Of a DNA stretch of 64,000 bases, positions 1 through 64,000 are shown piece by piece. Where the stretch lies: the IMG/VR virus record IMGVR_UViG_3300043470_000815, one strand, 5' to 3'. A program made the translations under genes and the position numbers. The notes under the pieces were generated by a model, which saw nothing but the letters and a program-made list of their open reading frames with translations, searched no databases and was not told the origin of the DNA. Positions within the stretch are counted from its first letter, which is position 1, and the number at the start of each line of letters is the position of its first letter. Source of the DNA: a virus.

Positions 1-109
1 CATTAAATTGTGTACCTTTTATTTGCGGCATATCTTCACGGTTGAACAGTTCTTCACTTAAAATTTTTATATAAATGCGTTTTATTCTATTTTCTAATAA
101 CTTGTTCAT
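1..109 (-). CDS. 5' part of a CDS running off the left edge (MNKLLENRIKRIYIKILSEELFNREDMPQI...)
   Basis: ATG at 109, 9 nt after the stop of the upstream gene; frame open to position 1; not in the ORF track. Confidence 0.7.
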   Translation of the reverse strand, partial: MNKLLENRIKRIYIKILSEELFNREDMPQIKGTQFN

Positions 110-118
110 TTTACTTTA

Positions 119-1717
119 CTAAAACTGTATTTTTGTTAATATATTTAAATCAACATCATCGCGTAATTGGATTGGTTGGTTCATCTTTGCGACTGCCAAC
201 AAATTCTTATCATCATCGTAAAATCCAATCGTGGTGAAAAATGGTAATAATGTTCCATCCACCATTTCGGGAATTAATAAATCTGTTTTATAGTTTTGTA
301 ATGCAGTTTTATTCTGTGATAAATTGAATTGGGACTTTTTTATTCGCACCAATAATTCACGCTGATAAATTGTGTGTGTTCCACGATACTTACATGTCCA
401 ATTAGTATTATTGAATATATTTAAATATTTAGGATCAAAACTACTAATAACTATATTTCCACGACGATAAAAGACATTACCAACGATCCCTGTTTGATAC
501 GGTGATTGGTTGGAATTATTTGCCAATGTAATAATAGTATTTTGCGAATAAGCAGTATTATAAAATCTTATTTCATCTAAATTACCATCAAACAAACCAA
601 ATTGTAAAGAATGTTTATTATAAGCACCATTTAATATTTTTGAACCACTTGATATTGCAACCGAATCCTGATATAATTTAAACATCGAACCCGATTTGGT
701 TAATCCAATATGATGCCAATTTGAATCAGAAATATTTGTACCTGTTAGTCCTATTTCATTAGTTCCATCCGACCTAGTAAATTTAACCGAACCACTAATA
801 ATATCAAATTTATATGGATAAACATTGGTTGTTTCGGATACAAATGATCGCGTAACGCTTAATGTATTTACAATTAAATCGTTTTGATATTGATTATTAT
901 TTCCATATTCCATTTTTTCTATAATATTATTTTTATTTAATATCGTAGAATATGAACTGCTATTATTAGACTTTAACCAAAATGAAATTGTGAAATCTTC
1001 GTCGTCTGTAAAATTAAATTCATCTTTATGTTCCGTTAAAATATACGAATCAGTTGTAAATTTGGCAGACATTCCCGATGGAATATTGTTTATTGTTAAT
1101 CCAGTTTCAAAATTAACATTTTTAACATACGACGGACGATCTACCGAAAACATGCTGGATTGGTAGTTAACGCGGCCATTTTCAATTTTACCGTCACGAA
1201 ATCGAAAGTTTTTAAATGTGTCGTTGAATCCCCAATACGAAATTAAATCTTGCTTTTTTGTAAATGATCCAGTTTCGATTTGTTGGTCATATAAATTACC
1301 GTTTTGGTCGTCTGTTAATAAAAAAACGGATTGGGTAAATTCAACCGACCCCGGCTTTATACTTTCACCATAATCCAAATATGGTAACGATAAAATCGAC
1401 GCACTGTAATTTAAATTTTTATAAGTGTAACGGGAATTGTTATGCTCAAATGAATCATTGAACCTATAATATTGTGTGTCAATGCTATTCCAAATGATGT
1501 GCTGATACGAACCATCAAAACTGTTGGTAGGATCATTAGCGGCTTTTTGTGAACCTATGGGGGTTGGTTTATTGGAATGTACAGCGTTCCAAATTATATA
1601 GCCCGATGATGTATCTGTTAATGTTGCCCCACTTAATCCATACCGCTTATGTACACGAAACGTTGTTAGTGTAGAATCTTGAGGCAGCATTGGGTGTAAT
1701 ATTCGGGGGATCGCCAT
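119..1717 (-). CDS. virion structural protein with LamG/concanavalin-A-like domain
   Basis: FTISFWLK...WHHIGLT...FDGNLDEIRFYN LamG motifs; C-terminal TTIGFYDD..LLAVAK.N motif shared with 3282-4730 and 4761-6233. Confidence 0.75.
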   Translation of the reverse strand: MAIPRILHPMLPQDSTLTTFRVHKRYGLSGATLTDTSSGYIIWNAVHSNKPTPIGSQKAANDPTNSFDGSYQHIIWNSIDTQYYRFNDSFEHNNSRYTYKNLNYSASILSLPYLDYGESIKPGSVEFTQSVFLLTDDQNGNLYDQQIETGSFTKKQDLISYWGFNDTFKNFRFRDGKIENGRVNYQSSMFSVDRPSYVKNVNFETGLTINNIPSGMSAKFTTDSYILTEHKDEFNFTDDEDFTISFWLKSNNSSSYSTILNKNNIIEKMEYGNNNQYQNDLIVNTLSVTRSFVSETTNVYPYKFDIISGSVKFTRSDGTNEIGLTGTNISDSNWHHIGLTKSGSMFKLYQDSVAISSGSKILNGAYNKHSLQFGLFDGNLDEIRFYNTAYSQNTIITLANNSNQSPYQTGIVGNVFYRRGNIVISSFDPKYLNIFNNTNWTCKYRGTHTIYQRELLVRIKKSQFNLSQNKTALQNYKTDLLIPEMVDGTLLPFFTTIGFYDDDKNLLAVAKMNQPIQLRDDVDLNILTKIQF

Positions 1718-1718
1718 T

Positions 1719-2951
1719 TTATTTTAAACTTAATTTTTCTAATTTTTCCAAATCAGCATCTACCGACTGACCTTGCTGTTTTATTTTTGACGTGAAAGAT
1801 GTGATATAATTTTTTACTTTATTCCACAAATTAGACAACATTCCTTCATTCAATTTACTTTCAGAATTTAACTTTTGGGTCGCAATAGATGATGAAACTT
1901 TTTTTATTGTTGTGTTTGCCGTCAATAATTCATCTGCTATTTTTTTTATTTTACCATTTACTTTACCGTACAATAATTCAAAAATTTCTTTATATTTCGG
2001 ACTTTTTGCTTCGTAACCTTTTTTCTTTATAGTCACCAACACGTTTTTAGTTCTTAAAACACGTTCTTTATTTTCATCAATAGCGTCAATCATAGCGGTA
2101 AATTTTTCATCCAATGGTTTAAATTGCTTGGTAAGTGCTGCCATTTCCGCTGCCATCCTATCCATTTTCTCTGCCAAATCTGCCATTTTTTCCAATTCCG
2201 CAACTAAGGTTGGGTCGGTAATGTCTAATTCAGAAATTAAAGATTCGGAAATTTTATAATTTTTATTTAAAAAATCCAAAACTTCTTTTACATCAGTGCA
2301 TTCTTGAAAACCTTTTGTAGATTTTACAGCATAATCTTTTGTGGTATTATTTGCAACTTTTTGTTTTTTATAATAAACTGGACGATGGATAACTATTGCA
2401 ATTTCTTTTCCATTTTTTTTAATGGATGCTTTACCATTAACAAACTTTAAATCGGTTTCGGTATATTGTTCATTGATGGTCAATTCGTTATAAATCCTAC
2501 GAACTAAATTTTCCAATTTAATTTCACGTTCCTTTCCCAAATCCATTTCTTTAGGTTTGTCGTGTTTGACACGTGGAACTTCTTGATTTTTTATTGGATT
2601 TGTTTTTTTAGGTTTAGGCATTTTGTCACCCAAATCATATCCTTTGATAATGGCAGTTGTTATGGCAATTTCTTCCGAATCAAATGGTGAAATATTTAAT
2701 GGTGTTTTTTCATCGCCGTCAACCGTACACGCATAAATATTATATTTATCTTTATCTTTTTTAATTTTTACTTTTAATGCCATTTCGTTTAGATTTTTAT
2801 ATAATTTAGGAATACGGATTTTTAAAATAGAACGACCATTGACACATGGATTCCCATATTCGTCAAATGATATTTCATTAACGGTAATTTTTTTATTTTT
2901 GAACCGACCAGCCAGTATAATATCACCAATTTCTAAAGGAATGTTTATCAT
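1719..2951 (-). CDS. hypothetical protein, possible internal head protein
   Basis: 410-aa ORF tightly packed in the structural operon; internal (L/I)xE motifs. Confidence 0.6.
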   Translation of the reverse strand: MINIPLEIGDIILAGRFKNKKITVNEISFDEYGNPCVNGRSILKIRIPKLYKNLNEMALKVKIKKDKDKYNIYACTVDGDEKTPLNISPFDSEEIAITTAIIKGYDLGDKMPKPKKTNPIKNQEVPRVKHDKPKEMDLGKEREIKLENLVRRIYNELTINEQYTETDLKFVNGKASIKKNGKEIAIVIHRPVYYKKQKVANNTTKDYAVKSTKGFQECTDVKEVLDFLNKNYKISESLISELDITDPTLVAELEKMADLAEKMDRMAAEMAALTKQFKPLDEKFTAMIDAIDENKERVLRTKNVLVTIKKKGYEAKSPKYKEIFELLYGKVNGKIKKIADELLTANTTIKKVSSSIATQKLNSESKLNEGMLSNLWNKVKNYITSFTSKIKQQGQSVDADLEKLEKLSLK

Positions 2952-3280
2952 TTTATTTTATCCAATAAATCGTTATTAAAAAAGATCGCCACTCGTTTAT
3001 AACCATTAGGCTGAATTTTTATTAATTTATATTTATTTGCAAATTGTTCAAGTTTATCATATTCAGATGATTCGCTTACTTGAGTATTTAAAAGAATATT
3101 GAAATAATTATATCCACGTTGTTTTTTCAAACCAGTTGAATCATCAATTTCTAAATCAAGTCCTGTTTGCTGTTTTATATATGATATTACATTATTGATT
3201 ATTTGTTGTGACTTTGTACTAATTTTTTCTTCATTTAGTACCCGCCTAACGATTTCTTGTAAGGATTTATTTTTAATCAT
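2948..3280 (-). CDS. hypothetical protein
   Basis: 110-aa ORF with 4-nt overlap coupling to the next gene; N-terminus resembles 8179-8445. Confidence 0.6.
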   Translation of the reverse strand: MIKNKSLQEIVRRVLNEEKISTKSQQIINNVISYIKQQTGLDLEIDDSTGLKKQRGYNYFNILLNTQVSESSEYDKLEQFANKYKLIKIQPNGYKRVAIFFNNDLLDKIK

Positions 3281-3281
3281 T

Positions 3282-4730
3282 TTATTTCCATTTTAAATTA
3301 ACCTCATATAAGGCTTCGGTTGTATAGTTTTTTACTTTGGGGTAGTTTATCTTACCAACCCCCATAAGTTCATAAGCATCATTGTATAAGCCTACTGTGG
3401 TGGGAAATGTTTGTGGATTTCCATTTGCCATATCGGGAATTAAGTATCCTTCCGACCCTGACCAAAATGTAGAATTATTACTGAAATTATAATCAAAGTT
3501 TTTCACACGAATTATAAATGTATTTTGATGTTCGTAGCCGACTTTACGACTTTTGAATCCTAATATATCACCACTTCCATCCGTAAATTGTGCTGCACCC
3601 GACATTGCCGTAAATAATTTCATTTCATTTTGACCGTTAATATCACTACCTGTCACGGTTAAAAACGACGCATTTAAATCCAAAGCATCGGCATCTAAAA
3701 TATAAACACCTAATTTTGGATAAAATAAACCGTAATAAAATGGACTATTATCTTCTAAAAAAATACCATCTTCTAAAGAACCTGAAACTAAATAATTACC
3801 ATAATCAACAATTCGTAATATTTGACCAGTTGTACCTAATTTAACATTTGATCCAGTATGTGTTTGATTAACGCCCCATTGTGAACCTGATAAATTATGA
3901 ATATTTATTTCATTTAATCGGTCATCTAAAGTATCACCCATCCTATCCCGTCTAACATTTACAGCATAAAAATGAGTTATTTGTTTATTTGGTAATAGTA
4001 ACTCACCACAAAGTCCTTTATATTGTCCATAAATTGCATTTGATAAAGTGAATGTATCAGAACCATATTCATCACGTGTTCCGCCGCCTGTGTTATTTCC
4101 ATAGGCAATATCAAACATTCTTGATGATGAACAATCTGTTATTTTTTTATTATAAATTTGGTAATAAGTTGATCCCGTAAAATATGTTGTTAGATTTCCA
4201 GTATTACCCCAAATTCCATACGTTGATCGGACTTTTCGTATTGGTAAAATTTCATCTGATTCAAATTTGGTATATATTTTACCTGACCCTAAATCAACGG
4301 GAACAATAACAGGTGGAACAACGGGTGGTGGATTTACTGGAGTGGTTGGTGTAATTATTACGGGCGGCACAACAATAACAGGTGGAACTACAACGGGTGC
4401 TAATTGCTTAAATTGTAATACTAAATCGTCATACGAATTATCCTGAATTAAATCTTCACTTTCAATTTCAAAAATAAAATAACCATTTTCTTGGCGGGTT
4501 GGTGTTTTCCTTAAAGTAGAATTTAACCATTGACCGTTTAGATCGTAATCTTCATTTGCTTGAATATTTATCAGCCATGTATTACCCGTAACTGTTTTTA
4601 TATTACCGACAAATCCATCAAATGTCCCATTACCGCTTATTGCATTCGATACAATAAACCGTTGCGGTAAAGCACTTGGATTTTTGATAATGACCGATAT
4701 TGTCCAGTCACCTTGGATTGTTAATGGCAT
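3282..4730 (-). CDS. structural protein, paralog of 4761-6233, with N-terminal lectin-like (PA-IIL-like) module
   Basis: GSGKIYTKFE...AIYGQYK..L...YAVNV.R.RM shared with the neighbour; ESEDLIQDNSYDDLVL resembles the LecB Ca-binding motif; Pro/Val linker. Confidence 0.6.
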   Translation of the reverse strand: MPLTIQGDWTISVIIKNPSALPQRFIVSNAISGNGTFDGFVGNIKTVTGNTWLINIQANEDYDLNGQWLNSTLRKTPTRQENGYFIFEIESEDLIQDNSYDDLVLQFKQLAPVVVPPVIVVPPVIITPTTPVNPPPVVPPVIVPVDLGSGKIYTKFESDEILPIRKVRSTYGIWGNTGNLTTYFTGSTYYQIYNKKITDCSSSRMFDIAYGNNTGGGTRDEYGSDTFTLSNAIYGQYKGLCGELLLPNKQITHFYAVNVRRDRMGDTLDDRLNEINIHNLSGSQWGVNQTHTGSNVKLGTTGQILRIVDYGNYLVSGSLEDGIFLEDNSPFYYGLFYPKLGVYILDADALDLNASFLTVTGSDINGQNEMKLFTAMSGAAQFTDGSGDILGFKSRKVGYEHQNTFIIRVKNFDYNFSNNSTFWSGSEGYLIPDMANGNPQTFPTTVGLYNDAYELMGVGKINYPKVKNYTTEALYEVNLKWK

Positions 4731-4760
4731 ATATTTTATAATTTATTGATTATCAATGAG

Positions 4761-6233
4761 TTACCACAACAATTTTATTTTTAGCAAACACTCGCTGTTA
4801 AAATTCTTTTTAATTGCTTTATTTGTCTTTGCAATTGCCAACAATTCTTTACTATCATTGTACAACCCAACCGAAGTTATAAAAACTTGTGGATCGCCAA
4901 TCATGGTTGGTTGACCTAAATCACCCTCCGACCCCGTTGTAAATGTTTGATTGTTTGAAAAATTATATTCTTGGTTTTTGACACGTACAAAATAGTGTGA
5001 TGATTTTACACGTTCGCCGCTTCGACCAGCAAAACCTAATCTGTCACCCGAAACATCGGTATATTTTGCCGCACCGCTAATGGCTGTGAATAGTTTATAA
5101 GCATTATCACCGGGAATTTCCGAACCAGTCACCGTCAAAAACGAACCCGACCTATCCAGTACATTACCATCAATAACTACAATACCCAACCTACGGTATA
5201 ATAAACCGTAATAATGTGGACTTGAACTATTATATATCCCATCTTCTAAAGAACCCGAAACTAAATTGTAAACTTCACCAGCCGTTGTAACCGTTCCGTT
5301 TGAAACGCGACTATCATCTACCAACCTAATTACGCTTTGTAATGGATTTACTTTAACATTTGAACCAGTGTGTGCGTTTTGTGAACCACCACCAGCCAAA
5401 AATTGACTACCCGATAACCGTTGCAAATTTAATTCCAAATTACCTTCGTCAACAAATTCACGCATCCTTGCACGATTGACATTGACAACATAAATAGAAT
5501 CAGTTGCAGTTCCACCAATTACGAAACGTTCCTGTTCGGGGTCTAAACAAAGTTGCTTATATTGTCCGTAAATTGCCCTTGAAGGTGTATCGTTGATTTG
5601 ACCGCCTTGGTCGGCTGAACCCGAACCTAATTTATGTCCATACGCAACCGCAAATTGTGGTTCACTTCCACAGTCACCACTACCCGAATTATAAACAGAA
5701 TAATAATATTCTTTAGATGTTGCATTTTGAGCAGACGATGTAAAGAAAGTTGTTAAGTTTCCAACATTTCCCGACCATAACGCACGTGTTACTGTTTCTT
5801 GCTGATTTGGTACAATATCACCATTTTCAAATTTTGTATAAATTCTACCCGATCCTAAATTACTAGGTGCGGGAGGTGGTGGATTAACGGGTGCTACTGG
5901 ATTGGATGGAAGTACTGGTGAAACGGGGTTAATTGTTGAACCTCCAATGCCCTCATTATTATTTGGGGTGGTTGGTGTATCTTTCACATTATGAACAACA
6001 TCACCATCACTTAGGACATAAAAATCACCTTTACCGTCTTGGAAGCCGGGAATCTGTAAACCAGTTTCAGTCGTTTTTATTGTTGGGGTTGTGTTTACTA
6101 AAACCGATGGATCAGACGACACCGCCGTTACCTGCAAACCAACCTGTTCTAATTTATTTAATTGACTTGTATCCAGTTTGGTAGCGTTGGAAGTATCTAC
6201 TGATTGGAACGTATTTTTCTTTGTAAATGCCAT
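4761..6233 (-). CDS. structural (baseplate/tail-associated) protein
   Basis: Paralog of 3282-4730; C-terminal TSVGLYNDSKELLAIAK motif. Confidence 0.6.
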   Translation of the reverse strand: MAFTKKNTFQSVDTSNATKLDTSQLNKLEQVGLQVTAVSSDPSVLVNTTPTIKTTETGLQIPGFQDGKGDFYVLSDGDVVHNVKDTPTTPNNNEGIGGSTINPVSPVLPSNPVAPVNPPPPAPSNLGSGRIYTKFENGDIVPNQQETVTRALWSGNVGNLTTFFTSSAQNATSKEYYYSVYNSGSGDCGSEPQFAVAYGHKLGSGSADQGGQINDTPSRAIYGQYKQLCLDPEQERFVIGGTATDSIYVVNVNRARMREFVDEGNLELNLQRLSGSQFLAGGGSQNAHTGSNVKVNPLQSVIRLVDDSRVSNGTVTTAGEVYNLVSGSLEDGIYNSSSPHYYGLLYRRLGIVVIDGNVLDRSGSFLTVTGSEIPGDNAYKLFTAISGAAKYTDVSGDRLGFAGRSGERVKSSHYFVRVKNQEYNFSNNQTFTTGSEGDLGQPTMIGDPQVFITSVGLYNDSKELLAIAKTNKAIKKNFNSECLLKIKLLW

Positions 6234-6919
6234 TATATGCCTTTATATTTTTCTTTAATTTGTTGATATGTGTTATAAACCCGCTTTTTGAATTTTTTAT
6301 TATAAATATCATCAAATTTATCAGATAACTTTTGCGGAAACATTGTTTTAAAAAATGTCAAAAATGAATTAAAATCTACTAAAAATTTGTTAGCCAATTG
6401 TGAATTATCTTCAAACATATTTTCAATACTTTCAAGTGTTTCGATAAAAAACGCATTAAATTCGGCGGGACTACTTAAATATTTTGTAATATTTCCAGCA
6501 TCTAACTGTTTGGCAGATGAAGAACGAATATCCGATTTGTAACGTTTAGTATCTAAATAATGTGTAAATTCGTGTACAAACATATTTTTATTCAATCGAG
6601 TATCTGCATACATTAAATTAAATGGTTCAATTAATATAGGCAACACAATTACACCATCATAATTAGAGGTTTTTAATTTAGAAAATCCAGCATTACCGAT
6701 ATTTTTATCTGCTAATACAATTATTAATTTATTATATGTATTGTCTATTTTACTAAAAGGTATTATAAAACCTCCCCACCGATCCGAACGTTCCCATTTA
6801 TTTGAATTTTCCGCCGCATTCTTTATGTATTCTTTTAATTTTGTAAACGCATTTCTTGATTTTAAAACTAATTTTGAATCAGATTCATAATCATATTCAA
6901 GTAGTTGCATTAATTTCAT
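6233..6919 (-). CDS. putative zinc metallopeptidase
   Basis: HEFTH (HExxH) followed by Y..SPAEFNAF. Confidence 0.55.
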   Translation of the reverse strand: MKLMQLLEYDYESDSKLVLKSRNAFTKLKEYIKNAAENSNKWERSDRWGGFIIPFSKIDNTYNKLIIVLADKNIGNAGFSKLKTSNYDGVIVLPILIEPFNLMYADTRLNKNMFVHEFTHYLDTKRYKSDIRSSSAKQLDAGNITKYLSSPAEFNAFFIETLESIENMFEDNSQLANKFLVDFNSFLTFFKTMFPQKLSDKFDDIYNKKFKKRVYNTYQQIKEKYKGI

Positions 6920-6931
6920 TATTTTTTTATT

Positions 6932-7162
6932 TTATTGTTGTTCAAACCGATATTTACCTTTAACTAATTTAACAACAACACTATTAATTTTACCTTTAGA
7001 ATTAAAAACATCAAATGTATTTTCAACTTCGGTTGGTTTTAATGAAATAGTTGATCCCATAAAATATTGCGAAATTAATTTAATAATTCGTTCTTCCGTT
7101 GGGGCGGATGCTAACAGTTTTGATTCTATTATTAATTTTTTATATATTGGTACTAACTTCAT
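6932..7162 (-). CDS. hypothetical protein
   Basis: 76-aa ORF within the operon. Confidence 0.55.
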   Translation of the reverse strand: MKLVPIYKKLIIESKLLASAPTEERIIKLISQYFMGSTISLKPTEVENTFDVFNSKGKINSVVVKLVKGKYRFEQQ

Positions 7163-7164
7163 AA

Positions 7165-8142
7165 TTAAGGTAAACTTATTGGTGCGTTTCCAGTCAATGG
7201 AACGTTTGGAGTTGTATTAGTAGTTACTTTTTTAACCGTGATATTTACGACAACAGCACCACCAGTTTCAACACCTTCGATTGTCAATGTTGTTGATTTT
7301 GCTGCCAATTGTAACATATTAGCCGTAATAACAACACTTTTACCCGTCAATGTCATACTCGCACCGATTTCGGATTGACTTTGTGGTGAAGAAGTGATTG
7401 CTCCAGTACCGCTGTATTGTTGACCGGGTGCGATTTCTCCTACATACATACTACATACGTCACTATCTGCCAAAGTAAATGTATAACCGAATGTTGTATT
7501 GCCTAACGTGTAATTAATCGTTTGTGGCGTAATTGTAAGGCTTTGCCCGGGGTTTAATGTAACCGATGTTTGTGGAACGCTAACACGTGGAATCCTGTTT
7601 GTTTTACGCGGTAATGTAACCAATTTGGATTTCATTGATTGCGTTTCATCGGGAACTGCTTCCGTAATGGGTAATGAAGTAATTGCAATATCATAATAAG
7701 CCGAACCGTTTGGGTGGTCGGGGTTAAAAAGTGAATAATCAATTTCATCATCTGCCAATGCAAATTGCGTGATTTTAAAATCACCACGACCTTCGGCCAA
7801 TTTTTGCCTACCAAGGCGAGTTAATCATTTATTGTTATCCTGACGGCTTTTTATCCACCAGTTCTTACAATTCATTTTCTTGTAAGTTCAGCATATATTT
7901 TCAACCACTTCATAAACTTGGTTGTCGGTCACTCGTGGAAACATTGTATTCTTTTTAAAAAAGTTTTCAGTTTCTATGCGTTACACTGATAAGAATTTTT
8001 TAATTTTCTTATTTAGCACGGTATTGGGATTCTCACCTTTCACCGTTTTTGACCAATTTTTACCTATCAATTACTTGGTAGGGCGACATTAAACTATCGC
8101 GTCGATAACTATACCGGAATCTCCGTTTCCTATGTATGCCAT
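7165..8142 (-). CDS. intron-split structural protein: exon 1 8142-8096, exon 2 7825-7165, 235 aa spliced
   Basis: Joining the exons gives MAYIGNGDSGIVIDAILTRLGRQKLAEGRGDFKITQFALADDEIDY; 47+661=708 nt, in frame; the ORF track only has a truncated TTG start at 7800. Confidence 0.85.
7826..8095 (-). mobile_element. group I self-splicing intron, 270 nt, ORF-less, IA-like (P7.1 present)
   Basis: Exon ends in U, intron ends in G; P1 GCGAU/GUCGC with U.G at the splice site; P3 UUGGUC/GACCGA; P4 ACGGU/ACCGU; P6a AUAAGAA/UUCUUAU; P7 GCAUA/UAUGC; P7.1 GAAAC/GUUUC; P8 CAACCA/UGGUUG; P9 CUUACAA/UUGUAAG. Confidence 0.9.
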
Positions 8143-8178
8143 TTTCTGTTTGTGTTTTTTGTTTTATAAAATATTATA

Positions 8179-8445
8179 TTAATAACCTTGTTTCTTTAAA
8201 AACGCATTAACGATTTTAAAATATGCTGAATACGCATCTTGAGGGGATTTAGAATTGGTTGGATCGGCATCGTCCATAAAAGAATCTTTATATTGACGGA
8301 AAGATACATTAGGTTCTTTATCTTTTATATATTTCTTCAAACGATTGTCAATATCGCTATTATTATTCGACAATCTATCTATATCAGATTCTTCCTTAAT
8401 TACCCGCCTAACAATTTCTTTTAATGATTCTTTTTTATTTTTCAT
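8179..8445 (-). CDS. hypothetical protein
   Basis: 88-aa ORF; N-terminus SLKEIVRRVIKEE resembles 2948-3280. Confidence 0.6.
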   Translation of the reverse strand: MKNKKESLKEIVRRVIKEESDIDRLSNNNSDIDNRLKKYIKDKEPNVSFRQYKDSFMDDADPTNSKSPQDAYSAYFKIVNAFLKKQGY

Positions 8446-8476
8446 ATTTTAAATTCTTTTTAATTTAATATAACTA

Positions 8477-11400
8477 TTATTGTACTTTCAAATTACCACC
8501 CAACGGGTCGTCTGTATAATATAAACTGCTTTGATTTGACACAAAAATACTAACAACAGGGCCACCATCAATCGTATTTGGTGAATCAATATTTATTCCA
8601 GCACCTTCCAACCTAGTCCCATAAAATCTTTTATAGTTTTCAGTAGCACATGATTCAAGATGCTGATAATCAGTACAAACCAATGAACGTGAATAATGCC
8701 AACCATACGATTTACTAACAGCCGTGTACCAATCCCTTAAATATTGTGTTTGAAATGTACCACTTGAACTATAATGATATATTACTTTTTTATAACAACA
8801 ATTTAACGGATAATGGTCAATATAACTTTGTGTAATTTCCTGTGAACCTGAAAAGCGGGTTGGTAATGTATCAAATTCTATATTAATATTATTTGGTAAT
8901 TCACCAGCCACTTCAAAATTGGTTTCAAGTGATGCTGTATTGTATTTATAAGTATATGTAAAATCTATTTTTTCATCAATAGACGCGGTGAAATATTTAT
9001 ATTTAAAACCAAGTTCCGTTGAACTGGACGCAATTGTTTCAAAAGTTAAATTTTCAGCACTTGATGAATAGACATCTAAATTATATTCAGTTTCGTATTG
9101 GGGATTAGTTATTTCGGGACGTTTTGTAACACGTACTTTATTAATATGTAATACATCATCTTCGATAAGAATACCACCAATGTAATCCGCCCTACCCGGT
9201 ACTAATTGTTTCAGTTGGTCAAAAAACGTAAAATCAAAAATGCTAAATAATTTAATAAATTTATTTACATTATAGTTTTGTTGATATTTCTGAAAATATT
9301 TATTTGAAAATCTATTTAATTCCGTGTAACCTTCTTCAAATTCGTATTGTGGATCGGCAATATAATCGTCTAATTCCGTAAAACCCGAATGATTATAAAT
9401 ATCATTATTTAACTGGTCGGTTGGACTAAAAACAATTGCCAACCTATTAGTATCAAATGCGAAAGTATCATTTTTAGATATATCAGATCGTTGTTTTGGA
9501 TTTAAATCACGTATTAATTTACTTTCATCTAAACGTACTTTATTGGAACGTAATGTATTACCACCCACCGTTGGAGTGTCAATATAAAATGTTTCATTAG
9601 TTGAAACATATTGTGTCTTTTCATCACCAAATGTCCAATTCTTAAACGATGCAGTTGTATATTGTGAAACTTGACGGTTTGGGTGCGAAGATGAAACATT
9701 GACATAAACGCTATGATCCCACCTTTGGTTATCTGTACCAAGTGGAAAATATCTATATAAAGTATAATACGACGAGGTTGGTGAATTACCATTATACGCC
9801 GCTGGATTTCTTGTATGACTAATTAATGTTGCATCACTTAATGATTCAAAATATTCTTTATATGATGTTATATTTCCTACAAACCTGTTAGAATTACTAC
9901 CAGTTGTACCACCCAACAATATACTTCCAGTTTCCCATGTATCGGTTATTCCAATTGACGAAATCCAATTAAATTTATCGGAATGTGATATTTTTCCATG
10001 CGAACAATCCTTAGAAGATTGAACCGTTATTTCTAAATCAATAGTAGGTAATAATAATATTTCAACGTCTCTTGGTAAACCCCACTGGTTGGTTGGTGCT
10101 ACTGCAAAAGTTTGTCCAATTTGAACTCCACCCAAAGATGCACTAAAATACGAATCATAAGTTGTTACTGACCCTGAAATAAATTTAGAAATATAAGGTG
10201 CTAAACCGTATGGGTTGGACGGACTTACAAAATAACTTTGTGTAAATGGCTGCCCTGCCAATGAAGCACTCGCATCAGTTGAATAGTGGTTGGTTGGAAC
10301 ATCGGATGATTTAACAACGCCCTGACTATAACCATAATCATTGACACTTGATAAATAATATCTTGAACCTGAAACACCTAAATCCGTATCATTATCATAA
10401 AATGTAAAGTTTTCACTGACATTTTTATTTACAATCGAAACATTCCAAAAATCATTATTATAAATTGGTAATAATGAACTGGATACTGTAATCGAGTTTG
10501 AATTATTATCTTTTAAATTAAATTTTAAGTAGCCATATTCATAAGAACCTGAATATTTATTTCCAAAATGGTGTAACGATAAATTGGAATTTAAAACAGT
10601 TCGATCAACACCTTCAATTGCCCAAATTGACATTGACAACGATGATGAATATGTCGTGGAAAATCTAAAATCAATACTTTCAGGAACTTGCACAGTCCCC
10701 AATGAAGAAGTTACCGTTCGACGTGGTAATTCAATCCAGTTTGATCCCGTGAAATTAGATTTAAAATAATATCGGTCATCTATTAGGGTTGGATCGGCAC
10801 TCGGCCCACCATATTCCTTAATTGAAATTAATGTTTGTGGTATTCCATAAATCGACATTAAGGATTTAACAGAACGCATTGTTCCTTTAGTTTTATAAAG
10901 GTGCGGTAAATTGTTAATAATCCTTCGCCATATTTGATGCGTTTGTCCTTCGTGCGTGTAATTTACTAACGATCCTGACTGAATTAATGTTCCGTCTTTT
11001 TCAGTGCCTAATTTATATTTCCATAAATCGGATAATTGTCGTGTATTTTGTAAATCCCACCCAAACGATTTAGCAATATAAAAAGCAAGATCATTACTAA
11101 AACCACGTTCAGGATGTTCATCACGTTCATGGATTTGTGGTAAGGCTTTTATATACGAATAAATTGTGTCATAATGTTGACCAATCATATCGGCAAATAA
11201 AATCAAATTACTGTTACCCTCATCCATTATTATATGTTCGGGAATTGCCCAATACAAACGATTCATATTTGTTTGATCGTAGGTTTGTGCAACGGATTTA
11301 ACACTGTCATACCATTGTGTTACAATAGATGATGTTAAATTATAACTAACGGTTTTATTCGCAATTATTTGCTTTGGGAATGGTGTAATACTTCCAGTTA

Positions 11401-12502
11401 CATCATGCGTAAAAATGGACGCGGTTGGTGCATAATAAAGCCATTTTTCAAACGGATCAAATGTCGTAACAATTTGGTCGATACGCTTTTGATTGATGGA
11501 TTTAGCACCCGATATATACGTTGTATTACTTGCAGTAGATTCGTTTAAAATCTTAATGCTTGAATTATATTCTTCAATTTTTCCAATCTTATAATAAAAA
11601 TTTTCAACTCGTTCTTTGGCAGACGAATAAAAAACAAAATTATTAAAATCGGTATAGTCAATATTTAATCGTACTAAATTTGAACTTGATAAACTTTGTT
11701 CAATTATTTGTTGGGTGGTTGGGAGGTTGCTGTCCAGCATGTCGTCCCAACTTTTGAAAATTGTACTTTCTCCAGTATATTTGGACGTATCGAGATAGTA
11801 ATTAGGGCCGGGAATAACCGTCGTATTTCCACCCACCACAGGCGAAGAAAACGTAATGGTATCAACATAAGGGTCAATACATTCAAATACAAAATATGCC
11901 TTATTAAGTACGTCAATTTCATCAAAGATTGGTTGGTACAATTTTACATAAATTGTCTTTCCATCTTCATCGAACCAATAATTGATTATTTTTTGTATTC
12001 GATTGAACCCAAAATTGACAACGACATTATTTAAAATGTCTGTTTTTGAAAATGTTTCAAGTTGCTTTCTAAATTCATTAAGTTGTGAAATGTATCTTTC
12101 AGCAACGACAAATTTGATTTCAGTTCGATCCGATGAAATTTCTTTTATAAAAACTGACTCTTCACCAAATGAACCAAATAAAGGTTTAAATAAATTACTT
12201 ACAATTACATACGAACCATTTTGTATATTTGCTTCTTTAAAAGTTTTACCAACATTTAATAAAAGACTATTTGTATTCGGTTCAAATGCTGTATAAGACG
12301 CATTATGATTACCCGTTATATAATCTCCGTAAAATGAAAATATATGTAATTCCGATATTTGATCCTTAACAATATTTGGGTCGTGTGGAATTAATATAAA
12401 ATCATTCAATACATTCAAATCGGAATCTAAGAAAAGTTGGCCATACCGCCCACCATTCAAAGTTAAGATTGTTTCGGAATTTATAAAACGTTGTATTGAC
12501 AA
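8477..12502 (-). CDS. large virion structural protein (tail/baseplate)
   Basis: 1341 aa, S/T/N-rich beta-type composition, in the baseplate cluster; GT..SVKSLMSIYG resembles tail-protein motifs. Confidence 0.6.
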   Translation of the reverse strand: MSIQRFINSETILTLNGGRYGQLFLDSDLNVLNDFILIPHDPNIVKDQISELHIFSFYGDYITGNHNASYTAFEPNTNSLLLNVGKTFKEANIQNGSYVIVSNLFKPLFGSFGEESVFIKEISSDRTEIKFVVAERYISQLNEFRKQLETFSKTDILNNVVVNFGFNRIQKIINYWFDEDGKTIYVKLYQPIFDEIDVLNKAYFVFECIDPYVDTITFSSPVVGGNTTVIPGPNYYLDTSKYTGESTIFKSWDDMLDSNLPTTQQIIEQSLSSSNLVRLNIDYTDFNNFVFYSSAKERVENFYYKIGKIEEYNSSIKILNESTASNTTYISGAKSINQKRIDQIVTTFDPFEKWLYYAPTASIFTHDVTGSITPFPKQIIANKTVSYNLTSSIVTQWYDSVKSVAQTYDQTNMNRLYWAIPEHIIMDEGNSNLILFADMIGQHYDTIYSYIKALPQIHERDEHPERGFSNDLAFYIAKSFGWDLQNTRQLSDLWKYKLGTEKDGTLIQSGSLVNYTHEGQTHQIWRRIINNLPHLYKTKGTMRSVKSLMSIYGIPQTLISIKEYGGPSADPTLIDDRYYFKSNFTGSNWIELPRRTVTSSLGTVQVPESIDFRFSTTYSSSLSMSIWAIEGVDRTVLNSNLSLHHFGNKYSGSYEYGYLKFNLKDNNSNSITVSSSLLPIYNNDFWNVSIVNKNVSENFTFYDNDTDLGVSGSRYYLSSVNDYGYSQGVVKSSDVPTNHYSTDASASLAGQPFTQSYFVSPSNPYGLAPYISKFISGSVTTYDSYFSASLGGVQIGQTFAVAPTNQWGLPRDVEILLLPTIDLEITVQSSKDCSHGKISHSDKFNWISSIGITDTWETGSILLGGTTGSNSNRFVGNITSYKEYFESLSDATLISHTRNPAAYNGNSPTSSYYTLYRYFPLGTDNQRWDHSVYVNVSSSHPNRQVSQYTTASFKNWTFGDEKTQYVSTNETFYIDTPTVGGNTLRSNKVRLDESKLIRDLNPKQRSDISKNDTFAFDTNRLAIVFSPTDQLNNDIYNHSGFTELDDYIADPQYEFEEGYTELNRFSNKYFQKYQQNYNVNKFIKLFSIFDFTFFDQLKQLVPGRADYIGGILIEDDVLHINKVRVTKRPEITNPQYETEYNLDVYSSSAENLTFETIASSSTELGFKYKYFTASIDEKIDFTYTYKYNTASLETNFEVAGELPNNINIEFDTLPTRFSGSQEITQSYIDHYPLNCCYKKVIYHYSSSGTFQTQYLRDWYTAVSKSYGWHYSRSLVCTDYQHLESCATENYKRFYGTRLEGAGINIDSPNTIDGGPVVSIFVSNQSSLYYTDDPLGGNLKVQ

Positions 12503-12505
12503 TTT

Positions 12506-13498
12506 TTAAATTAATTTTTTAATGTATTCAGTTATTTCATCTACACTATTTGCAGTTTTAGTAAATGTGGTTATTTTTCCAAACAACTCGGCGGTTTGGG
12601 CATTTTCTTCATAAGTTTTATATGGTAATCTATCAGATTTTCCATTAGTAAATAAAGTAAATGACCAATAAGGCATTTTCATAAATGTTCCACGAGTGAA
12701 TTGTAAACTTACACGGTCAGGTTTAAATTGTTCAAATCTTTTAAATGCGACATTTCCTTCAACACCCATACCATATTTTTTTGTCAATATTTGAAACATA
12801 TCTGCTTTACTAAATTTTTTCGTAGATGATTTTGTTTCAAATTTTAATAATGTCGCTTTAGGCAGTACTAATTCGGGATTTTGGAAAACATCGTGGTTTC
12901 GTGTTTGTGAATATTCACGAACTGCGATTTTAACCTTTTTACCTTTAAATAATACACTTGTAGATATTCCTAATGGATAACTTATATTAGTCATTCCATC
13001 ACCCAACCCACCTGAATTATATAAAACATTTGTAATATCCACACTCATCGAAATATTAAAAATAATATCACGAGTATCATCTGCAAATTCCATGACTACG
13101 ACTGCCGTATATTTTCCCCAACCAAGTTTAGAACTTAAAAGTTTATAGGTAAAATCAGTATTATAAATATTTTTTAAATGTTCTTTGTAGGCATTGGTAT
13201 CAAATTCTTTGGAAATTTTATCTAATATATTGTTACCAGTTGTTTCGTATTTATCTTCACGTGCTTTATAATCTATTTGAGCAGATACATTTTTACCTTG
13301 TTTTTGAAGTAATTCATACGCATCTTGAACATCGTTGAATTGTGCATCAGAACCGCCTTTGTCAGGATGTGCTTTCATTGATGCTGTTCTAAAAGCGGCT
13401 TTCAGTTTGGTTGCATCGGAAACATCGGAAATGTCAATATTAAATAATTTTAATGCTTGATCTACTGTGATTTCGGTTAATATTGTTCTAAGTTTCAT
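12506..13498 (-). CDS. DnaJ (J-domain) protein
   Basis: LKAAFRTASMKAHPDKGGSDAQFNDVQDAYELL, HPD motif. Confidence 0.85.
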   Translation of the reverse strand: MKLRTILTEITVDQALKLFNIDISDVSDATKLKAAFRTASMKAHPDKGGSDAQFNDVQDAYELLQKQGKNVSAQIDYKAREDKYETTGNNILDKISKEFDTNAYKEHLKNIYNTDFTYKLLSSKLGWGKYTAVVVMEFADDTRDIIFNISMSVDITNVLYNSGGLGDGMTNISYPLGISTSVLFKGKKVKIAVREYSQTRNHDVFQNPELVLPKATLLKFETKSSTKKFSKADMFQILTKKYGMGVEGNVAFKRFEQFKPDRVSLQFTRGTFMKMPYWSFTLFTNGKSDRLPYKTYEENAQTAELFGKITTFTKTANSVDEITEYIKKLI

Positions 13499-13579
13499 AA
13501 TATTTTAGATAATTTAAAAAGTACGTGTGGTAAATGAACTTCATTTCCTTCAAGAAATCAAATGTGAAATTTGATGCAA

Positions 13580-13610
13580 CAAAGATACGACCTTTATTAT
13601 TACTGTGCAA
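13580..13610 (-). promoter_or_regulatory. Bacteroidota-type promoter without the TTAAC dyad
   Basis: TTG-N20-TATCTTTG on the minus strand. Confidence 0.7.
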
Positions 13611-13617
13611 CTTTTTT

Positions 13618-14436
13618 TTAATCTTTTTTAGTATTATTTTGTATCGCTAATTCTGCTTGGGCTTTAGCGGCATTTGCTTCCGCTATTGCTGCCTCACTTG
13701 CTGCTTTAGCCGCTGCCGCAACCGCTTGGGCTGCATTGGCTTCTGCTTTAGATTGTTCGGCTTGGGCTTTAACAGCCGCTACTTGGGTGGCCGCATTTGT
13801 ACTGGCGGTTGATGCTATTGCCGCACCTGATTGAACATTTTGATTGATTTGTGTTAAAATTTGGTTGGTTGTTTGATCTGACATAGCAACTGTCCAAACC
13901 CCCGATTTATCAGGTATCATTCCATTTTTAGGAATATCCATACATTGTGCCTCGGTCAAAACACGCACCGATAATAATGTTTGATTTCGTTCTTCCAACA
14001 AAACTTCCAACGTTTTATAATTAGGTATTTCTTTTGCAATTCCATCCACCATTACATAATAAACATATTGTTCCTTTGGTAATGGTACGGAATTTTCAGT
14101 AACACATCTAAATATTTGACCATCGGGTAATGTAAACAAATCTTCAATTATCGGTTCGGGTTTGATAAAATATGAAAAATTTGTATCTAAAAATGTGTTT
14201 ATATCAGAATCGGTAACAATTGTTTTTCTACCAATAAAGTTTATATATAAATTGGGTTGGGTGGTTGGTACGATATAAACATTCGCACTATTTCTAAACG
14301 ACAAAGTATAGTTTTGTTCATCAATAACATTTTGTGGAATATAGTCATACGTCTGCCCTTCCACTGGTATTGAAATCAGTTTGGCGGTAGATGAAATATT
14401 ATCAACATATTGAATATTATTTATTGTTACTTGCAC
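13618..14436 (-). CDS. hypothetical protein with Ala-rich C-terminal coiled coil
   Basis: 272-aa ORF. Confidence 0.6.
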   Translation of the reverse strand: MQVTINNIQYVDNISSTAKLISIPVEGQTYDYIPQNVIDEQNYTLSFRNSANVYIVPTTQPNLYINFIGRKTIVTDSDINTFLDTNFSYFIKPEPIIEDLFTLPDGQIFRCVTENSVPLPKEQYVYYVMVDGIAKEIPNYKTLEVLLEERNQTLLSVRVLTEAQCMDIPKNGMIPDKSGVWTVAMSDQTTNQILTQINQNVQSGAAIASTASTNAATQVAAVKAQAEQSKAEANAAQAVAAAAKAASEAAIAEANAAKAQAELAIQNNTKKD

Positions 14437-15151
14437 GATTTTTATTTTTCAATTCTCTTGAAATCCACTGTAATGCAATTGGATTTTGGGGTGGTGAAGT
14501 TAAAAATTTATTAATAGTTTTATGTACATTTGCATCAATAGGCGTACTGTCATTGTTATCGACAATAGTCATTTTATTGCTAAACATTGACTGGAATTTA
14601 CCCAAATTATTTTGAACTTCCTGCCACGATTTTACTACCACTGGTTCGGGAACAACTCGGTCACGTTTTAAATTACGTTGTTTAGCAATTTCCAGTGATG
14701 TATTTACAAATATTAAATAACAATCATAACCAATATCTTCTAATATCTTTTTTTGTGCGTTGATTTTATCGGCATTTTTACCAGTACCATCAATCAAAAT
14801 TCCAAGACGGTTTTCGGTAAATTTATTTTGCATATAATCAGTGGTTTTCTTCGCACCCTCCCGACCCGGATTAATCACTTTGTCGTAGGTATCCCTGTCA
14901 GTTTGGAATATAGAATCTAATTCAGATGTTTTGATATTGTTGGTCTTTAAAAATTTTTCAAAAGCAATATCGGAATTTATTAATTTTATACCTTGACTTG
15001 AAAATTTATTTAAACTATTCAGACCGAATAATTTATTTACCACGTATCCTTTACCCGACCCGGGGCCTCCAGCGATAAAAATGGCTTTGAAAATTCCCGG
15101 ATCGTAAACGCCCTCGGTTAATACTTCTTGTAAAATGTGTTTTAGTTTCAT
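14417..15151 (-). CDS. Zeta-toxin-like P-loop kinase
   Basis: GGPGSGKG Walker A, INSD, IDGTG, CYLIFVNTSLEIAKQRN..R.R. Confidence 0.8.
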   Translation of the reverse strand: MKLKHILQEVLTEGVYDPGIFKAIFIAGGPGSGKGYVVNKLFGLNSLNKFSSQGIKLINSDIAFEKFLKTNNIKTSELDSIFQTDRDTYDKVINPGREGAKKTTDYMQNKFTENRLGILIDGTGKNADKINAQKKILEDIGYDCYLIFVNTSLEIAKQRNLKRDRVVPEPVVVKSWQEVQNNLGKFQSMFSNKMTIVDNNDSTPIDANVHKTINKFLTSPPQNPIALQWISRELKNKNRASNNK

Positions 15152-15259
15152 ATATAAAATATTCTATTTTATTTTGTTAATTAAATCTGCGATTTAATAG
15201 GTTAATAATTTTTAATTTATTTTAAGGTTGGGTTGGAATCTATTACAGTAATATAATAT

Positions 15260-16342
15260 TTAATATTTAGTAATCCTAAATTCGTGTTTATTGTCGAAAA
15301 ATAATACCGAACCGTCATTATAAATAGCCTTGACTACAATTTTATAATATCGTTCAGGCATCAGTGATGAACAATCCAACCTAACAAAGTTTCCATTTAG
15401 ATCGCAATTAACACGTGTTCCCAATTCATTAAACGGAATAATTACATCGGACGTAACAACATCTTGTATTTGATAAAAACTATTTACAGGTAAACGTTTT
15501 TCAATTAAATAATTTGATGATGTTGAATATGTTTGTGTTGGATAAAACTGGCGGGTTGCCATGCGTAACACCGCAACTTCATTTTGTCCGTAAATATCTT
15601 TTAAATTTTTAAAATATAAAACAGTATCATCGGACGACGTTTCGGTAAATGAACCCGTACCAACCAAACTAGAATCATTCCAAAAAATTTCAAGTCTTGG
15701 AATATAAATTGTATGCGAATATCTACTAAAAAATTGTAATTTTCCTAATGTTTCTAAACTTGTTTCGTCTGAATCTTTATATTTTAAAATAAATCCATCG
15801 TTCGGAATTGAACCCGACAACCAAGTATGTAAAATATTAGTAACATCCATTCTAACATCGGGTGGATCGTTGTCAAAGGATTGGCTGGCAACTACATTTG
15901 TGTACCAATTTCCACCACCCGTTAATGAACCAGTTGTATTTGCATTGTAACTCCCTGTTAACCAACGTGTTCCAACCAATTTAGATGTTTTATAGTTCCA
16001 AGAAACGCCCGATGTAAATGGTGGATTAGAATTGAAAAATCCAGTTCCCGTTGTAACAGACCCACTTAAAGGATATGCAAATAAACTATATTGGGTTGGA
16101 CTATTATTGACATCCGTTGCTCTTAACGACAAAAACGATTGAAAAGTATTTTGCCCAATTAAAGATTGAATAGTTGATATATCAAATTTAATTAAAATTC
16201 GCGAATTAAATGTACCATCTACAATGTCACTTGTACCTTCTTTTATTGGCCATAATTCCAATATCTCATCTACTGACGTATTTTGGTCAGGATATAATTC
16301 GTAAATTGTGTGGTTGGATGAAGGAAATAAGGCTTTATACAT
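15260..16342 (-). CDS. structural protein, DNRLRE-like domain
   Basis: SRILIKFD...NDGFILK...F.SR....PRLEI pattern. Confidence 0.5.
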   Translation of the reverse strand: MYKALFPSSNHTIYELYPDQNTSVDEILELWPIKEGTSDIVDGTFNSRILIKFDISTIQSLIGQNTFQSFLSLRATDVNNSPTQYSLFAYPLSGSVTTGTGFFNSNPPFTSGVSWNYKTSKLVGTRWLTGSYNANTTGSLTGGGNWYTNVVASQSFDNDPPDVRMDVTNILHTWLSGSIPNDGFILKYKDSDETSLETLGKLQFFSRYSHTIYIPRLEIFWNDSSLVGTGSFTETSSDDTVLYFKNLKDIYGQNEVAVLRMATRQFYPTQTYSTSSNYLIEKRLPVNSFYQIQDVVTSDVIIPFNELGTRVNCDLNGNFVRLDCSSLMPERYYKIVVKAIYNDGSVLFFDNKHEFRITKY

Positions 16343-16362
16343 ATATTTTTAAAAATAACTGG

Positions 16363-18222
16363 TTAATTCTGTGCAATTCTAACACGAATATCTTTTTTTA
16401 AATATTTAATTTCAAAAATGCTCGGTGACACTGATGGGAAAATCACACCATTAACAATCGCGTTTTCAATTGGATAAACGTTCGGCGAATAACCTTGACT
16501 TGTATCAACTAAATTTCCAAAGTTTATCGACATAACAGTTTCAACACCTTCCACCCGATCAAGTTCTGTACGAATTTTAGATATAATAATAGGCTCATTT
16601 ATTCCCATATTTTCGGGTTTAAACATTTCTACCAACCGATCCAAACATCTTAAAATAACTTCATTTGAGTTGGTATTTGGACGTGACATTATTTCAACGT
16701 CAATTGAAATATTTATTATATAAGGATTTTTGATGTTAATCGCATCAGTCAACATTCGATATTGCGATAGAAATTGTATAATATTATTTTTCATAATATC
16801 ATTACATTCTACAAAGTTTTTATTTTTATCATAAGCAAGCACATATAAATTTAATGCGTATGGATTTGGAACACGATCCCCCAACCAATTTCCAATTTGC
16901 GTATCTTGTTCAACAAATACTTTAGCAACCGCACCATATTTGGACGGCATAGAATAAACACGTAAAATATAATCATCACGTGTCACATTTCGATTTTGTG
17001 CGGCGAAGTTAGCCATTGCCTCCTGACGGATAACATCAACATCTTTTCTATTTTGTCCACCCCATGCAGGTAATGGATTATTTACAGCCAATGAATTTTT
17101 TATTGTTTCCAATACAACGGAATCGGTTGAATCGGCTGGATTTGTAATATCAGATTGAACAATTTTAGTAATTGTATTTGGTAATACATTGTCAGTCAAT
17201 CCATTAGCAATTGAATATCGAACGGTTAATGTTGTATTGGTTGGTGCTGTACCGTATGTTTTTGTAAATAAAAAATTGGATGGATCAATGGAAAGGTTTA
17301 CAGTTCGTTCAAAATAATTTAAACCTAAACCAACATTCATCGGGTTTGGAATAATTTCTTCGTCGGATTCGGAACTTAAACCAGCACCAAATTGAATTTC
17401 CGTATAGTTATCTTTTCTAAGTCGTGTAACATAACGAAATTCCGTTTGCTTATAACACAAAACAAAGGGTGTTTGTTGTGACGTGTCGGTATTACGAATT
17501 GATAATGGAATAGTATCTTGTGACAAATAATTTACTTCGTACCATTTATTATTATCATTGTCGTAAATATCAACAATTTCAGTTACATTTTCATTGCGTA
17601 TAACAATCTTGTCATAAGGTTTTGGTTCGGTGAAATCAAATGTTTCTGTAAATAATTCACCACTAACAGCCTTTACTTTTTTCTTTAATAAATAATATTC
17701 AATTACACCATCATTTGTTACAGAATAAACCGTTACCGTGGTTGGATCATACGATGAACTAAAACGAAAATCTATTGAATCTATTGTCCTAAATCGAACG
17801 CTGTTCATTTCGTCCGTTTCCACTACCATATTGGCGTTTAAATATAACGCATATCTAAAATCGGGCTTGGTGTTCACACCGTCACCAATCGACGGAATAA
17901 GTTGAAATACGTCTAATTCTACACTGGCTGGAGTAATTGTTTTTGGCTTGTAACCATGTGCCTGACCAATGTTATATAAATTTATTCTTTCATCAGCCGT
18001 ATATAATAAACTTTCCTGCAAACTAATATTTGAACCATAACTTAACCAATCACTTACCGCTGCCGACATTTCAATCATCATTGTGGCTGGATCGGTTTCA
18101 TTTCCATCTACCAGTTGGTTTGGAAAATAGTTTTTGGCATAGTTAAATAAGGCTTTACGTGCTTCCGCAAAATCTAAATTATTATATTGAATTGCTCGAT
18201 TAAATTTATCTATATTTGGCAT
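16363..18222 (-). CDS. baseplate wedge protein (T4 gp6 / baseplate J-like)
   Basis: LDF...RKAL..Y; QNRNVTRDDY; follows a gp25-like gene. Confidence 0.8.
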   Translation of the reverse strand: MPNIDKFNRAIQYNNLDFAEARKALFNYAKNYFPNQLVDGNETDPATMMIEMSAAVSDWLSYGSNISLQESLLYTADERINLYNIGQAHGYKPKTITPASVELDVFQLIPSIGDGVNTKPDFRYALYLNANMVVETDEMNSVRFRTIDSIDFRFSSSYDPTTVTVYSVTNDGVIEYYLLKKKVKAVSGELFTETFDFTEPKPYDKIVIRNENVTEIVDIYDNDNNKWYEVNYLSQDTIPLSIRNTDTSQQTPFVLCYKQTEFRYVTRLRKDNYTEIQFGAGLSSESDEEIIPNPMNVGLGLNYFERTVNLSIDPSNFLFTKTYGTAPTNTTLTVRYSIANGLTDNVLPNTITKIVQSDITNPADSTDSVVLETIKNSLAVNNPLPAWGGQNRKDVDVIRQEAMANFAAQNRNVTRDDYILRVYSMPSKYGAVAKVFVEQDTQIGNWLGDRVPNPYALNLYVLAYDKNKNFVECNDIMKNNIIQFLSQYRMLTDAINIKNPYIINISIDVEIMSRPNTNSNEVILRCLDRLVEMFKPENMGINEPIIISKIRTELDRVEGVETVMSINFGNLVDTSQGYSPNVYPIENAIVNGVIFPSVSPSIFEIKYLKKDIRVRIAQN

Positions 18223-18226
18223 TTAG

Positions 18227-18676
18227 TTACTCGACATTTGCGGTCACTTGACCTTGACGCTGAAAGATGGTTATTGTTTTATTTGCATTACTATTTCCAA
18301 CGCTAAATGTAATTACGATTTGTATTGCTTGTTCAGGATCGGAATTAAGACCGGGGAGGTTGGCACGTTGACGAACATCAATCTTATGATTAATTATATA
18401 TGGCAACCAATAATCACATTGTGATCTTATTGCAAATTCAATGTCGTTTCGTACTTTATCGGAATTAGGCTCAAATAAAAATTCTTGAATGCCTATTCCA
18501 AAATTATATAAATAATATCGTTCACCACGACGCGTTAATAATAAATTTATATAATTTGATATTGCTTGTTCTTCCGTCGTTTGTGATGTATTGAAAAACG
18601 ACCTGCCGGGATTTCCATTACTCGGTAGGCGGATTCCGATAGTTTGGTTGTTGTCGTTAGGGTATCGTTTTATCAT
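18227..18676 (-). CDS. baseplate wedge gp25-like protein
   Basis: NLLLTRRGER...NFG..I.E.LFEP...I...WLPYI. Confidence 0.85.
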   Translation of the reverse strand: MIKRYPNDNNQTIGIRLPSNGNPGRSFFNTSQTTEEQAISNYINLLLTRRGERYYLYNFGIGIQEFLFEPNSDKVRNDIEFAIRSQCDYWLPYIINHKIDVRQRANLPGLNSDPEQAIQIVITFSVGNSNANKTITIFQRQGQVTANVE

Positions 18677-18680
18677 TCAA

Positions 18681-19163
18681 TTATCCAATATCATTTAACC
18701 AAGATAAATCTTCTTCCTGTGAAAGTTGTACTTGGGGGCGTGGTGAATTATTCATTTTTTTAACCACTGATGAATAATCTTTGTTTAAAATATCCAATGT
18801 TTTTTGTACATTTTCGTTTGCAAGATTTACCGATGCTTCGGGATTTCCTGAAAACGTTGAAATCATTTGTTGATTTGACAACGGTTTATTTGTTTGTTTA
18901 TCGGGAACAAAATCAAACATAACATCATCTTCACGTGGTATTTGGGTAGATGACAACAATTCATTTAACATTGGATTAGATGAATATGTTTTTTGTACTG
19001 GTTTTTTATTAGAACGAACCTGCCTAAGAAATGCCCGTTCAGGTGTTTCATTAAGTGTTTGACCCGATGAATTTTTCAGTTCACTTATAATTTGTGGAAT
19101 TAAACGCTTCACTTCTTTAGCGACCATTAACTCCACCAACCTTTTTATTTTTTCACTTGTCAT
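18681..19163 (-). CDS. hypothetical protein
   Basis: 160-aa ORF within the operon. Confidence 0.6.
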   Translation of the reverse strand: MTSEKIKRLVELMVAKEVKRLIPQIISELKNSSGQTLNETPERAFLRQVRSNKKPVQKTYSSNPMLNELLSSTQIPREDDVMFDFVPDKQTNKPLSNQQMISTFSGNPEASVNLANENVQKTLDILNKDYSSVVKKMNNSPRPQVQLSQEEDLSWLNDIG

Positions 19164-19164
19164 T

Positions 19165-20220
19165 TTAAGGTAATTTAAATTTTTGGAAATCGGCTGTTTT
19201 TAGTTTTGTTACTTGTGCAACGTGGGTGGTTGGGCCAGTTGGGCCTGCGGCAGAAGATGCGGGGGACTGACCGGAACAAAATTCGGCGAAAAAATCAACA
19301 TGTGCCTTAATATAATCTATCAAATCATCCAAGTTCACTTTATATTTATCTGACTGTAATATTACTTCTTTTCCCGTGACAATAACTTGCTCTTTCCCAA
19401 CCAACAAAAGTTTTTCTTTTAAAGCATTGATTACAACACGACCACTGTTTATAACTATCTGTGATGTGTTAGAAAATGTTCCTATTTGTTTAACGGTTAA
19501 ATTTTTATCAAATCCACCCTTGAGTTTAGGTAATTTTTGGGTTGACGTTAAATAAATACTTGATTCGTCCGTTTCAATATCTTCTACTTCATATTTGTTT
19601 GTACTTTGGTTTCCTGTTGGGACTTGTACAGCACCATTGGTAGATTTATTTATCCGTAAAATCATTAATGGGTCGTTTTTAGTCGTCCCTTTCCATGATG
19701 CTTTCTTTTCATAAATAGAATCATTACCCATTATGGTAGATGTGAATCTGATACTTTGACCCGTTCTCCCTTCAAAAATATCATCACCTTCAAACGGCTG
19801 TAATGGAAAAACACGTTTCGGATCGGTGAATGTTTTTGTCCATTTTTCTTTATCATAATCCCTTTGACCACTGTTACCCGCACCCGTATTATTTGAACGC
19901 TTGAACAAATTTGGAAATACGTGGAACGTTAAGTCATCGGTTGAATTAATAGGACATAAATAATAATATCCAATATTTTTTGTATTACTGTTTGACCAAT
20001 CGTTGGACGGTGCTGAAACGACTAAAACGAGTTCACCGATTAACGGGACTCGTTTGTTATAATGTAAAGGTCTTGCAAATACCGACCTAATTTGTCCGAG
20101 GTTGGATTGAAAACTACCAAGTTTTACTTCAATAGAACCCAACGGTAACGGATTGCCGTCGTTGTCTTTTTGACCCGATTTAAAGGCTTTTGTGTTATCT
20201 ACTACTTCAACTGCAAACAT
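19165..20220 (-). CDS. putative baseplate hub/central spike (gp5-like) protein
   Basis: P.IGELVLV OB-fold-like N-terminus, EGR.GQSIRF, C-terminal AGPTGP spike-like end; upstream of gp25. Confidence 0.55.
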   Translation of the reverse strand: MFAVEVVDNTKAFKSGQKDNDGNPLPLGSIEVKLGSFQSNLGQIRSVFARPLHYNKRVPLIGELVLVVSAPSNDWSNSNTKNIGYYYLCPINSTDDLTFHVFPNLFKRSNNTGAGNSGQRDYDKEKWTKTFTDPKRVFPLQPFEGDDIFEGRTGQSIRFTSTIMGNDSIYEKKASWKGTTKNDPLMILRINKSTNGAVQVPTGNQSTNKYEVEDIETDESSIYLTSTQKLPKLKGGFDKNLTVKQIGTFSNTSQIVINSGRVVINALKEKLLLVGKEQVIVTGKEVILQSDKYKVNLDDLIDYIKAHVDFFAEFCSGQSPASSAAGPTGPTTHVAQVTKLKTADFQKFKLP

Positions 20221-20567
20221 TATTTACTTTCACTTGGTGCATGATTTTCTACTACTTGTTTGGCTTTAGACATTAGTTGTTTAAATTCATCATTCGACAA
20301 TTCAAACATACTGTCTTCATTATCAGATTTTTTAGCCGTTGATTTTACAACCAAAGCGGCCAATTTTACTAACGCATCATCATTGTTGATTGCTACCTGT
20401 TGTAACTTCGTTATTTCGGGTAATAAGTTCACAGCCGCACTTATATCCGTGACAAAATCGGTAGTTGTTTTCAATAACGCATCCAGTTTTTCTTTGCGAC
20501 TAACTGAATTTATATAAATTTCACCTAACAGGGCTTGTAGGTCAATTGGATTGCCAACTTTTTTCAT
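20220..20567 (-). CDS. hypothetical protein
   Basis: 115-aa helical ORF. Confidence 0.6.
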   Translation of the reverse strand: MKKVGNPIDLQALLGEIYINSVSRKEKLDALLKTTTDFVTDISAAVNLLPEITKLQQVAINNDDALVKLAALVVKSTAKKSDNEDSMFELSNDEFKQLMSKAKQVVENHAPSESK

Positions 20568-20569
20568 TT

Positions 20570-21289
20570 CTAGTCCTCACTTATTAAAAAATATTTCCAT
20601 TTTCGCGTATCTGAATTTTTAAATTCAATATACATTTCACTATGCAGAAATCTTAACTTATTTATAATTAGTGTGATATATTGGGTTTTAACATCTACTT
20701 GCTCACGAATCTGAATATACAATGCTTTTTTATTATAGTTATCAATCAGATGTGAATTTTTAAATAAATTGAAAATGGCTTCCGCAATTCGTTGATCCCG
20801 TTTTTTAGTAAATAAAATTTCAATATTTTCAATGCCCCACTCCGCCCATTTTCTGCAAAATTCATCTAACTCGGTTGTGTATTCATCACGCACCGATTCG
20901 GATAATAAATTTCTACGTTCATCAATTTCGGTTAATTTGACTTTTTGAAATTTCTTGGTTTCAATTTTCTTTTTATTTTGTATTAGAAAATTAATAGCAA
21001 TTCGATTGTAGTACGAAAATGCTTTACCTTTATCCTTTGTGTATTTAGATAATCGGTTGGTCAGGTAACATACACAATCCAACTTTGTATTAGTATAATT
21101 ATCATCACCATATTCATATAATTTACGATTATGAATAATATTTTCTACTAATTTATTCAAGGCAGGGTAGATTGTTTTCAAATATAGTTTATCCTTGTAC
21201 ACCGAATCTTCCAACCCATTGTATTCAATTATAGCGTTTTCCACTGGTTTTCCAAAATACATATCATTCTTCGTCATTGGTCTTTCCAC
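20570..21289 (-). CDS. putative phage sigma factor (late, gp55-like)
   Basis: L.KY..DKGKAFSYYNRIAINFL resembles sigma region 2; basic helical C-terminus. Confidence 0.5.
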   Translation of the reverse strand: MERPMTKNDMYFGKPVENAIIEYNGLEDSVYKDKLYLKTIYPALNKLVENIIHNRKLYEYGDDNYTNTKLDCVCYLTNRLSKYTKDKGKAFSYYNRIAINFLIQNKKKIETKKFQKVKLTEIDERRNLLSESVRDEYTTELDEFCRKWAEWGIENIEILFTKKRDQRIAEAIFNLFKNSHLIDNYNKKALYIQIREQVDVKTQYITLIINKLRFLHSEMYIEFKNSDTRKWKYFLISED

Positions 21290-21572
21290 CCAACTGTTTC
21301 ATTTTTAATACTAAATTATTTATTGCAGTCTGAATTACTTTAAACGCAAAACCCACATCATCATCAGATGAAAACGTTCCTTTACCGTCAATTTTATCCA
21401 TTTCAGTTTTGGCAGATACGAGTAGATATAATATCGCATCGTAATATTTTAAAAATTCTTCTTCTAAAATCAGACCTTTAGAAATTGCGTTTTCCAATGG
21501 TGTAATTTTACTATACAAATTATAGTTTATATATAAACTAATAATTAATAAACAGGTTACAATGTAGATCAT
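21264..21572 (-). CDS. membrane-anchored hypothetical protein
   Basis: N-terminal hydrophobic helix. Confidence 0.55.
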   Translation of the reverse strand: MIYIVTCLLIISLYINYNLYSKITPLENAISKGLILEEEFLKYYDAILYLLVSAKTEMDKIDGKGTFSSDDDVGFAFKVIQTAINNLVLKMKQLGGKTNDEE

Positions 21573-22309
21573 TTGTCGAAATCCTTGAAAATATCACCAA
21601 ATGGGTCGGTTGGTGTTTGTGCAATTGGGGCTTTATAGTTTGGTTGATAAAATTTGAATGCTGGTTTGGATGCTTGTACCCACCTTTCAAATTCAAATCG
21701 GGATGCTGCAAAATCAGCGTTATGTAAAATTTGATTTATGTTTGTCCTCGCACGTGTGTCAAGTTGACTACCAAAATAATACGCTTCATTTGCTTTATCA
21801 TAAATACCATCATGTGTTCGGATTGCTAAATATTCACTCCATGAAACTGGTACTTGATATTCTTGCAAGGTAAATAAACTTAAATCGGGAATCAGCATGA
21901 ATGGTTGGTTGGGATCATATGTATAAAGTTTACCCAAATTATCCCTATGCCATTTAGATGGATTTAGTTGATATGGATTATATTCACCAGTCATACCAAC
22001 CTTCCCAAGATCGTGGTGATATGCTGCGAATAGTAACTCATTCAATGTAAAGTTATCTATTTTTAATCCACGTGATTTCCAATGTTCGTATTCAATTTCC
22101 GCAAATTCCGCTACCCTCAAAACATGGTCAACATATCCGCCTGTAAACGCATTATGGTAATGTTCATTTCCACTGGCTGGTAATGTTACAATACGGTCTT
22201 CAAAATAGTCATACATATTGTTTAGATTGACTATTCGATCAGGAAACAATTTGTTTATGTTATCCCTGAATTTTTTATAATTGTTGTTTATTTCTTTTAC
22301 AGATAGCAT
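21569..22309 (-). CDS. HD-domain phosphohydrolase
   Basis: HNAF.GGYVDHVLRV, HHDLGK, THDG, HNAD. Confidence 0.85.
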   Translation of the reverse strand: MLSVKEINNNYKKFRDNINKLFPDRIVNLNNMYDYFEDRIVTLPASGNEHYHNAFTGGYVDHVLRVAEFAEIEYEHWKSRGLKIDNFTLNELLFAAYHHDLGKVGMTGEYNPYQLNPSKWHRDNLGKLYTYDPNQPFMLIPDLSLFTLQEYQVPVSWSEYLAIRTHDGIYDKANEAYYFGSQLDTRARTNINQILHNADFAASRFEFERWVQASKPAFKFYQPNYKAPIAQTPTDPFGDIFKDFDK

Positions 22310-22324
22310 TTCTTAAATTTATTT

Positions 22325-22912
22325 TTATCCACCAAACCCATTTGATCGGGTAGATGTTGAACCAAATCCACTTGATGGTTTGGATGGTGTGTAATTAGTT
22401 TTTGATGTAGTAAACCCTTTACTTTGATTATAAGTCGGTTTTGGTGTATTCGTTTGAATAGGAGCAGTTTTTACATTATTAAACCCGTTGGAAGGTTTGT
22501 TTGTGTTCCTACTTTGGTTGTATTTTATACGATCTGAAATTGGTTGATTAACATCGGACTTCGTACCATAATAATTATTTACAACTGTATTTGTCGTTGT
22601 TCGGTAATTTCGTTGACGATCATTCCAATCATTGTCGTTATAATGTTGGTTGCGATAATTGTAAACATTATTCATTCCACCAGCCATGTTCATTAACGAT
22701 TGGAACATCATTAGTTCCATGAAAAATTCCGCACCCGAATGGTCTTTAACGACGACAACTTGACTCCCACCCGGTTGTGTAACGATTTGATGTGTTCCAT
22801 GATCTTGAATTGGGACTGGTTGGGGGGATGAATGACAATTTGATAGTATTAATACAACTGTTAAAAGTGATATTTTGTTCATATTATTAATTAGGCAATA
22901 ACTTAGGTACAC
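22325..22912 (-). CDS. putative lipoprotein with low-complexity tail
   Basis: LLTVVLILSNC lipobox; PS.GF repeats. Confidence 0.55.
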   Translation of the reverse strand: MYLSYCLINNMNKISLLTVVLILSNCHSSPQPVPIQDHGTHQIVTQPGGSQVVVVKDHSGAEFFMELMMFQSLMNMAGGMNNVYNYRNQHYNDNDWNDRQRNYRTTTNTVVNNYYGTKSDVNQPISDRIKYNQSRNTNKPSNGFNNVKTAPIQTNTPKPTYNQSKGFTTSKTNYTPSKPSSGFGSTSTRSNGFGG

Positions 22913-23219
22913 CTACAAAATGCACCTGTGAAATTAAAAAATCTTGTGAAGTTACATAAGCATTTTCACCTTTTTCTTGGGCGGTGTAAAAACTTACAGT
23001 AACGGTGCTAGTTGTTATTTGGGAAACGTAACCCAACAACCCAATGTATTCAATATCAGCGATTGTATCCTGAATTTGAACAACATCATTTAATGATAAT
23101 GTGTGCATAAGATGTAAAAAATTAATGATAAATAAATAATTGTTACGATAATTGAAATTATAATTCCAGTTAATAGATATAATTCAATTTTATTTTTTAA
23201 AAGTCGTCGTAAATAAACT

Positions 23220-23735
23220 CTAAAACGTTTCATATTCTATATTCAACATATTTAATTCTGTTATCGGTAAATATGCCAAACCATAACGATGATATGTTGA
23301 AATAAACCTTTCGATAAATTTATTTAACAAACGATCATTCATTTCTTTAACAACTGATAAAATCCGATGTAGTTTTTGGGCATCATACACAATTCTAATA
23401 GTAGATGATAAAAATACTGATTTATGTTCAAGTAAATTTAAAAATTCTAAGTGAAAATGTCCACGATAATAAATTTGACAATTTTCATTTATTAAAAATT
23501 TGTTTTTTAGATATGTGATAAAATCACTATAATCTTGTTCCAAATCAGTATCACCAACCATGAATAAAATAACCGATTGGTTTTCCGCGACAGTTTCCAT
23601 TTTGTCACGAACCGTTGCGATTAATTGCAACGATGTTAATTTTTTTGCAAGATCAATATCAATTAATACTTGTGTACTGGTTGTTGATGATGGTTCATCG
23701 TAAATGTTTATCATAAAGAATTGTTTTTGTACCAC
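23220..23735 (-). CDS. hypothetical protein
   Basis: 171-aa ORF. Confidence 0.55.
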   Translation of the reverse strand: MVQKQFFMINIYDEPSSTTSTQVLIDIDLAKKLTSLQLIATVRDKMETVAENQSVILFMVGDTDLEQDYSDFITYLKNKFLINENCQIYYRGHFHLEFLNLLEHKSVFLSSTIRIVYDAQKLHRILSVVKEMNDRLLNKFIERFISTYHRYGLAYLPITELNMLNIEYETF

Positions 23736-23799
23736 TTAACACGCTGTTCACGTGACATATTTCGTAATTGGCTACTGGTTAATTGTTGGGGCGTTTCGA

Positions 23800-24762
23800 C
23801 TAAAGTTTTTTTTTATCTTCTTCCGATGGTGGGGGAGGGTTAATGACAGAATCAATCATTTCATTAACTTTACTTTTGCGTGGACGACCTAGTTTTTTAT
23901 TAACAGCACGTGGTTTTTTGACTGGTTCTGTTTGTTCTTCAATAACAACTGGTGGTTCTTCGGTTTTTGTTTCTTTGGGTGGTTGGATCGAAAAATAAAC
24001 CCACAACAAACACAATGCAACTGGATCAAATATCAATATTATCAGTAATAAAAAATAATTTACAACCGAATCCATATTGATACCCGAAACGGTAGAAATA
24101 AATTTCAGTGGCCCAAGTTCAGATGTTGCCGTACTTGAATATTCAGTTTCAATCATTTTTAAAGTAAATGAACCGATACTATCATTAACATTTAATATCT
24201 TTTGTTCCAATGAAGTTTTATCTAACAATGCTTTATCAAGTTGATTTTGAACTCCAGTCTTATTAGAACTTATAATATTTGTAATAACTTTTCCGTTAAC
24301 GACCTGCTGTGTTTGGTTGTCCGTTGAAAGTGCTGACCTAAGTTTTTCAATTGATGAATTGACTGAAACAAGTTGGGTTTGTAATTCCTGTTTGGTTGTG
24401 TCAAATAATTGTTTCTTTGTTTTTATTAAAGATACCTTAGTTTGCACGTAATTGTCCTTAGATTTAGTTATTGAATATCCATCGGATAATAAGCCGTAAA
24501 TACCTAAAGATGTCAATACAGACAAAATTATCAATGAACCGATTAAGTAATTCCTTAGATTTTTATTCAAGGCTTCATATTCGGTTTTCAATACCGTTGC
24601 AATTAACAACTTACCAATTGCAAACCCAACCCCCATTAAAATTATAATAATCTTATAATCACTCCCACCCAACAGTTTAGTTAAACCAAAAATGGAAATA
24701 AATTCAGCAATAATCGAAATGAAAATTGCTGAAATTAAAATATATTTTCTGTATTTATACAT
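23800..24762 (-). CDS. membrane protein with coiled coil
   Basis: Three N-terminal TM helices, coiled coil, C-terminal TM IFDPVALCLL. Confidence 0.65.
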   Translation of the reverse strand: MYKYRKYILISAIFISIIAEFISIFGLTKLLGGSDYKIIIILMGVGFAIGKLLIATVLKTEYEALNKNLRNYLIGSLIILSVLTSLGIYGLLSDGYSITKSKDNYVQTKVSLIKTKKQLFDTTKQELQTQLVSVNSSIEKLRSALSTDNQTQQVVNGKVITNIISSNKTGVQNQLDKALLDKTSLEQKILNVNDSIGSFTLKMIETEYSSTATSELGPLKFISTVSGINMDSVVNYFLLLIILIFDPVALCLLWVYFSIQPPKETKTEEPPVVIEEQTEPVKKPRAVNKKLGRPRKSKVNEMIDSVINPPPPSEEDKKKL

Positions 24763-24766
24763 GTAT

Positions 24767-24817
24767 ATAAGTTATGGTATCTCTTACCAAAAAACAAGGC
24801 TATTAACAAGTTGTTAA
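24767..24817 (-). promoter_or_regulatory. promoter variant with TTAAC-N5-GTTAA dyad
   Basis: Perfect dyad at 24803-24817, TTG, 20-nt spacer, but the -7 box reads TAACTTAT. Confidence 0.5.
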
Positions 24818-24823
24818 CATAAA

Positions 24824-25801
24824 TTAGACATTTTTGTTTAACCATTCAAAATACCAAACACGTGCTTTATTGGATACGGCTTTCATAATCTTTTTCACAT
24901 CCAACCCGTTTTGAACAATTGTATCCGTTTCTTCTTTAATAATATCATCAGCGACCCATTTAAGAAATGCTCCAGTTGTCTTTTCAGATACAACAATATC
25001 GTTAGATTTCATAATATCAATTCCTTGATTAAGGCGATTTTCAGTAAGTGCATATGTTACAAATTCATTGATGCTGTTTAATTCATCAACATCGACGGAT
25101 GCAAGTGTTGTGCGGTTGCTTGGAGAGTGTTTCTTACCAACCGATTTGAATACATAACGATGTCCATTATATTCAGTACTAAATACAATTCCTTCACCAA
25201 CCCCACAGACACCCATTTGTTTACCAACTGGACATTCATTTTCGACCGCAATGGTCAAATCAATAATTTCATTTTGCGAAAGTTCGGGATTGTTAAAATC
25301 AACTGTTACTTGGTAGGTTGGGAATTGACGAATATCCCAAATACCATATTCATTGTTATGTCGGGTAATATTGTTGACCCAAACATCGTCAATTTTCCAC
25401 CCAAAGATTACAAACATTCGAGGTAATTCACTAACAGCAACACCTTTTTGTATTCCTTTTCCGCACCATTCACCGTAAACTGCAATGTGATCGTTAAATT
25501 TAATTCCAGCAAATAGAAAATCTAAATCTACATTTGACATGAACAACTTGAATCCCATATTATCAGACGTTAATTCGAGTTCGCGTTCACGGGATTGGAA
25601 CTTGGTCGTGCCGTCTTTATACCTGACAATAGCGGCGTTCGTGCCATGAATTTTGACCGTTCCATTAAACGTTAAGGTCGGATAAGGCGAAGTGTGCTGG
25701 TAGATTGCTTCATCATTTTGATCCTTACCTTGGTAATCGTGATTAGTTTTGACCGCCCGAATAACGTTACGGAACTGGTCAATTGAAGGGTATTTTTTCA
25801 T
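24824..25801 (-). CDS. RNA ligase, Rnl2-like
   Basis: Motif I TVKIHGTN, VYGEW, VIFG, GEGIV, FKSVGKKH. Confidence 0.8.
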   Translation of the reverse strand: MKKYPSIDQFRNVIRAVKTNHDYQGKDQNDEAIYQHTSPYPTLTFNGTVKIHGTNAAIVRYKDGTTKFQSRERELELTSDNMGFKLFMSNVDLDFLFAGIKFNDHIAVYGEWCGKGIQKGVAVSELPRMFVIFGWKIDDVWVNNITRHNNEYGIWDIRQFPTYQVTVDFNNPELSQNEIIDLTIAVENECPVGKQMGVCGVGEGIVFSTEYNGHRYVFKSVGKKHSPSNRTTLASVDVDELNSINEFVTYALTENRLNQGIDIMKSNDIVVSEKTTGAFLKWVADDIIKEETDTIVQNGLDVKKIMKAVSNKARVWYFEWLNKNV

Positions 25802-26678
25802 AGATAAAATATTCTATTTTATTTTTAATTTTTAAATTTTAAAATAGCGTTTAAAAAATGTTTCAACTGTCATATAACTTAAAATTGTGACAATTATTAA
25901 AAGTACCAGTTCGATCCACCACCCAATTTCAAACAGACTATTAATTGAAATATTATAGTATTCAAAGAATGGTTTAAGAATGTAATAGTGTATAAGGGTA
26001 TTTACTATTATTGCAAATAATGTTTTGAATATTTTATAGTTCATGCGTTAAATTTTTGTAAAAAGTATTCCAATTCTACTTGGTAGATTGGATAATGATA
26101 AAAATATTCTTGTGTCATTTCAAATGCTGTTTGAATCAATTCACTAAATTCAAGTTTACCTGAATCATGTCGTAGTAATCCATCCAAACAGCCTTGATAA
26201 TATGCAGATATTGTACTTAATTTAAATTGGGATACTTCTGTTAAGTTAGACATACGGTAATCAATAAATTTGTTAATAAAACGATTACAAATTGAACCAC
26301 CATCACGGTTAATGCATCAATGCCTTGTAATGGTTTATATGAATATTGATTTGGTTGGTGGGGTATATCTTTCCATATAAAATATAGCCCAATATAAGGT
26401 ATTAAGTATTTTAGTTTCATTTTTTATTAATTAAATTCTTTTTGTGTTTTTATAAAAATAATGTTATCTGATGAATCCGTAATTATTCCACCTGATTCAT
26501 CCCACAATTCTTTTAGTTGATGCAATGAATAACTACACCATACTGGCTGGTGGGCGTAAGTTCTAAGTTTGAAATATTCACCAATAAAATTAAATGTTAA
26601 ATATGGGTTATTAATGTCTCTATGTTCCATTAATTAAATCTTTGATTTAATCGGTTAATAAAATTAAAATTTTATGTT

Positions 26679-27140
26679 TTATAATTTAATGTTAAATCTA
26701 TCACGCATTTTTAATATCGTTTCGTCAGGTACGTTGTGGTTATTTTTATTTCCGTGACGATTTTCTACAATTATCGTAAATACATCGTAATCATATTTTT
26801 TAGCCAAATCGAAATACGGTTGCATTTCCCATTCAGTTGTGAATGTATTTGCGATAAAGATTTTAAATTTATCGTCTCCTGCAAAATATGTATCATGTTT
26901 AAATGGATCGTTATATTTTATACTTCCGACATTTCCCCACATTAAACCTTCACATTGATCTTGACACCATTTATGTGCATCCTTAATTTTAGTTATATCA
27001 AAGTTATAATTCCCATCCGATTCTTCAAAATACATATCAGCACTTAGTGCTGGATATTTACCATTTTCGGATAATAAATTGGCAAGAGTGGTTTTACCAG
27101 CACCGGGTAACCCGCGAATTAAAAAAAGTGATTTATTCAT
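26679..27140 (-). CDS. AAA_33 P-loop polynucleotide-kinase-like protein
   Basis: RGLPGAGKTT, LSADMYF, AHKWC, ANTFT, N.HNVP. Confidence 0.8.
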   Translation of the reverse strand: MNKSLFLIRGLPGAGKTTLANLLSENGKYPALSADMYFEESDGNYNFDITKIKDAHKWCQDQCEGLMWGNVGSIKYNDPFKHDTYFAGDDKFKIFIANTFTTEWEMQPYFDLAKKYDYDVFTIIVENRHGNKNNHNVPDETILKMRDRFNIKL

Positions 27141-27379
27141 TGTTTAAAAGTAAAATTTTATCGAAAAGATTCTAACAATAGAATCTGTGAATTGTATAAT
27201 TTCATCGAATCGCGATACCAATCTCCATATTCCCTATACCGATAATCTATATAAAATCCGTATTTTTTAGGTAAGACATTAAGCATTTCCAAATCTTTTT
27301 CATCTTCAATATTCAATAAAGTTTGAACCCAATCAACTATACGTTGGGAACGGTTATTAGAATTACAAAGTATCATAAA

Positions 27380-27784
27380 TTATTTAAGTTTTTCAATAAG
27401 TGAATAATATTCATCAACATTCGGGGTTGGGAGTGTATCGTAGTATTCTTTTTCAATAAATCGCAATTCGGAAACAATATACTTTACAATTGCAGTATCA
27501 TAATGATATTCTACGGCAGATTTATCAGTACCTAACCAATAATTATATCCTTTTACAATATACCCAAACCGCCAGCAACTTGCGGGATGAATCGCTAATA
27601 AAAATTTTGCAGTTTGGAACGGTGTAAAATCGGGTGGTAAGTTATTTAAAATAATTTTTAAACAATCTTCGTTTAAGAATGGATTATAACCATCCAACCG
27701 TAAAATAATTGCCAAATCATTCCAAATATCATCTGTTTTTGGATACCAGCCTTTAGCGTATAAAAGTAAGTGTTTCAGTTTCAT
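27380..27784 (-). CDS. hypothetical protein
   Basis: 134-aa ORF. Confidence 0.55.
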   Translation of the reverse strand: MKLKHLLLYAKGWYPKTDDIWNDLAIILRLDGYNPFLNEDCLKIILNNLPPDFTPFQTAKFLLAIHPASCWRFGYIVKGYNYWLGTDKSAVEYHYDTAIVKYIVSELRFIEKEYYDTLPTPNVDEYYSLIEKLK

Positions 27785-28069
27785 AAATTAAATCTGCGAT
27801 TTAATAGGTTAATAAAATAGAATATTTTATTTTTTATCATTTAAAGTCATTGAAAAATAATTTTCCAACAACGTGTGAATTGATATAAATCCATAACAAA
27901 GTACGAACATTATTCCCGCTTCCCAATAAATCTGACCTTTACCAGTTAAATGATATGCCATCCAAGAAATAGTAAAATAAACGCCTGATAATAATCCAAA
28001 TATTATAAGTGGTGTAATTGATAATGATAGTATTTTTTTCATAAAAAGTTAAATTAGTAATTAATAGTA

Positions 28070-28120
28070 CAAAGATACATGGGTTGGGTGGTTTATGCAA
28101 TACCATTAACATTTTATTAA
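28070..28120 (-). promoter_or_regulatory. early promoter plus dyad
   Basis: TTAAT-N5-GTTAA-N5-TTG-N20-TATCTTTG. Confidence 0.8.
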
Positions 28121-28318
28121 TGATTTAACTTTTAAAAAACGTCGAATTACTTTTTCAACCGTATAGGGCCGCAAATTTCATTATAATATTTTACGGCTTC
28201 TATGTATGTCCAAAAACGGTGTACTTCAAAATGATCTTCGCCATTTTCGGTATAAGCATAATCCCAAATTTTCCATTGATTATTGTCGGGATTAAATTGT
28301 GGTTCATGTGTTTTCATA

Positions 28319-28950
28319 CTAATGATGGTCTATTTCGTTATAATATTGTCGGTCTTTTAGCAATTCAATCACGTCAGTCAATTTATATGGCTTTAGATCA
28401 TTTCCATCCACCCCAATATCCATTTGACGACCATTACCAAAACGATTATCACCCTGCCAATGTTGATGACCATGAAGTTGGTATGTGCCTTTACGGATTT
28501 CATTCCATGATGAAATTTTAAAATGAAACAGTACGAGTTTTACTTTTTCGATTTCAATTTCAAGATACTTTTGACGTGACGCGAACAAGTGATCCCATTT
28601 TCCTTTTTCTTGATGTGGATCGTGATTCCCGGTAATAAGATGTATTTCCTTAACATTCAACATGTTACGAAATATTTCAATGTTTTGCTCACCCGCGAAC
28701 GACCAATCCCCCAAGTGAAATAAAATTCCATCGTCAGGGATTAAAGTGTTAAAATTGTCTGCCATTTTTTGGGTCATTTCAAGCGGCGTATCAAAATCCC
28801 TAATTTTTAAGTCATTGCCGTTAATTGACCATTCGGTTGTACCACGCGTGATGTTTTTATGGAACGCATGTGTCAAGTGTCCGAGGTAATCCATACTCTT
28901 TCTAAAAGAGATTTACTGGACACCCCGGACATAATAGTGTTTTTTGTCAT
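28319..28950 (-). CDS. calcineurin-like metallophosphoesterase, frame-disrupted at the DxH motif (true start 28950)
   Basis: The frame from 28950 gives ...RVWITSDT then TGA (28875-28873); the other frame continues HAFHKNI...HLGD...GNHD...GHQH. Confidence 0.75.
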
Positions 28951-28963
28951 TTTAATTTAATAT

Positions 28964-29410
28964 TTAAAACTCGTTATTATTATAAATTGATGTTCTCGGT
29001 TTAGGTAAAAATTTCATACCACAATTTGGATAGTTTTTTCGGTATTCTGCCAAAAATTTTGTTGCTTTTTTTATACCATTTGACTGTTTGTATTCATCAT
29101 CAGTATCACCATCAAATTCAAAAACTTTACCAATATCTTCGGGATTTATAGATTCATCATCATAAACCATTACATAAGACTGTGTTGGAAATTTACCAGT
29201 TTCTAAAAATTCGATAAATCTCCACCCATGTCGTTGAATACAATGTTCACCGTTCCACCACATACGAAACTTTTTAAGTTTACCATTTTCAACAAAACAA
29301 ATATCAACAATTTCCTTTGTATAAGTAAACCAAATTTTAGTTTCGTCAAAGTTTGTAACAAATGTTTTGAATGCTTTTTCAAAAGCAGGTTTAGTTCGGT
29401 AATCTTTCAT
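28964..29410 (-). CDS. hypothetical protein
   Basis: 148-aa ORF. Confidence 0.55.
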   Translation of the reverse strand: MKDYRTKPAFEKAFKTFVTNFDETKIWFTYTKEIVDICFVENGKLKKFRMWWNGEHCIQRHGWRFIEFLETGKFPTQSYVMVYDDESINPEDIGKVFEFDGDTDDEYKQSNGIKKATKFLAEYRKNYPNCGMKFLPKPRTSIYNNNEF

Positions 29411-30043
29411 TTATAATTTATAGTTATCTGTAAGTTGAACATAAACTTCAACGGTAATAAACATAGAGGCACAACTTGTATCACCAACCGTATAAATATT
29501 TGCTGGTTTATAGTTGTTTTTATGGGTTGGTTGGGTAGTTGTTAAAAAACTAATTTTACCCGATTTATTAGCATAACTATTAAACGCAGTGTCTAGTTTA
29601 GTAATATCACCACCCATCTTTAAATAGGTATCCAAACTTATTTTAATTTTTTCCATGATTTAATATTTTTCAATGTTTACTAATCCTAAATCTCGAAAAT
29701 CGGATTTTAATCCTAGTTCATTAGGCAATTTACCACAATAATCTTCAAACATATATATGATTTCCAATGCTTTTGAATCATCAATGGGTACACCATCCAC
29801 CCGCCAACCACCATCGTCAATTGTAGTAATATTTACAGAACTGTTACTACCTGTGAAAATAGAAATGTTTAAAATACCAGCATCGTAGTCATAAACACCT
29901 TTAAAATCACCTGTTAAAAAAACTGCTTGATAAATATCTCCATGCGTTTTTTTAAATTTAGATGATTCTTTTAATATTGCGTGTAATTCGCGTATTGTCA
30001 TATTTTTTTAATAAAATTTTAATTTTATCTTTTAATTATACTG

Positions 30044-30094
30044 CAAAGATAGGTAGGTGGGGTGGAATGTACAACCCCATTAACATTTTGTTAT
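30044..30094 (-). promoter_or_regulatory. early promoter plus dyad
   Basis: ATAAC-N5-GTTAA-N5-TTG-N20-TATCTTTG. Confidence 0.8.
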
Positions 30095-30526
30095 CAAATT
30101 TAAGGCTTTAAACAATCCAACCTCCAGTGCTTGTTCAAATGTTATAAATCCTTGAAATTCACCAATTAATTGAATCTGTTCATCGTCATAAGTCTGACCA
30201 TCGTGGATATTTTTTGCATCAAATTTATCAATATTATACAAATAACCCAATTTTTCTTTGCGATTGTAGAAGTTTACAGTAACATAAACTTCGATATTAT
30301 GTTCATCCCTAAGCCATTTTTGAAGTATAACTTGTGATGGAGCAGAGATCATTGGAAATTTTAATTTACCTAACCCGTTTTCAATTTCAGAATTACACCA
30401 TTCATCTTCGTAATGGCGACTTAATTCACAATGTTCAACATCATAATAAAAGGCAGAATTTTCATTAAAACCTTTAGTCTTTGCTAGGTTGGCAGTTTGA
30501 TATTTTACAATTTCTTGAGTAACCAT
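30080..30526 (-). CDS. conserved hypothetical protein of Bacteroidota phages
   Basis: AP.Q..LQKWLR..HNI.V...FEQALE.GL..AL pattern. Confidence 0.6.
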   Translation of the reverse strand: MVTQEIVKYQTANLAKTKGFNENSAFYYDVEHCELSRHYEDEWCNSEIENGLGKLKFPMISAPSQVILQKWLRDEHNIEVYVTVNFYNRKEKLGYLYNIDKFDAKNIHDGQTYDDEQIQLIGEFQGFITFEQALEVGLFKALNLITKC

Positions 30527-30540
30527 ATCTTTTCAAATTT

Positions 30541-30810
30541 TTAATAATCCCATTCGGAATCGTTGATTCGATAACCATTTTCGCGAAGTAATGATACAAG
30601 TTCAACAGCACATTTTGGACACAATTCCATTTGTTGTAGATCACCTCCCCCACATTCGGGAAATGCCTCGCCTGTTTTATGTTTAAATTCGCAATTAAAC
30701 GCATCATAACTGTCTATGTGTATTTTATTATTACATTTGTCGCAAAGTGTATAACTTTCAATAGTTACTTCCACTTCTTTTAATTGCGTTTCGGTTTTTA
30801 TTATTTGCAT
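30541..30810 (-). CDS. small zinc-finger protein
   Basis: CDKC...CPKC. Confidence 0.55.
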   Translation of the reverse strand: MQIIKTETQLKEVEVTIESYTLCDKCNNKIHIDSYDAFNCEFKHKTGEAFPECGGGDLQQMELCPKCAVELVSLLRENGYRINDSEWDY

Positions 30811-30815
30811 ATATT

Positions 30816-31862
30816 TTAAATCTTTTCAAATTTAGGTTTAATCAAGTTCCAAATTAACTTATCGGTCAATTCGGTGTTATTATCGTATTTCGCGAATAGA
30901 ATTTTTGGATAAATTTTAATAAAATATATTTTACTACATTCATTTACAAATTTTGCAAATTCCTTTCGGGTGGTTGTTTCATGTTTTTGAAATAAATAAT
31001 CATAATACGAATTAATATCCCTAAACCATAATTTCAAATTATTTTCATACTGTTTAATTTTATCATAAAATTCATCAGGTACATCATTCAATATCGAAGA
31101 GACTGGTTTACCATCCCGTAACGCTTCCCAAACCGCCGTAGTTGAAAGATTAGTCATTTGCCGATGTAACCGTACATAATCTGCAAATTTGATCTTACAC
31201 CGATTACCATTAGCAAATTTAACGACAAATCCTTCGTGGTTTTGCCAGTTTAAAGATTTCAAATCTGAATAAGATGTATAAGGATATTTTTTTACATAAT
31301 TTAACCCATATTGTAGGGTATAATCAGCAAGTCCGTCAAAGTATTCGATTTTACCTGTTGGGTGGAAAATTCCAGTTAAAATTAGGTCGGGTTGCTCATA
31401 TTTAACAACAATTTGTTCAAATCCTACCAATTCAAAACAATATGTTAATAATTTGGCCCGACAATTTAGTGCAAAATCCTTATATTTTTCAAACAATATT
31501 CTTTTAGCCTCAACCGCGTAAGGTGAAGTAAATGAGCCACGCGAATTTACAACCAATTCATTATTATACCAAAAAATTCCGATGTACTGTCCGTCTAATT
31601 TGGAATAGACTTCAAACTGGTCGGTTGGAGTGTGTCGATTTTCTTCCAAGTTAAAGAATTTTTTGAATCCCTTGGAAATGATATTACCTTCATAATCTGT
31701 AACCAGTCCACGACATTCAATTAATAATGGATATTCGTCCCACAAATTTTCATATTGAACTTTGGCAGTATAATTCCAAATGTGTAAGGATAAGGTTGGG
31801 TGGGATTGAACCGTAACTAACCCATCCTGTAAATATTGCTTTAGTATTTGTTTATTTATCAT
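30816..31862 (-). CDS. T4 Rnl1-like RNA ligase
   Basis: ECRGL, KKFFN, KLDG (adenylated Lys), SRGSF, FEL, EGFV, KIK..DY..LH. Confidence 0.9.
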   Translation of the reverse strand: MINKQILKQYLQDGLVTVQSHPTLSLHIWNYTAKVQYENLWDEYPLLIECRGLVTDYEGNIISKGFKKFFNLEENRHTPTDQFEVYSKLDGQYIGIFWYNNELVVNSRGSFTSPYAVEAKRILFEKYKDFALNCRAKLLTYCFELVGFEQIVVKYEQPDLILTGIFHPTGKIEYFDGLADYTLQYGLNYVKKYPYTSYSDLKSLNWQNHEGFVVKFANGNRCKIKFADYVRLHRQMTNLSTTAVWEALRDGKPVSSILNDVPDEFYDKIKQYENNLKLWFRDINSYYDYLFQKHETTTRKEFAKFVNECSKIYFIKIYPKILFAKYDNNTELTDKLIWNLIKPKFEKI

Positions 31863-32091
31863 TTTATTTTATATTTTTTTCACGAATAAAATATTATTTT
31901 ATTTCTAATTGTTTAACTTGATTCATTATTTTATCAGTAAGTTCTTTCATTTCCGAAACTCGAATAGAATCTTCTTTAAATGTATCTTCAACTGCTTTCA
32001 ATGCACATCTACATAACCAATCTATATCAGTGTGAAATTCTGAATAATCAGTATATTTGAATTTTAGTTTAAATTTTTTCTTTTTCATAAT

Positions 32092-32891
32092 TTAGCAATT
32101 TATAACAGATATAGTTAAAATGTGTTTACCGTTATATTTGGTACATGTGAACAATCTACGTGGAATCTTTTTCATCACTTTTTCGGTTAGTCGGAGTGAT
32201 GATAATTTAGTAGAACCTTCATCAATTACCGAAACCCAATTTCCACGAATTTTACTTGGTTGAATAAAATCACGTGCTTCGCGATAGGTTGGGAAAAACC
32301 AATTGTTGACTTGACCGCTTGCTGGAATAAATTCGGTTACGAAATATGTCATAATTTAATAGTAGATATAGTTAAAATATGTTTACCGTTATATTTAGTA
32401 AACGTGGTCAATCTATACGAATGACCTTTCCACCGTTCAATAGTTTCAATGGGTGGATGTTGATGATTAATATATGATTTTTCATCAATTACCGAAACCC
32501 AATTTCCACGAATTTTACTTGGTTGAATAAACCTTCGAGCAGATAGGTAGGTTGGAAAAAACCATGTATTTACTTGGTTGGTATGTGTATTCAATTCAGT
32601 AACAAAATAAATCATAAATTATTTATTATTTACGTGAATGGTTATGATTGTGTCAATATCTGTAAACATTGCAACTTGGAATGCCCATTGACTCGCAGAC
32701 TTTGGAACAACTTTTACCAAAACTTCTTTAGGTTGATGTGGAAATTTCTTTACCAACTTAACATCACCTCCCACCCATTTTCCTTTATTCGGAAAACCAT
32801 TAATAGAACGACGGGCAGATAGGTAGGTTGGGTGAACCGTTATGAAACTGTGATTCAATCGTGTGTTGAAATTTGATACGATGTATTGCAT
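32092..32891 (-). repeat. three tandem paralogous small CDS (32092-32352, 32349-32615, 32619-32891)
   Basis: Shared PTY..AR motif; the first two share FIQPSKIRGNWVSVIDE and TKYNGKHILTIS. Confidence 0.85.
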
Positions 32892-32951
32892 TTTATTTAT
32901 TAATTTTTATCAAGAAAACCTGATATGTGTGAATAATTATTATTAATAATA

Positions 32952-33002
32952 CAAAGATACAGTGGTTGGGAGGGTTAAACAAGACCGTTAACAAATCATT
33001 TA
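32952..33002 (-). promoter_or_regulatory. early promoter plus dyad
   Basis: TAAAT-N5-GTTAA-N5-TTG-N20-TATCTTTG. Confidence 0.8.
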
Positions 33003-33428
33003 GGTTTTGTATAATTTTCACAATATTCCATTGCGGCTTCTAGTGTTTGAAATCGTAGATCATCCTGCAATGTATTGTATCTAAAATCATTTTCACCTTC
33101 CATCAAAACGTAATATCTACCTTCAACGCCAGCGATTTCAAACTGGATTTTATTTTTTCGGCCATACCAGCGTGGATTAGACCAGCGTTCAGTTTTTTTA
33201 GTAAATTTCATAAATTTTTAATTAGGTACAAGTACATATTTAATAGAATCTTTTTGGAATGACCCACCCTGCCTGTGATGATCGAAAAATCCATTCATCA
33301 CGAATGCAAAATCTTCGCTTAATACACCATCTTTAAATACCAAAACTAATGTTTTACCCATTTCAAGATACATTCCTTTTTTACGGCGTTTCCAAAATAG
33401 ATCAACCGAAATCATTTTATATGTCATA

Positions 33429-34084
33429 TTATTTTATATTTAATTCAATTTCCATTTCTAAAGTGTCTGCATTATACCAACACGACGCAATTAAAATTCC
33501 CGGATTAAAACCACCCGATGTTTCAAAATTCAAAAAAACAGTTCCCCAATATTTATTAGGGTTATGTGCTAGTTGACGAAATCCCACGAAATTAAGTGAT
33601 ACGTTGGATATAAAGTTTCCAAAACACCCAACCTGATCCATAATATCAGAGTGTTGGATGGTTGGTTGACCACTACCATTATAGGTTATTTTTACTTCAA
33701 TATTATTGAATAGTGCGGAAATGGCCTTTTCAAGATCGGTGAAATTTATCATATAATTTATTTTTTAGTAGGTTCGATTTTCCATTGACCATTATTATAC
33801 CAACATGATAAAATTTGCATTCCATTTGATCCACCACCAAACGATTCATAATTCAGATAAACAGTTCCCCAAAAATTATTATTGTCACCTGATGGACGAC
33901 TATAATTGAAAAAATCAATTGACGCGTTGGCAATAACGTTACCAAAACAACCAACCTGATTCATTATATCGGCGTGTTGGATGATTGGACGACCATGTTC
34001 ATTAACGGCGATTTGCACGTCGATATTATTGAATATTTCAGAAATCTCGGTTTGGAGGTCAGTGAAATTAATTTGATTTGTCAT
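33429..34084 (-). repeat. two tandem paralogous CDS (33429-33752, 33758-34084)
   Basis: INFTDL...LFNNI.V.I...G.P.IQH.DIM.QVGCFGN...WGTV.LN.E..GG...CWY in both. Confidence 0.85.
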
Positions 34085-34149
34085 ATATAAAATTTTAAAT
34101 TTTATTTTTGTGTGTTTAAAATTTAAATGATTAGTTATTAATTATACCA

Positions 34150-34200
34150 CAAAGATACACCCACTCAAACAGTTCCACAAGTCCATTAACTAACTGTTAA
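34150..34200 (-). promoter_or_regulatory. early promoter plus dyad
   Basis: TTAAC-N5-GTTAA-N5-TTG-N20-TATCTTTG. Confidence 0.85.
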
Positions 34201-34278
34201 CATATTTATTCAGTACATATCAAAAAACCTGATCGTTGGGTAGGAAATGTAATATTTGGAGGTGGGAATATACTTATA

Positions 34279-34794
34279 ATGTATATGGCACGAATGAGTC
34301 CCGAAACATATCATCCTTTATTATCCTTTAGATTCAAGATTATTTTTTCCGTTTTGGAAGGAATTGAATTTTACGGAAAAGCAATAACACTCCCATCAGC
34401 GGAAAATAACCCAATAACAGTTGAGTATGGAAATACATACGTTAAAGTTAAGGGAAAAACAAGATGGAACGATGTTACAATGACTTGTTATGCGTTTGAA
34501 AAGATAACGCATGATAGGTTATGGCTTTGGTTAAATGACTTACATCAAAAAATAGATGAAGGTAAAGATTATTACGCAGATCAATACAAAAGAGACATTA
34601 TAATCCATTTAATGAATCCAAAAAACGATGAAGTAGTCGGTACATGGAAATTAATTGGTGCATTTATAAATACAATTAATTTTGGTGATTTAGATTTTGC
34701 AACGGAAGAGATTGTTCAACCACAAATAACGATTTCTTATGATTATGCACTGTTTGAACCCAAAAAAACACAACAAACATCAAATTTCGCGTAA
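34279..34794 (+). CDS. tail tube protein (T4 gp19-like)
   Basis: RF...KGK.RW..VTMT.Y...W.....Y..QYKRDI...W.LIGAF...NFGDLD...I..TISYDYA. Confidence 0.85.
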   Translation: MYMARMSPETYHPLLSFRFKIIFSVLEGIEFYGKAITLPSAENNPITVEYGNTYVKVKGKTRWNDVTMTCYAFEKITHDRLWLWLNDLHQKIDEGKDYYADQYKRDIIIHLMNPKNDEVVGTWKLIGAFINTINFGDLDFATEEIVQPQITISYDYALFEPKKTQQTSNFA

Positions 34795-34827
34795 TGTGAA
34801 ATTAGTAAAAATTAAATTAAAAATTAA

Positions 34828-35634
34828 ATGAACGAAACAGTAAAAGTTACAAACAACGAAGAACTTATTAATGTTAACAAAACATCACTATTTCCGACCC
34901 AAATAGTCGATTTACCATCCAAAGGACTGGTGTATGAATTAGATAATCCGCTTTCAAGTGGAACAATCGAAATCAAATACATGACAGCCAAAGAAGAAGA
35001 CATTTTAACCACCGAATCTTATATAAAAAGTGGAATTGTGCTGGATAAATTGCTTCAATCTTTGATTGTTAACCCTGTGGTGGTTAGGGTTTACGACCAA
35101 CTGGTAACGGGTGACAGGAATGCGTTGTTAATTGCCGCAAGAAAGTACGGATATGGTGAAAATTACGATTTTGAAACAACTACACCATCAGGAAACAAGC
35201 AAAAAGTACATGTAAATTTAGATGATTTAGTCGCAAAGGAACTTTTCGATGAAACTATTTTCACTAATCGTAATCGTTTCAGTTTTCAGTTGCCTCGCAG
35301 TAAAAATTACCTAGAATTTAAGATTTTAACCATCGGTGACGACAAACAAATAACGGAACGGTTGAAAAAATACAAAACATCCAATGGTCGCGATTTACAA
35401 TTAACGGAACGTTTGAATAAAATGATAATCAGTGTGGATGGGAACGAAGACCCGATCTATATACGCAATTTTGTCGATCAAATGTTGGCTTTAGACAGTC
35501 GTGCCTTTAGGGAATATGTTGCCAAAATTCAACCCAATGTGAACATGGAAATTGATGTCATTGACGAGGAGACGGGAGACTCCTTTCGTACTGGAGTTAC
35601 CCTCGGATCATCGTTTTTTTGGCCTGAACTTTGA
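34828..35634 (+). CDS. tail assembly chaperone / baseplate hub assembly protein
   Basis: LPSKG..Y...G.IEIKYMTAKEEDIL...GDRNA.LIAAR..GYG..Y...ALDSRAFR; ends SFFWPEL. Confidence 0.75.
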   Translation: MNETVKVTNNEELINVNKTSLFPTQIVDLPSKGLVYELDNPLSSGTIEIKYMTAKEEDILTTESYIKSGIVLDKLLQSLIVNPVVVRVYDQLVTGDRNALLIAARKYGYGENYDFETTTPSGNKQKVHVNLDDLVAKELFDETIFTNRNRFSFQLPRSKNYLEFKILTIGDDKQITERLKKYKTSNGRDLQLTERLNKMIISVDGNEDPIYIRNFVDQMLALDSRAFREYVAKIQPNVNMEIDVIDEETGDSFRTGVTLGSSFFWPEL

Positions 35635-35809
35635 TTATAACCAAAAGGTTTATGAACAAATATTTGATTTGTGTTTTTATGGGCAGGGGGGCTTTCAGTT
35701 CAACGATCTAATGGCAATGCCTGTAACAGTTCGATCATTTTATTACATGAAATTAGGGGCAATATTGGAAGAACGAAACAAGCAAATAGAAGCGGCGAAT
35801 AGTAAATGA
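35552..35809 (+). CDS. probable frameshift extension of the tail assembly chaperone
   Basis: Overlaps the end of the previous gene in the +1 frame across a T7 run at 35614-35620. Confidence 0.55.
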   Translation: MMSLTRRRETPFVLELPSDHRFFGLNFDYNQKVYEQIFDLCFYGQGGFQFNDLMAMPVTVRSFYYMKLGAILEERNKQIEAANSK

Positions 35810-35886
35810 TAAAATTTATCATTTTTTTATGATAGATACATATCAATTAACCTACCTAATTTTAAATTTAAATCATTAAAATAATT

Positions 35887-35924
35887 AAGGGACATTGGCG
35901 TAAAAACCTTTGTCCCTTATTTTT
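35887..35924. terminator. hairpin between convergent operons
   Basis: AAGGGACA...TGTCCCTT followed by a T tract. Confidence 0.65.
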
Positions 35925-36077
35925 TAGTAATTAAAATCCTTTATCAATTCTTATAATATCCACCCAACCAAATTTTTCATAGACTTGATTGATTATGTCT
36001 AAGATACTATTTCCTTTAAAATAAAGATCGACTTCAATGAAGTCTGTATTTTGAATTGTTATTTTATATTGTGTCAT

Positions 36078-36563
36078 TTATTTTTCAATTGTTACAACAT
36101 TATCAACTACGATTATTTTACCAGTATCGTCATTTTCTTCACCTTGAAATTCGACTTCACCCGATAACGTTATACCCCAAGGTTTTAAAAAATTGTCAAT
36201 GATATATGTTAACCATTCATCATAACAATAAAATTTTTCATTACCATCCCATTCGATTCCCATATTATCTTCGGTTGGAATCCATTGACACCATAAGGAT
36301 GGTTGGGTACTTGGGGGGTGGTTATAATTGACAATATCCGATGTTTCAGATTGTCCATAATCTCCGTCATCAAAACAGAAAAATTCACCGTCTAATCCGT
36401 ATTTACCATTCAAACCATGTTGACCATTATATTGGGTCATTAGTATATCAGAATTTCGTTTCATACGACGAGTTCCCGAAAATGTGTGTAGATAAGTACT
36501 TTGTTCATCTGTTAATGGTTTGGACAAATTAAATTGTCCGTCAAATTGTGTTGTGTATCCCAT
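36078..36563 (-). CDS. conserved phage hypothetical protein
   Basis: MGYTT.F.G...WCQW...WDG.EKFY.Y.EWL.YII.NFL..WG..L.GEV..QGE. Confidence 0.65.
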   Translation of the reverse strand: MGYTTQFDGQFNLSKPLTDEQSTYLHTFSGTRRMKRNSDILMTQYNGQHGLNGKYGLDGEFFCFDDGDYGQSETSDIVNYNHPPSTQPSLWCQWIPTEDNMGIEWDGNEKFYCYDEWLTYIIDNFLKPWGITLSGEVEFQGEENDDTGKIIVVDNVVTIEK

Positions 36564-37914
36564 ATTTAAATTTTATATTTTATTTTGTTAAACTTTAATA
36601 ATTTGCGTAACGTTTGGTTTAATAGTTCCACCCCCACCCCAAGCCATCCATTCCCGTTGACCGACCGCCCATTCAATTGCTTTTTGCAATGTACCTTCGA
36701 CAGTACCTAAAAATGGTGCAACATGAGGGCCGTTAAAATCAGGATTAGGGTCTTCGCCATACACATCCCACCTACCAAAATCAGTTAGTTTATGTTTACG
36801 CAATAGTTCTTCACCAGTCCACCGATTCGTGACAAATTTATCAAATCCACTTTGTGCGGTGGGTTGTTTCGATTTAAGAATTTGAATTTCGTTTTCAAGT
36901 TCTTTTATTTTATTGGCAATTAATTCTTTTGTCAAATTGTTAAATTTATTTATTAAGAAAAAGGGATGGATTTTTAGTATGTATCAATAAATCCAAATGA
37001 ATATTATGTTTTATTAAAATATCCAATTGTTCGTCGGTCATTACATCAACTGCTTTTAATAACATTTCTGTTATGTCATTAATATCGTAACAATTAATAT
37101 TATTATAATATTCAACTTCACCGTCGGGTTGGATATAATTGTCAAAATTAAATTCTTCGATACATGGATTGTTAGTATTTAACCATGTAATAAATAAACA
37201 CCGATTATTATTATTTCTAATACCAAGTACAATATTTACATCATTATCAAAATAATGCACATCTAAATAAACTTGTGTTGAGTATATATTATTCATAAAA
37301 TTTTAAATTTCTGTAAGTTCGGAAAAAGGCATATACCATTCCTGACCAGTGTAAAAATTATCGGAGTCTGTTTCATCAATAACTTCCAATTCGCATAAAA
37401 CTTCGATGTCATTAATAATACCATTAAACAATGGTTCTTTAGTGTCGTCGAATAAAAATTCGTTATAAACACCTCCATCATAACAATGGAATATGATTCG
37501 CGGATAACGATCCGATTTAAATGTTTTTTTCATTATTTGATAAATGATGGTGAAAATTTAAAAGACCACTCCCATACATCGTTGAATATATTGGGTGAAT
37601 AATTCCAAAATGGTGGGTTACAAACTGGCATAATTTTACGACCATAAATGTTTGTATATCTTAGTCTGTATTCATTTGCCGAATATTCGGTTGTATCTGT
37701 TCGTGGTTTTGTACGAAACATTAGCGACAATGCTACCCGCACATCGTGTATGGTAGGAACTCCGCACTCGATCATAATTTCTTTGTTTTCACAATAGAAA
37801 GTTGTTTCTTGACCGAGTGTGAAAGTGGATACTTCTTTTTTTCCTAAAATGAAATTCTTATTAATTATTTCTGACATAATTTTAATTGTTTTGAATGATT
37901 AATTATTAATGATA

Positions 37915-37965
37915 CAAAGATACTGGATAGGTTGGGAGTACACAATACCATTAACTAACTGTTAA
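37915..37965 (-). promoter_or_regulatory. early promoter plus dyad
   Basis: TTAAC-N5-GTTAA-N5-TTG-N20-TATCTTTG. Confidence 0.85.
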
Positions 37966-38428
37966 CATTATACCAATCTAAAAACTTATCAATTACATCA
38001 ATTGTTGCTTCCAGTTCGGTTGGATATTGTTCACCGTATATTGTTCCAAATGAATCTTTATATGCTTGGCGAATATGACAATAATACATATTATTAAAAG
38101 TAGTTTCAAATTCGTAAACTATATCCATTTGACAAATTTTATTCTTAACACGCATGAGCCAGTTCCAGTCTGAATCATATCTTAAAGAATATTCATAATC
38201 GTCTAAAACTTTACCATCCACCTTTACAAAATGTAATTCCGATGGGTTGGGATTTTCAATAAAATCTTTTTCCTTATACCAAACACCCCCATCATCAGTT
38301 TCCCAAACGCTATAAAATTCGTCATAATTTTCATAATTTTGACTGAATATAAAGCCTTCAAATTTGGCACATTTTTTATTGAACCCAATGAATTGGGTTT
38401 TGTTAAAATCAATTTTTATCTGTTCCAT
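37955..38428 (-). CDS. hypothetical protein
   Basis: 157 aa; L.Y.SDWNWLM.V..KI motif. Confidence 0.6.
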   Translation of the reverse strand: MEQIKIDFNKTQFIGFNKKCAKFEGFIFSQNYENYDEFYSVWETDDGGVWYKEKDFIENPNPSELHFVKVDGKVLDDYEYSLRYDSDWNWLMRVKNKICQMDIVYEFETTFNNMYYCHIRQAYKDSFGTIYGEQYPTELEATIDVIDKFLDWYNVNS

Positions 38429-38771
38429 TTATTTTTAATTTCTATTAATTCTTGGTAATTTTTATCATTAAGGTATTTAAGTTTCGCTGCTGTTATTTTT
38501 CGATCAATCCCAATACTTTTAAAGTACGCAACTTGGAGGGATGTGATTTCGTTGATTATCCGAATTTTTAATTCTAAATTATCCATTTATTTTAAATTTG
38601 TGTTAATTGCATTATATAAATTTTTTATTTCTTCAATGGTTACAGAATCTATATTTTCACAAAACTTATAGAGTGTAAAATATGCTAATTGCATATCCTT
38701 CCCCAAATCGAAATACCAAAAGCGATAATCAGAATCAGACATATTTTTCATATTTTATTTTAAATTTGATG

Positions 38772-38822
38772 TAAAGATACTGGATAGGTTGGGAGTGTAC
38801 AATATCATTAACTATCCATTAA
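38772..38822 (-). promoter_or_regulatory. early promoter plus dyad
   Basis: TTAAT-N5-GTTAA-N5-TTG-N20-TATCTTTA. Confidence 0.75.
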
Positions 38823-39820
38823 CAATGTTATAATATCTTGTGTTTTATATTGATCCGTAATTATATTTGGTTTGGTTGGAAAGTTTTCAAATCGTATATG
38901 AACTTCCTTTTCAGCAATCAAAATTGGATAACGGTTACTACCTGCAAATTTCACAAAACGACCTTTGATTATTTTTCCAGTTGGATGAATATACAACCCA
39001 CCAAACTTTGAATTTTTAGCAACCAAACAAGTTTTGTCACTGTAAATTACCCGCATATCATCCATCGCACAATTTTTACGAATGTATGGTTTAATGATTA
39101 ATGTAAACGTAAAACCTTTTTGTTCGGCTAGGTTGGTAGTTTCCATTTTAATATTTGATTCCATTTTTATCTAAGATTCGTCTTGCAGCAATCACACTTT
39201 CATTATCAGGATGACCGTTTGCAATTGATATTAATTTTTCTAAACGATTGGGTGGTCTTAATTCACCAGTGTTAACCTTTTCCCAATATTCCTTTCGCAA
39301 TTCTTCACGACGTTCAATTAGATTTCGGTCTTTTTCGGCTTGAGCGTTAACCATTTTAGACCATGTTTTGTCGGAATTGTTGCCTTTGTTTTTATGAAAA
39401 GCAGCATCGCCTATATCCTGACGACATGCACCGTTGATGGAAAGGTATGTTTCTTCCGAAATTACATTATTGTTCATAGATATTAAAATTTGATGATATA
39501 ATTTTTATTCTTCAATTAAGTCTTTTAAATACGTTCCTACTTCCTTTTTACCTTTTTTAATCCCTTTTTCTACTCCTAACTCAAATACTTTATCAGCCAG
39601 TATTCCCATAACATCTTTTAAAGTAGTTTTATCGTTATTACGTATATGAATTGTTTGCCATTGATCTAAGAAATAAAATTCAACTTTTGCTAAAAGACCT
39701 TCTGCTTGGTTAATATTTTTCTTTGGAAACAAAAACCCACATTCTATGAGTTCATCATGTAATTTTTTCGTTATGTTCATATATTGATAGTGATTTAATT
39801 ATTGGTAGAATTATTAATTT

Positions 39821-39949
39821 ACCGTTAGGGATGGATGTATTTACCGTTAGGGAGGGATAATATTATAATATTTATTTAGTTTAATTATTGGTGGGGATAA
39901 TATACAGCCAACCGTTAGGGATAACTTATAATTTTACTTCCGTTAGGGA
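39821..39949. repeat. four direct repeats of CCGTTAGGGA
   Basis: Copies start at 39822, 39844, 39912 and 39940. Confidence 0.85.
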
Positions 39950-40371
39950 GGTCTTTTTTGGGACAAAAAAATGATCCACGAACAATGAAGGGGTATTACG
40001 ACCACCCAACCTCTTCCTTTTTCACCGAAATTAACGCTTAATTCACCCCCCTACCTCCCCAAAATGACCCCTATATTACCCCCCCTATTTTATACTGATT
40101 AGTGAGTTAAAACAAAACATTATTTGGCAAACATTAAACGTTTAATAAATATAATAAATTTTAAATGTTAGGTTGGAAGGTTATTCCAGCACTTGATACA
40201 ACACAATGCCATTATTCAATTGATTTAGTGTTGAATCCTCCCAATCCAGCATAGTACTGAATGGTATTTGCAAGAATGTTTAATGAAACATTAGCGTATG
40301 CAGATAATTCAATTTTGATACATTCGATGAATAAATTTTCCATAATATTGATTGATTTATTAATTACGATA

Positions 40372-40422
40372 CAAAGATACGTCCTACCAACCCAATAAAC
40401 AATACCATTAACTAACTGTTAA
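40372..40422 (-). promoter_or_regulatory. early promoter plus dyad (leftward)
   Basis: TTAAC-N5-GTTAA-N5-TTG-N20-TATCTTTG. Confidence 0.85.
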
Positions 40423-41848
40423 CAAAATTAAAAAAAAACCTTAGTTGACAATCATTACGGTTTCAACGTAAACCATGTCATTTTATATTAAAAAAAATCT
40501 TAATATGACCGGACGACAGGTGGGAGGTAAACCCCTTCCCCCATGAGTAGTTTAATTAACATTAAAAATCACGAAACGTCAATTGTTATCCTGAATATTC
40601 CTGTCAAAATGAATAGTATTGATACGGAATGACCATTATACTGTAAAACAATGAAATACCATCCAACCAAAAAGATAATCGTTTAAATCGGTGAATATAT
40701 ACGTCAATTTCTTTCCCTACCTATCAAGGTTTTTTGATAATTTTTGAACGGCATTGACAGTTGATATGATAGGTTGGTACGGAATAATCAAAGCATGAAT
40801 ATACTGTAAAATAATGAATAGTATTATTAATAATACCATGTATATCAATATTATTAATACTTACCCTTATCTATCAGGTTTTTTGATAATTTTGGGTCAA
40901 AATGAATAAATTTGATAGGGTTGGTAGGTACTAATCGTTACACTCAAACTTTAAAAAACTGTTAAAATAATAAATGAATTATAGTTAAAATTTTAACATT
41001 TAAACAATTTGTTTTATGAAAATTGTGAAGATTAAAGTAATGAAAAACAATGAAAATTGTGAAGTATTTTTATTAATTTCTACCCTACCTATCAGGAAGT
41101 TGATAAATGTCGGTGAATGCTAATGATTATGTAAAACCAACCTGAATCAATATACAACCATTTTTTGAACGATCTATACCTGAACCGTATGAATACACCA
41201 ACCAACCTATGAAAAACGAAAATACATTGATATATGATACCAAATAAACCAATCTAAACAACTATTGTCTGAAACATGAACACATACACGCTAATTGTTA
41301 GTATTTATGAATTAATTAACAATACATGAAAATATTAACAATACATGAAAATTACATAAAAATACTAAAAATTAATTGATAATTGATGTAAAGTATGTAA
41401 ATACAATTAAAAATATATAAAAAGAGGTACTTATAGCAAAAGTCCAAGGTACAATTTTCCCCGTGCCTATTGCGTTCCCTACGGTCAGCACGGCGGAAAA
41501 TCGCGTGTGTGAAAAACGAGGTTTTCCACCCATCGGGCTGGTGAGGGTTTATTTTTTCATAATTTTTGAGGGTATTGGTTTCTTTGTTTTTCTTTTTGCT
41601 TTAGTTTTTCTTTTATTTTAAATTAATAATAATTCCTGCGTGCGTATCGCGACACATGCACTCGCACACATAATGCGAGCAAGCACGTGCGTGTACATAC
41701 GCGAACGCATACACACGTGTGAGATTGTGAAGATTTATTGATTAAAAATTGTGAAGAATTAATGTTCATTTTATGTTAACATAAAAGTTAAGGAATAGTT
41801 AAAATAAACATTTTGTTTTGCCTACCAAACAGTTATAATTTTAAATTT
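40423..41848. other. long non-coding, repeat-rich region between divergent promoters; origin or terminus candidate
   Basis: No ORF of 60 aa or more in the track; repeats at 40716, 40864 and 41083; 19-bp tandem 41315-41352; RY tract 41637-41721. Confidence 0.5.
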
Positions 41849-41899
41849 GTAATGAATTGTTAATGGACTTGTGGGGAAGGATAAATGGACTTATCTTTG
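41849..41899 (+). promoter_or_regulatory. early promoter plus dyad (rightward)
   Basis: GTAAT-N5-GTTAA-N5-TTG-N20-TATCTTTG on the plus strand. Confidence 0.8.
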
Positions 41900-41931
41900 T
41901 ATCATAATTAATAGTTAAACATTTAAATTTT

Positions 41932-42210
41932 ATGCAAACTTTACAATTAAACCCAAAAGACCAAGGCGGTATAATCGACCAAATGTTAAAATTAAAAGCA
42001 TCAGTAAATTATCATAATGCTGAAATTTTACCAAATTATAAAAATATGCAAGTTTGGGAGACAAATGAATACTCCTTAATTAATAACGCAAATTTGGCAG
42101 AACTTGAAAGGTTAGAAAATCATATAATTAAGCATGAGCGGCTTTTTAATTCTATTCTTTGTGAGTACGGCTATACCGTTACTATTTTTCTTATAAAATT
42201 CATTAAATAA
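41932..42210 (+). CDS. hypothetical protein
   Basis: 92-aa ORF with promoter and downstream hairpin at 42216-42236. Confidence 0.7.
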   Translation: MQTLQLNPKDQGGIIDQMLKLKASVNYHNAEILPNYKNMQVWETNEYSLINNANLAELERLENHIIKHERLFNSILCEYGYTVTIFLIKFIK

Positions 42211-42246
42211 AAAAATCCCACCAAGGTTGGTAGGACTTTCATTATT

Positions 42247-42297
42247 TTCCATATTTTGGAAAGTTTCCAATTTTTGGAATAATTCCATATTTTGGAA
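42247..42297. repeat. three tandem dyads TTCCA-N5-TGGAA, 18-bp period
   Basis: Units at 42247-42261, 42265-42279 and 42283-42297. Confidence 0.9.
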
Positions 42298-42488
42298 AAA
42301 GGGTTGGGTTAATATTTCAATTCATACTGGATTGGTGGGAGATGATAATTGTATGTAAATCAATGATATATGTATTTTTTTAAATTAAATTTCAATTTAA
42401 TCTTTTAATCCAAAATTTATAACACGGACTAAATGAGTGCTTTATCTCCCCCCACCCCAGTATAAATTAAAATAAATTAAAAATAATA

Positions 42489-44294
42489 TCATTTCGGCAA
42501 TTTTTTAGCCATTTTTCGTGAAATTAAATAATATTTCCCTTTTTTAATTTTCATAATTTCAACTTTTGGTGATATTTTTATTACCAACCCACCAGTAAAA
42601 ACCATCCAACCTTCTTTTGTTTCGCCTAAGTATTGCTTATTATTTAATATTTCAGTTAACCAAACTACCCGTTTATGTGATCGTTTAACCTCTAAATTGT
42701 TATTTAACAAACCGCTACTTCCAAAAACATATCCCTTATCAGCACTCATTTCATCACTTAAATTATAAACAAACGACTTTTCATATCCAGCCTTAATAGC
42801 AATTAAAAAAGATTGTAATATCCATTCAGCCTGTATCGAATCATTTTCAACTGCCTGACATAATGGTGTAGAACATGGATTTGTATCGTAACCAAATTCG
42901 GTTAGCCAAAATTTAACATTTTTCCTACCCAACGGGTCAATATTTGATATATCATTGTTAGTATTATTATTGGTGGATAGGTAATCCCTCCCTACCTTAT
43001 TTTTTAAAACATTTAAACGTTGATACAATTTATCAGTTATAGGATCAATACCATCCCCCAAATATAAATTAACCGTTTGTGCTGGAAATGGTGGATTTGC
43101 CGAATTACAATAATGATGAACATTTATAACATCAGCCGCAAATATTTGATCCGTTCGGTTTTGTTTAAACCACTGATTCATATCTTCAATATATTTCGTA
43201 TTGATAGCCGATATACCAGCCATCACAACCTTCATTGATGGATCAGCCGTTTTGATACCATAACCTTTTCCCATACGTCCTTCGTGACCATCATAAACCG
43301 CACTCATAAAGGCGGCAAATTGCTCGGCTGTGTACTTATGCGTTGGATTCTTCCAAGGTCGGTCGGGTTCATTTTCTAGTTCGATATAAGACAGTAAATC
43401 TAGTCCACTTTGCAACAAATTCACAATATCACCATTCCACCTAGGCTCTTGATTTACCTTTAAATCCTGTGATGGATATTTAACCCTACCATACCTTGCT
43501 GCCAATTGAAATCCGTATTGTGAAATTGACCTGTAAGACAACGGATCGTTTGGATTAGTACCAATATCATTCATCTTTAAATCTGCCCATTCAGGGTCAT
43601 TTGGTGATTCGTGTGACCAGTTTGGAACTTTGTTGATACACGGAATTGCAGTAATATTTTTATTCTTTAATTCCTGATAATATTCATCATACATTCCATC
43701 AGCCTGTACGGTTGGATTAACCGCTAAACCTTTCGGAGTCCAAGACCATTGAACCATTTGATAAATCCTGATATTTTGACATGGAATTAGGTCGGTTGGT
43801 ATCCAATGAAACCCATTTGTACCAATTGATAATGCGTCTCCAGTTAACTTTTTAGTGTTGGGAGGAGTCACAGTAGAATCATAATAAAACTCCAGTTCGG
43901 TGATTGGTATATCCCCTTGAATATCAGAAATGGAAATCAATATTTCATCGACTTCCATTGTTTTAAATGTCTTGGTTTGCCATTTATTGAATTGATTCAA
44001 TTTTACATTGATTGTATCCGTTTGGTTAATTAGTGTAAAGTTTGGTTGTCCAACCCAATCAAACAGTTTTAATTTATTAAATTTAACTTTTTCAGTAAAT
44101 TTGATTTTTGCTAATACTGGATAATCACCAGCATTCCACCCCGGAAACCACCCCGACTGTGTATTTCCATCAAATAATTGTAACGCACCTGTGGATTGTC
44201 CTCGAATGACCGTGATTGAATATAGTTTATCATTGATTTGTCCCCACATCATAATAGGGAATAGTAATAGAGTTAATAATGTTTGTGTTTTCAT
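42489..44294 (-). CDS. secreted clan GH-A glycoside hydrolase with N-terminal discoidin-like domain
   Basis: Signal peptide; IELENEPD acid/base Glu; INVHHY; WLTEFGYD nucleophile Glu. Confidence 0.75.
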   Translation of the reverse strand: MKTQTLLTLLLFPIMMWGQINDKLYSITVIRGQSTGALQLFDGNTQSGWFPGWNAGDYPVLAKIKFTEKVKFNKLKLFDWVGQPNFTLINQTDTINVKLNQFNKWQTKTFKTMEVDEILISISDIQGDIPITELEFYYDSTVTPPNTKKLTGDALSIGTNGFHWIPTDLIPCQNIRIYQMVQWSWTPKGLAVNPTVQADGMYDEYYQELKNKNITAIPCINKVPNWSHESPNDPEWADLKMNDIGTNPNDPLSYRSISQYGFQLAARYGRVKYPSQDLKVNQEPRWNGDIVNLLQSGLDLLSYIELENEPDRPWKNPTHKYTAEQFAAFMSAVYDGHEGRMGKGYGIKTADPSMKVVMAGISAINTKYIEDMNQWFKQNRTDQIFAADVINVHHYCNSANPPFPAQTVNLYLGDGIDPITDKLYQRLNVLKNKVGRDYLSTNNNTNNDISNIDPLGRKNVKFWLTEFGYDTNPCSTPLCQAVENDSIQAEWILQSFLIAIKAGYEKSFVYNLSDEMSADKGYVFGSSGLLNNNLEVKRSHKRVVWLTEILNNKQYLGETKEGWMVFTGGLVIKISPKVEIMKIKKGKYYLISRKMAKKLPK

Positions 44295-44884
44295 AAGTAA
44301 AATCTTTCAATCAAATTTTTAATTTGATCTTTTGTTTTATTTTGTTTATATAAGTTTTAGTGAATAATTCCTACCTGACTGGTAGATTTAATTTAAAAAG
44401 ATTAAATTGAAAATTTAATTGAAAAAAACCCATCTACCAGTTTTAATTGATAGATAGGTTGTGTTTAAAATTCTTGGTAATAATAAATTGTTTTGTCGGT
44501 ATCCAATAGGTTAATTGAAAATAATCCATCCGAACATTCTATTTCACGTGAATCGAAAAATGTTCCACGATTACAATCACACGCAAAATTACCTTCCTCC
44601 CATATAAAAATATGAGGTCTGCCTGTTTCATCATCAATCAAGCACATGTGTGTTTTTTCATGTATAATACCAGTTTCATTTTCTTTTATTTGTAAAATAC
44701 ATTCAATATATTTATTTTTCATCTTCAATCAATTTAAAAAGTTGATCTGCAACCGACCAACCCAACCAAATAATAATAATCGGTATAGCAAAGGTTGGAT
44801 ATGGTTTAGTCGTGAATTGCCAACCGATCAGTGATCCAAGTAAGCATGAAGCAAAGAAAAAATGGTAATAATTTCGCATTTATT

Positions 44885-45376
44885 TTAAAAATTTAAGTTA
44901 AGTTCTAAATCATTTGGTGCTGGTCGATTACCACCAAAATAAGGTTGGATTCTAAACGACGTTAGGTAACTTTTCTTTAATGCTTTTGGTACATCAATTT
45001 CAATCTTTTCATTACCGACCCAAATCGTTACTTTATTATAAGTTATTTCAAAGTTTACTAGGTCAGTCGGATTAGCATTTAAAATCGGGCCTAAAACTAT
45101 TTCGGGTGATACAATTGTACCGTTAACATTAAAGTAAGCACAAACCTGTACTTTGTTTATTGTCGGATTCCAACGCCACCCAACCATTATTGCATTTTGA
45201 CTTGGAATTAACGGATTAAAACTAATACCCGTTAACTTGTTCCAATCGTATTGATCGCCTTTATCTAATTGATAAACACAATTGGTGAATTTTACCGATC
45301 CATTAATAGATCGTAAAAAGAATTTAGGACATCGGGGAGTTGAAAAGTGACTGTTTTCTTTGAATTTGAAGATCAT
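44885..45376 (-). CDS. hypothetical beta-rich protein
   Basis: 163-aa ORF. Confidence 0.55.
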   Translation of the reverse strand: MIFKFKENSHFSTPRCPKFFLRSINGSVKFTNCVYQLDKGDQYDWNKLTGISFNPLIPSQNAIMVGWRWNPTINKVQVCAYFNVNGTIVSPEIVLGPILNANPTDLVNFEITYNKVTIWVGNEKIEIDVPKALKKSYLTSFRIQPYFGGNRPAPNDLELNLNF

Positions 45377-46025
45377 TGTTTTCCTTTTTTTGTTAAAACT
45401 TGTTTTTAACGTTTTTTGATTTTTCTTTGTGTTTTTTTTCCCATTCTTTGTAGTTTGGGAGGTTTTGTTCTACTTTTTCGACATTTCCAAACAACCGCTT
45501 GAAAACTGCTGTAAAATTGTTTAATGCGTTTTGTGTTGATTTGTCCTGATTATTATTTGACATTTTTAATTTTTGATTTGTATTCTAAATAATTATCCGC
45601 TTGGTTATGATAAGACCTTCGTGTTACATTTGCGACAAATAATAACAATATTGATGTAACAGTTCCACCAACCCATATTTTCGCGATAATTTCACGTGAA
45701 AAAATATCTTTCAAGAAATACGAAATTCCTGTTGATAGTAAAAATATTACAATCGCTAAAATCGTAATTGAAAGTGATTTTGAATCACCTTCATTTTTGT
45801 GTAATTCTACCTGTTGTTGATGTTTCTTTTTCATTTTTAAAAGAATAATTAGTTTCGTTAATAATTACATTTATGCCAATTTCATCGGCAGTTTTAATGA
45901 TGAATAATAATCGTTCACAAACCGAGGTTGGGAGTGTATCATCATTAATGATTTTTACTACTTTACCGTTTTGAATGAATATTATATTTTTCATGTAAGA
46001 AAATCAAATATAAAATTTGATGTTA

Positions 46026-46076
46026 CAAATATACTAACGTTAAACCCAATAAACCAAGTCATTAACAAATGATTAA
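46026..46076 (-). promoter_or_regulatory. early promoter plus dyad
   Basis: TTAAT-N5-GTTAA-N4-TTG-N21-TATATTTG. Confidence 0.7.
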
Positions 46077-46100
46077 CTAGGTTGAGAGGTATGTCAATAA

Positions 46101-46688
46101 TTATTCATAAACTATTACCGTTTTTTCTACGGGTTCTACTAAATATAAATCATTACATTCAGTACCATCATAAGACGATTGCTCACCGTCAAATCTAACG
46201 TAGCAGTCTAATGCTGGAAAATACCAAACCGCCGTGACTTGTTCATCCGATTCAAGTGTACGTTCAACACGTTTAAGATTTTCTACAATTGTTGGTGGTA
46301 ATGCTACGTCTAAATATTCGGGTGCTGTGTTTGCATTTAGAAAATCGTAGCAGTTTTGCGTTTGTAGATGTTTAATTAATTCTTGTTTTGTTTGCATAAA
46401 ATTTTCAATTTTATCTTTTATGTTTTAATTATTTTATTTTTTAATATATTGTATTATTGTTTTAGGCTCAACTTCATAACATTTCCCAAAAGTATCATTA
46501 TTAGATTCAAACTTAACATATAAGTCCAAATCTTCAAAATACCAAACCGCGATATTACCAAACGGGTCGATATTAAACTCAACTCGTCGAACCCTAAAGT
46601 ATTCGATTTTATCCATGTTTGGTAGAAATCGCAAAAACTCCATATTTCGGAAGTTATTTAATTCATCAATCAATTCCTGTTTTGTCAT
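46101..46688 (-). repeat. two paralogous small CDS (46101-46397, 46434-46688)
   Basis: M.TKQELI...AVWYF..LD.YV.F...VEP....I.Y in both. Confidence 0.75.
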
Positions 46689-47518
46689 TTTGCATAAAAA
46701 TTTTGTTTATGGTCATAAAACTTGTTTTTATGACTTAATAAATTATGAAAGTTATTACATATAAAGGGTATTTGCCATAGTGGGGCAATTCGATCCACCA
46801 TTGCTTCCAACCACTTTGAATATGCGATATATTGATTCTTAATACCATCAGGATTTAAAAATTCACGTTCAATTGCCAACACTTGAGCCTCTTCGATGAT
46901 TACTTGTTTTTGCATGTCAAACGTTAAATTTTTAAACTTTTCAGGGCAAACATAAACCGTTGTCTGTCCTTCGTCTTGTAAATACTTGAACGCTGGTTTA
47001 TCGTATTTTTTGACCAGTTCGTGTAGATCGTCGTGAACATTTTCTCTTGAAACAGCATCGTTGAAAAAATCACTGGATTCTTTTGTGAAGTCCGCTCGCC
47101 ACTTTTCACCAAATTTGTTTGTCCAAAATTCATGCAATTCGTAGAACAATGGTTCTATGACTGTACAACCTTCTTCGGACATTAACCAAATATCATAAAA
47201 AGTTTTTTTCTTATGAACTTTGTCGAATGATACGTGTGATGATTTTAGTGTGAATAGTACGTCTTTTAGTACATTATCTGCAACATACCTCACAACCAAG
47301 GATTCCTTTATATTTTCCAAATAGTTCCAAACAGGCGGAATATAATGACATTCGGTTTTGTTCCCATACATCATTTTAAAGCAATCTTTGTCCTGTTGGG
47401 TTGGTTCATGGTCAATCAATATGTCGTAATCAGCCGTATCTTTACAACGTTGTTGAATACGTGGATTGTCAGGGAATAACGTTTTTAGTAAACGTGAACC
47501 TATTTTGTAATGATTCAT
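46685..47518 (-). CDS. phage nucleotidyltransferase-like protein
   Basis: IGSR.L...DYDI N-terminus; FF.DAV.R...HDDLHE. Confidence 0.55.
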   Translation of the reverse strand: MNHYKIGSRLLKTLFPDNPRIQQRCKDTADYDILIDHEPTQQDKDCFKMMYGNKTECHYIPPVWNYLENIKESLVVRYVADNVLKDVLFTLKSSHVSFDKVHKKKTFYDIWLMSEEGCTVIEPLFYELHEFWTNKFGEKWRADFTKESSDFFNDAVSRENVHDDLHELVKKYDKPAFKYLQDEGQTTVYVCPEKFKNLTFDMQKQVIIEEAQVLAIEREFLNPDGIKNQYIAYSKWLEAMVDRIAPLWQIPFICNNFHNLLSHKNKFYDHKQNFYAK

Positions 47519-47594
47519 AAATTAAAACTCGTTTTAATCTTTTATAATTGTAAATACCTACCAGTCGGGTAGGATTTTTTAAGTTACAAAGATA

Positions 47595-48062
47595 CTACCT
47601 CCGAACTGATAAAAATTCTAAACATTCTTCAATCAAATCCTGTAAATTATTATGGGGATTGGTTTCATATCGTTTTGTGTACCAATAATCCAAATATCGT
47701 ACATTGTCTGCATTATTAGGACGACCATAAAATATTTTACCTGAATCCAAATACTTTCCAAATTCTACATTTGATGTTAAACCCAATATTCCATTTGAAA
47801 TGTCACGTGGAATCCAAAATAAAATAACATCGGAATTTGACATATAAAAATCTTCCCATTCAATTACATCATCGTAATTTGCCCATTTTCCATGTTCAGG
47901 TTCGGGAATTACGACAGTTCCATCAAACCCAAGTTTTTCTAAAATTTCGACGGCTTCTTTTCGCCAATTTAAAACTTGTTCACCTCGTGGACTACAACCC
48001 GCCAAGAAAATGGTTTTTCCTAAATCGTGAATTGTAAAATTTCCGCTGTATATTTTTTTCAT
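47595..48062 (-). CDS. nucleoside 2-deoxyribosyltransferase-like protein
   Basis: IFLAG...WR...IEWE...SDVILFW..R...TSNVEFG. Confidence 0.8.
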   Translation of the reverse strand: MKKIYSGNFTIHDLGKTIFLAGCSPRGEQVLNWRKEAVEILEKLGFDGTVVIPEPEHGKWANYDDVIEWEDFYMSNSDVILFWIPRDISNGILGLTSNVEFGKYLDSGKIFYGRPNNADNVRYLDYWYTKRYETNPHNNLQDLIEECLEFLSVRR

Positions 48063-48384
48063 ATAATAAATTTTTAATTTATTTATTTAATATCATACCA
48101 GTTTGGTAGGAATTGATTATTTAGTATAAACCTTTCGTATAGGTTTAAACTGTGCTTTTTTAGATTCGTTTACAAGTTCATCAATGGCCAGTTGTGCCTT
48201 GGTTGGATTGTCATAATAATAATATCCAAAACCTTCGTGCATCCAAGTTTTTGCATGTTCCCAAACAAATACATACTTAAATTTTGTCCAAGACCATTTT
48301 TTAACGTGTTGCTGAATAAAATATCGTGATGAACCATCGAATTGTGTCTCTTCGATTATCATAAAAGATGTAAGTAATTTTTTA

Positions 48385-48954
48385 TTAAACATTTGGAAAT
48401 ACATTTTCGTCATAAAATTTTTGCATGGCATTCCAGCAAAATAGAATTTCTGTTTCAGACACGGGGCGAAAATGCCAAGCATCAACACCGACATTAATCA
48501 TCTTTGGTTGAACTTTCCAAAGTCCATGAATGTGTCCTGTGATTGCGAAATTATAAGCAGTGTCATCCAAGGCTTTCTTGCAATTAATTGGATAGTGGTT
48601 TAAATATACCAAATTATCACCTAATAACAAATCAAATGATTCATAAATATGGTCGAAATAATCATGTAATAATCCTATATGTTGTTCATCGTAATTTCCA
48701 ATTATTAAGTTAAATTTGGAATTAGGATACCTCGATTTTAATGAAGTTAACCATAAATGACATTCGGTATCATACAATACGTCTCCCAAATGCCAAAGGG
48801 TATCGCCATCTTTGAAATCCGAATTAAAAAATCCGTCCATAATCGCGTGATTTTGCTCATTAATAGATTTAAACGGTCGGTAAAATAAGTTTGGCTTTCC
48901 ATCAATTCCAATGCGTGGATCGCCTAAGTGCCAATCGGCTGTAAAGTAGTTCAT
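48385..48954 (-). CDS. calcineurin-like metallophosphoesterase (intact)
   Basis: TADWH, HLGD, GNYD, NHYP, TGHIH, INVGVD. Confidence 0.85.
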   Translation of the reverse strand: MNYFTADWHLGDPRIGIDGKPNLFYRPFKSINEQNHAIMDGFFNSDFKDGDTLWHLGDVLYDTECHLWLTSLKSRYPNSKFNLIIGNYDEQHIGLLHDYFDHIYESFDLLLGDNLVYLNHYPINCKKALDDTAYNFAITGHIHGLWKVQPKMINVGVDAWHFRPVSETEILFCWNAMQKFYDENVFPNV

Positions 48955-49340
48955 TTCTTTTAATTTGTTTTTAATTTTATATAGAACCTACCCCAATTTT
49001 AAATAATTTAACTGTTAGGGAGGGTATTAAACCAATTCAGTCGTTTTATATTGTGATAATAAATGTTTGCGTAATTGTTCCAATGATTTTTCAGCAGCAT
49101 CTAATGTTGAAAACGTGCTACTTCCATCCGACCAAATATAATTTCCTATTTCATCTTCAATACGAGGTGCTTCATCCCAACTTTCAACTGTTTCAAATTT
49201 AAACATTGACCAATTGAACTTGCGTTTAATGTTGCGTTGACGAATACGATAAACAGTATCGTTTTCCGTTAAATATGGAAATGAAACTTTTTCGATCCTA
49301 AATGTGTAATTAAATTCTTGTGGATTCATAATATTTTATT

Positions 49341-50081
49341 TTAAAATTGTAAATTATCAAAAACATAAGGTGTTTTAAAATCAGCAGTCCAATGTGTATT
49401 CCCATCGTGACTAATCCATAAGTCACCATTTTTGAAATACTTTTGTCCAATGAACCCATAATTTAATGCAGAATATTTAATATTGCCCCACGGGACTTTA
49501 ACCCGCACATCATAACCATCCTTATCACCAATAATAACAATGGCGTTACGTTCCACCCGCTGTTCAATTTTCCCATTACCATGAATATCCATGAATGGAA
49601 TATAAATTCGTTCAGGATCAACGGTGTTAACGTATTCCAATAATAAAGGTTGGTGCTGCATAGAACGCCCTTCCGGTATTTTTACAACAATCCATGAATA
49701 TTCAGAATAAGCATCTATCATTTTATAAATCCATTCGGGAACGGCTTGTTTCCACCCTATCAATATATCTACCAATTCCGAACCATTAGTGGTGACAATT
49801 TCATACATTCCACATTGTTCGATTGAAATAGATTTACCACCTCGCGATCCTTTTGTCCATTCATTGGCAAAGAACTTAGATAAATCATTTAAGAATTGAC
49901 TATATTCCGATGAATCATGGAATGTAATCTTTTGATATGTGGGAATTGGTAACATCATTACCGCCCCACCTTTCGGAGCAGTTACATTGTTCGCGTATGC
50001 CAATAAATGTTTTTTATTGGGCAATATGGTTGAAAATATTTGGGTCGAATTGACCACTACGTCTGTGTTGAATATACACAT
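49341..50081 (-). CDS. hypothetical protein
   Basis: 246 aa; AY.N.V...AVMMLPIP. Confidence 0.6.
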   Translation of the reverse strand: MCIFNTDVVVNSTQIFSTILPNKKHLLAYANNVTAPKGGAVMMLPIPTYQKITFHDSSEYSQFLNDLSKFFANEWTKGSRGGKSISIEQCGMYEIVTTNGSELVDILIGWKQAVPEWIYKMIDAYSEYSWIVVKIPEGRSMQHQPLLLEYVNTVDPERIYIPFMDIHGNGKIEQRVERNAIVIIGDKDGYDVRVKVPWGNIKYSALNYGFIGQKYFKNGDLWISHDGNTHWTADFKTPYVFDNLQF

Positions 50082-50719
50082 TTTATTATAAATTTTTTAT
50101 TAATTGTGACCAACCTACCTAGATTGGTTATTTTTTTTAATTAACCCAATAATAAACCGTCAACGTTTTGTAATGCGTTTCAGTTCGTCGTTTTTTATAT
50201 CGGTTGGATGTACATGCAAAAGGTACATATTTTAATTTTAATGTACCTTTTTCTAATTCGTCAGCAATAAAGGATTTTATTGTTTGGTCGGGATAATAAC
50301 CACCCACATCCAAAATCGTAAATTCTGAATATTTTCGTGCTAATGTAATTTTAGATTCTTTCATTTTCTCCAACTTGGAATGTAATCTTGAATGCACTTA
50401 TTTGCGGTTGCTTCACTGATTATTTCGGTCATTTGATTTACATCTAAGTCGTTAATTGTTTCTTGATTTTTAATAGTAAATTTACCTATTGTCATAAGTG
50501 TAACATCATACAAATCTTTGCCGTTTATTTTTATTTCAAAGGCATTGAATCCGCATGTGTTTTTAGCACAAAAAAGAATGCCTAAACCATTACCGTTACA
50601 AGCCAATTTTTTTGTAGTTCCAATATTAAATAAGAACTGTTTGCCTAAAATAGACTCTAATTGACTTAAAATTAAAAATGTGGTTGTCATTGTATTTAAA
50701 TTAGTTGTGAATTATGATA

Positions 50720-50770
50720 CAAAGATACGACCTCCCACCCCAACAAACAAGTCTATTAACCAATTGTTAA
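50720..50770 (-). promoter_or_regulatory. early promoter plus dyad
   Basis: TTAAC-N5-GTTAA-N5-TTG-N20-TATCTTTG. Confidence 0.85.
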
Positions 50771-50854
50771 CAAGTTATTCATTCTGAATAACCAAACGAA
50801 GTAATTCAAAAAACAAAGGGAATGTATATTTCTACACACTCCCTTTTCCTATTT

Positions 50855-51280
50855 TTAACCTTTCAATTTCCTTAATTGTTCTTCAAGATCACCCAATGTA
50901 ACGTTTTTATCACGTTCAGCGGCAATCCTATCTTCTAGTTTTCTGATTTCGGCTTGTTTGGTTTTTTCGGCGGCGGAATTTTTTTCTTTATCCAACTTGT
51001 AACCAATCGTTAGATCAATGAACTTATACCACGTATCCAGCCTTTTTTCCAATTTAGATTGGTCTTCCGTCTTAGACCACGAGTCAAGGTCATTGAGTTG
51101 ATTTTTTTGCCCTTTAAGGGTCTTTAAAAGCAATCGTAGTGATACTACACTTGCGGCGTTTATGATTTCCCAAGGATTGACCATGTTCGCCCCGAATTTT
51201 CCTTCCAACACATCTTCACTAAATGATAAGTCAGTATAAAGGGTTCTTAATGTTTGTAAATTTTCTTTTGTAAATTCCAT
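50855..51280 (-). CDS. coiled-coil hypothetical protein downstream of the TROVE-like gene
   Basis: 141-aa ORF. Confidence 0.65.
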   Translation of the reverse strand: MEFTKENLQTLRTLYTDLSFSEDVLEGKFGANMVNPWEIINAASVVSLRLLLKTLKGQKNQLNDLDSWSKTEDQSKLEKRLDTWYKFIDLTIGYKLDKEKNSAAEKTKQAEIRKLEDRIAAERDKNVTLGDLEEQLRKLKG

Positions 51281-51396
51281 AGATAAAATTTTTAATTTTA
51301 TTTGAGTGATAATTTAAATTTATTGATTATTGATTTTAATTCCTACTAGATTGGTATTATTTTCCGTTAGGTAGGGTTTTGATTTACTGTTAAATA

Positions 51397-51505
51397 AGTC
51401 GGAGACAATATCCCGCGTGGCACTACTGCCATGAACCCTTTTATTATTTAACGTCGGGGTTAGGAAACCCGATTACAGTTTTAAAAGTTTGATACGTCTC
51501 CGACT
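51397..51505 (-). ncRNA. candidate Y-RNA-like ncRNA (element A)
   Basis: 10-bp terminal stem AGTCGGAGAC/GTCTCCGACT; internal hairpins TCGGG/CCCGA and TGGCA-GTAG-TGCCA; 35 nt after the TROVE-like stop. Confidence 0.6.
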
Positions 51506-51540
51506 GTATTTTTAAATCCTACCAATCTAATAGGAATTGA

Positions 51541-53388
51541 TTAAATTGTGTTTTGTTTTATTAATTCATAACGGTTTGACATATACAACGTTTTCAACGG
51601 TAAGTAAGTATCAATAACATCTAAATCGTCAATATTCTTAAAGATTTGATTAATCACACCTGCATTATAACCCATTACGTGTAAAGTATTAGGAACTCCA
51701 GCGAACTTCGATGGTTCGTCCCTACCAGTCACAACGTCCCAAATAACTACAACACCATCCCACCCATAATTCAACATTTTGCGACGAAAATCTAACATGG
51801 ATTGTGCTGCATTACTTAGACGATTCATATCACCATCCGAAACAACAACAAAAACGGGATACCCTTGTAGTTGTTCAATTTTATGCTGTTTAGTTAATGG
51901 GTCAGATTCAATCCACCTACCTAATGTGTCGGCAACTGATGTGAAGTTTGTACTTCCACCATTAGAATCAATGAATTTTGATATATTTCCATAGTTTTCA
52001 CTAAAAGGTTTAGTACGATCAATTAATTTTTCTACCTTAGTTGCAACACCTTGTAAAAAACGATTTGGGCGGGTTGTGCCTGTTGAACCATCCGTGTAAA
52101 CATTTGCTTCCGATCCGAATGTAATAAGGACGTTATCTAATTCATTGGATGGATTTTTTAACATTGTAATTGTTGATAGCAAACGAGCCATAAACGTTGC
52201 AACACCTGTCATACTACCCGAAATATCCGCAATTGTCAATACTGGAACATCGAACTTAACTTGATCCAAAATACTTTGTGCATTTAAATTCAGTTGGGTG
52301 GTGGATTGTTGCATCTTTTCCAAAATACTAAACATCGTTTCTCCACCCGTGTTGACTTTGGCCGCTTTTTTAACCTGTGATAACGCAATTTTATCTTCTT
52401 CACTGGCAGTTCCTAAACGGATTTTTTCAGTCAGTTCACGTTGCGTTTCTTGTAATTTGGCTTTATTGGTTTCCCATTCAAGTAACCATTTTCCTAAGTC
52501 ATTTTTCCACTTAGATTTTAATTTATCATCACCATCCAACAACCTACGACGGGTACGGAAACGTGCCGATGACGGCATTTTATCCAACAAATCATTAAAT
52601 TGAATTTTGTCCAAATCGTTAATTTTTCCTGTTGAAAATAGAACACTTTCCAATTCTTGGTTGTATTGTTTTTTCCATTCAGCCAACCCCGTGAATTTTT
52701 TGTATTTTTCACCACGTGAAACTTCCCACCCTAATTCAACTGATAATAAATCGTAAAATTTACTACGAAGTTTCATATTGGCTTTGACTAAATCAGACAA
52801 ATCACGTTGACCAACCTTTTCACGGGTTGTACGGTCTAACTTTTGACGCTTAGATGTTCGCACGTTTGTTAGGAATTTTGCAATTATCATACAATCCACC
52901 ACATTACCTTTACGGATAATATTTGCGAGGTATTTTGCAACTTCCGATAGATCAACACATTCCAACATGTTAATGTTTTCGGTTACTTGTTTACTACCAG
53001 TTTTTGTCTTGACACGTGATGCTAATACGTTGTCCAATGTGGTATATTGCCTTATACAATCGCTTGTGACGAACTTTAGGTATTGGGTTGGATGATTTAG
53101 CCTTGTCCAATTTAAGATTGTCCTAAACGCTTCACGGTTGGAATTACCACCGTTATCTAACGAAGTTTCATTTCGTAGAACGTTATGTGTTCGGTTGGAA
53201 ATGTCGCCACAACTGAATGCAATTATCCAAAACAATTGTTTTTCTTGTTCGGTTTTACAATCGCGGAATGCGTTGGTTAGAATTGCGGGTGTAATTTTAC
53301 CTGATTGGGCAGCCTGATAAAATTCAAATAAAGCAAGTTTTCCATAAAATGGATTTTCACTTGCGGGAGTTTTTAATGAAACTTTCAT
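51541..53388 (-). CDS. TROVE/Ro60-like (DUF2828-type) protein with C-terminal VWA domain
   Basis: Helical N-terminal region with GD...GG..NRE and LES.LF..GKI...MPS.A; VWA motifs IADISGSM, GGSTNF, VVSDGD, VIWD. Confidence 0.75.
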   Translation of the reverse strand: MKVSLKTPASENPFYGKLALFEFYQAAQSGKITPAILTNAFRDCKTEQEKQLFWIIAFSCGDISNRTHNVLRNETSLDNGGNSNREAFRTILNWTRLNHPTQYLKFVTSDCIRQYTTLDNVLASRVKTKTGSKQVTENINMLECVDLSEVAKYLANIIRKGNVVDCMIIAKFLTNVRTSKRQKLDRTTREKVGQRDLSDLVKANMKLRSKFYDLLSVELGWEVSRGEKYKKFTGLAEWKKQYNQELESVLFSTGKINDLDKIQFNDLLDKMPSSARFRTRRRLLDGDDKLKSKWKNDLGKWLLEWETNKAKLQETQRELTEKIRLGTASEEDKIALSQVKKAAKVNTGGETMFSILEKMQQSTTQLNLNAQSILDQVKFDVPVLTIADISGSMTGVATFMARLLSTITMLKNPSNELDNVLITFGSEANVYTDGSTGTTRPNRFLQGVATKVEKLIDRTKPFSENYGNISKFIDSNGGSTNFTSVADTLGRWIESDPLTKQHKIEQLQGYPVFVVVSDGDMNRLSNAAQSMLDFRRKMLNYGWDGVVVIWDVVTGRDEPSKFAGVPNTLHVMGYNAGVINQIFKNIDDLDVIDTYLPLKTLYMSNRYELIKQNTI

Positions 53389-53703
53389 TAATTTGTAAGT
53401 TAATAAGTGAAAAAAAAAATAAAATACTACCTAATGGTTAAATTAAGGCAATTTTGAATATTCATAAATTATACGCATTTTATCCCATAATTCTATTTCG
53501 ATTTCTCGTTCATCGGGTAATGAAAATATCAAAGTTCTTTTCATTTCGCCTATTCGATAAGATGAAATATTATTTATTTCGGGTATTAATGCTTCGTAAA
53601 ATTGTACGAATTTTCCGTTGGGAGTTAAATCTTTGAATATTTCGGATATTTGTGATTCTGTCATATTAAATTTATTTAATCTTTTTATTGTTAAATTATT
53701 AAG

Positions 53704-53817
53704 CAGGGGTTATTGGACTCGAACCAATATTTCGACCTTGGAATGGTTGTTAAATGAATTGTAAGTAATCAAATGAATACTTTAATTTACGCGTCCTACC
53801 AGTTAGACTAAACCCCT
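53704..53817 (-). tRNA. tRNA-Gly(TCC) with a 42-nt insertion in the anticodon stem (element B)
   Basis: Acceptor AGGGGTT/AACCCCT, D arm, T arm ATTGG-TTCGAGT-CCAAT; removing 53748-53789 restores CGACC-ATTCCAA-GGTCG. Confidence 0.7.
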
Positions 53818-53972
53818 TAATTGTTAATATTAGGCAAGAACCAAAAAATATATGAATATTACATATATCCACTTCTTAGGAACAATACTGTGTTTTTGAT
53901 TCCTACCCATTTATTTAAAGTTAGTGTGAATAATATTCACCGTGTTTGTAACAGAAATCTGTTACTTAAAGA

Positions 53973-53998
53973 GACAGAAGGTAAACTTCTGTTTAAAA
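53973..53998 (-). terminator. hairpin downstream of element D
   Basis: ACAGAAG-TTTAC-CTTCTGT then CTCTTT; near-identical copy at 57520-57545. Confidence 0.6.
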
Positions 53999-54097
53999 AA
54001 ATCCACTTGTTGTTGTCCACCACTGGACGAATCACCATACATGAAGGTAAATATAAGAATCGAACTTATCATTTTTTAATGTATTGTAAGTGGATTT
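53999..54097 (-). ncRNA. circularly permuted tRNA-like (YrlA-like) RNA (element D)
   Basis: 10-bp end stem AAATCCACTT/AAGTGGATTT; order is T arm, loop-closed acceptor, D arm. Confidence 0.75.
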
Positions 54098-54152
54098 AAA
54101 ATTTATGTTTAAATCCCGATAGAATTAAAGTTAATCTTTGTGATTTAATTGT

Positions 54153-54303
54153 CGGGGAGGTGGGAATCGAACCCACGTTGTATAATATATCAGATTATTT
54201 TATATGTTAAAAGTATTGTAAGTAAATTAAACTCTGAATTAATCGTTAGTATTTTAATTGATAAAGTTTTTAATCTACTCATTTCCAGCGTTTTAACTCC
54301 CCT
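54153..54303 (-). ncRNA. tRNA-like RNA with expanded body (element E)
   Basis: GGGGAG/CTCCCC acceptor, GTGGG-TTCGATT-CCCAC T arm, internal TCAGA/TCTGA stem enclosing ACTTACAATAC. Confidence 0.65.
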
Positions 54304-54848
54304 GTATTTCTAAAATCTTTTCAACTTTTCGTATAAATCCCAAAAAACACTTCCTATACAAATGAATGTTCCTGTACATAAAACAACGAAAGATATTTGC
54401 AATTTAATCCATGTCGATGTATTATACGCACCATTATCATCAGCATAAACCGAAATAGCCGTCAATACAACTATATTAGAAAACGCTAAGTATAAGAAAA
54501 ACAATTTACTAATTAATTCGATGCTCATAGAATATTCCGTTTGCGGTTAAATATCCAGTTACATCTTCTTTGTATAAAAAGTGCATTACTGGACAAAATT
54601 TACCATTGTCATTAAGATAACCGAATACATATTCGGTATTACCGTTAATCGGGTCTTTTGGATATAAAAAGGATTCAAGTCCTTCAAAGTTTAATATTGA
54701 TGTTTGTGTCATTTTATTTTAAAGTTTAATTATTTAATTTAAAAAATGAACTATTTGGACTGAAAATATCCACCCTATTCACACTCGACTTTACTTGCAT
54801 AGTTTCCGACCGTATAGGCTCTTGTTGTGACAATAGTTCATATTAAAA

Positions 54849-55409
54849 TTAAGCGTATGCTGTCCAACTTTCTTCGCCACCATCCCAAATAGAACACCAA
54901 CCATATTCAGTACTTACATACGGTTTACCATCAGATAAACACTTGATTCTTTTTACCCAAGGTTTTTCGTTCTTAAAATCATCCTTGATTGGTGTACAAT
55001 AACCAGTCATATCACCAGTTGCACGACGATTTTGCTTAACCTCCCTAAGTTCCAACGTTTGACCTTTTACTTTTGTTACTTGGTAAAAGTTGATGTTGGT
55101 TTGTTCCCAACCCCACGAGTAAACGAAAATATCACCTTCGCTAACTTTGGCAGTTTTTACTAATTCAGCAATTTTTTCACGACGGGCAACTTTAATAGAT
55201 TCCGATTTTTGATATTCGGCAATGGTTTCGGCAGCCCATTCATTTCTGCGTTCTTCACTTTTAAAGTAATAATTCTTCAAAGTTTTAGTTTTGCTGTACT
55301 TTGCTTTTGGTGTATTTTGTACAAGTTTGGCGGTTGGTAATCCGTTGGCGTTGTTACCTGTTTCGATGTAAAATTTATCGGTGATGTTGATAATGTTAGT
55401 GGTTGTCAT
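54849..55409 (-). CDS. conserved phage hypothetical protein
   Basis: GDIFVYSWGWEQTNINFYQV motif; has its own promoter. Confidence 0.65.
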   Translation of the reverse strand: MTTTNIINITDKFYIETGNNANGLPTAKLVQNTPKAKYSKTKTLKNYYFKSEERRNEWAAETIAEYQKSESIKVARREKIAELVKTAKVSEGDIFVYSWGWEQTNINFYQVTKVKGQTLELREVKQNRRATGDMTGYCTPIKDDFKNEKPWVKRIKCLSDGKPYVSTEYGWCSIWDGGEESWTAYA

Positions 55410-55471
55410 TGTGTGTAAAGTTTAAATGTTTAATAAAATGTAAATAAAATTTATTTCCTTTAATTATACCA

Positions 55472-55522
55472 CAAAGATACTACCTCCCAACCTATCCCAC
55501 AATAGCATTAACTAACTGTTAA
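55472..55522 (-). promoter_or_regulatory. early promoter plus dyad
   Basis: TTAAC-N5-GTTAA-N5-TTG-N20-TATCTTTG. Confidence 0.85.
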
Positions 55523-55547
55523 CAATAACGTTCAATTCTTTTTAAAA

Positions 55548-55802
55548 GTTATTCAGTTTAAATAAGCGAAAAAAACAGTGTGTTGTTACACCAAAAGTAT
55601 TCATTTGTTTTCTTAGTTGCCGTACCATTTCAAATGAATGTGTAGTATTTAATTACAACCTTTTGTATTTATCCCAAAGCACATCACAAACTACTGTTAC
55701 CATAATTTGCATTTCGCACATGGCGGGTACTCAACTACTCTTTAAACGATTGCTACCCTCAAGCACACGTCCTATCTTTTTCGGTTATTTAAACTGAATA
55801 AC
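55548..55802. ncRNA. 255-nt element closed by an 18-bp perfect inverted repeat (ncRNA or MITE)
   Basis: GTTATTCAGTTTAAATAA at 55548-55565 and its reverse complement at 55785-55802; several internal hairpins. Confidence 0.55.
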
Positions 55803-56724
55803 GTTACTTCCGTTTTTTACTACGAATTACGGATTGTACAATCGAACCAACCCCACTATTAATCGGAATCGCGTAACGTTTTAATTCTTGTGGTAAGCGT
55901 TTAAATTCATATTCATCAAGAAATGAACCAGCCTTCCAGTGTTTAAATGGTATTGATAGTTTGTATTTCATTTTATTTTTTACTCGAATGTACAATTGTG
56001 TCACCTAACTTAAAATCACCTCCAGCCATAATTACCGATCCGGGCGTGATAATGTTTTTACCAGTTATGTGTAGGTTGGTTGGTTCGGGTTTAACTTCAT
56101 TCCTTAAAATTTCTTTAAGTTCATCGCTATCTTTCCACCGATCCCACCAATCGTTAAAGTCTGAATTATTTTTGCCTAAATTATAGGCTTGAAAAAGTAC
56201 GTTTTTTAGTGACATTTGTTTTAAATAATTAATTATTGAACTGGAAACCAAACAGTAATTACACTGGCGGGAGGCATGACTATTCCAATAGCATGAATAA
56301 CTTCCATTTTGTACGGTGATGCGAAATCACATTGGCATAATTTGACAAAGTTATGAATGTAACAATACAATCCAAATACGATTAACGCCCCGTATAATAG
56401 GCAACCTACCTTTGACATTCCTGTGAGTTTTGATTTTACTTTAATTGACATTTTATTTTAAGTTTATTAATTACTAAATCCACCAAGATCAGTGTAATCT
56501 TTCAATTGTTGAATCAATTCATCAGTTTCTGTTGAATTATCAATTAAATGCTGTTCAATTACATACCGTTTGGTTGTATCATTCCAAACCGACAACGTTG
56601 TTTTTCCTGACGCACTATCAGTTTTATATATAAACTGTAAGTCTTTATACGTTTCAACTGTTAAGTAACCATTTATACTTGATGTGTGTTGTGTCATAAA
56701 ATTTTTAAGTTTTAAAAGTGTGGG

Positions 56725-56831
56725 TGGAGTATTTGGGAATCGAACCCAAACATTACCAGTGCCGGAAATCGCCTATTTCGGAAATCGGTGCGGACTAATT
56801 ACAAGTAATTCTGCCTTTAATTTAATACCCC
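56725..56831 (-). ncRNA. tRNA-Ala-like RNA with rebuilt anticodon/variable region (element F)
   Basis: GGGGTAT/ATACTCC with G3.U70 and A73; D stem AATT/AATT; T arm TTGGG-TTCGATT-CCCAA. Confidence 0.65.
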
Positions 56832-56852
56832 TTGAAAATAAGAATTAATTTA

Positions 56853-57287
56853 TTATTGTTTAATATGTGATTTTTTACCACCACAAGATCGTGAACAACA
56901 TGGTTTAAACGTTGGATTTTTAACAAGTTTATAATTGACATGATTACCCGCTTTGATAAATTCTTTATTACAAACCGGACATATAAAACATAAATATTTT
57001 TTTGTTATATTTCTGTGTTCTCTATCTTTTTTGTTATTTTCTTTAGGTGTTAAAATTTGTAAATTATCAATGACATCGTTTAAAGGATTATTATCTATAT
57101 GATCTACGTGTTCATTTTTTAATAAAAACCTTTCAAGTTTACAACACATTAAATATCTAGCATACGACATACTTGTTCGCGAATTATCGTTTTTTACTAA
57201 AACAACTAAATTTCTAGGTTCTTTATTTTGTAATAAATAAATTGCTTTATAATCTTCTATAAATGGAATTTTTAGTTCGATTTTCAT
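56853..57287 (-). CDS. HNH homing endonuclease in the tRNA cluster
   Basis: HVDHIDNNPLND.IDNLQIL, C-terminal CxxC...CCSxxC zinc finger. Confidence 0.85.
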   Translation of the reverse strand: MKIELKIPFIEDYKAIYLLQNKEPRNLVVLVKNDNSRTSMSYARYLMCCKLERFLLKNEHVDHIDNNPLNDVIDNLQILTPKENNKKDREHRNITKKYLCFICPVCNKEFIKAGNHVNYKLVKNPTFKPCCSRSCGGKKSHIKQ

Positions 57288-57317
57288 TATTTATATATTC
57301 TTTTAACTAAAAGAAAA

Positions 57318-57407
57318 TGCACTTAATTTGTGGGATTTGAACCCACCTTCGTTTGTGTTTGAGACAAATTGTTCACCTAGAACAGTTTTAAATTTATTGT
57401 AAGTGCA
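57318..57407 (-). ncRNA. tRNA body (D arm, anticodon CAA, T arm) with acceptor arm replaced by the motif stem (element G)
   Basis: TGCACTT/AAGTGCA stem plus ACAAT; TGTTC/GAACA; TTTGT-CTCAAAC-ACAAA; GTGGG-TTCAAAT-CCCAC. Confidence 0.75.
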
Positions 57408-57411
57408 ATAG

Positions 57412-57483
57412 TACCCCGTATGGGAATCGAACCCATATTTGTAGATCGAAAATCTACTATACTAACCGTTATATGAACGGGGC
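57412..57483 (-). tRNA. trnE: tRNA-Glu(TTC)
   Basis: Full cloverleaf; GTAGA-TTTTCGA-TCTAC. Confidence 0.9.
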
Positions 57484-57545
57484 TAATTTATAACGTGAAT
57501 GGAAACCCTTCACTAAAGAGACAGAAGATAAACTTCTGCTTAAAA

Positions 57546-57604
57546 AAATCCACTTATTCGTAAAATACCATAATTTTTGATTTAAAAGTATTGTAAGTGA
57601 ATTT
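57546..57604 (-). ncRNA. minimal motif hairpin RNA (element I)
   Basis: AAATTCACTT-ACAATAC...AAGTGGATTT; same downstream hairpin as element D. Confidence 0.65.
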
Positions 57605-57625
57605 ATAATTCCGTTAGAAATTTAG

Positions 57626-57699
57626 TGGCAGGGGTGTGAATCGAACACACAATAATTGGACTTATGAGACCCACTAGCCTACCAAGGCTTGTCCCTGCT
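57626..57699 (-). tRNA. tRNA-Met/Ile2(CAT), A1:C72 mismatch (initiator-like)
   Basis: Cloverleaf; loop CTCATAA; T arm GTGTG-TTCGATT-CACAC. Confidence 0.8.
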
Positions 57700-57723
57700 A
57701 TTTATTTTTTTTTTACATTTTAG

Positions 57724-57804
57724 TGGGAAAAGATGGAATCGAACCACCAATAAAATTTTTGTAAGTAAATTAAATCTACTAACCTGTTTTTTCCCGATTT
57801 TCCC
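57724..57804 (-). ncRNA. tRNA-like RNA with the motif in place of the anticodon arm (element K)
   Basis: GGGAAAA/TTTTCCC, GGTGG-TTCGATT-CCATC; shares AGTAGATT and TTTAATTTACTTACAA with element E. Confidence 0.6.
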
Positions 57805-57959
57805 TAATTCTAAACCATCGAAATGTAAACCTGTTAGGGAGGTTTGTCTTTTAAAAGTACATATAATATAATTACACTTTCCCTTTACAATTTGCTTACA
57901 CCGATTGGGTGGTTAGTATGTAACTTGATATATATTATATACCTGTTTTAATTATACAA

Positions 57960-58010
57960 CAAAGATAAGTACTTTATTTTTACTGTGCAATATCATTAAC
58001 AACTTGTTAA
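57960..58010 (-). promoter_or_regulatory. early promoter plus dyad
   Basis: TTAAC-N5-GTTAA-N5-TTG-N20-TATCTTTG. Confidence 0.85.
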
Positions 58011-58019
58011 CTTTTATTG

Positions 58020-58092
58020 TTGTCACTAAAGGACTCGAACCTTTAACCTTCTGACTCAAAATCAGACGCACTACCAATTGTGCTAAGTGACA
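58020..58092 (-). tRNA. trnQ: tRNA-Gln(TTG)
   Basis: Cloverleaf; U1-A72; TCTGA-TTTTGAG-TCAGA. Confidence 0.9.
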
Positions 58093-58109
58093 TTTTTTAA
58101 ACTGTTATG

Positions 58110-58280
58110 TGGTTGAGGTAGGAATCGAACCTACAAACTTGATATTTTTTACCATCTTTTACTACCTTCGATGTTTAATATCGTGCTGGTTTACTGTTCA
58201 TAAGTAGTATATCATGGAGTTTACCCATAATCAATTGTATTGAACTTCACCAACGCGTTTACCAATTTCGCCACCCAACC
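58110..58280 (-). ncRNA. tRNA-Leu-like scaffold with 58-nt anticodon loop and 51-nt variable region (element M)
   Basis: GGTTGGG/CTCAACC; TGGCGAAATTGGTAAACGC D arm; TTGGT/ACCAG stem; GTAGG-TTCGATT-CCTAC. Confidence 0.65.
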
Positions 58281-58298
58281 ATTTAAATTTTAAAAAAA

Positions 58299-58355
58299 AA
58301 TCCACTTAATTATCAAATTAAAAGTTTGGTTGTTTTAATGTATTGTAAGTGGATT
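58299..58355 (-). ncRNA. minimal motif hairpin RNA (element N)
   Basis: AATCCACTT-ACAATAC...AAGTGGATT; first 23 nt identical to element D. Confidence 0.65.
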
Positions 58356-58386
58356 AATATTTTAATATCTACTTTTAGATATTCTG

Positions 58387-58462
58387 TGCAACTAAATGGA
58401 CTCGAACCATTAACACCAAGATTCATAAATGAATCAACTCTAACCAATTGAGTTATAATTGC
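58387..58462 (-). tRNA. atypical tRNA, 6-nt anticodon loop, undetermined
   Basis: GCAATTA/TAGTTGC, ACTC/GAGT, GATTC-ATTTAT-GAATC, AATGG-TTCGAGT-CCATT. Confidence 0.6.
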
Positions 58463-58646
58463 GTTTTAAAAACCGCCCTACCAACATAATTGTACACTTA
58501 TTATTGGAATAATATACTTACTACTTTCAGGCGATTTTATGACAACATTGTACGGATGTTATCATTATTTTTCTTACTTTGACAATACCGCAATAATTAC
58601 CGAATATGATGGGTAAGAAAAAATTTATTAGTTAATTATTAATTAG

Positions 58647-58719
58647 TACCCGTAATGAGACTCGAACTCATAAATCCATGATCCTAAATCATGCTGCTTT
58701 GCCAATTTACTATACGGGC
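58647..58719 (-). tRNA. tRNA-Leu(TAG) with short variable loop
   Basis: CATGA-TTTAGGA-TCATG; variable loop GATTT. Confidence 0.8.
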
Positions 58720-58737
58720 ATTTAATTGATTAATTAG

Positions 58738-58822
58738 TGCAGATGGTGGGACTTGAACCCACACGCCCATTTAGAACAACGGTGTTTAAGACCGTTTTGG
58801 CTACCAATTACAACACATCTGC
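58738..58822 (-). tRNA. trnL: tRNA-Leu(TAA)
   Basis: ACGGT-CTTAAAC-ACCGT, long variable arm, A73. Confidence 0.9.
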
Positions 58823-59060
58823 TTATTACATTAACCCCAAAATTCTAGGATTCCTACATTATCAAAATAAAAATATCCAGCCGATTGATTATTTGGTAAT
58901 TTACTTTCATTCCACTTATTTTTAAACTTATTAAAAGTAGATGGTGACATTCTTACATGACCTTTACCGTTAACCAGTTTGGGTGTTTTACCAAATAAAC
59001 TTTGAAAAATTTCTAAAGACATCATAATGTGATAGATTAAAACTGTGATTAATTATGATA

Positions 59061-59111
59061 CAAAGATAAGTCGAATATTCATACTGTGCAACCTCATTAA
59101 CATTTCATTAT
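59061..59111 (-). promoter_or_regulatory. early promoter plus dyad
   Basis: ATAAT-N5-GTTAA-N5-TTG-N20-TATCTTTG. Confidence 0.8.
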
Positions 59112-59232
59112 CAAACTGGGATTTCATAAGGACTTTTACCCCACGTTTTTATGGAAATCGACTACCCGAAATGACCACGTGCTTTCTAATTTTACCCTAT
59201 GTTACACTTAGATAAAACCATTTATTTAAACA

Positions 59233-59344
59233 TAACCGCCAAGACTTGAACTTGGAAACAATTTTCATAAAAAAGTTATTACAAGTAACTTTAATATTTC
59301 CATTGTATTTTTGTATGCCATAACTTGTAATTATTCATTCGGTT
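59233..59344 (-). ncRNA. tRNA-Thr(TGT)-like RNA with expanded 5' half (element R)
   Basis: AACCG/CGGTT, CCAAG-TTCAAGT-CTTGG, AAAGTTA-CTTGTAA-TAACTTT; starts immediately after the tRNA-Asn CCA. Confidence 0.5.
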
Positions 59345-59418
59345 TGGCGGGAATAAAAGGATTTGAACCTATATTAAGTGATTAACAGTCACCCGTTCTA
59401 CCATTGAACTATATTCCC
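59345..59418 (-). tRNA. trnN: tRNA-Asn(GTT), CCA encoded
   Basis: GGTGA-CTGTTAA-TCACT; G73. Confidence 0.9.
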
Positions 59419-59622
59419 TTTTAATCTTAAAAAATATCGTTTGATAATATTTGTAATTTTTTCGTTATAATTTTTACACTCACAACCGCGTTGGCCACCT
59501 CGGATTGAATACCGGGAACATGAGACTATCAATCTTCATTGTGTTATTATAACAATTACAATTCCGTTTGACTATACGGATATAGTTTTATTTAAAAAAA
59601 TTATTTAATTTTAATTATACAA

Positions 59623-59673
59623 CAAAGATATGTACTTCCAACCAATTTCACAATACCATTAACAATCTATTCA
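59623..59673 (-). promoter_or_regulatory. early promoter plus partial dyad, upstream of tRNA-Asn
   Basis: GTTAA-N5-TTG-N20-TATCTTTG. Confidence 0.8.
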
Positions 59674-59736
59674 CAAAAAAACCCCCAAACCATGCGAACA
59701 CGTTTGAGGGTCAATATTTTTTAAGATTTTAAATCG

Positions 59737-61239
59737 TTAAAACTTTTTTAATCCTTCTTTCGTGAACATTATAGTGTTACCTTTCTGATCTTTTCCTTCT
59801 ATACGGAGAACGTCAATGTCATACTTTTTAGTGGATTTTAGTATCAAATCCAAGAAATACGCTGTCCAATATGTTGCATCTGCATAATCCGAACCCGGTA
59901 ACAGACCTAACCCCCGATTAATGAAAAATTCAGTAATTTCAGTATTTAATTTTTTCAATTCATCAGCCGCAAATAAGGTTGTTTTATATGAAACAATATC
60001 AATTTTAGTAATTGTTACAATTTCACCCGCCGCTAAATCTACATTATTTAATAATACGGGTTCTTTACTTTTAGTCGAACCATTACCAACAATCGACCAA
60101 CCAATCGAATAATTAACATTTAATGTAAATGATAAATCGCGAACGGTATGGGTGGGTGGATTTACTGGAGGGACTGGTGGATTAACAGGGCCGCCCGTTG
60201 GAATATCTTTAGGATTTTTATCCAATATAGACTTCACAAACGCATAACCATAACCTGTTTCATTGTCCTTACCTGCTGGTAAAATGTCCGATGCAACCCA
60301 CGCCATGTATTTTTTCATAACATCTGTATTGGCTAATACCTTACCCCATTTACTTAACGCAATTGCACATAAGGCGGATTGAAAAGGTGTTGCCATTGAA
60401 GTACCTGACAATGATGCGTATTGTTGATTTAGATAAGTAGATGTGATATTACGTCCCGGTTCAGACATCCAAACTTCCGGCCCGAATGTTGAAAATGAAC
60501 TACGTTTTAGGTTCTGATCTAAACTACCAACCCCAATTACATGTTCACTGTTACCGGGATAATTTACGCCCAAAGTACCTGTATTTCCAGCCGCTATACA
60601 ATAAATTACACCTAATTCTTTAGATGCTTTCAATGCAGCCTCGGTTGGAGCGTATTTTGCAGTACCACCACCCAAAGACATATTTACAACTACGAATGTT
60701 CCTTGATTTAAATAATTTTTATTTTCTAAATCTTCGGTTTTAACAGCATTTGCAACCCATTCAAATGAACCCGATCCTTGGTCATTCAGAACTTTGACAG
60801 GTTTAAATTGTAATAAACCCGCTTGTACCAAACTACGTGCAAGACCTAAGTTTTTACTTCCAATAATACCTGCCACATGTGTACTATGACCTTGAACGTC
60901 CACCAATGAACCTGCTGGTGATGTAAAATTTGAACCAGTCAATTGACCATCTTTTAAATCATTATGGTCATACTTTGAAGCGGTATCAAATACTTTAACA
61001 ACAACTTTATTTTTACATTCAGTTGTTAAACGCGTGATTAATTCATCGGGCAAAAGTAAATCTTCGCCCCAATTGGTTGGCCCTGCCAACACGTCACGTT
61101 TTGAAATTACTTTATCGGGTTTACCTTCCCCGGGAAATGGTGTAATGTCAAATGATTGACTAAATGTTACATTTGTTATAAAAAGTAACGCGATTGATAG
61201 GAATTGTTTCATTATGTTTTTAATTTTTGTTTTAACCAA
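59737..61239 (-). CDS. secreted subtilisin-like serine peptidase (S8)
   Basis: Triad VFDT / GHSTHVAG / GTSMATP; AAGN; signal peptide. Confidence 0.9.
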   Translation of the reverse strand: MVKTKIKNIMKQFLSIALLFITNVTFSQSFDITPFPGEGKPDKVISKRDVLAGPTNWGEDLLLPDELITRLTTECKNKVVVKVFDTASKYDHNDLKDGQLTGSNFTSPAGSLVDVQGHSTHVAGIIGSKNLGLARSLVQAGLLQFKPVKVLNDQGSGSFEWVANAVKTEDLENKNYLNQGTFVVVNMSLGGGTAKYAPTEAALKASKELGVIYCIAAGNTGTLGVNYPGNSEHVIGVGSLDQNLKRSSFSTFGPEVWMSEPGRNITSTYLNQQYASLSGTSMATPFQSALCAIALSKWGKVLANTDVMKKYMAWVASDILPAGKDNETGYGYAFVKSILDKNPKDIPTGGPVNPPVPPVNPPTHTVRDLSFTLNVNYSIGWSIVGNGSTKSKEPVLLNNVDLAAGEIVTITKIDIVSYKTTLFAADELKKLNTEITEFFINRGLGLLPGSDYADATYWTAYFLDLILKSTKKYDIDVLRIEGKDQKGNTIMFTKEGLKKF

Positions 61240-61281
61240 TACAGTTAATATGTATAAATATATACCACATAATAAAAAACA

Positions 61282-61884
61282 CTATCCAACGTTATAAACA
61301 GTCCCAAAATATCCAACCAAATCACCTTTATCGGATTTTAATTGATTACCGTGAATTTGAATTGAAATTTCTTGACCAGTTGGTGTAATATAGATCATAT
61401 TCATATTGAATACCATTTTATTTTTTACGGCATGTTCCCATTCTGACATGACATCTTTTTTATCATCTTCATGTATCCAATTCATCCAATCATTTCCCTT
61501 TAGTTCACTTTCGGTTCGTTCCGTGATTCGACATAATGTTAAATTAACATCAATCCAACTACCTGAACTATCTGTTATAAATGTACCATACGGCATTGAT
61601 TTTAACAGTGCTAAAAGTTTCTGATCTTGTAATTCGACCTTAGATTCAATTCGATTAATTGCGTCACGAATAGAAGAGCCGCCATTTGGCTTCAATTCTA
61701 ATTCAATTCGATCTATTTTTGGTTTTAAATCTACAATTGTTTGTAAATTTTTATGAGCGAGTTTTATTTCGTCCCATTTTGCTTTTAACCAAAATTTCCA
61801 AAGTAATCCTAAGCCGCCAGTAACGGGTGCGAGTAGTTTTAACCATTCGCCTAATCCTTTTAAAAGTATCTCCATGTGATACAT
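61282..61884 (-). CDS. membrane-anchored coiled-coil plus PAS-domain protein
   Basis: N-terminal TM, LKPNGGSSIRDAINRIE, PAS signature D..G.W..VN...G.DW..WIH.DD...V...W. Confidence 0.8.
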   Translation of the reverse strand: MYHMEILLKGLGEWLKLLAPVTGGLGLLWKFWLKAKWDEIKLAHKNLQTIVDLKPKIDRIELELKPNGGSSIRDAINRIESKVELQDQKLLALLKSMPYGTFITDSSGSWIDVNLTLCRITERTESELKGNDWMNWIHEDDKKDVMSEWEHAVKNKMVFNMNMIYITPTGQEISIQIHGNQLKSDKGDLVGYFGTVYNVG

Positions 61885-61967
61885 AAATATATCACATTAT
61901 TTAAAATCACATCCTATTTTAAATTGAACCAAACAATTCTTACTTGGGGGGTTGGTTTTTCTAAATA

Positions 61968-62189
61968 TTATTTCAAAATTTTATTCTTCAAATACACTTT
62001 TCCATATTGGGAATTTATGTATTGTTTTTCACGTCTAACATCATAAAAAACCTGATATATAGAATCCTTGTAAATTGCAAGAATTTCTAATTCAGATTTT
62101 GATTCATAATTTGCGTATATATATGTCATATACGATGCTTTTTGCACTTTACATGAAGTCAGCAATAAGCAAATTAATAACATTCGCAT
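61968..62189 (-). CDS. small lipoprotein (spanin candidate)
   Basis: LLICLLLTSC lipobox. Confidence 0.5.
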   Translation of the reverse strand: MRMLLICLLLTSCKVQKASYMTYIYANYESKSELEILAIYKDSIYQVFYDVRREKQYINSQYGKVYLKNKILK

Positions 62190-62476
62190 GTGGTTGGACG
62201 TGTGTTTAATGTGTCAATTACTTCTTTAGAAAAACGAAAATATCCAATTGTATCGGTATTTGCCAGCATTGGTTTGATTTCCGTTTCAAGTTCACACTTA
62301 TCGGTATTTAAATACCATGTTTCGGGTTCATTAAATACAACGTATTGGTGTTTGTTATCGGGTAGCCAGCAAATAGTATAGTCGTATTGCGTGATCTTGC
62401 AACGCAACGGTTTACATTCGTCTTTAGTGCAAGATGTGAATAAAAGTATTGATAATAGTAATATATAATTTTTCAT
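62174..62476 (-). CDS. small lipoprotein (spanin candidate)
   Basis: LLLSILLFTSC lipobox. Confidence 0.5.
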   Translation of the reverse strand: MKNYILLLSILLFTSCTKDECKPLRCKITQYDYTICWLPDNKHQYVVFNEPETWYLNTDKCELETEIKPMLANTDTIGYFRFSKEVIDTLNTRPTTCECY

Positions 62477-62986
62477 TTATTTATAAAGATATTTAAAAAT
62501 GTACCATAATACTGCATACACACATAAAAATGGTGTGATTATTACGATTAAAATGGTGGTGATAATTGGCCAAAATGGATTATAGGTATAATTCAAATAA
62601 CCCAACCCACCAGCAACTATTAAGCAAAATATTACAAAGAATAAATTACTTGTGATTTGTCGATAATTCATATTTTAAATTAAAATTGCTTCTTGTGTAA
62701 AAATAATAGGTAATTCATATCCCGGCTCACAAAGTATTTGCTTACCAAACATGACTTCATCACATATTTTTGTATTACTTCGGTCAATAGGATTTTCACG
62801 AATATAATCAATTACATCATCAATATCCATAAACGTCTTGATTGGTTGGTATCCGTACCAATGTCCTTTATTAATGTAACCCCAAATTTGATATACTTTC
62901 ATATTTTATTAAATTTTTAACTGTTTAAATATACATGGTAAATGAATTTCATTTCCTAAAAGAATCAAATATAAAATTTGATGTTA

Positions 62987-63037
62987 CAAAGATACAGACC
63001 TTATTTGGGTTTCACAACCCCATTAACATTTCGTTTA
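62987..63037 (-). promoter_or_regulatory. early promoter plus dyad
   Basis: TAAAC-N5-GTTAA-N5-TTG-N20-TATCTTTG. Confidence 0.8.
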
Positions 63038-63681
63038 CGATTTAAGTGCATTTCAGCATAAAATTTAACACGCTGTTTGAATTTCCAAAACAACCCATCC
63101 TCCAGTTTTTGATCCCAATAATTTACATCGGGTTTACCAGTTTTTGGATTGATATAACTGAATTTAGGACAATGTTTACCAGTAACGTCGTGGTGACGAA
63201 CGACACGTCCCAAGTCCACTTCATATTTTGAATTGTAAAATCCTTTATTTATCAATTGCCAACCAACCGATTGGGCGGTCATTTCCAAAATCAAAGAATC
63301 ATTACGACCGCCACCCAAACACATTTCATAAGATAATGAATTATTATTTAATATCTTACTTTTTAACCAAGGTTTAGGTATAAAACCAAACCAATGCCTG
63401 TCACCAACCGCGTATGCAACATTATGTTCTTCGGTGCATTGTAATATTTCAGTATCATCGACGCAATAGTGTGTACCAGCCTGACGTTTTTTTTGTAAAT
63501 ATTTTGCATTGGCCTCGGCATCGGCATTTTCACCGAGATTAGCAGTGTAGTGAATAACAATGTATTCTATTGACCGATTTCGTTGTTTTTTGGTATTATC
63601 CAAGATTTTACGAAAACTTATCATTGAAATTATCATTATCACTAATGATATTAACAATATTATTTTATATTTATTTTTCAT
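63001..63681 (-). CDS. N-acetylmuramoyl-L-alanine amidase (Amidase_2) endolysin with N-terminal TM
   Basis: YIVIHYT, THYCVD, AYAVG, RHHDVTGKHCP. Confidence 0.9.
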   Translation of the reverse strand: MKNKYKIILLISLVIMIISMISFRKILDNTKKQRNRSIEYIVIHYTANLGENADAEANAKYLQKKRQAGTHYCVDDTEILQCTEEHNVAYAVGDRHWFGFIPKPWLKSKILNNNSLSYEMCLGGGRNDSLILEMTAQSVGWQLINKGFYNSKYEVDLGRVVRHHDVTGKHCPKFSYINPKTGKPDVNYWDQKLEDGLFWKFKQRVKFYAEMHLNRKRNVNGVVKPK

Positions 63682-64000
63682 AGGATTTACTTACTTTTAA
63701 TTTGTTTTCTTCGGTTATTTGTTCTACGTATTGGAAATTGTGATTCCATAAAGCGAGTTCCATTTTACGACGACGGTTGTGTGATTTTCTTATATTTTTA
63801 TTAGATGAACCACAACCTTTTGATGCGTGGCAGCATTTACCCAATGACGAACCCGATTTAGTTAAACCACAATTATATGAATACAATTGAAGTGCAAGAT
63901 TTTTATATGGATCGGAATGTAATTTACCATATTTTTTAAGTTCCCTAACAGTTATTGCAGTTGCTTCATTATATGAAATTCGTCCATCTGTTAAATATTC
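63671..64000 (-). CDS. 3' part of a GH24-like phage lysozyme, open to the right edge
   Basis: 38 further sense codons upstream of the track's TTG; ALQLYSYNCG...RRRKMELALW matches the GH24 C-terminal pattern. Confidence 0.6.
   Translation of the reverse strand, partial: EYLTDGRISYNEATAITVRELKKYGKLHSDPYKNLALQLYSYNCGLTKSGSSLGKCCHASKGCGSSNKNIRKSHNRRRKMELALWNHNFQYVEQITEENKLKVSKSYEK

What the first reader, a model, noticed from the sequence alone, without database searches (positions are those of the whole stretch)
53999..54097. Circularly permuted tRNA mimic with YrlA-like topology (element D)
Minus strand: AAATCCACTT-ACAATAC...ATAAG-TTCGATT-CTTAT (T arm), ATTTACC-TTCATGTAT-GGTGATT (acceptor closed by a loop), GTCC-AGTGGT-GGAC (D arm), ...AAGTGGATTT. 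The 3' half of a tRNA precedes the 5' half, and the long end stem takes the place of the anticodon arm. This is the architecture described for YrlA Y RNAs. tRNA scanners would miss it, and the ORF track overlays a spurious plus-strand ORF.
Basis: partly seen in the sequence, partly recalled or inferred. Interest (0 to 1): 0.82.

Follow-up and report, generated by a model that had tools for sequence, protein, structure and literature searches.

The report
Phage Y-RNA-like permuted tRNA mimic
A roughly 100-base phage RNA gene folds like a tRNA whose ends have been moved to the anticodon side, carries a helix-plus-ACAA tag shared with its neighbouring RNAs, and lies just upstream of a distant Ro60-like protein, so it is most likely a new variant of the Y RNA / Ro60 partnership.

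Summary
Minus strand 54097..53999 folds into a four-way junction: a 10-bp terminal helix, a T arm with a canonical T loop, a loop-closed acceptor-like hairpin and a D arm with GG. There is no anticodon arm. tRNA scanners and Rfam miss it.

It is one of at least seven elements in this window that share a covarying helix (inner pairs ACUU/AAGU) followed by unpaired ACAA(U). Across 13 related phage loci, this octamer occurs 66 times on the sense strand and once antisense within 6.5 kb upstream of one conserved 615-aa gene. A covariance model built without any window sequence hits the element at 63.6 bits (E = 2e-10).

The 615-aa protein has a MIDAS vWA domain and a helical N domain. Its best whole-length structural matches are Ro60 proteins. 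The N domain alone matches DUF2828/DUF7788, not TROVE.

The same tagged helix encloses the start codon of that gene, with compensatory changes, which suggests autoregulation.

Best reading: a Y-RNA-like tRNA mimic with YrlA topology. It is not a member of the Rfam YrlA family, because the model does not match and the GNCGAA motif is absent. Other first readers in this scan flagged the family on overlapping windows. No expression data could be obtained.

The parts
53999..54097 (-). Element D: the whole permuted tRNA-like RNA, bounded by the terminal helix
   Evidence: MFE fold; pair probabilities; hit of the independent model R2 at 63.6 bits, E = 2.1e-10
54088..54097 (-). 5' strand of terminal helix S (ends in ACUU)
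   Evidence: Pairs with 53999-54008. The inner 4 bp are invariant and the outer pairs covary across the family
54081..54087 (-). Unpaired conserved tag ACAAUAC directly 3' of the S 5' strand
   Evidence: Invariant ACAA in alignments A3 and A4; strand-specific enrichment of the octamer
54070..54081 (-). Small 4-bp hairpin in the variable-region position
   Evidence: MFE fold; not conserved in relatives
54053..54069 (-). T arm: 5-bp stem and 7-nt loop UUCGAUU
   Evidence: the stem covaries and the loop is invariant in relatives
54030..54052 (-). Acceptor-like hairpin: 7 positions with one U-U mismatch, closed by a 9-nt loop that starts UUCA
   Evidence: pair probability only about 0.3; the equivalent hairpin covaries in relatives
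54015..54028 (-). D arm: 4-bp stem and 6-nt loop containing GG
   Evidence: Pair probability 1.0; D arms with GG sit at the same place in relatives
53999..54008 (-). 3' strand of terminal helix S (starts AAGU)
53975..53998 (-). U run directly after S, then a 6-bp hairpin: candidate 3'-end or terminator region. The same sequence follows element E2
   Evidence: Sequence read; blastn match to the E2-type flank of L050. The consensus terminator scan did not flag it
51541..53388 (-). 615-aa Ro60-like protein (helical N domain plus vWA with MIDAS): proposed binding partner
53354..53413 (-). S-type helix (9 bp) plus ACUUACAA tag enclosing the start codon of the 615-aa gene: candidate autoregulatory operator
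   Evidence: compensatory variants in L036, L039 and L041
58299..58355 (-). Family member E1: the same S helix and tag around a small hairpin, followed by a U run
57546..57604 (-). Family member E2: S helix and tag around a small hairpin
57318..57407 (-). Family member E4: the S helix takes the place of the acceptor stem around D-like, anticodon-like and T arms
53704..53817 (-). tRNA gene (Rfam tRNA, 42 bits) carrying a closed S hairpin plus tag as an insertion between the D arm and the anticodon arm
   Evidence: 97% identical in L050
54150..54293 (-). tRNA-like gene with a long closed S hairpin plus tag and a canonical T arm and 3' acceptor strand
57724..57804 (-). tRNA-like gene (Rfam tRNA, 30.6 bits) with a closed S-type hairpin in the anticodon-arm position

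Best explanation
Element D is a small non-coding RNA of the Y RNA type with two modules. The first module is the terminal helix S, formed by the RNA's 5' and 3' ends. Its inner pairs are ACUU/AAGU and its outer pairs vary freely. Together with the adjacent unpaired ACAA(UAC), it forms a portable protein-binding tag. The second module is a tRNA-shaped body: a T arm stacked on a loop-closed acceptor-like stem, plus a D arm with GG that can form the tRNA elbow. It has no anticodon arm, so it cannot decode. The proposed tag reader is the 615-aa Ro60-like vWA protein encoded 0.6 kb downstream on the same strand, probably in the same transcription unit. That protein would hold the tRNA mimic, and the other tagged RNAs of the array, and so be tethered to, or compete for, host enzymes that recognise the tRNA shape. 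It would also repress its own translation by binding the same tag around its start codon. Shown here: the structure, the family, covariation, the linkage to the gene and the tag in the leader. Inferred: transcription as a discrete RNA, binding by the 615-aa protein and the downstream effect. As happens with M. smegmatis YrlA, RNase P might cut the 9-nt loop that closes the acceptor, but this was not tested.
For: 1. Structure: the fold and pair probabilities.
2. Family membership: model R2, built from 15 elements of other phages and no window sequence, hits D at 63.6 bits, E = 2.1e-10. It also hits the other tagged elements, and all the significant hits are on the minus strand.
3. Covariation: RNAalifold on 10 elements gives 21 pairs in S, the T arm and the acceptor hairpin, and 15 of them show double compensatory changes. 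33 of 61 tags have a partner helix of 9 or more pairs, against 6% of shuffled controls. There are 27 different outer sequences.
4. Linkage: the octamer occurs 66 times sense and once antisense within 6.5 kb upstream of the 615-aa homologue in 13 loci, against 9 and 6 elsewhere. This holds down to 36-40% protein identity. Model R1 finds D-type elements next to the gene even in L042 and L043.
5. The same architecture recurs with unrelated stem sequences: the T arm abuts a closed 6-8-bp hairpin, followed by UA or UG and then a D arm with GG.
6. In elements sharing the same S helix, the anticodon-like loop differs (UGA, GUA with A33, UAA, GUA). This argues for mimicry rather than decoding.
7. The leader: a 9-10-bp S helix plus tag encloses the start codon of the 615-aa gene. 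Compensatory changes include a synonymous GAA to GAG codon change matched by a change in the UTR.
8. The protein: the MIDAS residues D388, S390 and S392 are invariant, and one relative passes the Pfam VWA cut-off. The 12 best Foldseek PDB hits are all Ro60/TROVE proteins over the whole length (E = 3e-8 to 7e-5). ESM Atlas gives TM 0.54/0.64-0.67 over about 410 residues with TROVE plus vWA_Ro60 clusters.
9. Precedent: YrlA RNAs lie within 4 kb of Ro60 on the same strand, including in phages (PMC4201824). Phage phiLo Ro60 binds two Y-like RNAs encoded upstream of its gene (PMC12135203).
Against: The TROVE identity of the partner is unproven. Pfam, PHROGs and PDB sequence and profile searches find no TROVE. 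The N domain alone matches only generic helical repeats in the PDB and weakly matches DUF7788/DUF2828 viral proteins (E = 1e-3 to 3e-2). TM scores to Ro60 are low (0.26-0.34), and plain vWA domains score nearly as high in VIA-align. D lacks the GNCGAA/CGAA motif of known Y RNAs and gets no Rfam YrlA or Y RNA hit. In the closest relative (97% protein identity), a small E2-type element lies where D lies here, so D is dispensable at this locus. The acceptor-like hairpin is thermodynamically weak. The tags lie in tRNA-rich regions, so linkage to the tRNA cluster and linkage to the protein gene cannot be fully separated.
Confidence: 0.58

Rival explanations
1. The S helix plus ACAA is a processing or termination signal of the phage tRNA operons, cut by a host or phage RNase or acting as a terminator through its U run. 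On this view D is a decayed tRNA fragment trapped inside such a signal, and the 615-aa protein plays no part.
For: The tags lie among tRNA genes. Many S 3' strands are followed by U runs. S can enclose a complete ordinary tRNA (L036 4845-4954, L037 5237-5349). The payload is exchangeable between close strains. The last tag sits at the boundary between the RNA array and the mRNA.
Against: Most tRNAs of these clusters carry no tag, and tags occur only upstream of the 615-aa gene although tRNAs lie on both sides of it. Closed S hairpins inside tRNA genes have no U run. The leader helix pairs the UTR with codons 10-12 and encloses the start codon, which is the layout of a translational operator. 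The T arm, closed acceptor and D arm of D-type elements are maintained by compensatory change in distant phages, so they are not decaying. The consensus terminator scan finds nothing here.
Confidence: 0.2
2. D is a circularly permuted tRNA gene in the strict sense. Its ends are joined or held together by S and the acceptor loop is opened, by RNase P and 3' trimming with CCA addition, to give a functional one- or two-piece tRNA.
For: The permuted order is the same as in known permuted tRNA genes. The acceptor is 7 positions long with a 9-nt loop. In relatives the closing loop begins with NCCA in 4 of 16 elements and with UUCA in 4, including D. Many relatives keep a canonical 7-nt anticodon loop. 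M. smegmatis YrlA is cut by RNase P and receives CCA (PMC4201824). A related phage appears to carry a permuted tmRNA.
Against: D has no anticodon arm, so it cannot decode. S is a perfect helix without the bulge-helix-bulge motif that directs splicing of permuted tRNAs. Several relatives close the acceptor with tri- or tetraloops that leave no room for processing. Anticodon-like loops differ among elements sharing the same S helix, and one has A33.
Confidence: 0.1
3. The repeat acts at the DNA level, as a recombination or homing site or a miniature mobile cassette, and the RNA folds are incidental.
For: Payloads differ between near-identical genomes at the same site, with conserved flanks. HNH endonuclease genes lie in the same regions.
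Against: The motif is strictly strand-specific, 66 to 1. G-U pairs and compensatory changes point to RNA-level selection. The tRNA-like arms are conserved in shape but not in sequence. A copy sits inside the translation start region of a gene.
Confidence: 0.05

Closest known systems
YrlA Y RNAs (Rfam RF02553; Salmonella, M. smegmatis, mycobacteriophages; Chen et al. 2014, PMC4201824)
   Same: The 5' and 3' ends form the protein-binding stem. The body is a tRNA mimic in the order V region, T arm, loop-closed acceptor-like stem, D arm. The RNA is encoded close to a Ro60-type gene and on the same strand. YrlA RNAs are also found in phages.
   Different: The Rfam model gives no match. The GNCGAA motif is replaced by an ACUU/AAGU helix plus ACAA. 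The partner protein is far from canonical TROVE. There are 5-11 tagged RNAs per genome rather than 1-2. The tag is also grafted onto ordinary tRNA genes and onto the partner's own mRNA leader.
Thermus phage phiLo Ro60 with Yrl1/Yrl2 (PMC12135203; PDB 9KOP, 9L5Y)
   Same: A phage-encoded Ro60-type protein (HEAT-like ring plus vWA/MIDAS) has its RNA partners encoded just upstream. PDB entries 9KOP and 9L5Y are among the best structural matches of the 615-aa model.
   Different: The phiLo RNAs carry the CGAA motif in a stem-bulge-stem and are not described as permuted tRNA mimics. Here the motif and the protein sequence family differ.
Circularly permuted tRNA genes (Cyanidioschyzon merolae type)
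   Same: The 3' half (T arm, acceptor 3' strand) precedes the 5' half (acceptor 5' strand, D arm) in the gene. A helix formed by the transcript ends sits at the permutation point.
   Different: Those genes use a bulge-helix-bulge motif, a splicing endonuclease and a ligase, and they yield decoding tRNAs. D has a perfect helix and no anticodon arm (basis: established knowledge).
Translational operators that mimic the protein's RNA ligand (for example ThrRS, ribosomal proteins, phage T4 gp32 and RegA)
   Same: A copy of the RNA-binding site lies over the start codon of the binding protein's own mRNA.
   Different: Binding and repression have not been shown here. This is an analogy only.

Membership tests
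YrlA (Rfam RF02553) | Scores at or above the family's gathering score (69 bits) with the Rfam covariance model | tested here: not met
   RF02553 is in the library. There is no YrlA hit in 53400-54700 even at E <= 10, and none in the related record G001.
YrlA (Rfam RF02553) | GNCGAA(N0-1)G motif near the 5' end (putative Ro60 contact) | tested here: not met
   The motif is absent from 54097..53999. The conserved 5' motif is instead the ACUU end of helix S plus ACAAUAC.
YrlA (Rfam RF02553) | Terminal stem formed by the 5' and 3' ends, with a tRNA-like domain in the order V, T arm, acceptor-like stem-loop, D arm | tested here: met
   The definition is taken from PMC4201824.
YrlA (Rfam RF02553) | Encoded within about 4 kb of a Ro60 (TROVE) ortholog and on the same strand | tested here: inconclusive
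   The element lies 611-709 nt upstream of a 615-aa vWA protein on the same strand. That protein's best whole-length structural matches are Ro60 proteins. It has no sequence-level TROVE signal, and its N domain alone does not retrieve Ro60.
YrlA (Rfam RF02553) | Bound by Ro60; pseudouridine in the T loop and dihydrouridine in the D loop | not testable with these tools
   Needs immunoprecipitation and modification mapping.
tRNA (RF00005) | Cloverleaf in standard order with an anticodon arm | tested here: not met
   ARAGORN and Rfam give no hit on D. The order is permuted and there is no anticodon arm.
Permuted tRNA genes (BHB-dependent) | Bulge-helix-bulge motif formed by the precursor ends, and a complete anticodon arm | tested here: not met
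   S is an uninterrupted 10-bp helix, and no anticodon arm is present.
S-helix/ACAA-tagged RNAs of this phage lineage (defined here) | Hit by a covariance model built from other phages' elements; helix with inner ACUU/AAGU pairs plus 3' ACAA; same strand as the 615-aa gene and upstream of it | tested here: met
   R2 hit at 63.6 bits, E = 2.1e-10.
Ro60 / TROVE-vWA proteins (partner protein) | C-terminal vWA domain with a MIDAS DxSxS motif | tested here: met
   D388, S390 and S392 are invariant in 28 homologues. VWA_2 gives weak hits in 13 of 28. VWA is at the cut-off in P0222. vWA folds score Z = 11-12.
Ro60 / TROVE-vWA proteins (partner protein) | N-terminal TROVE (HEAT-repeat ring) domain | tested here: inconclusive
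   For: the top 12 whole-length Foldseek hits are all Ro60. VIA-align alignments span residues 18-610 (2nvo Z = 13.6; 9nen 369 residues aligned). ESM Atlas gives TM 0.54/0.64-0.67 with TROVE clusters. Against: there is no Pfam TROVE hit. The N domain alone gives only generic helical repeats in the PDB and DUF7788/DUF2828 proteins in BFVD at E = 1e-3 to 3e-2.

The most novel reading that the evidence does not exclude
The S helix plus ACAA may be a portable handle that these phages graft onto tRNA-shaped RNAs in several circular permutations. It replaces the acceptor stem or the anticodon arm, or it sits as an extra arm at position 26/27 or in the variable region of otherwise normal tRNAs. A divergent Ro60-like vWA protein could then collect a whole set of phage tRNAs and tRNA decoys on one platform. 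That platform might protect, repair or present them against host tRNA-targeting defences. Permuted members with an encoded NCCA might be opened by RNase P to give two-piece chargeable tRNAs. The protein would set its own level through the same handle on its mRNA.
Probability: 0.25. Interest if true: 0.9.

Novelty: new variant of a known kind. Interest (0 to 1): 0.72.

Why it matters
Ro60 with Y RNA is a conserved but poorly understood RNA-surveillance module. In bacteria and phages, only the YrlA/CGAA type of RNA partner is known. This is a second, unrelated recognition code. It is tied to a large, unannotated protein family: 252 word-indexed homologues and 258 cluster representatives, with none in cultured phages. 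It comes with many RNA partners per genome, and these are explicit tRNA chimeras. That makes three things directly testable: what a Ro60-type protein does with tRNA-shaped RNAs, how the tag is read, and whether phages use such platforms in conflicts over host tRNA. It also flags a class of tRNA-like genes that standard scanners miss or mis-call in phage genomes.

Tried and rejected
- Exact tag patterns in IMG/VR gave 35 hits. All were chance matches inside unrelated coding sequence. A stricter pattern gave 2 true relatives and 1 chance hit.
- blastn of the region and tblastn of the protein against 50,697 phage records found nothing.
- No whole genome is held for the window. The Atlas fold library was unavailable.
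- Rfam at E <= 10 gave only chance-level rows over D.
- Protein searches that did not show TROVE: PHROGs and Pfam; phmmer and profile searches against PDB sequences; the N domain alone against the PDB by VIA-align and Foldseek.
- The 141-aa downstream gene has no informative relatives.
- I considered the tag as a promoter, because it contains a TACAAT-like hexamer. I rejected this because the upstream strand pairs with a distant partner through compensatory changes, and because the tag also occurs inside tRNA bodies.
- I considered an anticodon-loop reading (CUUACAA). I rejected it because the flanks do not form an anticodon stem.
- I considered IS200/IS605-type TTAC target hairpins. I did not pursue this: there is no transposase, and the pattern is strand- and RNA-specific.

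Full report
CONTEXT. The window is a phage genome segment with nearly all genes on the minus strand. It encodes an endolysin, an HNH endonuclease and a subtilase. The minus strand has a tRNA-rich stretch at about 57.3-59.4 kb and a second non-coding gap at 53665-54310. No whole genome is held, and no cultured phage is similar.

THE OBSERVATION. The minimum-free-energy fold is a four-way junction:
- a 10-bp helix formed by the two ends (called S here);
- seven unpaired bases (ACAAUAC);
- a 4-bp mini-hairpin;
- a 5-bp T arm with loop UUCGAUU;
- an acceptor-like hairpin of seven positions with one U-U mismatch, closed by nine bases;
- one linker base;
- a 4-bp D arm whose 6-nt loop holds GG;
- six linker bases.

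The fold energy is -23.4 kcal/mol against -15.8 +/- 3.1 for shuffles (z = -2.45). In the ensemble, S, the T arm and the D arm are near-certain. The acceptor-like hairpin reaches only about 0.3. There is no anticodon arm. ARAGORN and Rfam tRNA do not call the element. The overlapping plus-strand ORFs have no family support.

D IS ONE OF A FAMILY. The bases that end the S 5' strand and follow it (ACUUACAAU) recur on the minus strand at 58350, 57598, 57404, 54223, 54091 and 53766. One-mismatch copies lie at 57766 and 53400. The plus strand has a single exact copy. Each copy has a partner strand beginning AAGU, in one of three arrangements:
- Open form. The partner lies downstream, so the helix encloses a payload. 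E1 and E2 enclose small hairpins. D encloses the permuted tRNA body. E4 encloses D-like, anticodon-like and T arms, with S in place of the acceptor stem.
- Closed form. The partner lies just upstream, giving a hairpin inserted into an otherwise standard tRNA gene. This is seen at 53817..53704 (Rfam tRNA, 42 bits), 54293..54150 and 57804..57724.
- Enclosing a complete tRNA. In relatives, S can also wrap a complete ordinary tRNA (L036 4845-4954; L037 5237-5349).

RELATIVES AND STATISTICS. The 615-aa gene downstream of D (51541..53388) has 252 homologues in metagenomes, none with a Pfam domain. I fetched 12 loci around homologues of 36-97% identity.
- Linkage. Across these loci and the window, ACTTACAA occurs 66 times on the gene's strand and once on the other strand within 6.5 kb upstream of the gene. 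Elsewhere the counts are 9 and 6, in more than twice as much sequence.
- Helix. 33 of 61 tags have a partner helix of nine or more contiguous pairs, against 6% when the outer bases are shuffled. There are 27 different outer sequences. The helix is therefore maintained by compensation, while the inner ACUU/AAGU pairs and ACAA are fixed.
- Consensus fold. RNAalifold on ten D-type elements recovers S, the T arm and the acceptor hairpin. Fifteen of 21 pairs show double compensatory changes.
- Shared plan. A descriptor parse shows the same plan with unrelated stem sequences. The T arm directly abuts a closed 6-8-bp hairpin, followed by UA or UG, a D arm with GG and, in many elements, a 5-bp/7-nt anticodon-like arm.
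- Covariance models. Model R1 found further D-type elements that were not in its seed, all on the gene strand, at L038 5307, L040 6227 and 7838, L039 6541, L043 10192 and L042 7617. Model R2, built from 15 elements and no window sequence, hits D at 63.6 bits (E = 2.1e-10). This is the best hit in the window. The other tagged elements follow.

MIMIC OR tRNA? D has no anticodon arm. Elements in relatives that share D's S helix and have an anticodon-like arm carry different loops. They read UGA in L037, GUA with A33 in L045, UAA in L047 and GUA in L038. This is not how decoding tRNA orthologues behave. Several relatives close the acceptor with tri- or tetraloops. Four of 16 have NCCA at the start of the closing loop. 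Four, including D, have UUCA. Some members may therefore be opened by RNase P, as M. smegmatis YrlA is (PMC4201824). This was not tested.

THE PARTNER PROTEIN. The C-terminal third is a vWA domain. Its MIDAS residues (D388, S390, S392) are invariant. Pfam VWA hits are weak to borderline, and vWA folds score Z = 11-12. The N-terminal 350 residues are helical repeats.

Evidence for a Ro60 relationship:
- With the whole model, the 12 best Foldseek PDB hits are all Ro60/TROVE proteins aligned end to end, at E = 3e-8 to 7e-5. They include phage phiLo Ro60.
- VIA-align gives D. radiodurans Rsr at Z = 13.6 and human Ro60 with 369 residues aligned.
- ESM Atlas finds TM 0.54/0.64-0.67 over about 410 residues with TROVE plus vWA_Ro60 clusters, and closer similarity to DUF2828/DUF7788 clusters.

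Evidence against:
- TM scores to PDB Ro60 entries are low.
- No sequence method finds TROVE.
- The N domain alone gives only generic helical repeats in the PDB.
- In BFVD the N domain gives DUF7788/DUF2828 proteins at marginal E-values.

I therefore call the protein Ro60-like in architecture and leave TROVE membership open.

THE LEADER. In the window, a 9-bp S-type helix (53413-53405 with 53362-53354) encloses an ACUUACAA copy and the start codon of the 615-aa gene. The same arrangement is present in L037, L038, L047, L048 and L050. L036, L039 and L041 carry compensatory variants. In L039 and L041, a synonymous GAA to GAG change in the coding strand is matched by a change in the UTR. This is the layout of an autoregulatory operator. 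It is the most specific link between the tag and this protein. Binding itself is inferred.

TRANSCRIPTION (inference). A minus-strand TATCTTTG promoter-like motif recurs about 14 times. The nearest copy upstream of D is at 55472-55479, and no further copy occurs before 50720. D and the protein gene may therefore be co-transcribed. S is followed by a U run and a second hairpin. The consensus terminator scan does not flag them.

VARIABILITY. In L050 (97% protein identity), the flanks of D are conserved, but an E2-type small element lies where D lies here. The payloads of the tag are thus exchanged between close strains, and D is not essential at this locus.

COMPARISON WITH KNOWN SYSTEMS. YrlA is defined by four features (PMC4201824): proximity to Ro60 on the same strand, a GNCGAA motif near the 5' end, a terminal stem, and a tRNA-like domain in the order V, T arm, closed acceptor stem, D arm. 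D meets the topology criteria. It arguably meets the proximity criterion. It fails the motif criterion and the Rfam model. The Yrl RNAs of phage phiLo also rely on CGAA. D therefore works like a YrlA-type Y RNA but is not a member of that family. It represents a new variant, with a different tag, a divergent protein, many partners per genome, and tagging of true tRNA genes and of the partner's own mRNA. The same family was noted by other first readers of this scan on overlapping windows. I tested their claims here.

VERDICT. D is a real, structured, family-supported element. The most likely reading is a Y-RNA-like tRNA mimic read by the neighbouring Ro60-like protein (confidence about 0.58). 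The main rival is a processing or terminator signal with a trapped tRNA relic (about 0.2). A strict permuted-tRNA reading is unlikely for D, because it lacks an anticodon arm.

Noticed in passing
L036 8947-9483: ARAGORN calls a permuted (two-piece) tmRNA with a 16-residue tag peptide in a related phage. By eye, the 3' acceptor/T-arm piece precedes a 5' piece that starts with GGGG and pairs with it.
   Followed up: partly
L039 2677-3116: A GOLLD RNA (Rfam RF02032, 186 bits; gathering score 150) lies about 5 kb upstream of the Ro60-like gene in a related phage, in the same tRNA-rich region.
   Followed up: no
window 58110-58280 (minus): A tRNA-like gene (Rfam tRNA, 40 bits) has a good acceptor stem and T arm but an insertion of about 100 nt that lacks the ACUUACAA tag. 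The nature of the insertion is unknown.
   Followed up: no
window 57625-57697 (minus): A cloverleaf with a CAU anticodon loop is missed by both ARAGORN and Rfam at gathering score. It has C rather than U at position 8 and a short D loop.
   Followed up: no
window 58386-58462 (minus): ARAGORN reports a tRNA with a 6-nt anticodon loop (a two-base 'anticodon' tt). Rfam tRNA scores it at 43 bits.
   Followed up: no
window 53867-53893 (minus): A stretch complementary to the tag (complement of ACAAUAC, seven bases, then the S 3' strand of D and E1) lies about 100 nt downstream of D. It has no blastn counterpart in the close relative L050. Its function is unexplained.
   Followed up: partly
window 53436-53689 versus L050 7947-7959: About 250 nt, including the 73-aa ORF 53443-53664, are present in the window but absent from the 97%-identical relative. 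The ORF may be a strain-specific insertion or not a gene.
   Followed up: partly
window, minus strand (e.g. 59623, 59061, 57960, 55472, 50720): TATCTTTG recurs about 14 times on the gene strand. It is often preceded by a TTG-containing box and followed by TTGTATAATTAA. This is likely the promoter type used for this phage's genes (Bacteroidota-like -7 element).
   Followed up: no
L037, L038 and L047, 11.5-16.8 kb: A Ter-type cluster (HAD hydrolase, PRTase, TerC, TerD, vWA-TerF-like) lies a few kb downstream of the Ro60-like gene in three related phages. Band_7 genes are nearby in L041 and L048, and an intein-split RNA ligase lies upstream in L042.
   Followed up: no
window 50855-51280 (minus) and its 141-143-aa homologues: A small gene of unknown family directly follows the Ro60-like gene in the window and in L037, L038, L047, L048, L049 and L050. 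It may be a second component of the system.
   Followed up: partly

What the first reader, a model, noticed from the sequence alone, without database searches (positions are those of the whole stretch)
57318..57407. tRNA body whose acceptor arm is replaced by the motif-bearing stem (element G)
D arm, a 5-bp anticodon arm with loop CTCAAAC (CAA), a 5-nt variable loop and a canonical T arm are all intact. The ends form TGCACTT/AAGTGCA beyond a large asymmetric internal loop that starts with ACAAT. It cannot be aminoacylated conventionally but still presents an anticodon loop and elbow, as a decoy or scaffold would. It is the topological complement of element D.
Basis: seen in the sequence. Interest (0 to 1): 0.72.

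Follow-up and report, generated by a model that had tools for sequence, protein, structure and literature searches.

The report
Tagged tRNA-shaped RNA in a phage
A lake-water phage encodes a small RNA shaped like a leucine tRNA whose amino-acid-accepting stem is cut down and enclosed by a conserved 'helix plus ACAAU' tag; the same tag marks many tRNA-like RNAs, and the mRNA, of a neighbouring Ro60-like protein, which points to a new viral variant of Ro60/Y-RNA particles.

Summary
On the minus strand, 57407-57318 folds into a 7-bp terminal helix. An unpaired ACAAU follows it, then a D hairpin, a 5-bp anticodon arm (loop CUCAAAC), a 5-nt variable loop and a canonical T arm. There is no normal acceptor stem: ARAGORN finds no tRNA and Rfam tRNA scores 25.2 bits against a cut-off of 29.

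It is not a one-off. About 29 distinct viral elements share the architecture: helix ending ACUU, ACAAU, a tRNA, then AAGU and the return strand. The helix covaries strongly. A covariance model built without this phage finds element G at 54.3 bits (E 8e-9).

Homologues in related phages keep a 6-7 bp acceptor stem inside the tag. So here the tag encloses a shortened acceptor rather than replacing it. Weak acceptors are a family-wide trend (p about 6e-6).

The tag clusters upstream of a 615-aa gene and encloses that gene's start codon. The predicted fold of its product matches Ro60 best (helical domain plus MIDAS vWA), but it has no TROVE sequence hit.

Best reading: a Y-RNA-like ligand with the topology of Deinococcus Yrn1. 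Binding and expression are untested. The scan's earlier notes concern this genome only.

The parts
57401..57407 (-). 5' strand of the tag helix (UGCACUU); its last four bases ACUU are invariant in the family
   Evidence: Sequence; pairs with 57318-57324; helix covariation in 29 elements
57396..57400 (-). Unpaired ACAAU that follows the helix: the conserved single-stranded part of the tag
   Evidence: Its invariance in the alignments follows from the search pattern.
57390..57394 (-). 5' strand of the residual 5-bp acceptor-like helix (AAUUU), followed by a 6-nt connector at 57384-57389
   Evidence: Read from the sequence. Model R1 aligns both acceptor strands as deletions.
57371..57383 (-). D-like hairpin: 4-5 bp stem and a 5-nt loop UAGGU that keeps the GG
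57352..57368 (-). Anticodon arm: 5-bp stem and 7-nt loop CUCAAAC, with anticodon CAA at 57359-57361
   Evidence: In the 97% relative L121 the only difference is C34 to U.
57330..57351 (-). 5-nt variable loop (57347-57351) and T arm with a canonical T loop (57330-57346)
   Evidence: (T-arm match)
57325..57329 (-). 3' strand of the residual acceptor-like helix (AAAUU), continuous with the tag helix
   Evidence: Read from the sequence
57318..57324 (-). 3' strand of the tag helix (AAGUGCA), followed by a U-rich tail at 57308-57317
57411..57483 (-). Canonical tRNA-Glu(UUC) ending 3 nt before element G, so G sits inside a tRNA array and is probably co-transcribed with it (inferred)
51541..53388 (-). 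615-aa Ro60-like protein gene (helical N-terminal domain plus a vWA domain with a MIDAS site): the candidate binder of the tag
   Evidence: No TROVE hit by sequence.
53350..53412 (-). A copy of the tag in the 5' leader of the Ro60-like gene; the helix encloses the start codon
   Evidence: Conserved, with covariation, in homologues down to about 33% identity.
53999..54097 (-).
57546..57604 (-). Sister element: the tag helix around a short body that is not tRNA-like. A second copy lies at 58299-58355.

Best explanation
Element G belongs to a phage family of tRNA-derived small RNAs. All carry a portable tag: a covarying 7-11 bp helix whose inner four pairs are always ACUU/AAGU, followed on the 5' strand by unpaired ACAAU.

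In the G class the tag is formed by the 5' leader and 3' trailer of a tRNA. In this phage the enclosed Leu-type tRNA has lost most of its acceptor stem. It therefore cannot yield a normal aminoacylatable end, but it keeps the D/T elbow and an anticodon arm.

The tag is most likely the binding site of the neighbouring Ro60-like protein, which also appears to bind the same tag on its own mRNA leader (autoregulation). Element G would then act as a Y-RNA-like ligand with the topology of Deinococcus Yrn1: the protein sits on the end stem and a tRNA-shaped domain is exposed. That domain could tether a tRNA-binding factor, or the RNA could simply occupy the protein.

Shown: the structure, family membership, helix covariation, the genomic association with the gene, and the tag on the mRNA leader. 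Inferred: protein binding, expression, RNA ends, and the effector.
For: 1. Fold and anatomy.
2. Independent family model: covariance model R1, built from 26 tag-flanked tRNAs of other phages, finds G full-length at 54.3 bits, E 8e-9. It aligns the helix, ACAAU and the three arms, with the acceptor strands deleted.
3. Helix covariation: in alignment A2 the helix is 93.9% paired, 5 of its 9 pairs show double changes, and no shuffle in 500 reaches the covariation score. In loci with the protein gene, 81 of 185 ACTTACAA copies have a partner of 8 or more Watson-Crick pairs, against 0 of 195 in unrelated loci. Among chance pattern matches in 596 Gb of cellular genomes, only 4 of 84 have a helix of 7 or more pairs.
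4. Association with the gene: tag copies cluster upstream of it, on the same strand, in the window, L001, L119, L120, L121, L122 and L124. A homologue of the protein lies within the fetched flank of at least 14 further tag-bearing viral loci, down to 30% identity.
5. The tag encloses the gene's start codon in most lineages, and the helix sequence differs between them.
6. The protein: invariant MIDAS residues. The full-length AF2 model has pLDDT 82.5. The top 11 Foldseek PDB hits are all Ro60, E 3e-8 to 6.5e-4. VIA-align gives Z 13.0-13.4 over 385-407 residues. Language-model features place the N-terminal domain nearest DUF2828 and TROVE clusters.
7. Precedent: Y RNAs with tRNA-like domains next to Ro60 genes, including in phages, and the two topologies Yrn1 and YrlA (PMC4201824; PMC12135203).
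8. Constraint: 1 difference in 90 nt against the relative L121, whose coding DNA is about 94% identical. Element G is unchanged in DNA contigs of two further lake samples.
Against: There are no binding or expression data.

The protein has no TROVE hit with Pfam, with a profile search against PDB sequences, or with the TROVE HMM run on a relative's contig. Its N-terminal domain modelled alone matches only generic helical repeats. Ro60 homology therefore rests on full-length architecture and on language-model similarity.

The tag sequence differs from the published Ro-binding motifs (GGUCCGA; GNCGAAN0-1G), and no Rfam Y-RNA family matches.

Most class members enclose complete tRNAs, some with an encoded CCA abutting the 3' strand of the tag. 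That suits a precursor or processing role as well.

The acceptor-less form occurs in only one species-level lineage, so it could be a decaying copy.
Confidence: 0.5

Rival explanations
1. Processing-stem reading. The leader-trailer helix with ACAAU is a maturation signal, cut or trimmed by a host or phage RNase with or without the Ro60-like protein, that releases ordinary phage tRNAs. Element G is then a degenerating copy of such a flanked tRNA-Leu and has no function of its own.
For: 24 of 30 flanked elements contain a tRNA that ARAGORN recognises, with many different anticodons. Several have CCA encoded directly before the AAGU strand. Flanked elements often start 1-4 nt after another tRNA, within arrays. 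The canonical tRNA-Gln at 58020-58092 is also bracketed by a degenerate 9-bp leader-trailer helix. Homologues of G keep 6 of 7 acceptor pairs. The acceptor-less form is confined to the window and its 97% relative.
Against: The same tag also occurs where there is nothing to release: around short bodies that are not tRNA-like, around permuted tRNA-like bodies, as a hairpin at the anticodon position of tRNA-ordered RNAs, and over the start codon of an mRNA.

Flanked tRNAs have significantly weaker acceptors than unflanked ones in the same loci: 14 of 33 against 159 of 194 have 7 pairs, p 5.5e-6.

G is better conserved than the neighbouring coding DNA.
Confidence: 0.27
2. Decoy reading. The RNA presents an anticodon stem-loop to a host anticodon nuclease or another tRNA-targeting defence and soaks it up, with the tag stabilising the RNA.
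For: An intact 5-bp anticodon stem and a 7-nt loop with U33 and a purine at 37 are kept even though the acceptor is lost. Phage tRNA arrays are a known setting for such conflicts; this point rests on my background knowledge and was not checked here.
Against: The anticodon is the least conserved part between close homologues. It is CAA in the window and UAA in L121, CAA in L119 and UCA in L124, GGG in L130 and GGU in L155, while the bodies stay the same. A decoy for a sequence-specific nuclease should conserve that loop. No nuclease partner was identified.
Confidence: 0.1
3. Not a functional RNA: a chance hairpin or a terminator-like repeat lying next to a tRNA pseudogene.
For: The genome is AT-rich, so short helices are common. 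The helix is followed by a U-rich tail. No RNA evidence exists.
Against: The independent model gives E 8e-9. The helix covaries. The fold has z = -3.1. The architecture recurs in about 29 distinct viral loci and is nearly absent among chance matches in cellular genomes.
Confidence: 0.03

Closest known systems
Deinococcus radiodurans Yrn1 (bacterial Y RNA bound by the Ro60 orthologue Rsr)
   Same: The 5' and 3' ends pair into the protein-binding stem, which takes the place of the tRNA acceptor stem. The interior resembles a tRNA, with a T arm, D-loop features and a 5-bp 'anticodon' arm (PMC4201824). It is encoded near the Ro60-type gene.
   Different: Element G has a full 7-nt anticodon loop, a variable loop and a recognisable tRNA ancestry: its homologues are scorable tRNAs. 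The conserved stem motif is ACUU/AAGU plus ACAAU rather than the GNCGAA-type motif. The partner protein is far more divergent. Nothing has been shown biochemically.
YrlA Y RNAs of Salmonella, other bacteria and phages
   Same: A tRNA-mimicking domain is joined to a terminal stem, encoded beside a Ro60 gene, and there are several such RNAs per locus. Phage examples are known (mycobacteriophages, CcrColossus, Bacillus phage G, Thermus phage phiLo).
   Different: YrlA is permuted (T arm, acceptor-like stem-loop, D arm) and lacks an anticodon arm and free acceptor ends. Element G has normal tRNA order. No Rfam Y-RNA family matched the region at E up to 10.
Ordinary phage tRNA genes and their precursors in tRNA arrays
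   Same: Element G lies within a tRNA array, 3 nt after tRNA-Glu. It has a T arm, an anticodon arm and a variable loop of tRNA dimensions. Its homologues are called as tRNA-Leu(CAA) and tRNA-Leu(CAG).
   Different: There is no 7-bp acceptor stem, no discriminator or CCA context, a 6-nt connector and a short D loop. It scores below the Rfam threshold and ARAGORN misses it. A conserved, covarying leader-trailer helix with a fixed motif is not, to my knowledge, a described feature of phage pre-tRNAs.
Permuted or split tRNA genes processed at bulge-helix-bulge motifs (algae, archaea)
   Same: Flanking sequences pair into a helix next to a tRNA body, and both permuted and non-permuted arrangements occur in one genome.
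   Different: There is no bulge-helix-bulge geometry: the helix is continuous for 7-11 bp and the unpaired stretch lies on one strand only. The setting is a bacteriophage, and no splicing endonuclease was seen. I considered this only as an analogy.

Membership tests
Canonical tRNA (Rfam RF00005) | Scores at or above the curated threshold, or is called by a tRNA finder | tested here: not met
   25.2 bits against a gathering score of 29, E 0.07. ARAGORN finds no gene here.
Canonical tRNA (Rfam RF00005) | 7-bp acceptor stem, a 2-nt connector to the D stem, and a discriminator/CCA end | tested here: not met
   Only a 5-bp helix remains, with a 6-nt connector, and the 3' strand runs straight into the tag helix. 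Model R1 aligns both acceptor strands as deletions.
Canonical tRNA (Rfam RF00005) | 5-bp anticodon stem with a 7-nt loop (U33, purine 37) and a T arm with a canonical T loop | tested here: met
Tag-flanked tRNA class of these phages (defined here) | Terminal helix ending ACUU/AAGU, then ACAAU, then a tRNA-ordered body with a T arm, recognised by a model built from other members | tested here: met
   R1 was built without the window or L121: 54.3 bits, E 8e-9, full-length. Helix covariation.
Y RNA (Ro60/Rsr ligand; Yrn1 and YrlA types) | Encoded close to a Ro60 orthologue gene | tested here: inconclusive
   Element G lies 3.9 kb upstream of the 615-aa gene, on the same strand. The best full-length fold matches of that gene's product are all Ro60, but it has no TROVE sequence hit and its N-terminal domain alone gives no specific match.
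Y RNA (Ro60/Rsr ligand; Yrn1 and YrlA types) | Stem formed by the 5' and 3' ends, plus an internal loop or tRNA-like domain | tested here: met
   compared with PMC4201824
Y RNA (Ro60/Rsr ligand; Yrn1 and YrlA types) | Conserved Ro-binding motif (GGUCCGA in animals, GNCGAAN0-1G in bacteria) near the 5' end | tested here: not met
   The conserved 5'-strand sequence is ACUUACAAU. The motif definition comes from PMC4201824.
Y RNA (Ro60/Rsr ligand; Yrn1 and YrlA types) | Match to a curated Y-RNA covariance model | tested here: inconclusive
   No Y-RNA-type family is listed at E up to 10 over 53000-60000. Divergent members could be missed.
Y RNA (Ro60/Rsr ligand; Yrn1 and YrlA types) | Physical association with the Ro60 protein | not testable with these tools
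   This needs EMSA or immunoprecipitation.
Ro60/TROVE protein (for the neighbouring ORF) | C-terminal vWA domain with a MIDAS motif | tested here: met
   D388, S390, S392, T480 and D518 are invariant in 47 sequences. vWA structures match at Z about 12 over residues 377-591.
Ro60/TROVE protein (for the neighbouring ORF) | N-terminal TROVE (HEAT-repeat ring) domain | tested here: inconclusive
   Pfam TROVE is not hit. The full-length model aligns to Ro60 over residues 12-589. The domain alone matches only generic helical repeats. Its nearest neighbours by language-model features are DUF2828 (0.93) and TROVE (0.87) clusters.

The most novel reading that the evidence does not exclude
A large, uncharacterised family of phage proteins (more than 250 relatives found here; helical DUF2828-like domain plus vWA, with Ro60-like architecture) recognises a portable RNA tag: an ACUU/AAGU helix followed by ACAAU.

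Evolution has grafted this tag onto tRNA scaffolds at three topologically different places: outside the acceptor stem, at the anticodon-arm position of permuted bodies, and as a hairpin inside tRNA-ordered bodies. The tag also sits on the protein's own mRNA.

Element G would then be a Y-RNA-like molecule caught in transition from a decoding tRNA to a pure protein ligand. The system would be a new way for phages to mark, mature, shield or exploit their own tRNAs.
Probability: 0.4. Interest if true: 0.8.

Novelty: new variant of a known kind. Interest (0 to 1): 0.62.

Why it matters
Ro60/Y-RNA particles are known from animals, bacteria and a few phages, but how Y RNAs arose from tRNAs, and what their tRNA-like domains do, remains open. 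This phage group shows the whole series side by side: intact tRNAs carrying the tag, tagged tRNAs with an opened or shortened acceptor (element G is the extreme case), permuted mimics, and tag-only RNAs.

All of these sit next to a very divergent Ro60-like gene whose mRNA carries the same tag. If binding is confirmed, three things follow. A widespread protein family of unknown function gains an RNA partner and a recognition code. Y RNAs built on complete tRNAs would be described for the first time, as far as the papers I could search show. And the system would be tractable for asking whether Ro60-type proteins act in tRNA maturation, protection or turnover during infection.

Tried and rejected
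- Similar DNA in GenBank phages: only generic tRNA matches, no close relative.
- A 14-mer motif scan of viral contigs: almost all chance hits. I used them afterwards as negative-control loci.
- Whole-genome search: no genome is held for this window.
- Expression: one lake metatranscriptome run holds 7% of the words of the 5.1-kb stretch. Its contigs come from a 90-95% relative and do not cover 57233-57403, so nothing can be said about transcription of element G.
- Consensus promoter and terminator scan: uninformative.
- TROVE by sequence: Pfam, PHROGs, phmmer and a profile search against PDB sequences, and the TROVE HMM on the L001 contig, all gave no hit.
- N-terminal domain modelled alone (pLDDT 74.6) and searched with Foldseek and with VIA-align against 48,161 chains: only generic helical-repeat matches, Z at most 6.7.
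- The pattern scan of viral contigs also returned a 126-nt family present in about 25 near-identical contigs. It has no tRNA and looks like coding sequence, so I discarded it.
- The scan of cellular genomes: nearly all 84 hits lack the helix, so they are chance matches near tRNA genes. One MAG contig (L259) with 8 motif copies in 3.1 kb is probably phage DNA.
- A literature search for DUF2828 found no functional study.
- A bulge-helix-bulge or intron-type explanation was rejected on geometry.

Full report
**Setting.** The window is an AT-rich (about 31% GC) phage genome segment with nearly all genes on the minus strand. It carries a baseplate wedge gene, an amidase gene and an HNH endonuclease gene. 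No whole genome is held for it. Near-identical DNA occurs in many lake-water metagenomes. A minus-strand tRNA array lies at 57411-59418.

**The observation.** On the minus strand, 57407-57318 reads as follows:
- a 7-nt strand ending ACUU;
- unpaired ACAAU;
- a further unpaired stretch;
- a D-like hairpin;
- a 5-bp anticodon stem with loop CUCAAAC;
- a 5-nt variable loop;
- a T arm with a canonical T loop;
- five nucleotides;
- the strand complementary to the first seven.

RNAfold gives this four-way fold at -20.8 kcal/mol, z = -3.14.

Standard tools do not accept it as a tRNA. ARAGORN is silent. Rfam tRNA reaches 25.2 bits against a threshold of 29. The reason is the acceptor. Only a 5-bp helix remains (57394-57390 with 57329-57325), the connector to the D stem is 6 nt, and the 3' strand runs without a break into the outer helix. 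The D loop is also short, at 5 nt. The description is therefore correct, with the nuance that the acceptor is shortened and fused rather than absent.

**The motif is real.** ACTTACAA occurs 11 times in the window against 3.5 expected, and 8 of those copies lie on the minus strand within 5 kb. Each of these copies sits next to a complementary AAGU-containing strand.

**Relatives.**
- The 615-aa ORF downstream of the cluster (51541-53388, minus strand) has more than 250 metagenomic and viral homologues.
- I fetched loci for homologues of 97%, 59%, 56%, 54% and 46% identity.
- In all of them the same motif is clustered upstream of the gene on the same strand.
- Three carry clear counterparts of element G: L119:7237-7349, L124:6830-6941 and L001:8845-8954. 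In each, the helix and ACAAU bracket a tRNA that ARAGORN and Rfam recognise. It is Leu-CAA in L119, UCA in L124 and Leu-CAG in L001, each with 6 of 7 acceptor pairs.
- The 97% relative L121 has element G itself, differing only at anticodon position 34.

**The class is broad.** A structured pattern scan of IMG/VR found about 29 distinct elements with this architecture, and 24 of 30 candidates contain a callable tRNA, covering many anticodons.

**Tests of the helix.**
- In an alignment of 29 elements the outer helix is 93.9% paired. Five of its nine pairs show double (compensatory) changes, and the four inner pairs are invariant. No shuffle in 500 reaches the observed covariation score, and sliding the partner strand reduces pairing to about 40%.
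- In loci that carry the protein gene, 81 of 185 motif copies have a partner of 8 or more Watson-Crick pairs within 230 nt. In unrelated loci the figure is 0 of 195.
- The same pattern scanned over 596 Gb of cellular genomes gave 84 instances, of which only 4 have a helix of 7 or more pairs.
- A covariance model built from 26 elements, excluding the window and L121, finds element G full-length at 54.3 bits, E 8e-9. It aligns the helix, ACAAU and the three arms, and treats both acceptor strands as deleted.

**Is G just a decayed tRNA?**

Partly yes:
- The acceptor-less form is seen only in this phage and its 97% relative.
- More distant homologues keep the stem.

Three observations argue against plain decay:
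- Tag-flanked tRNAs as a class have weak acceptors. Fourteen of 33 have seven contiguous pairs, against 159 of 194 unflanked tRNAs in the same loci. Twelve of 33 against 11 of 194 have the 1-72 pair open (Fisher p about 6e-6). Other lineages have independently shortened versions (L176, L151).
- G differs from L121 at 1 of 90 positions, while neighbouring coding DNA differs by about 6% (Poisson p 0.03). It is unchanged in DNA contigs from two further lake samples.
- Between close homologues, changes concentrate in the anticodon loop: CAA and UAA, CAA and UCA, GGG and GGU. The bodies and the tag are kept. That is the opposite of what is expected for decoding tRNAs, and it is not what a sequence-specific decoy predicts.

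**What reads the tag?** The tag occurs in five contexts:
- around complete tRNAs;
- around permuted tRNA-like bodies (for example 53999-54097);
- around short bodies that are not tRNA-like (57546-57604, 58299-58355);
- as a hairpin at the anticodon position of tRNA-ordered RNAs;
- in the 5' leader of the 615-aa gene, where the helix encloses the start codon.

The leader copy is present in most lineages down to about 33% identity, and the helix sequence differs between them. A shared RNA element on a gene's own leader and on neighbouring small RNAs is the classic signature of an autoregulated RNA-binding protein. This step is an inference.

**The protein.**

In favour of a Ro60-type protein:
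- It has an invariant MIDAS motif.
- The AF2 model has pLDDT 82.5.
- Its 11 best Foldseek PDB matches are all Ro60 proteins aligned end to end, E 3e-8 to 6.5e-4, including Deinococcus Rsr and Thermus phage phiLo Ro60.
- VIA-align gives Z 13.0-13.4 over 385-407 residues. vWA-only matches give Z about 12 over roughly 170 residues.
- Language-model features place the N-terminal 380 residues nearest DUF2828 clusters (0.93, 175 shared features) and then TROVE clusters (0.87).

Against:
- There is no TROVE hit by any sequence method.
- The N-terminal domain modelled alone matches nothing specific.

I put about 70-75% on it being a true Ro60/TROVE-superfamily member.

**Comparison with what is known.**
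- Chen et al. 2014 (PMC4201824) showed that bacterial and phage Y RNAs encoded beside Ro60 genes contain tRNA-like domains. YrlA has the order T arm, stem-loop, D arm.
- In Deinococcus Yrn1 the end stem occupies the acceptor position and an anticodon-like arm lies between the D and T features. Element G has the Yrn1 topology, and the element at 53999-54097 has the YrlA topology.
- Phage Ro60 with Y-like RNAs has been characterised for Thermus phage phiLo (PMC12135203). Such systems are suspected in jumbo phages and in a Listeria phage.
- What differs here is the recognition motif, the very divergent protein, the multiplicity of RNAs, and the enclosure of complete, scorable tRNAs by the stem. 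I found no description of that last feature in the searchable literature.

**Verdict.** The element is real, structured and a member of a conserved viral RNA class. Its most likely role is as a Y-RNA-like ligand of the neighbouring Ro60-like protein (confidence about 0.5). The main rival is that the tag is a pre-tRNA processing stem and G is a decaying copy (about 0.27). The two readings are compatible if the Ro60-like protein is itself the processing or quality-control factor. Binding, expression and RNA ends remain untested.

Noticed in passing
window 56853-57287 (-): An HNH endonuclease ORF lies directly downstream of element G. It is absent from the 97% relative: L121 jumps from the equivalent of 57314 to 56717. 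It is therefore probably a recent mobile insertion into the RNA cluster.
   Followed up: partly
window 57997-58107 (-): The canonical tRNA-Gln(UUG) at 58020-58092 is also bracketed by a 9-bp leader-trailer helix. Its 3' strand keeps AAGU and its 5' strand is a degenerate copy of the tag. It was the best hit of model R1 (65 bits).
   Followed up: partly
L119:7237-7349 vs L124:6830-6941; L130:3347-3462 vs L155:5618-5733: Closely related tag-flanked tRNAs differ mainly in the anticodon loop, so the nominal identity switches (Leu-CAA to UCA; Pro-GGG to Thr-GGU) while acceptor, D and T arms are kept.
   Followed up: partly
window 58110-58280, 53704-53817, 57724-57804, 57628-57698 (-): Several odd tRNA-like genes occur here. 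One Rfam tRNA hit is 171 nt long with an insert of about 100 nt. One is 114 nt long with a motif-bearing insert. One is an 81-nt borderline hit (30.6 bits) with the motif in the anticodon region. One is a CAU-anticodon tRNA-like RNA that ARAGORN misses (tRNA-Sec model, 27.7 bits).
   Followed up: no
window 57521-57539 and about 53965-53995 (-): A second repeated module, a hairpin with CAGAAG/CUUCUG arms followed by another hairpin, trails two of the tag elements (after 57546-57604 and after 53999-54097).
   Followed up: no
window about 59040-59095 and 57950-58000 (-): A repeated block of about 45 nt begins TTGCACAGTA and contains TATCTTTG. It may be a promoter; the second part resembles the TAnnTTTG element of Bacteroidota promoters, which I recall from memory and did not test.
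   Followed up: no
window 50855-51280 (-); L119:12048-12479; L120:11977-12408; L124:11950-12381: An ORF of 141-143 aa with no family hit lies directly downstream of the Ro60-like gene: 141 aa in the window, and 143 aa in the gene tables of four related loci. I did not compare their sequences. If they are homologous, the protein is a possible partner.
   Followed up: no
L119, L120, L124, about 3-8 kb downstream of the Ro60-like gene: A Ter-type cluster (HAD hydrolase, PRTase_3, TerC, TerD, vWA-TerF-like) follows the Ro60-like gene in several relatives.
   Followed up: no
L001:12977-13483 and L001:1220-1281: The related viral contig carries a permuted tmRNA-like gene (ARAGORN call; Rfam 34.3 bits, below threshold) and a sub-threshold RAGATH-1 hammerhead match (42.1 bits against 56.3).
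   Followed up: no
L259 (contig binned in a Cellulosilyticum MAG), 3.1 kb: It has eight ACTTACAA copies on one strand and two tag-flanked tRNA-like elements with 8-bp helices. It is probably phage DNA binned with a Firmicute, which hints that the system is not confined to one host group.
   Followed up: no
window 58646-58719 (-); L119 and L120 tRNA-Leu calls: Several Leu-anticodon tRNAs of these phages, flanked and unflanked, are only 73-75 nt long. They lack the long variable arm that bacterial tRNA-Leu normally has.
   Followed up: no
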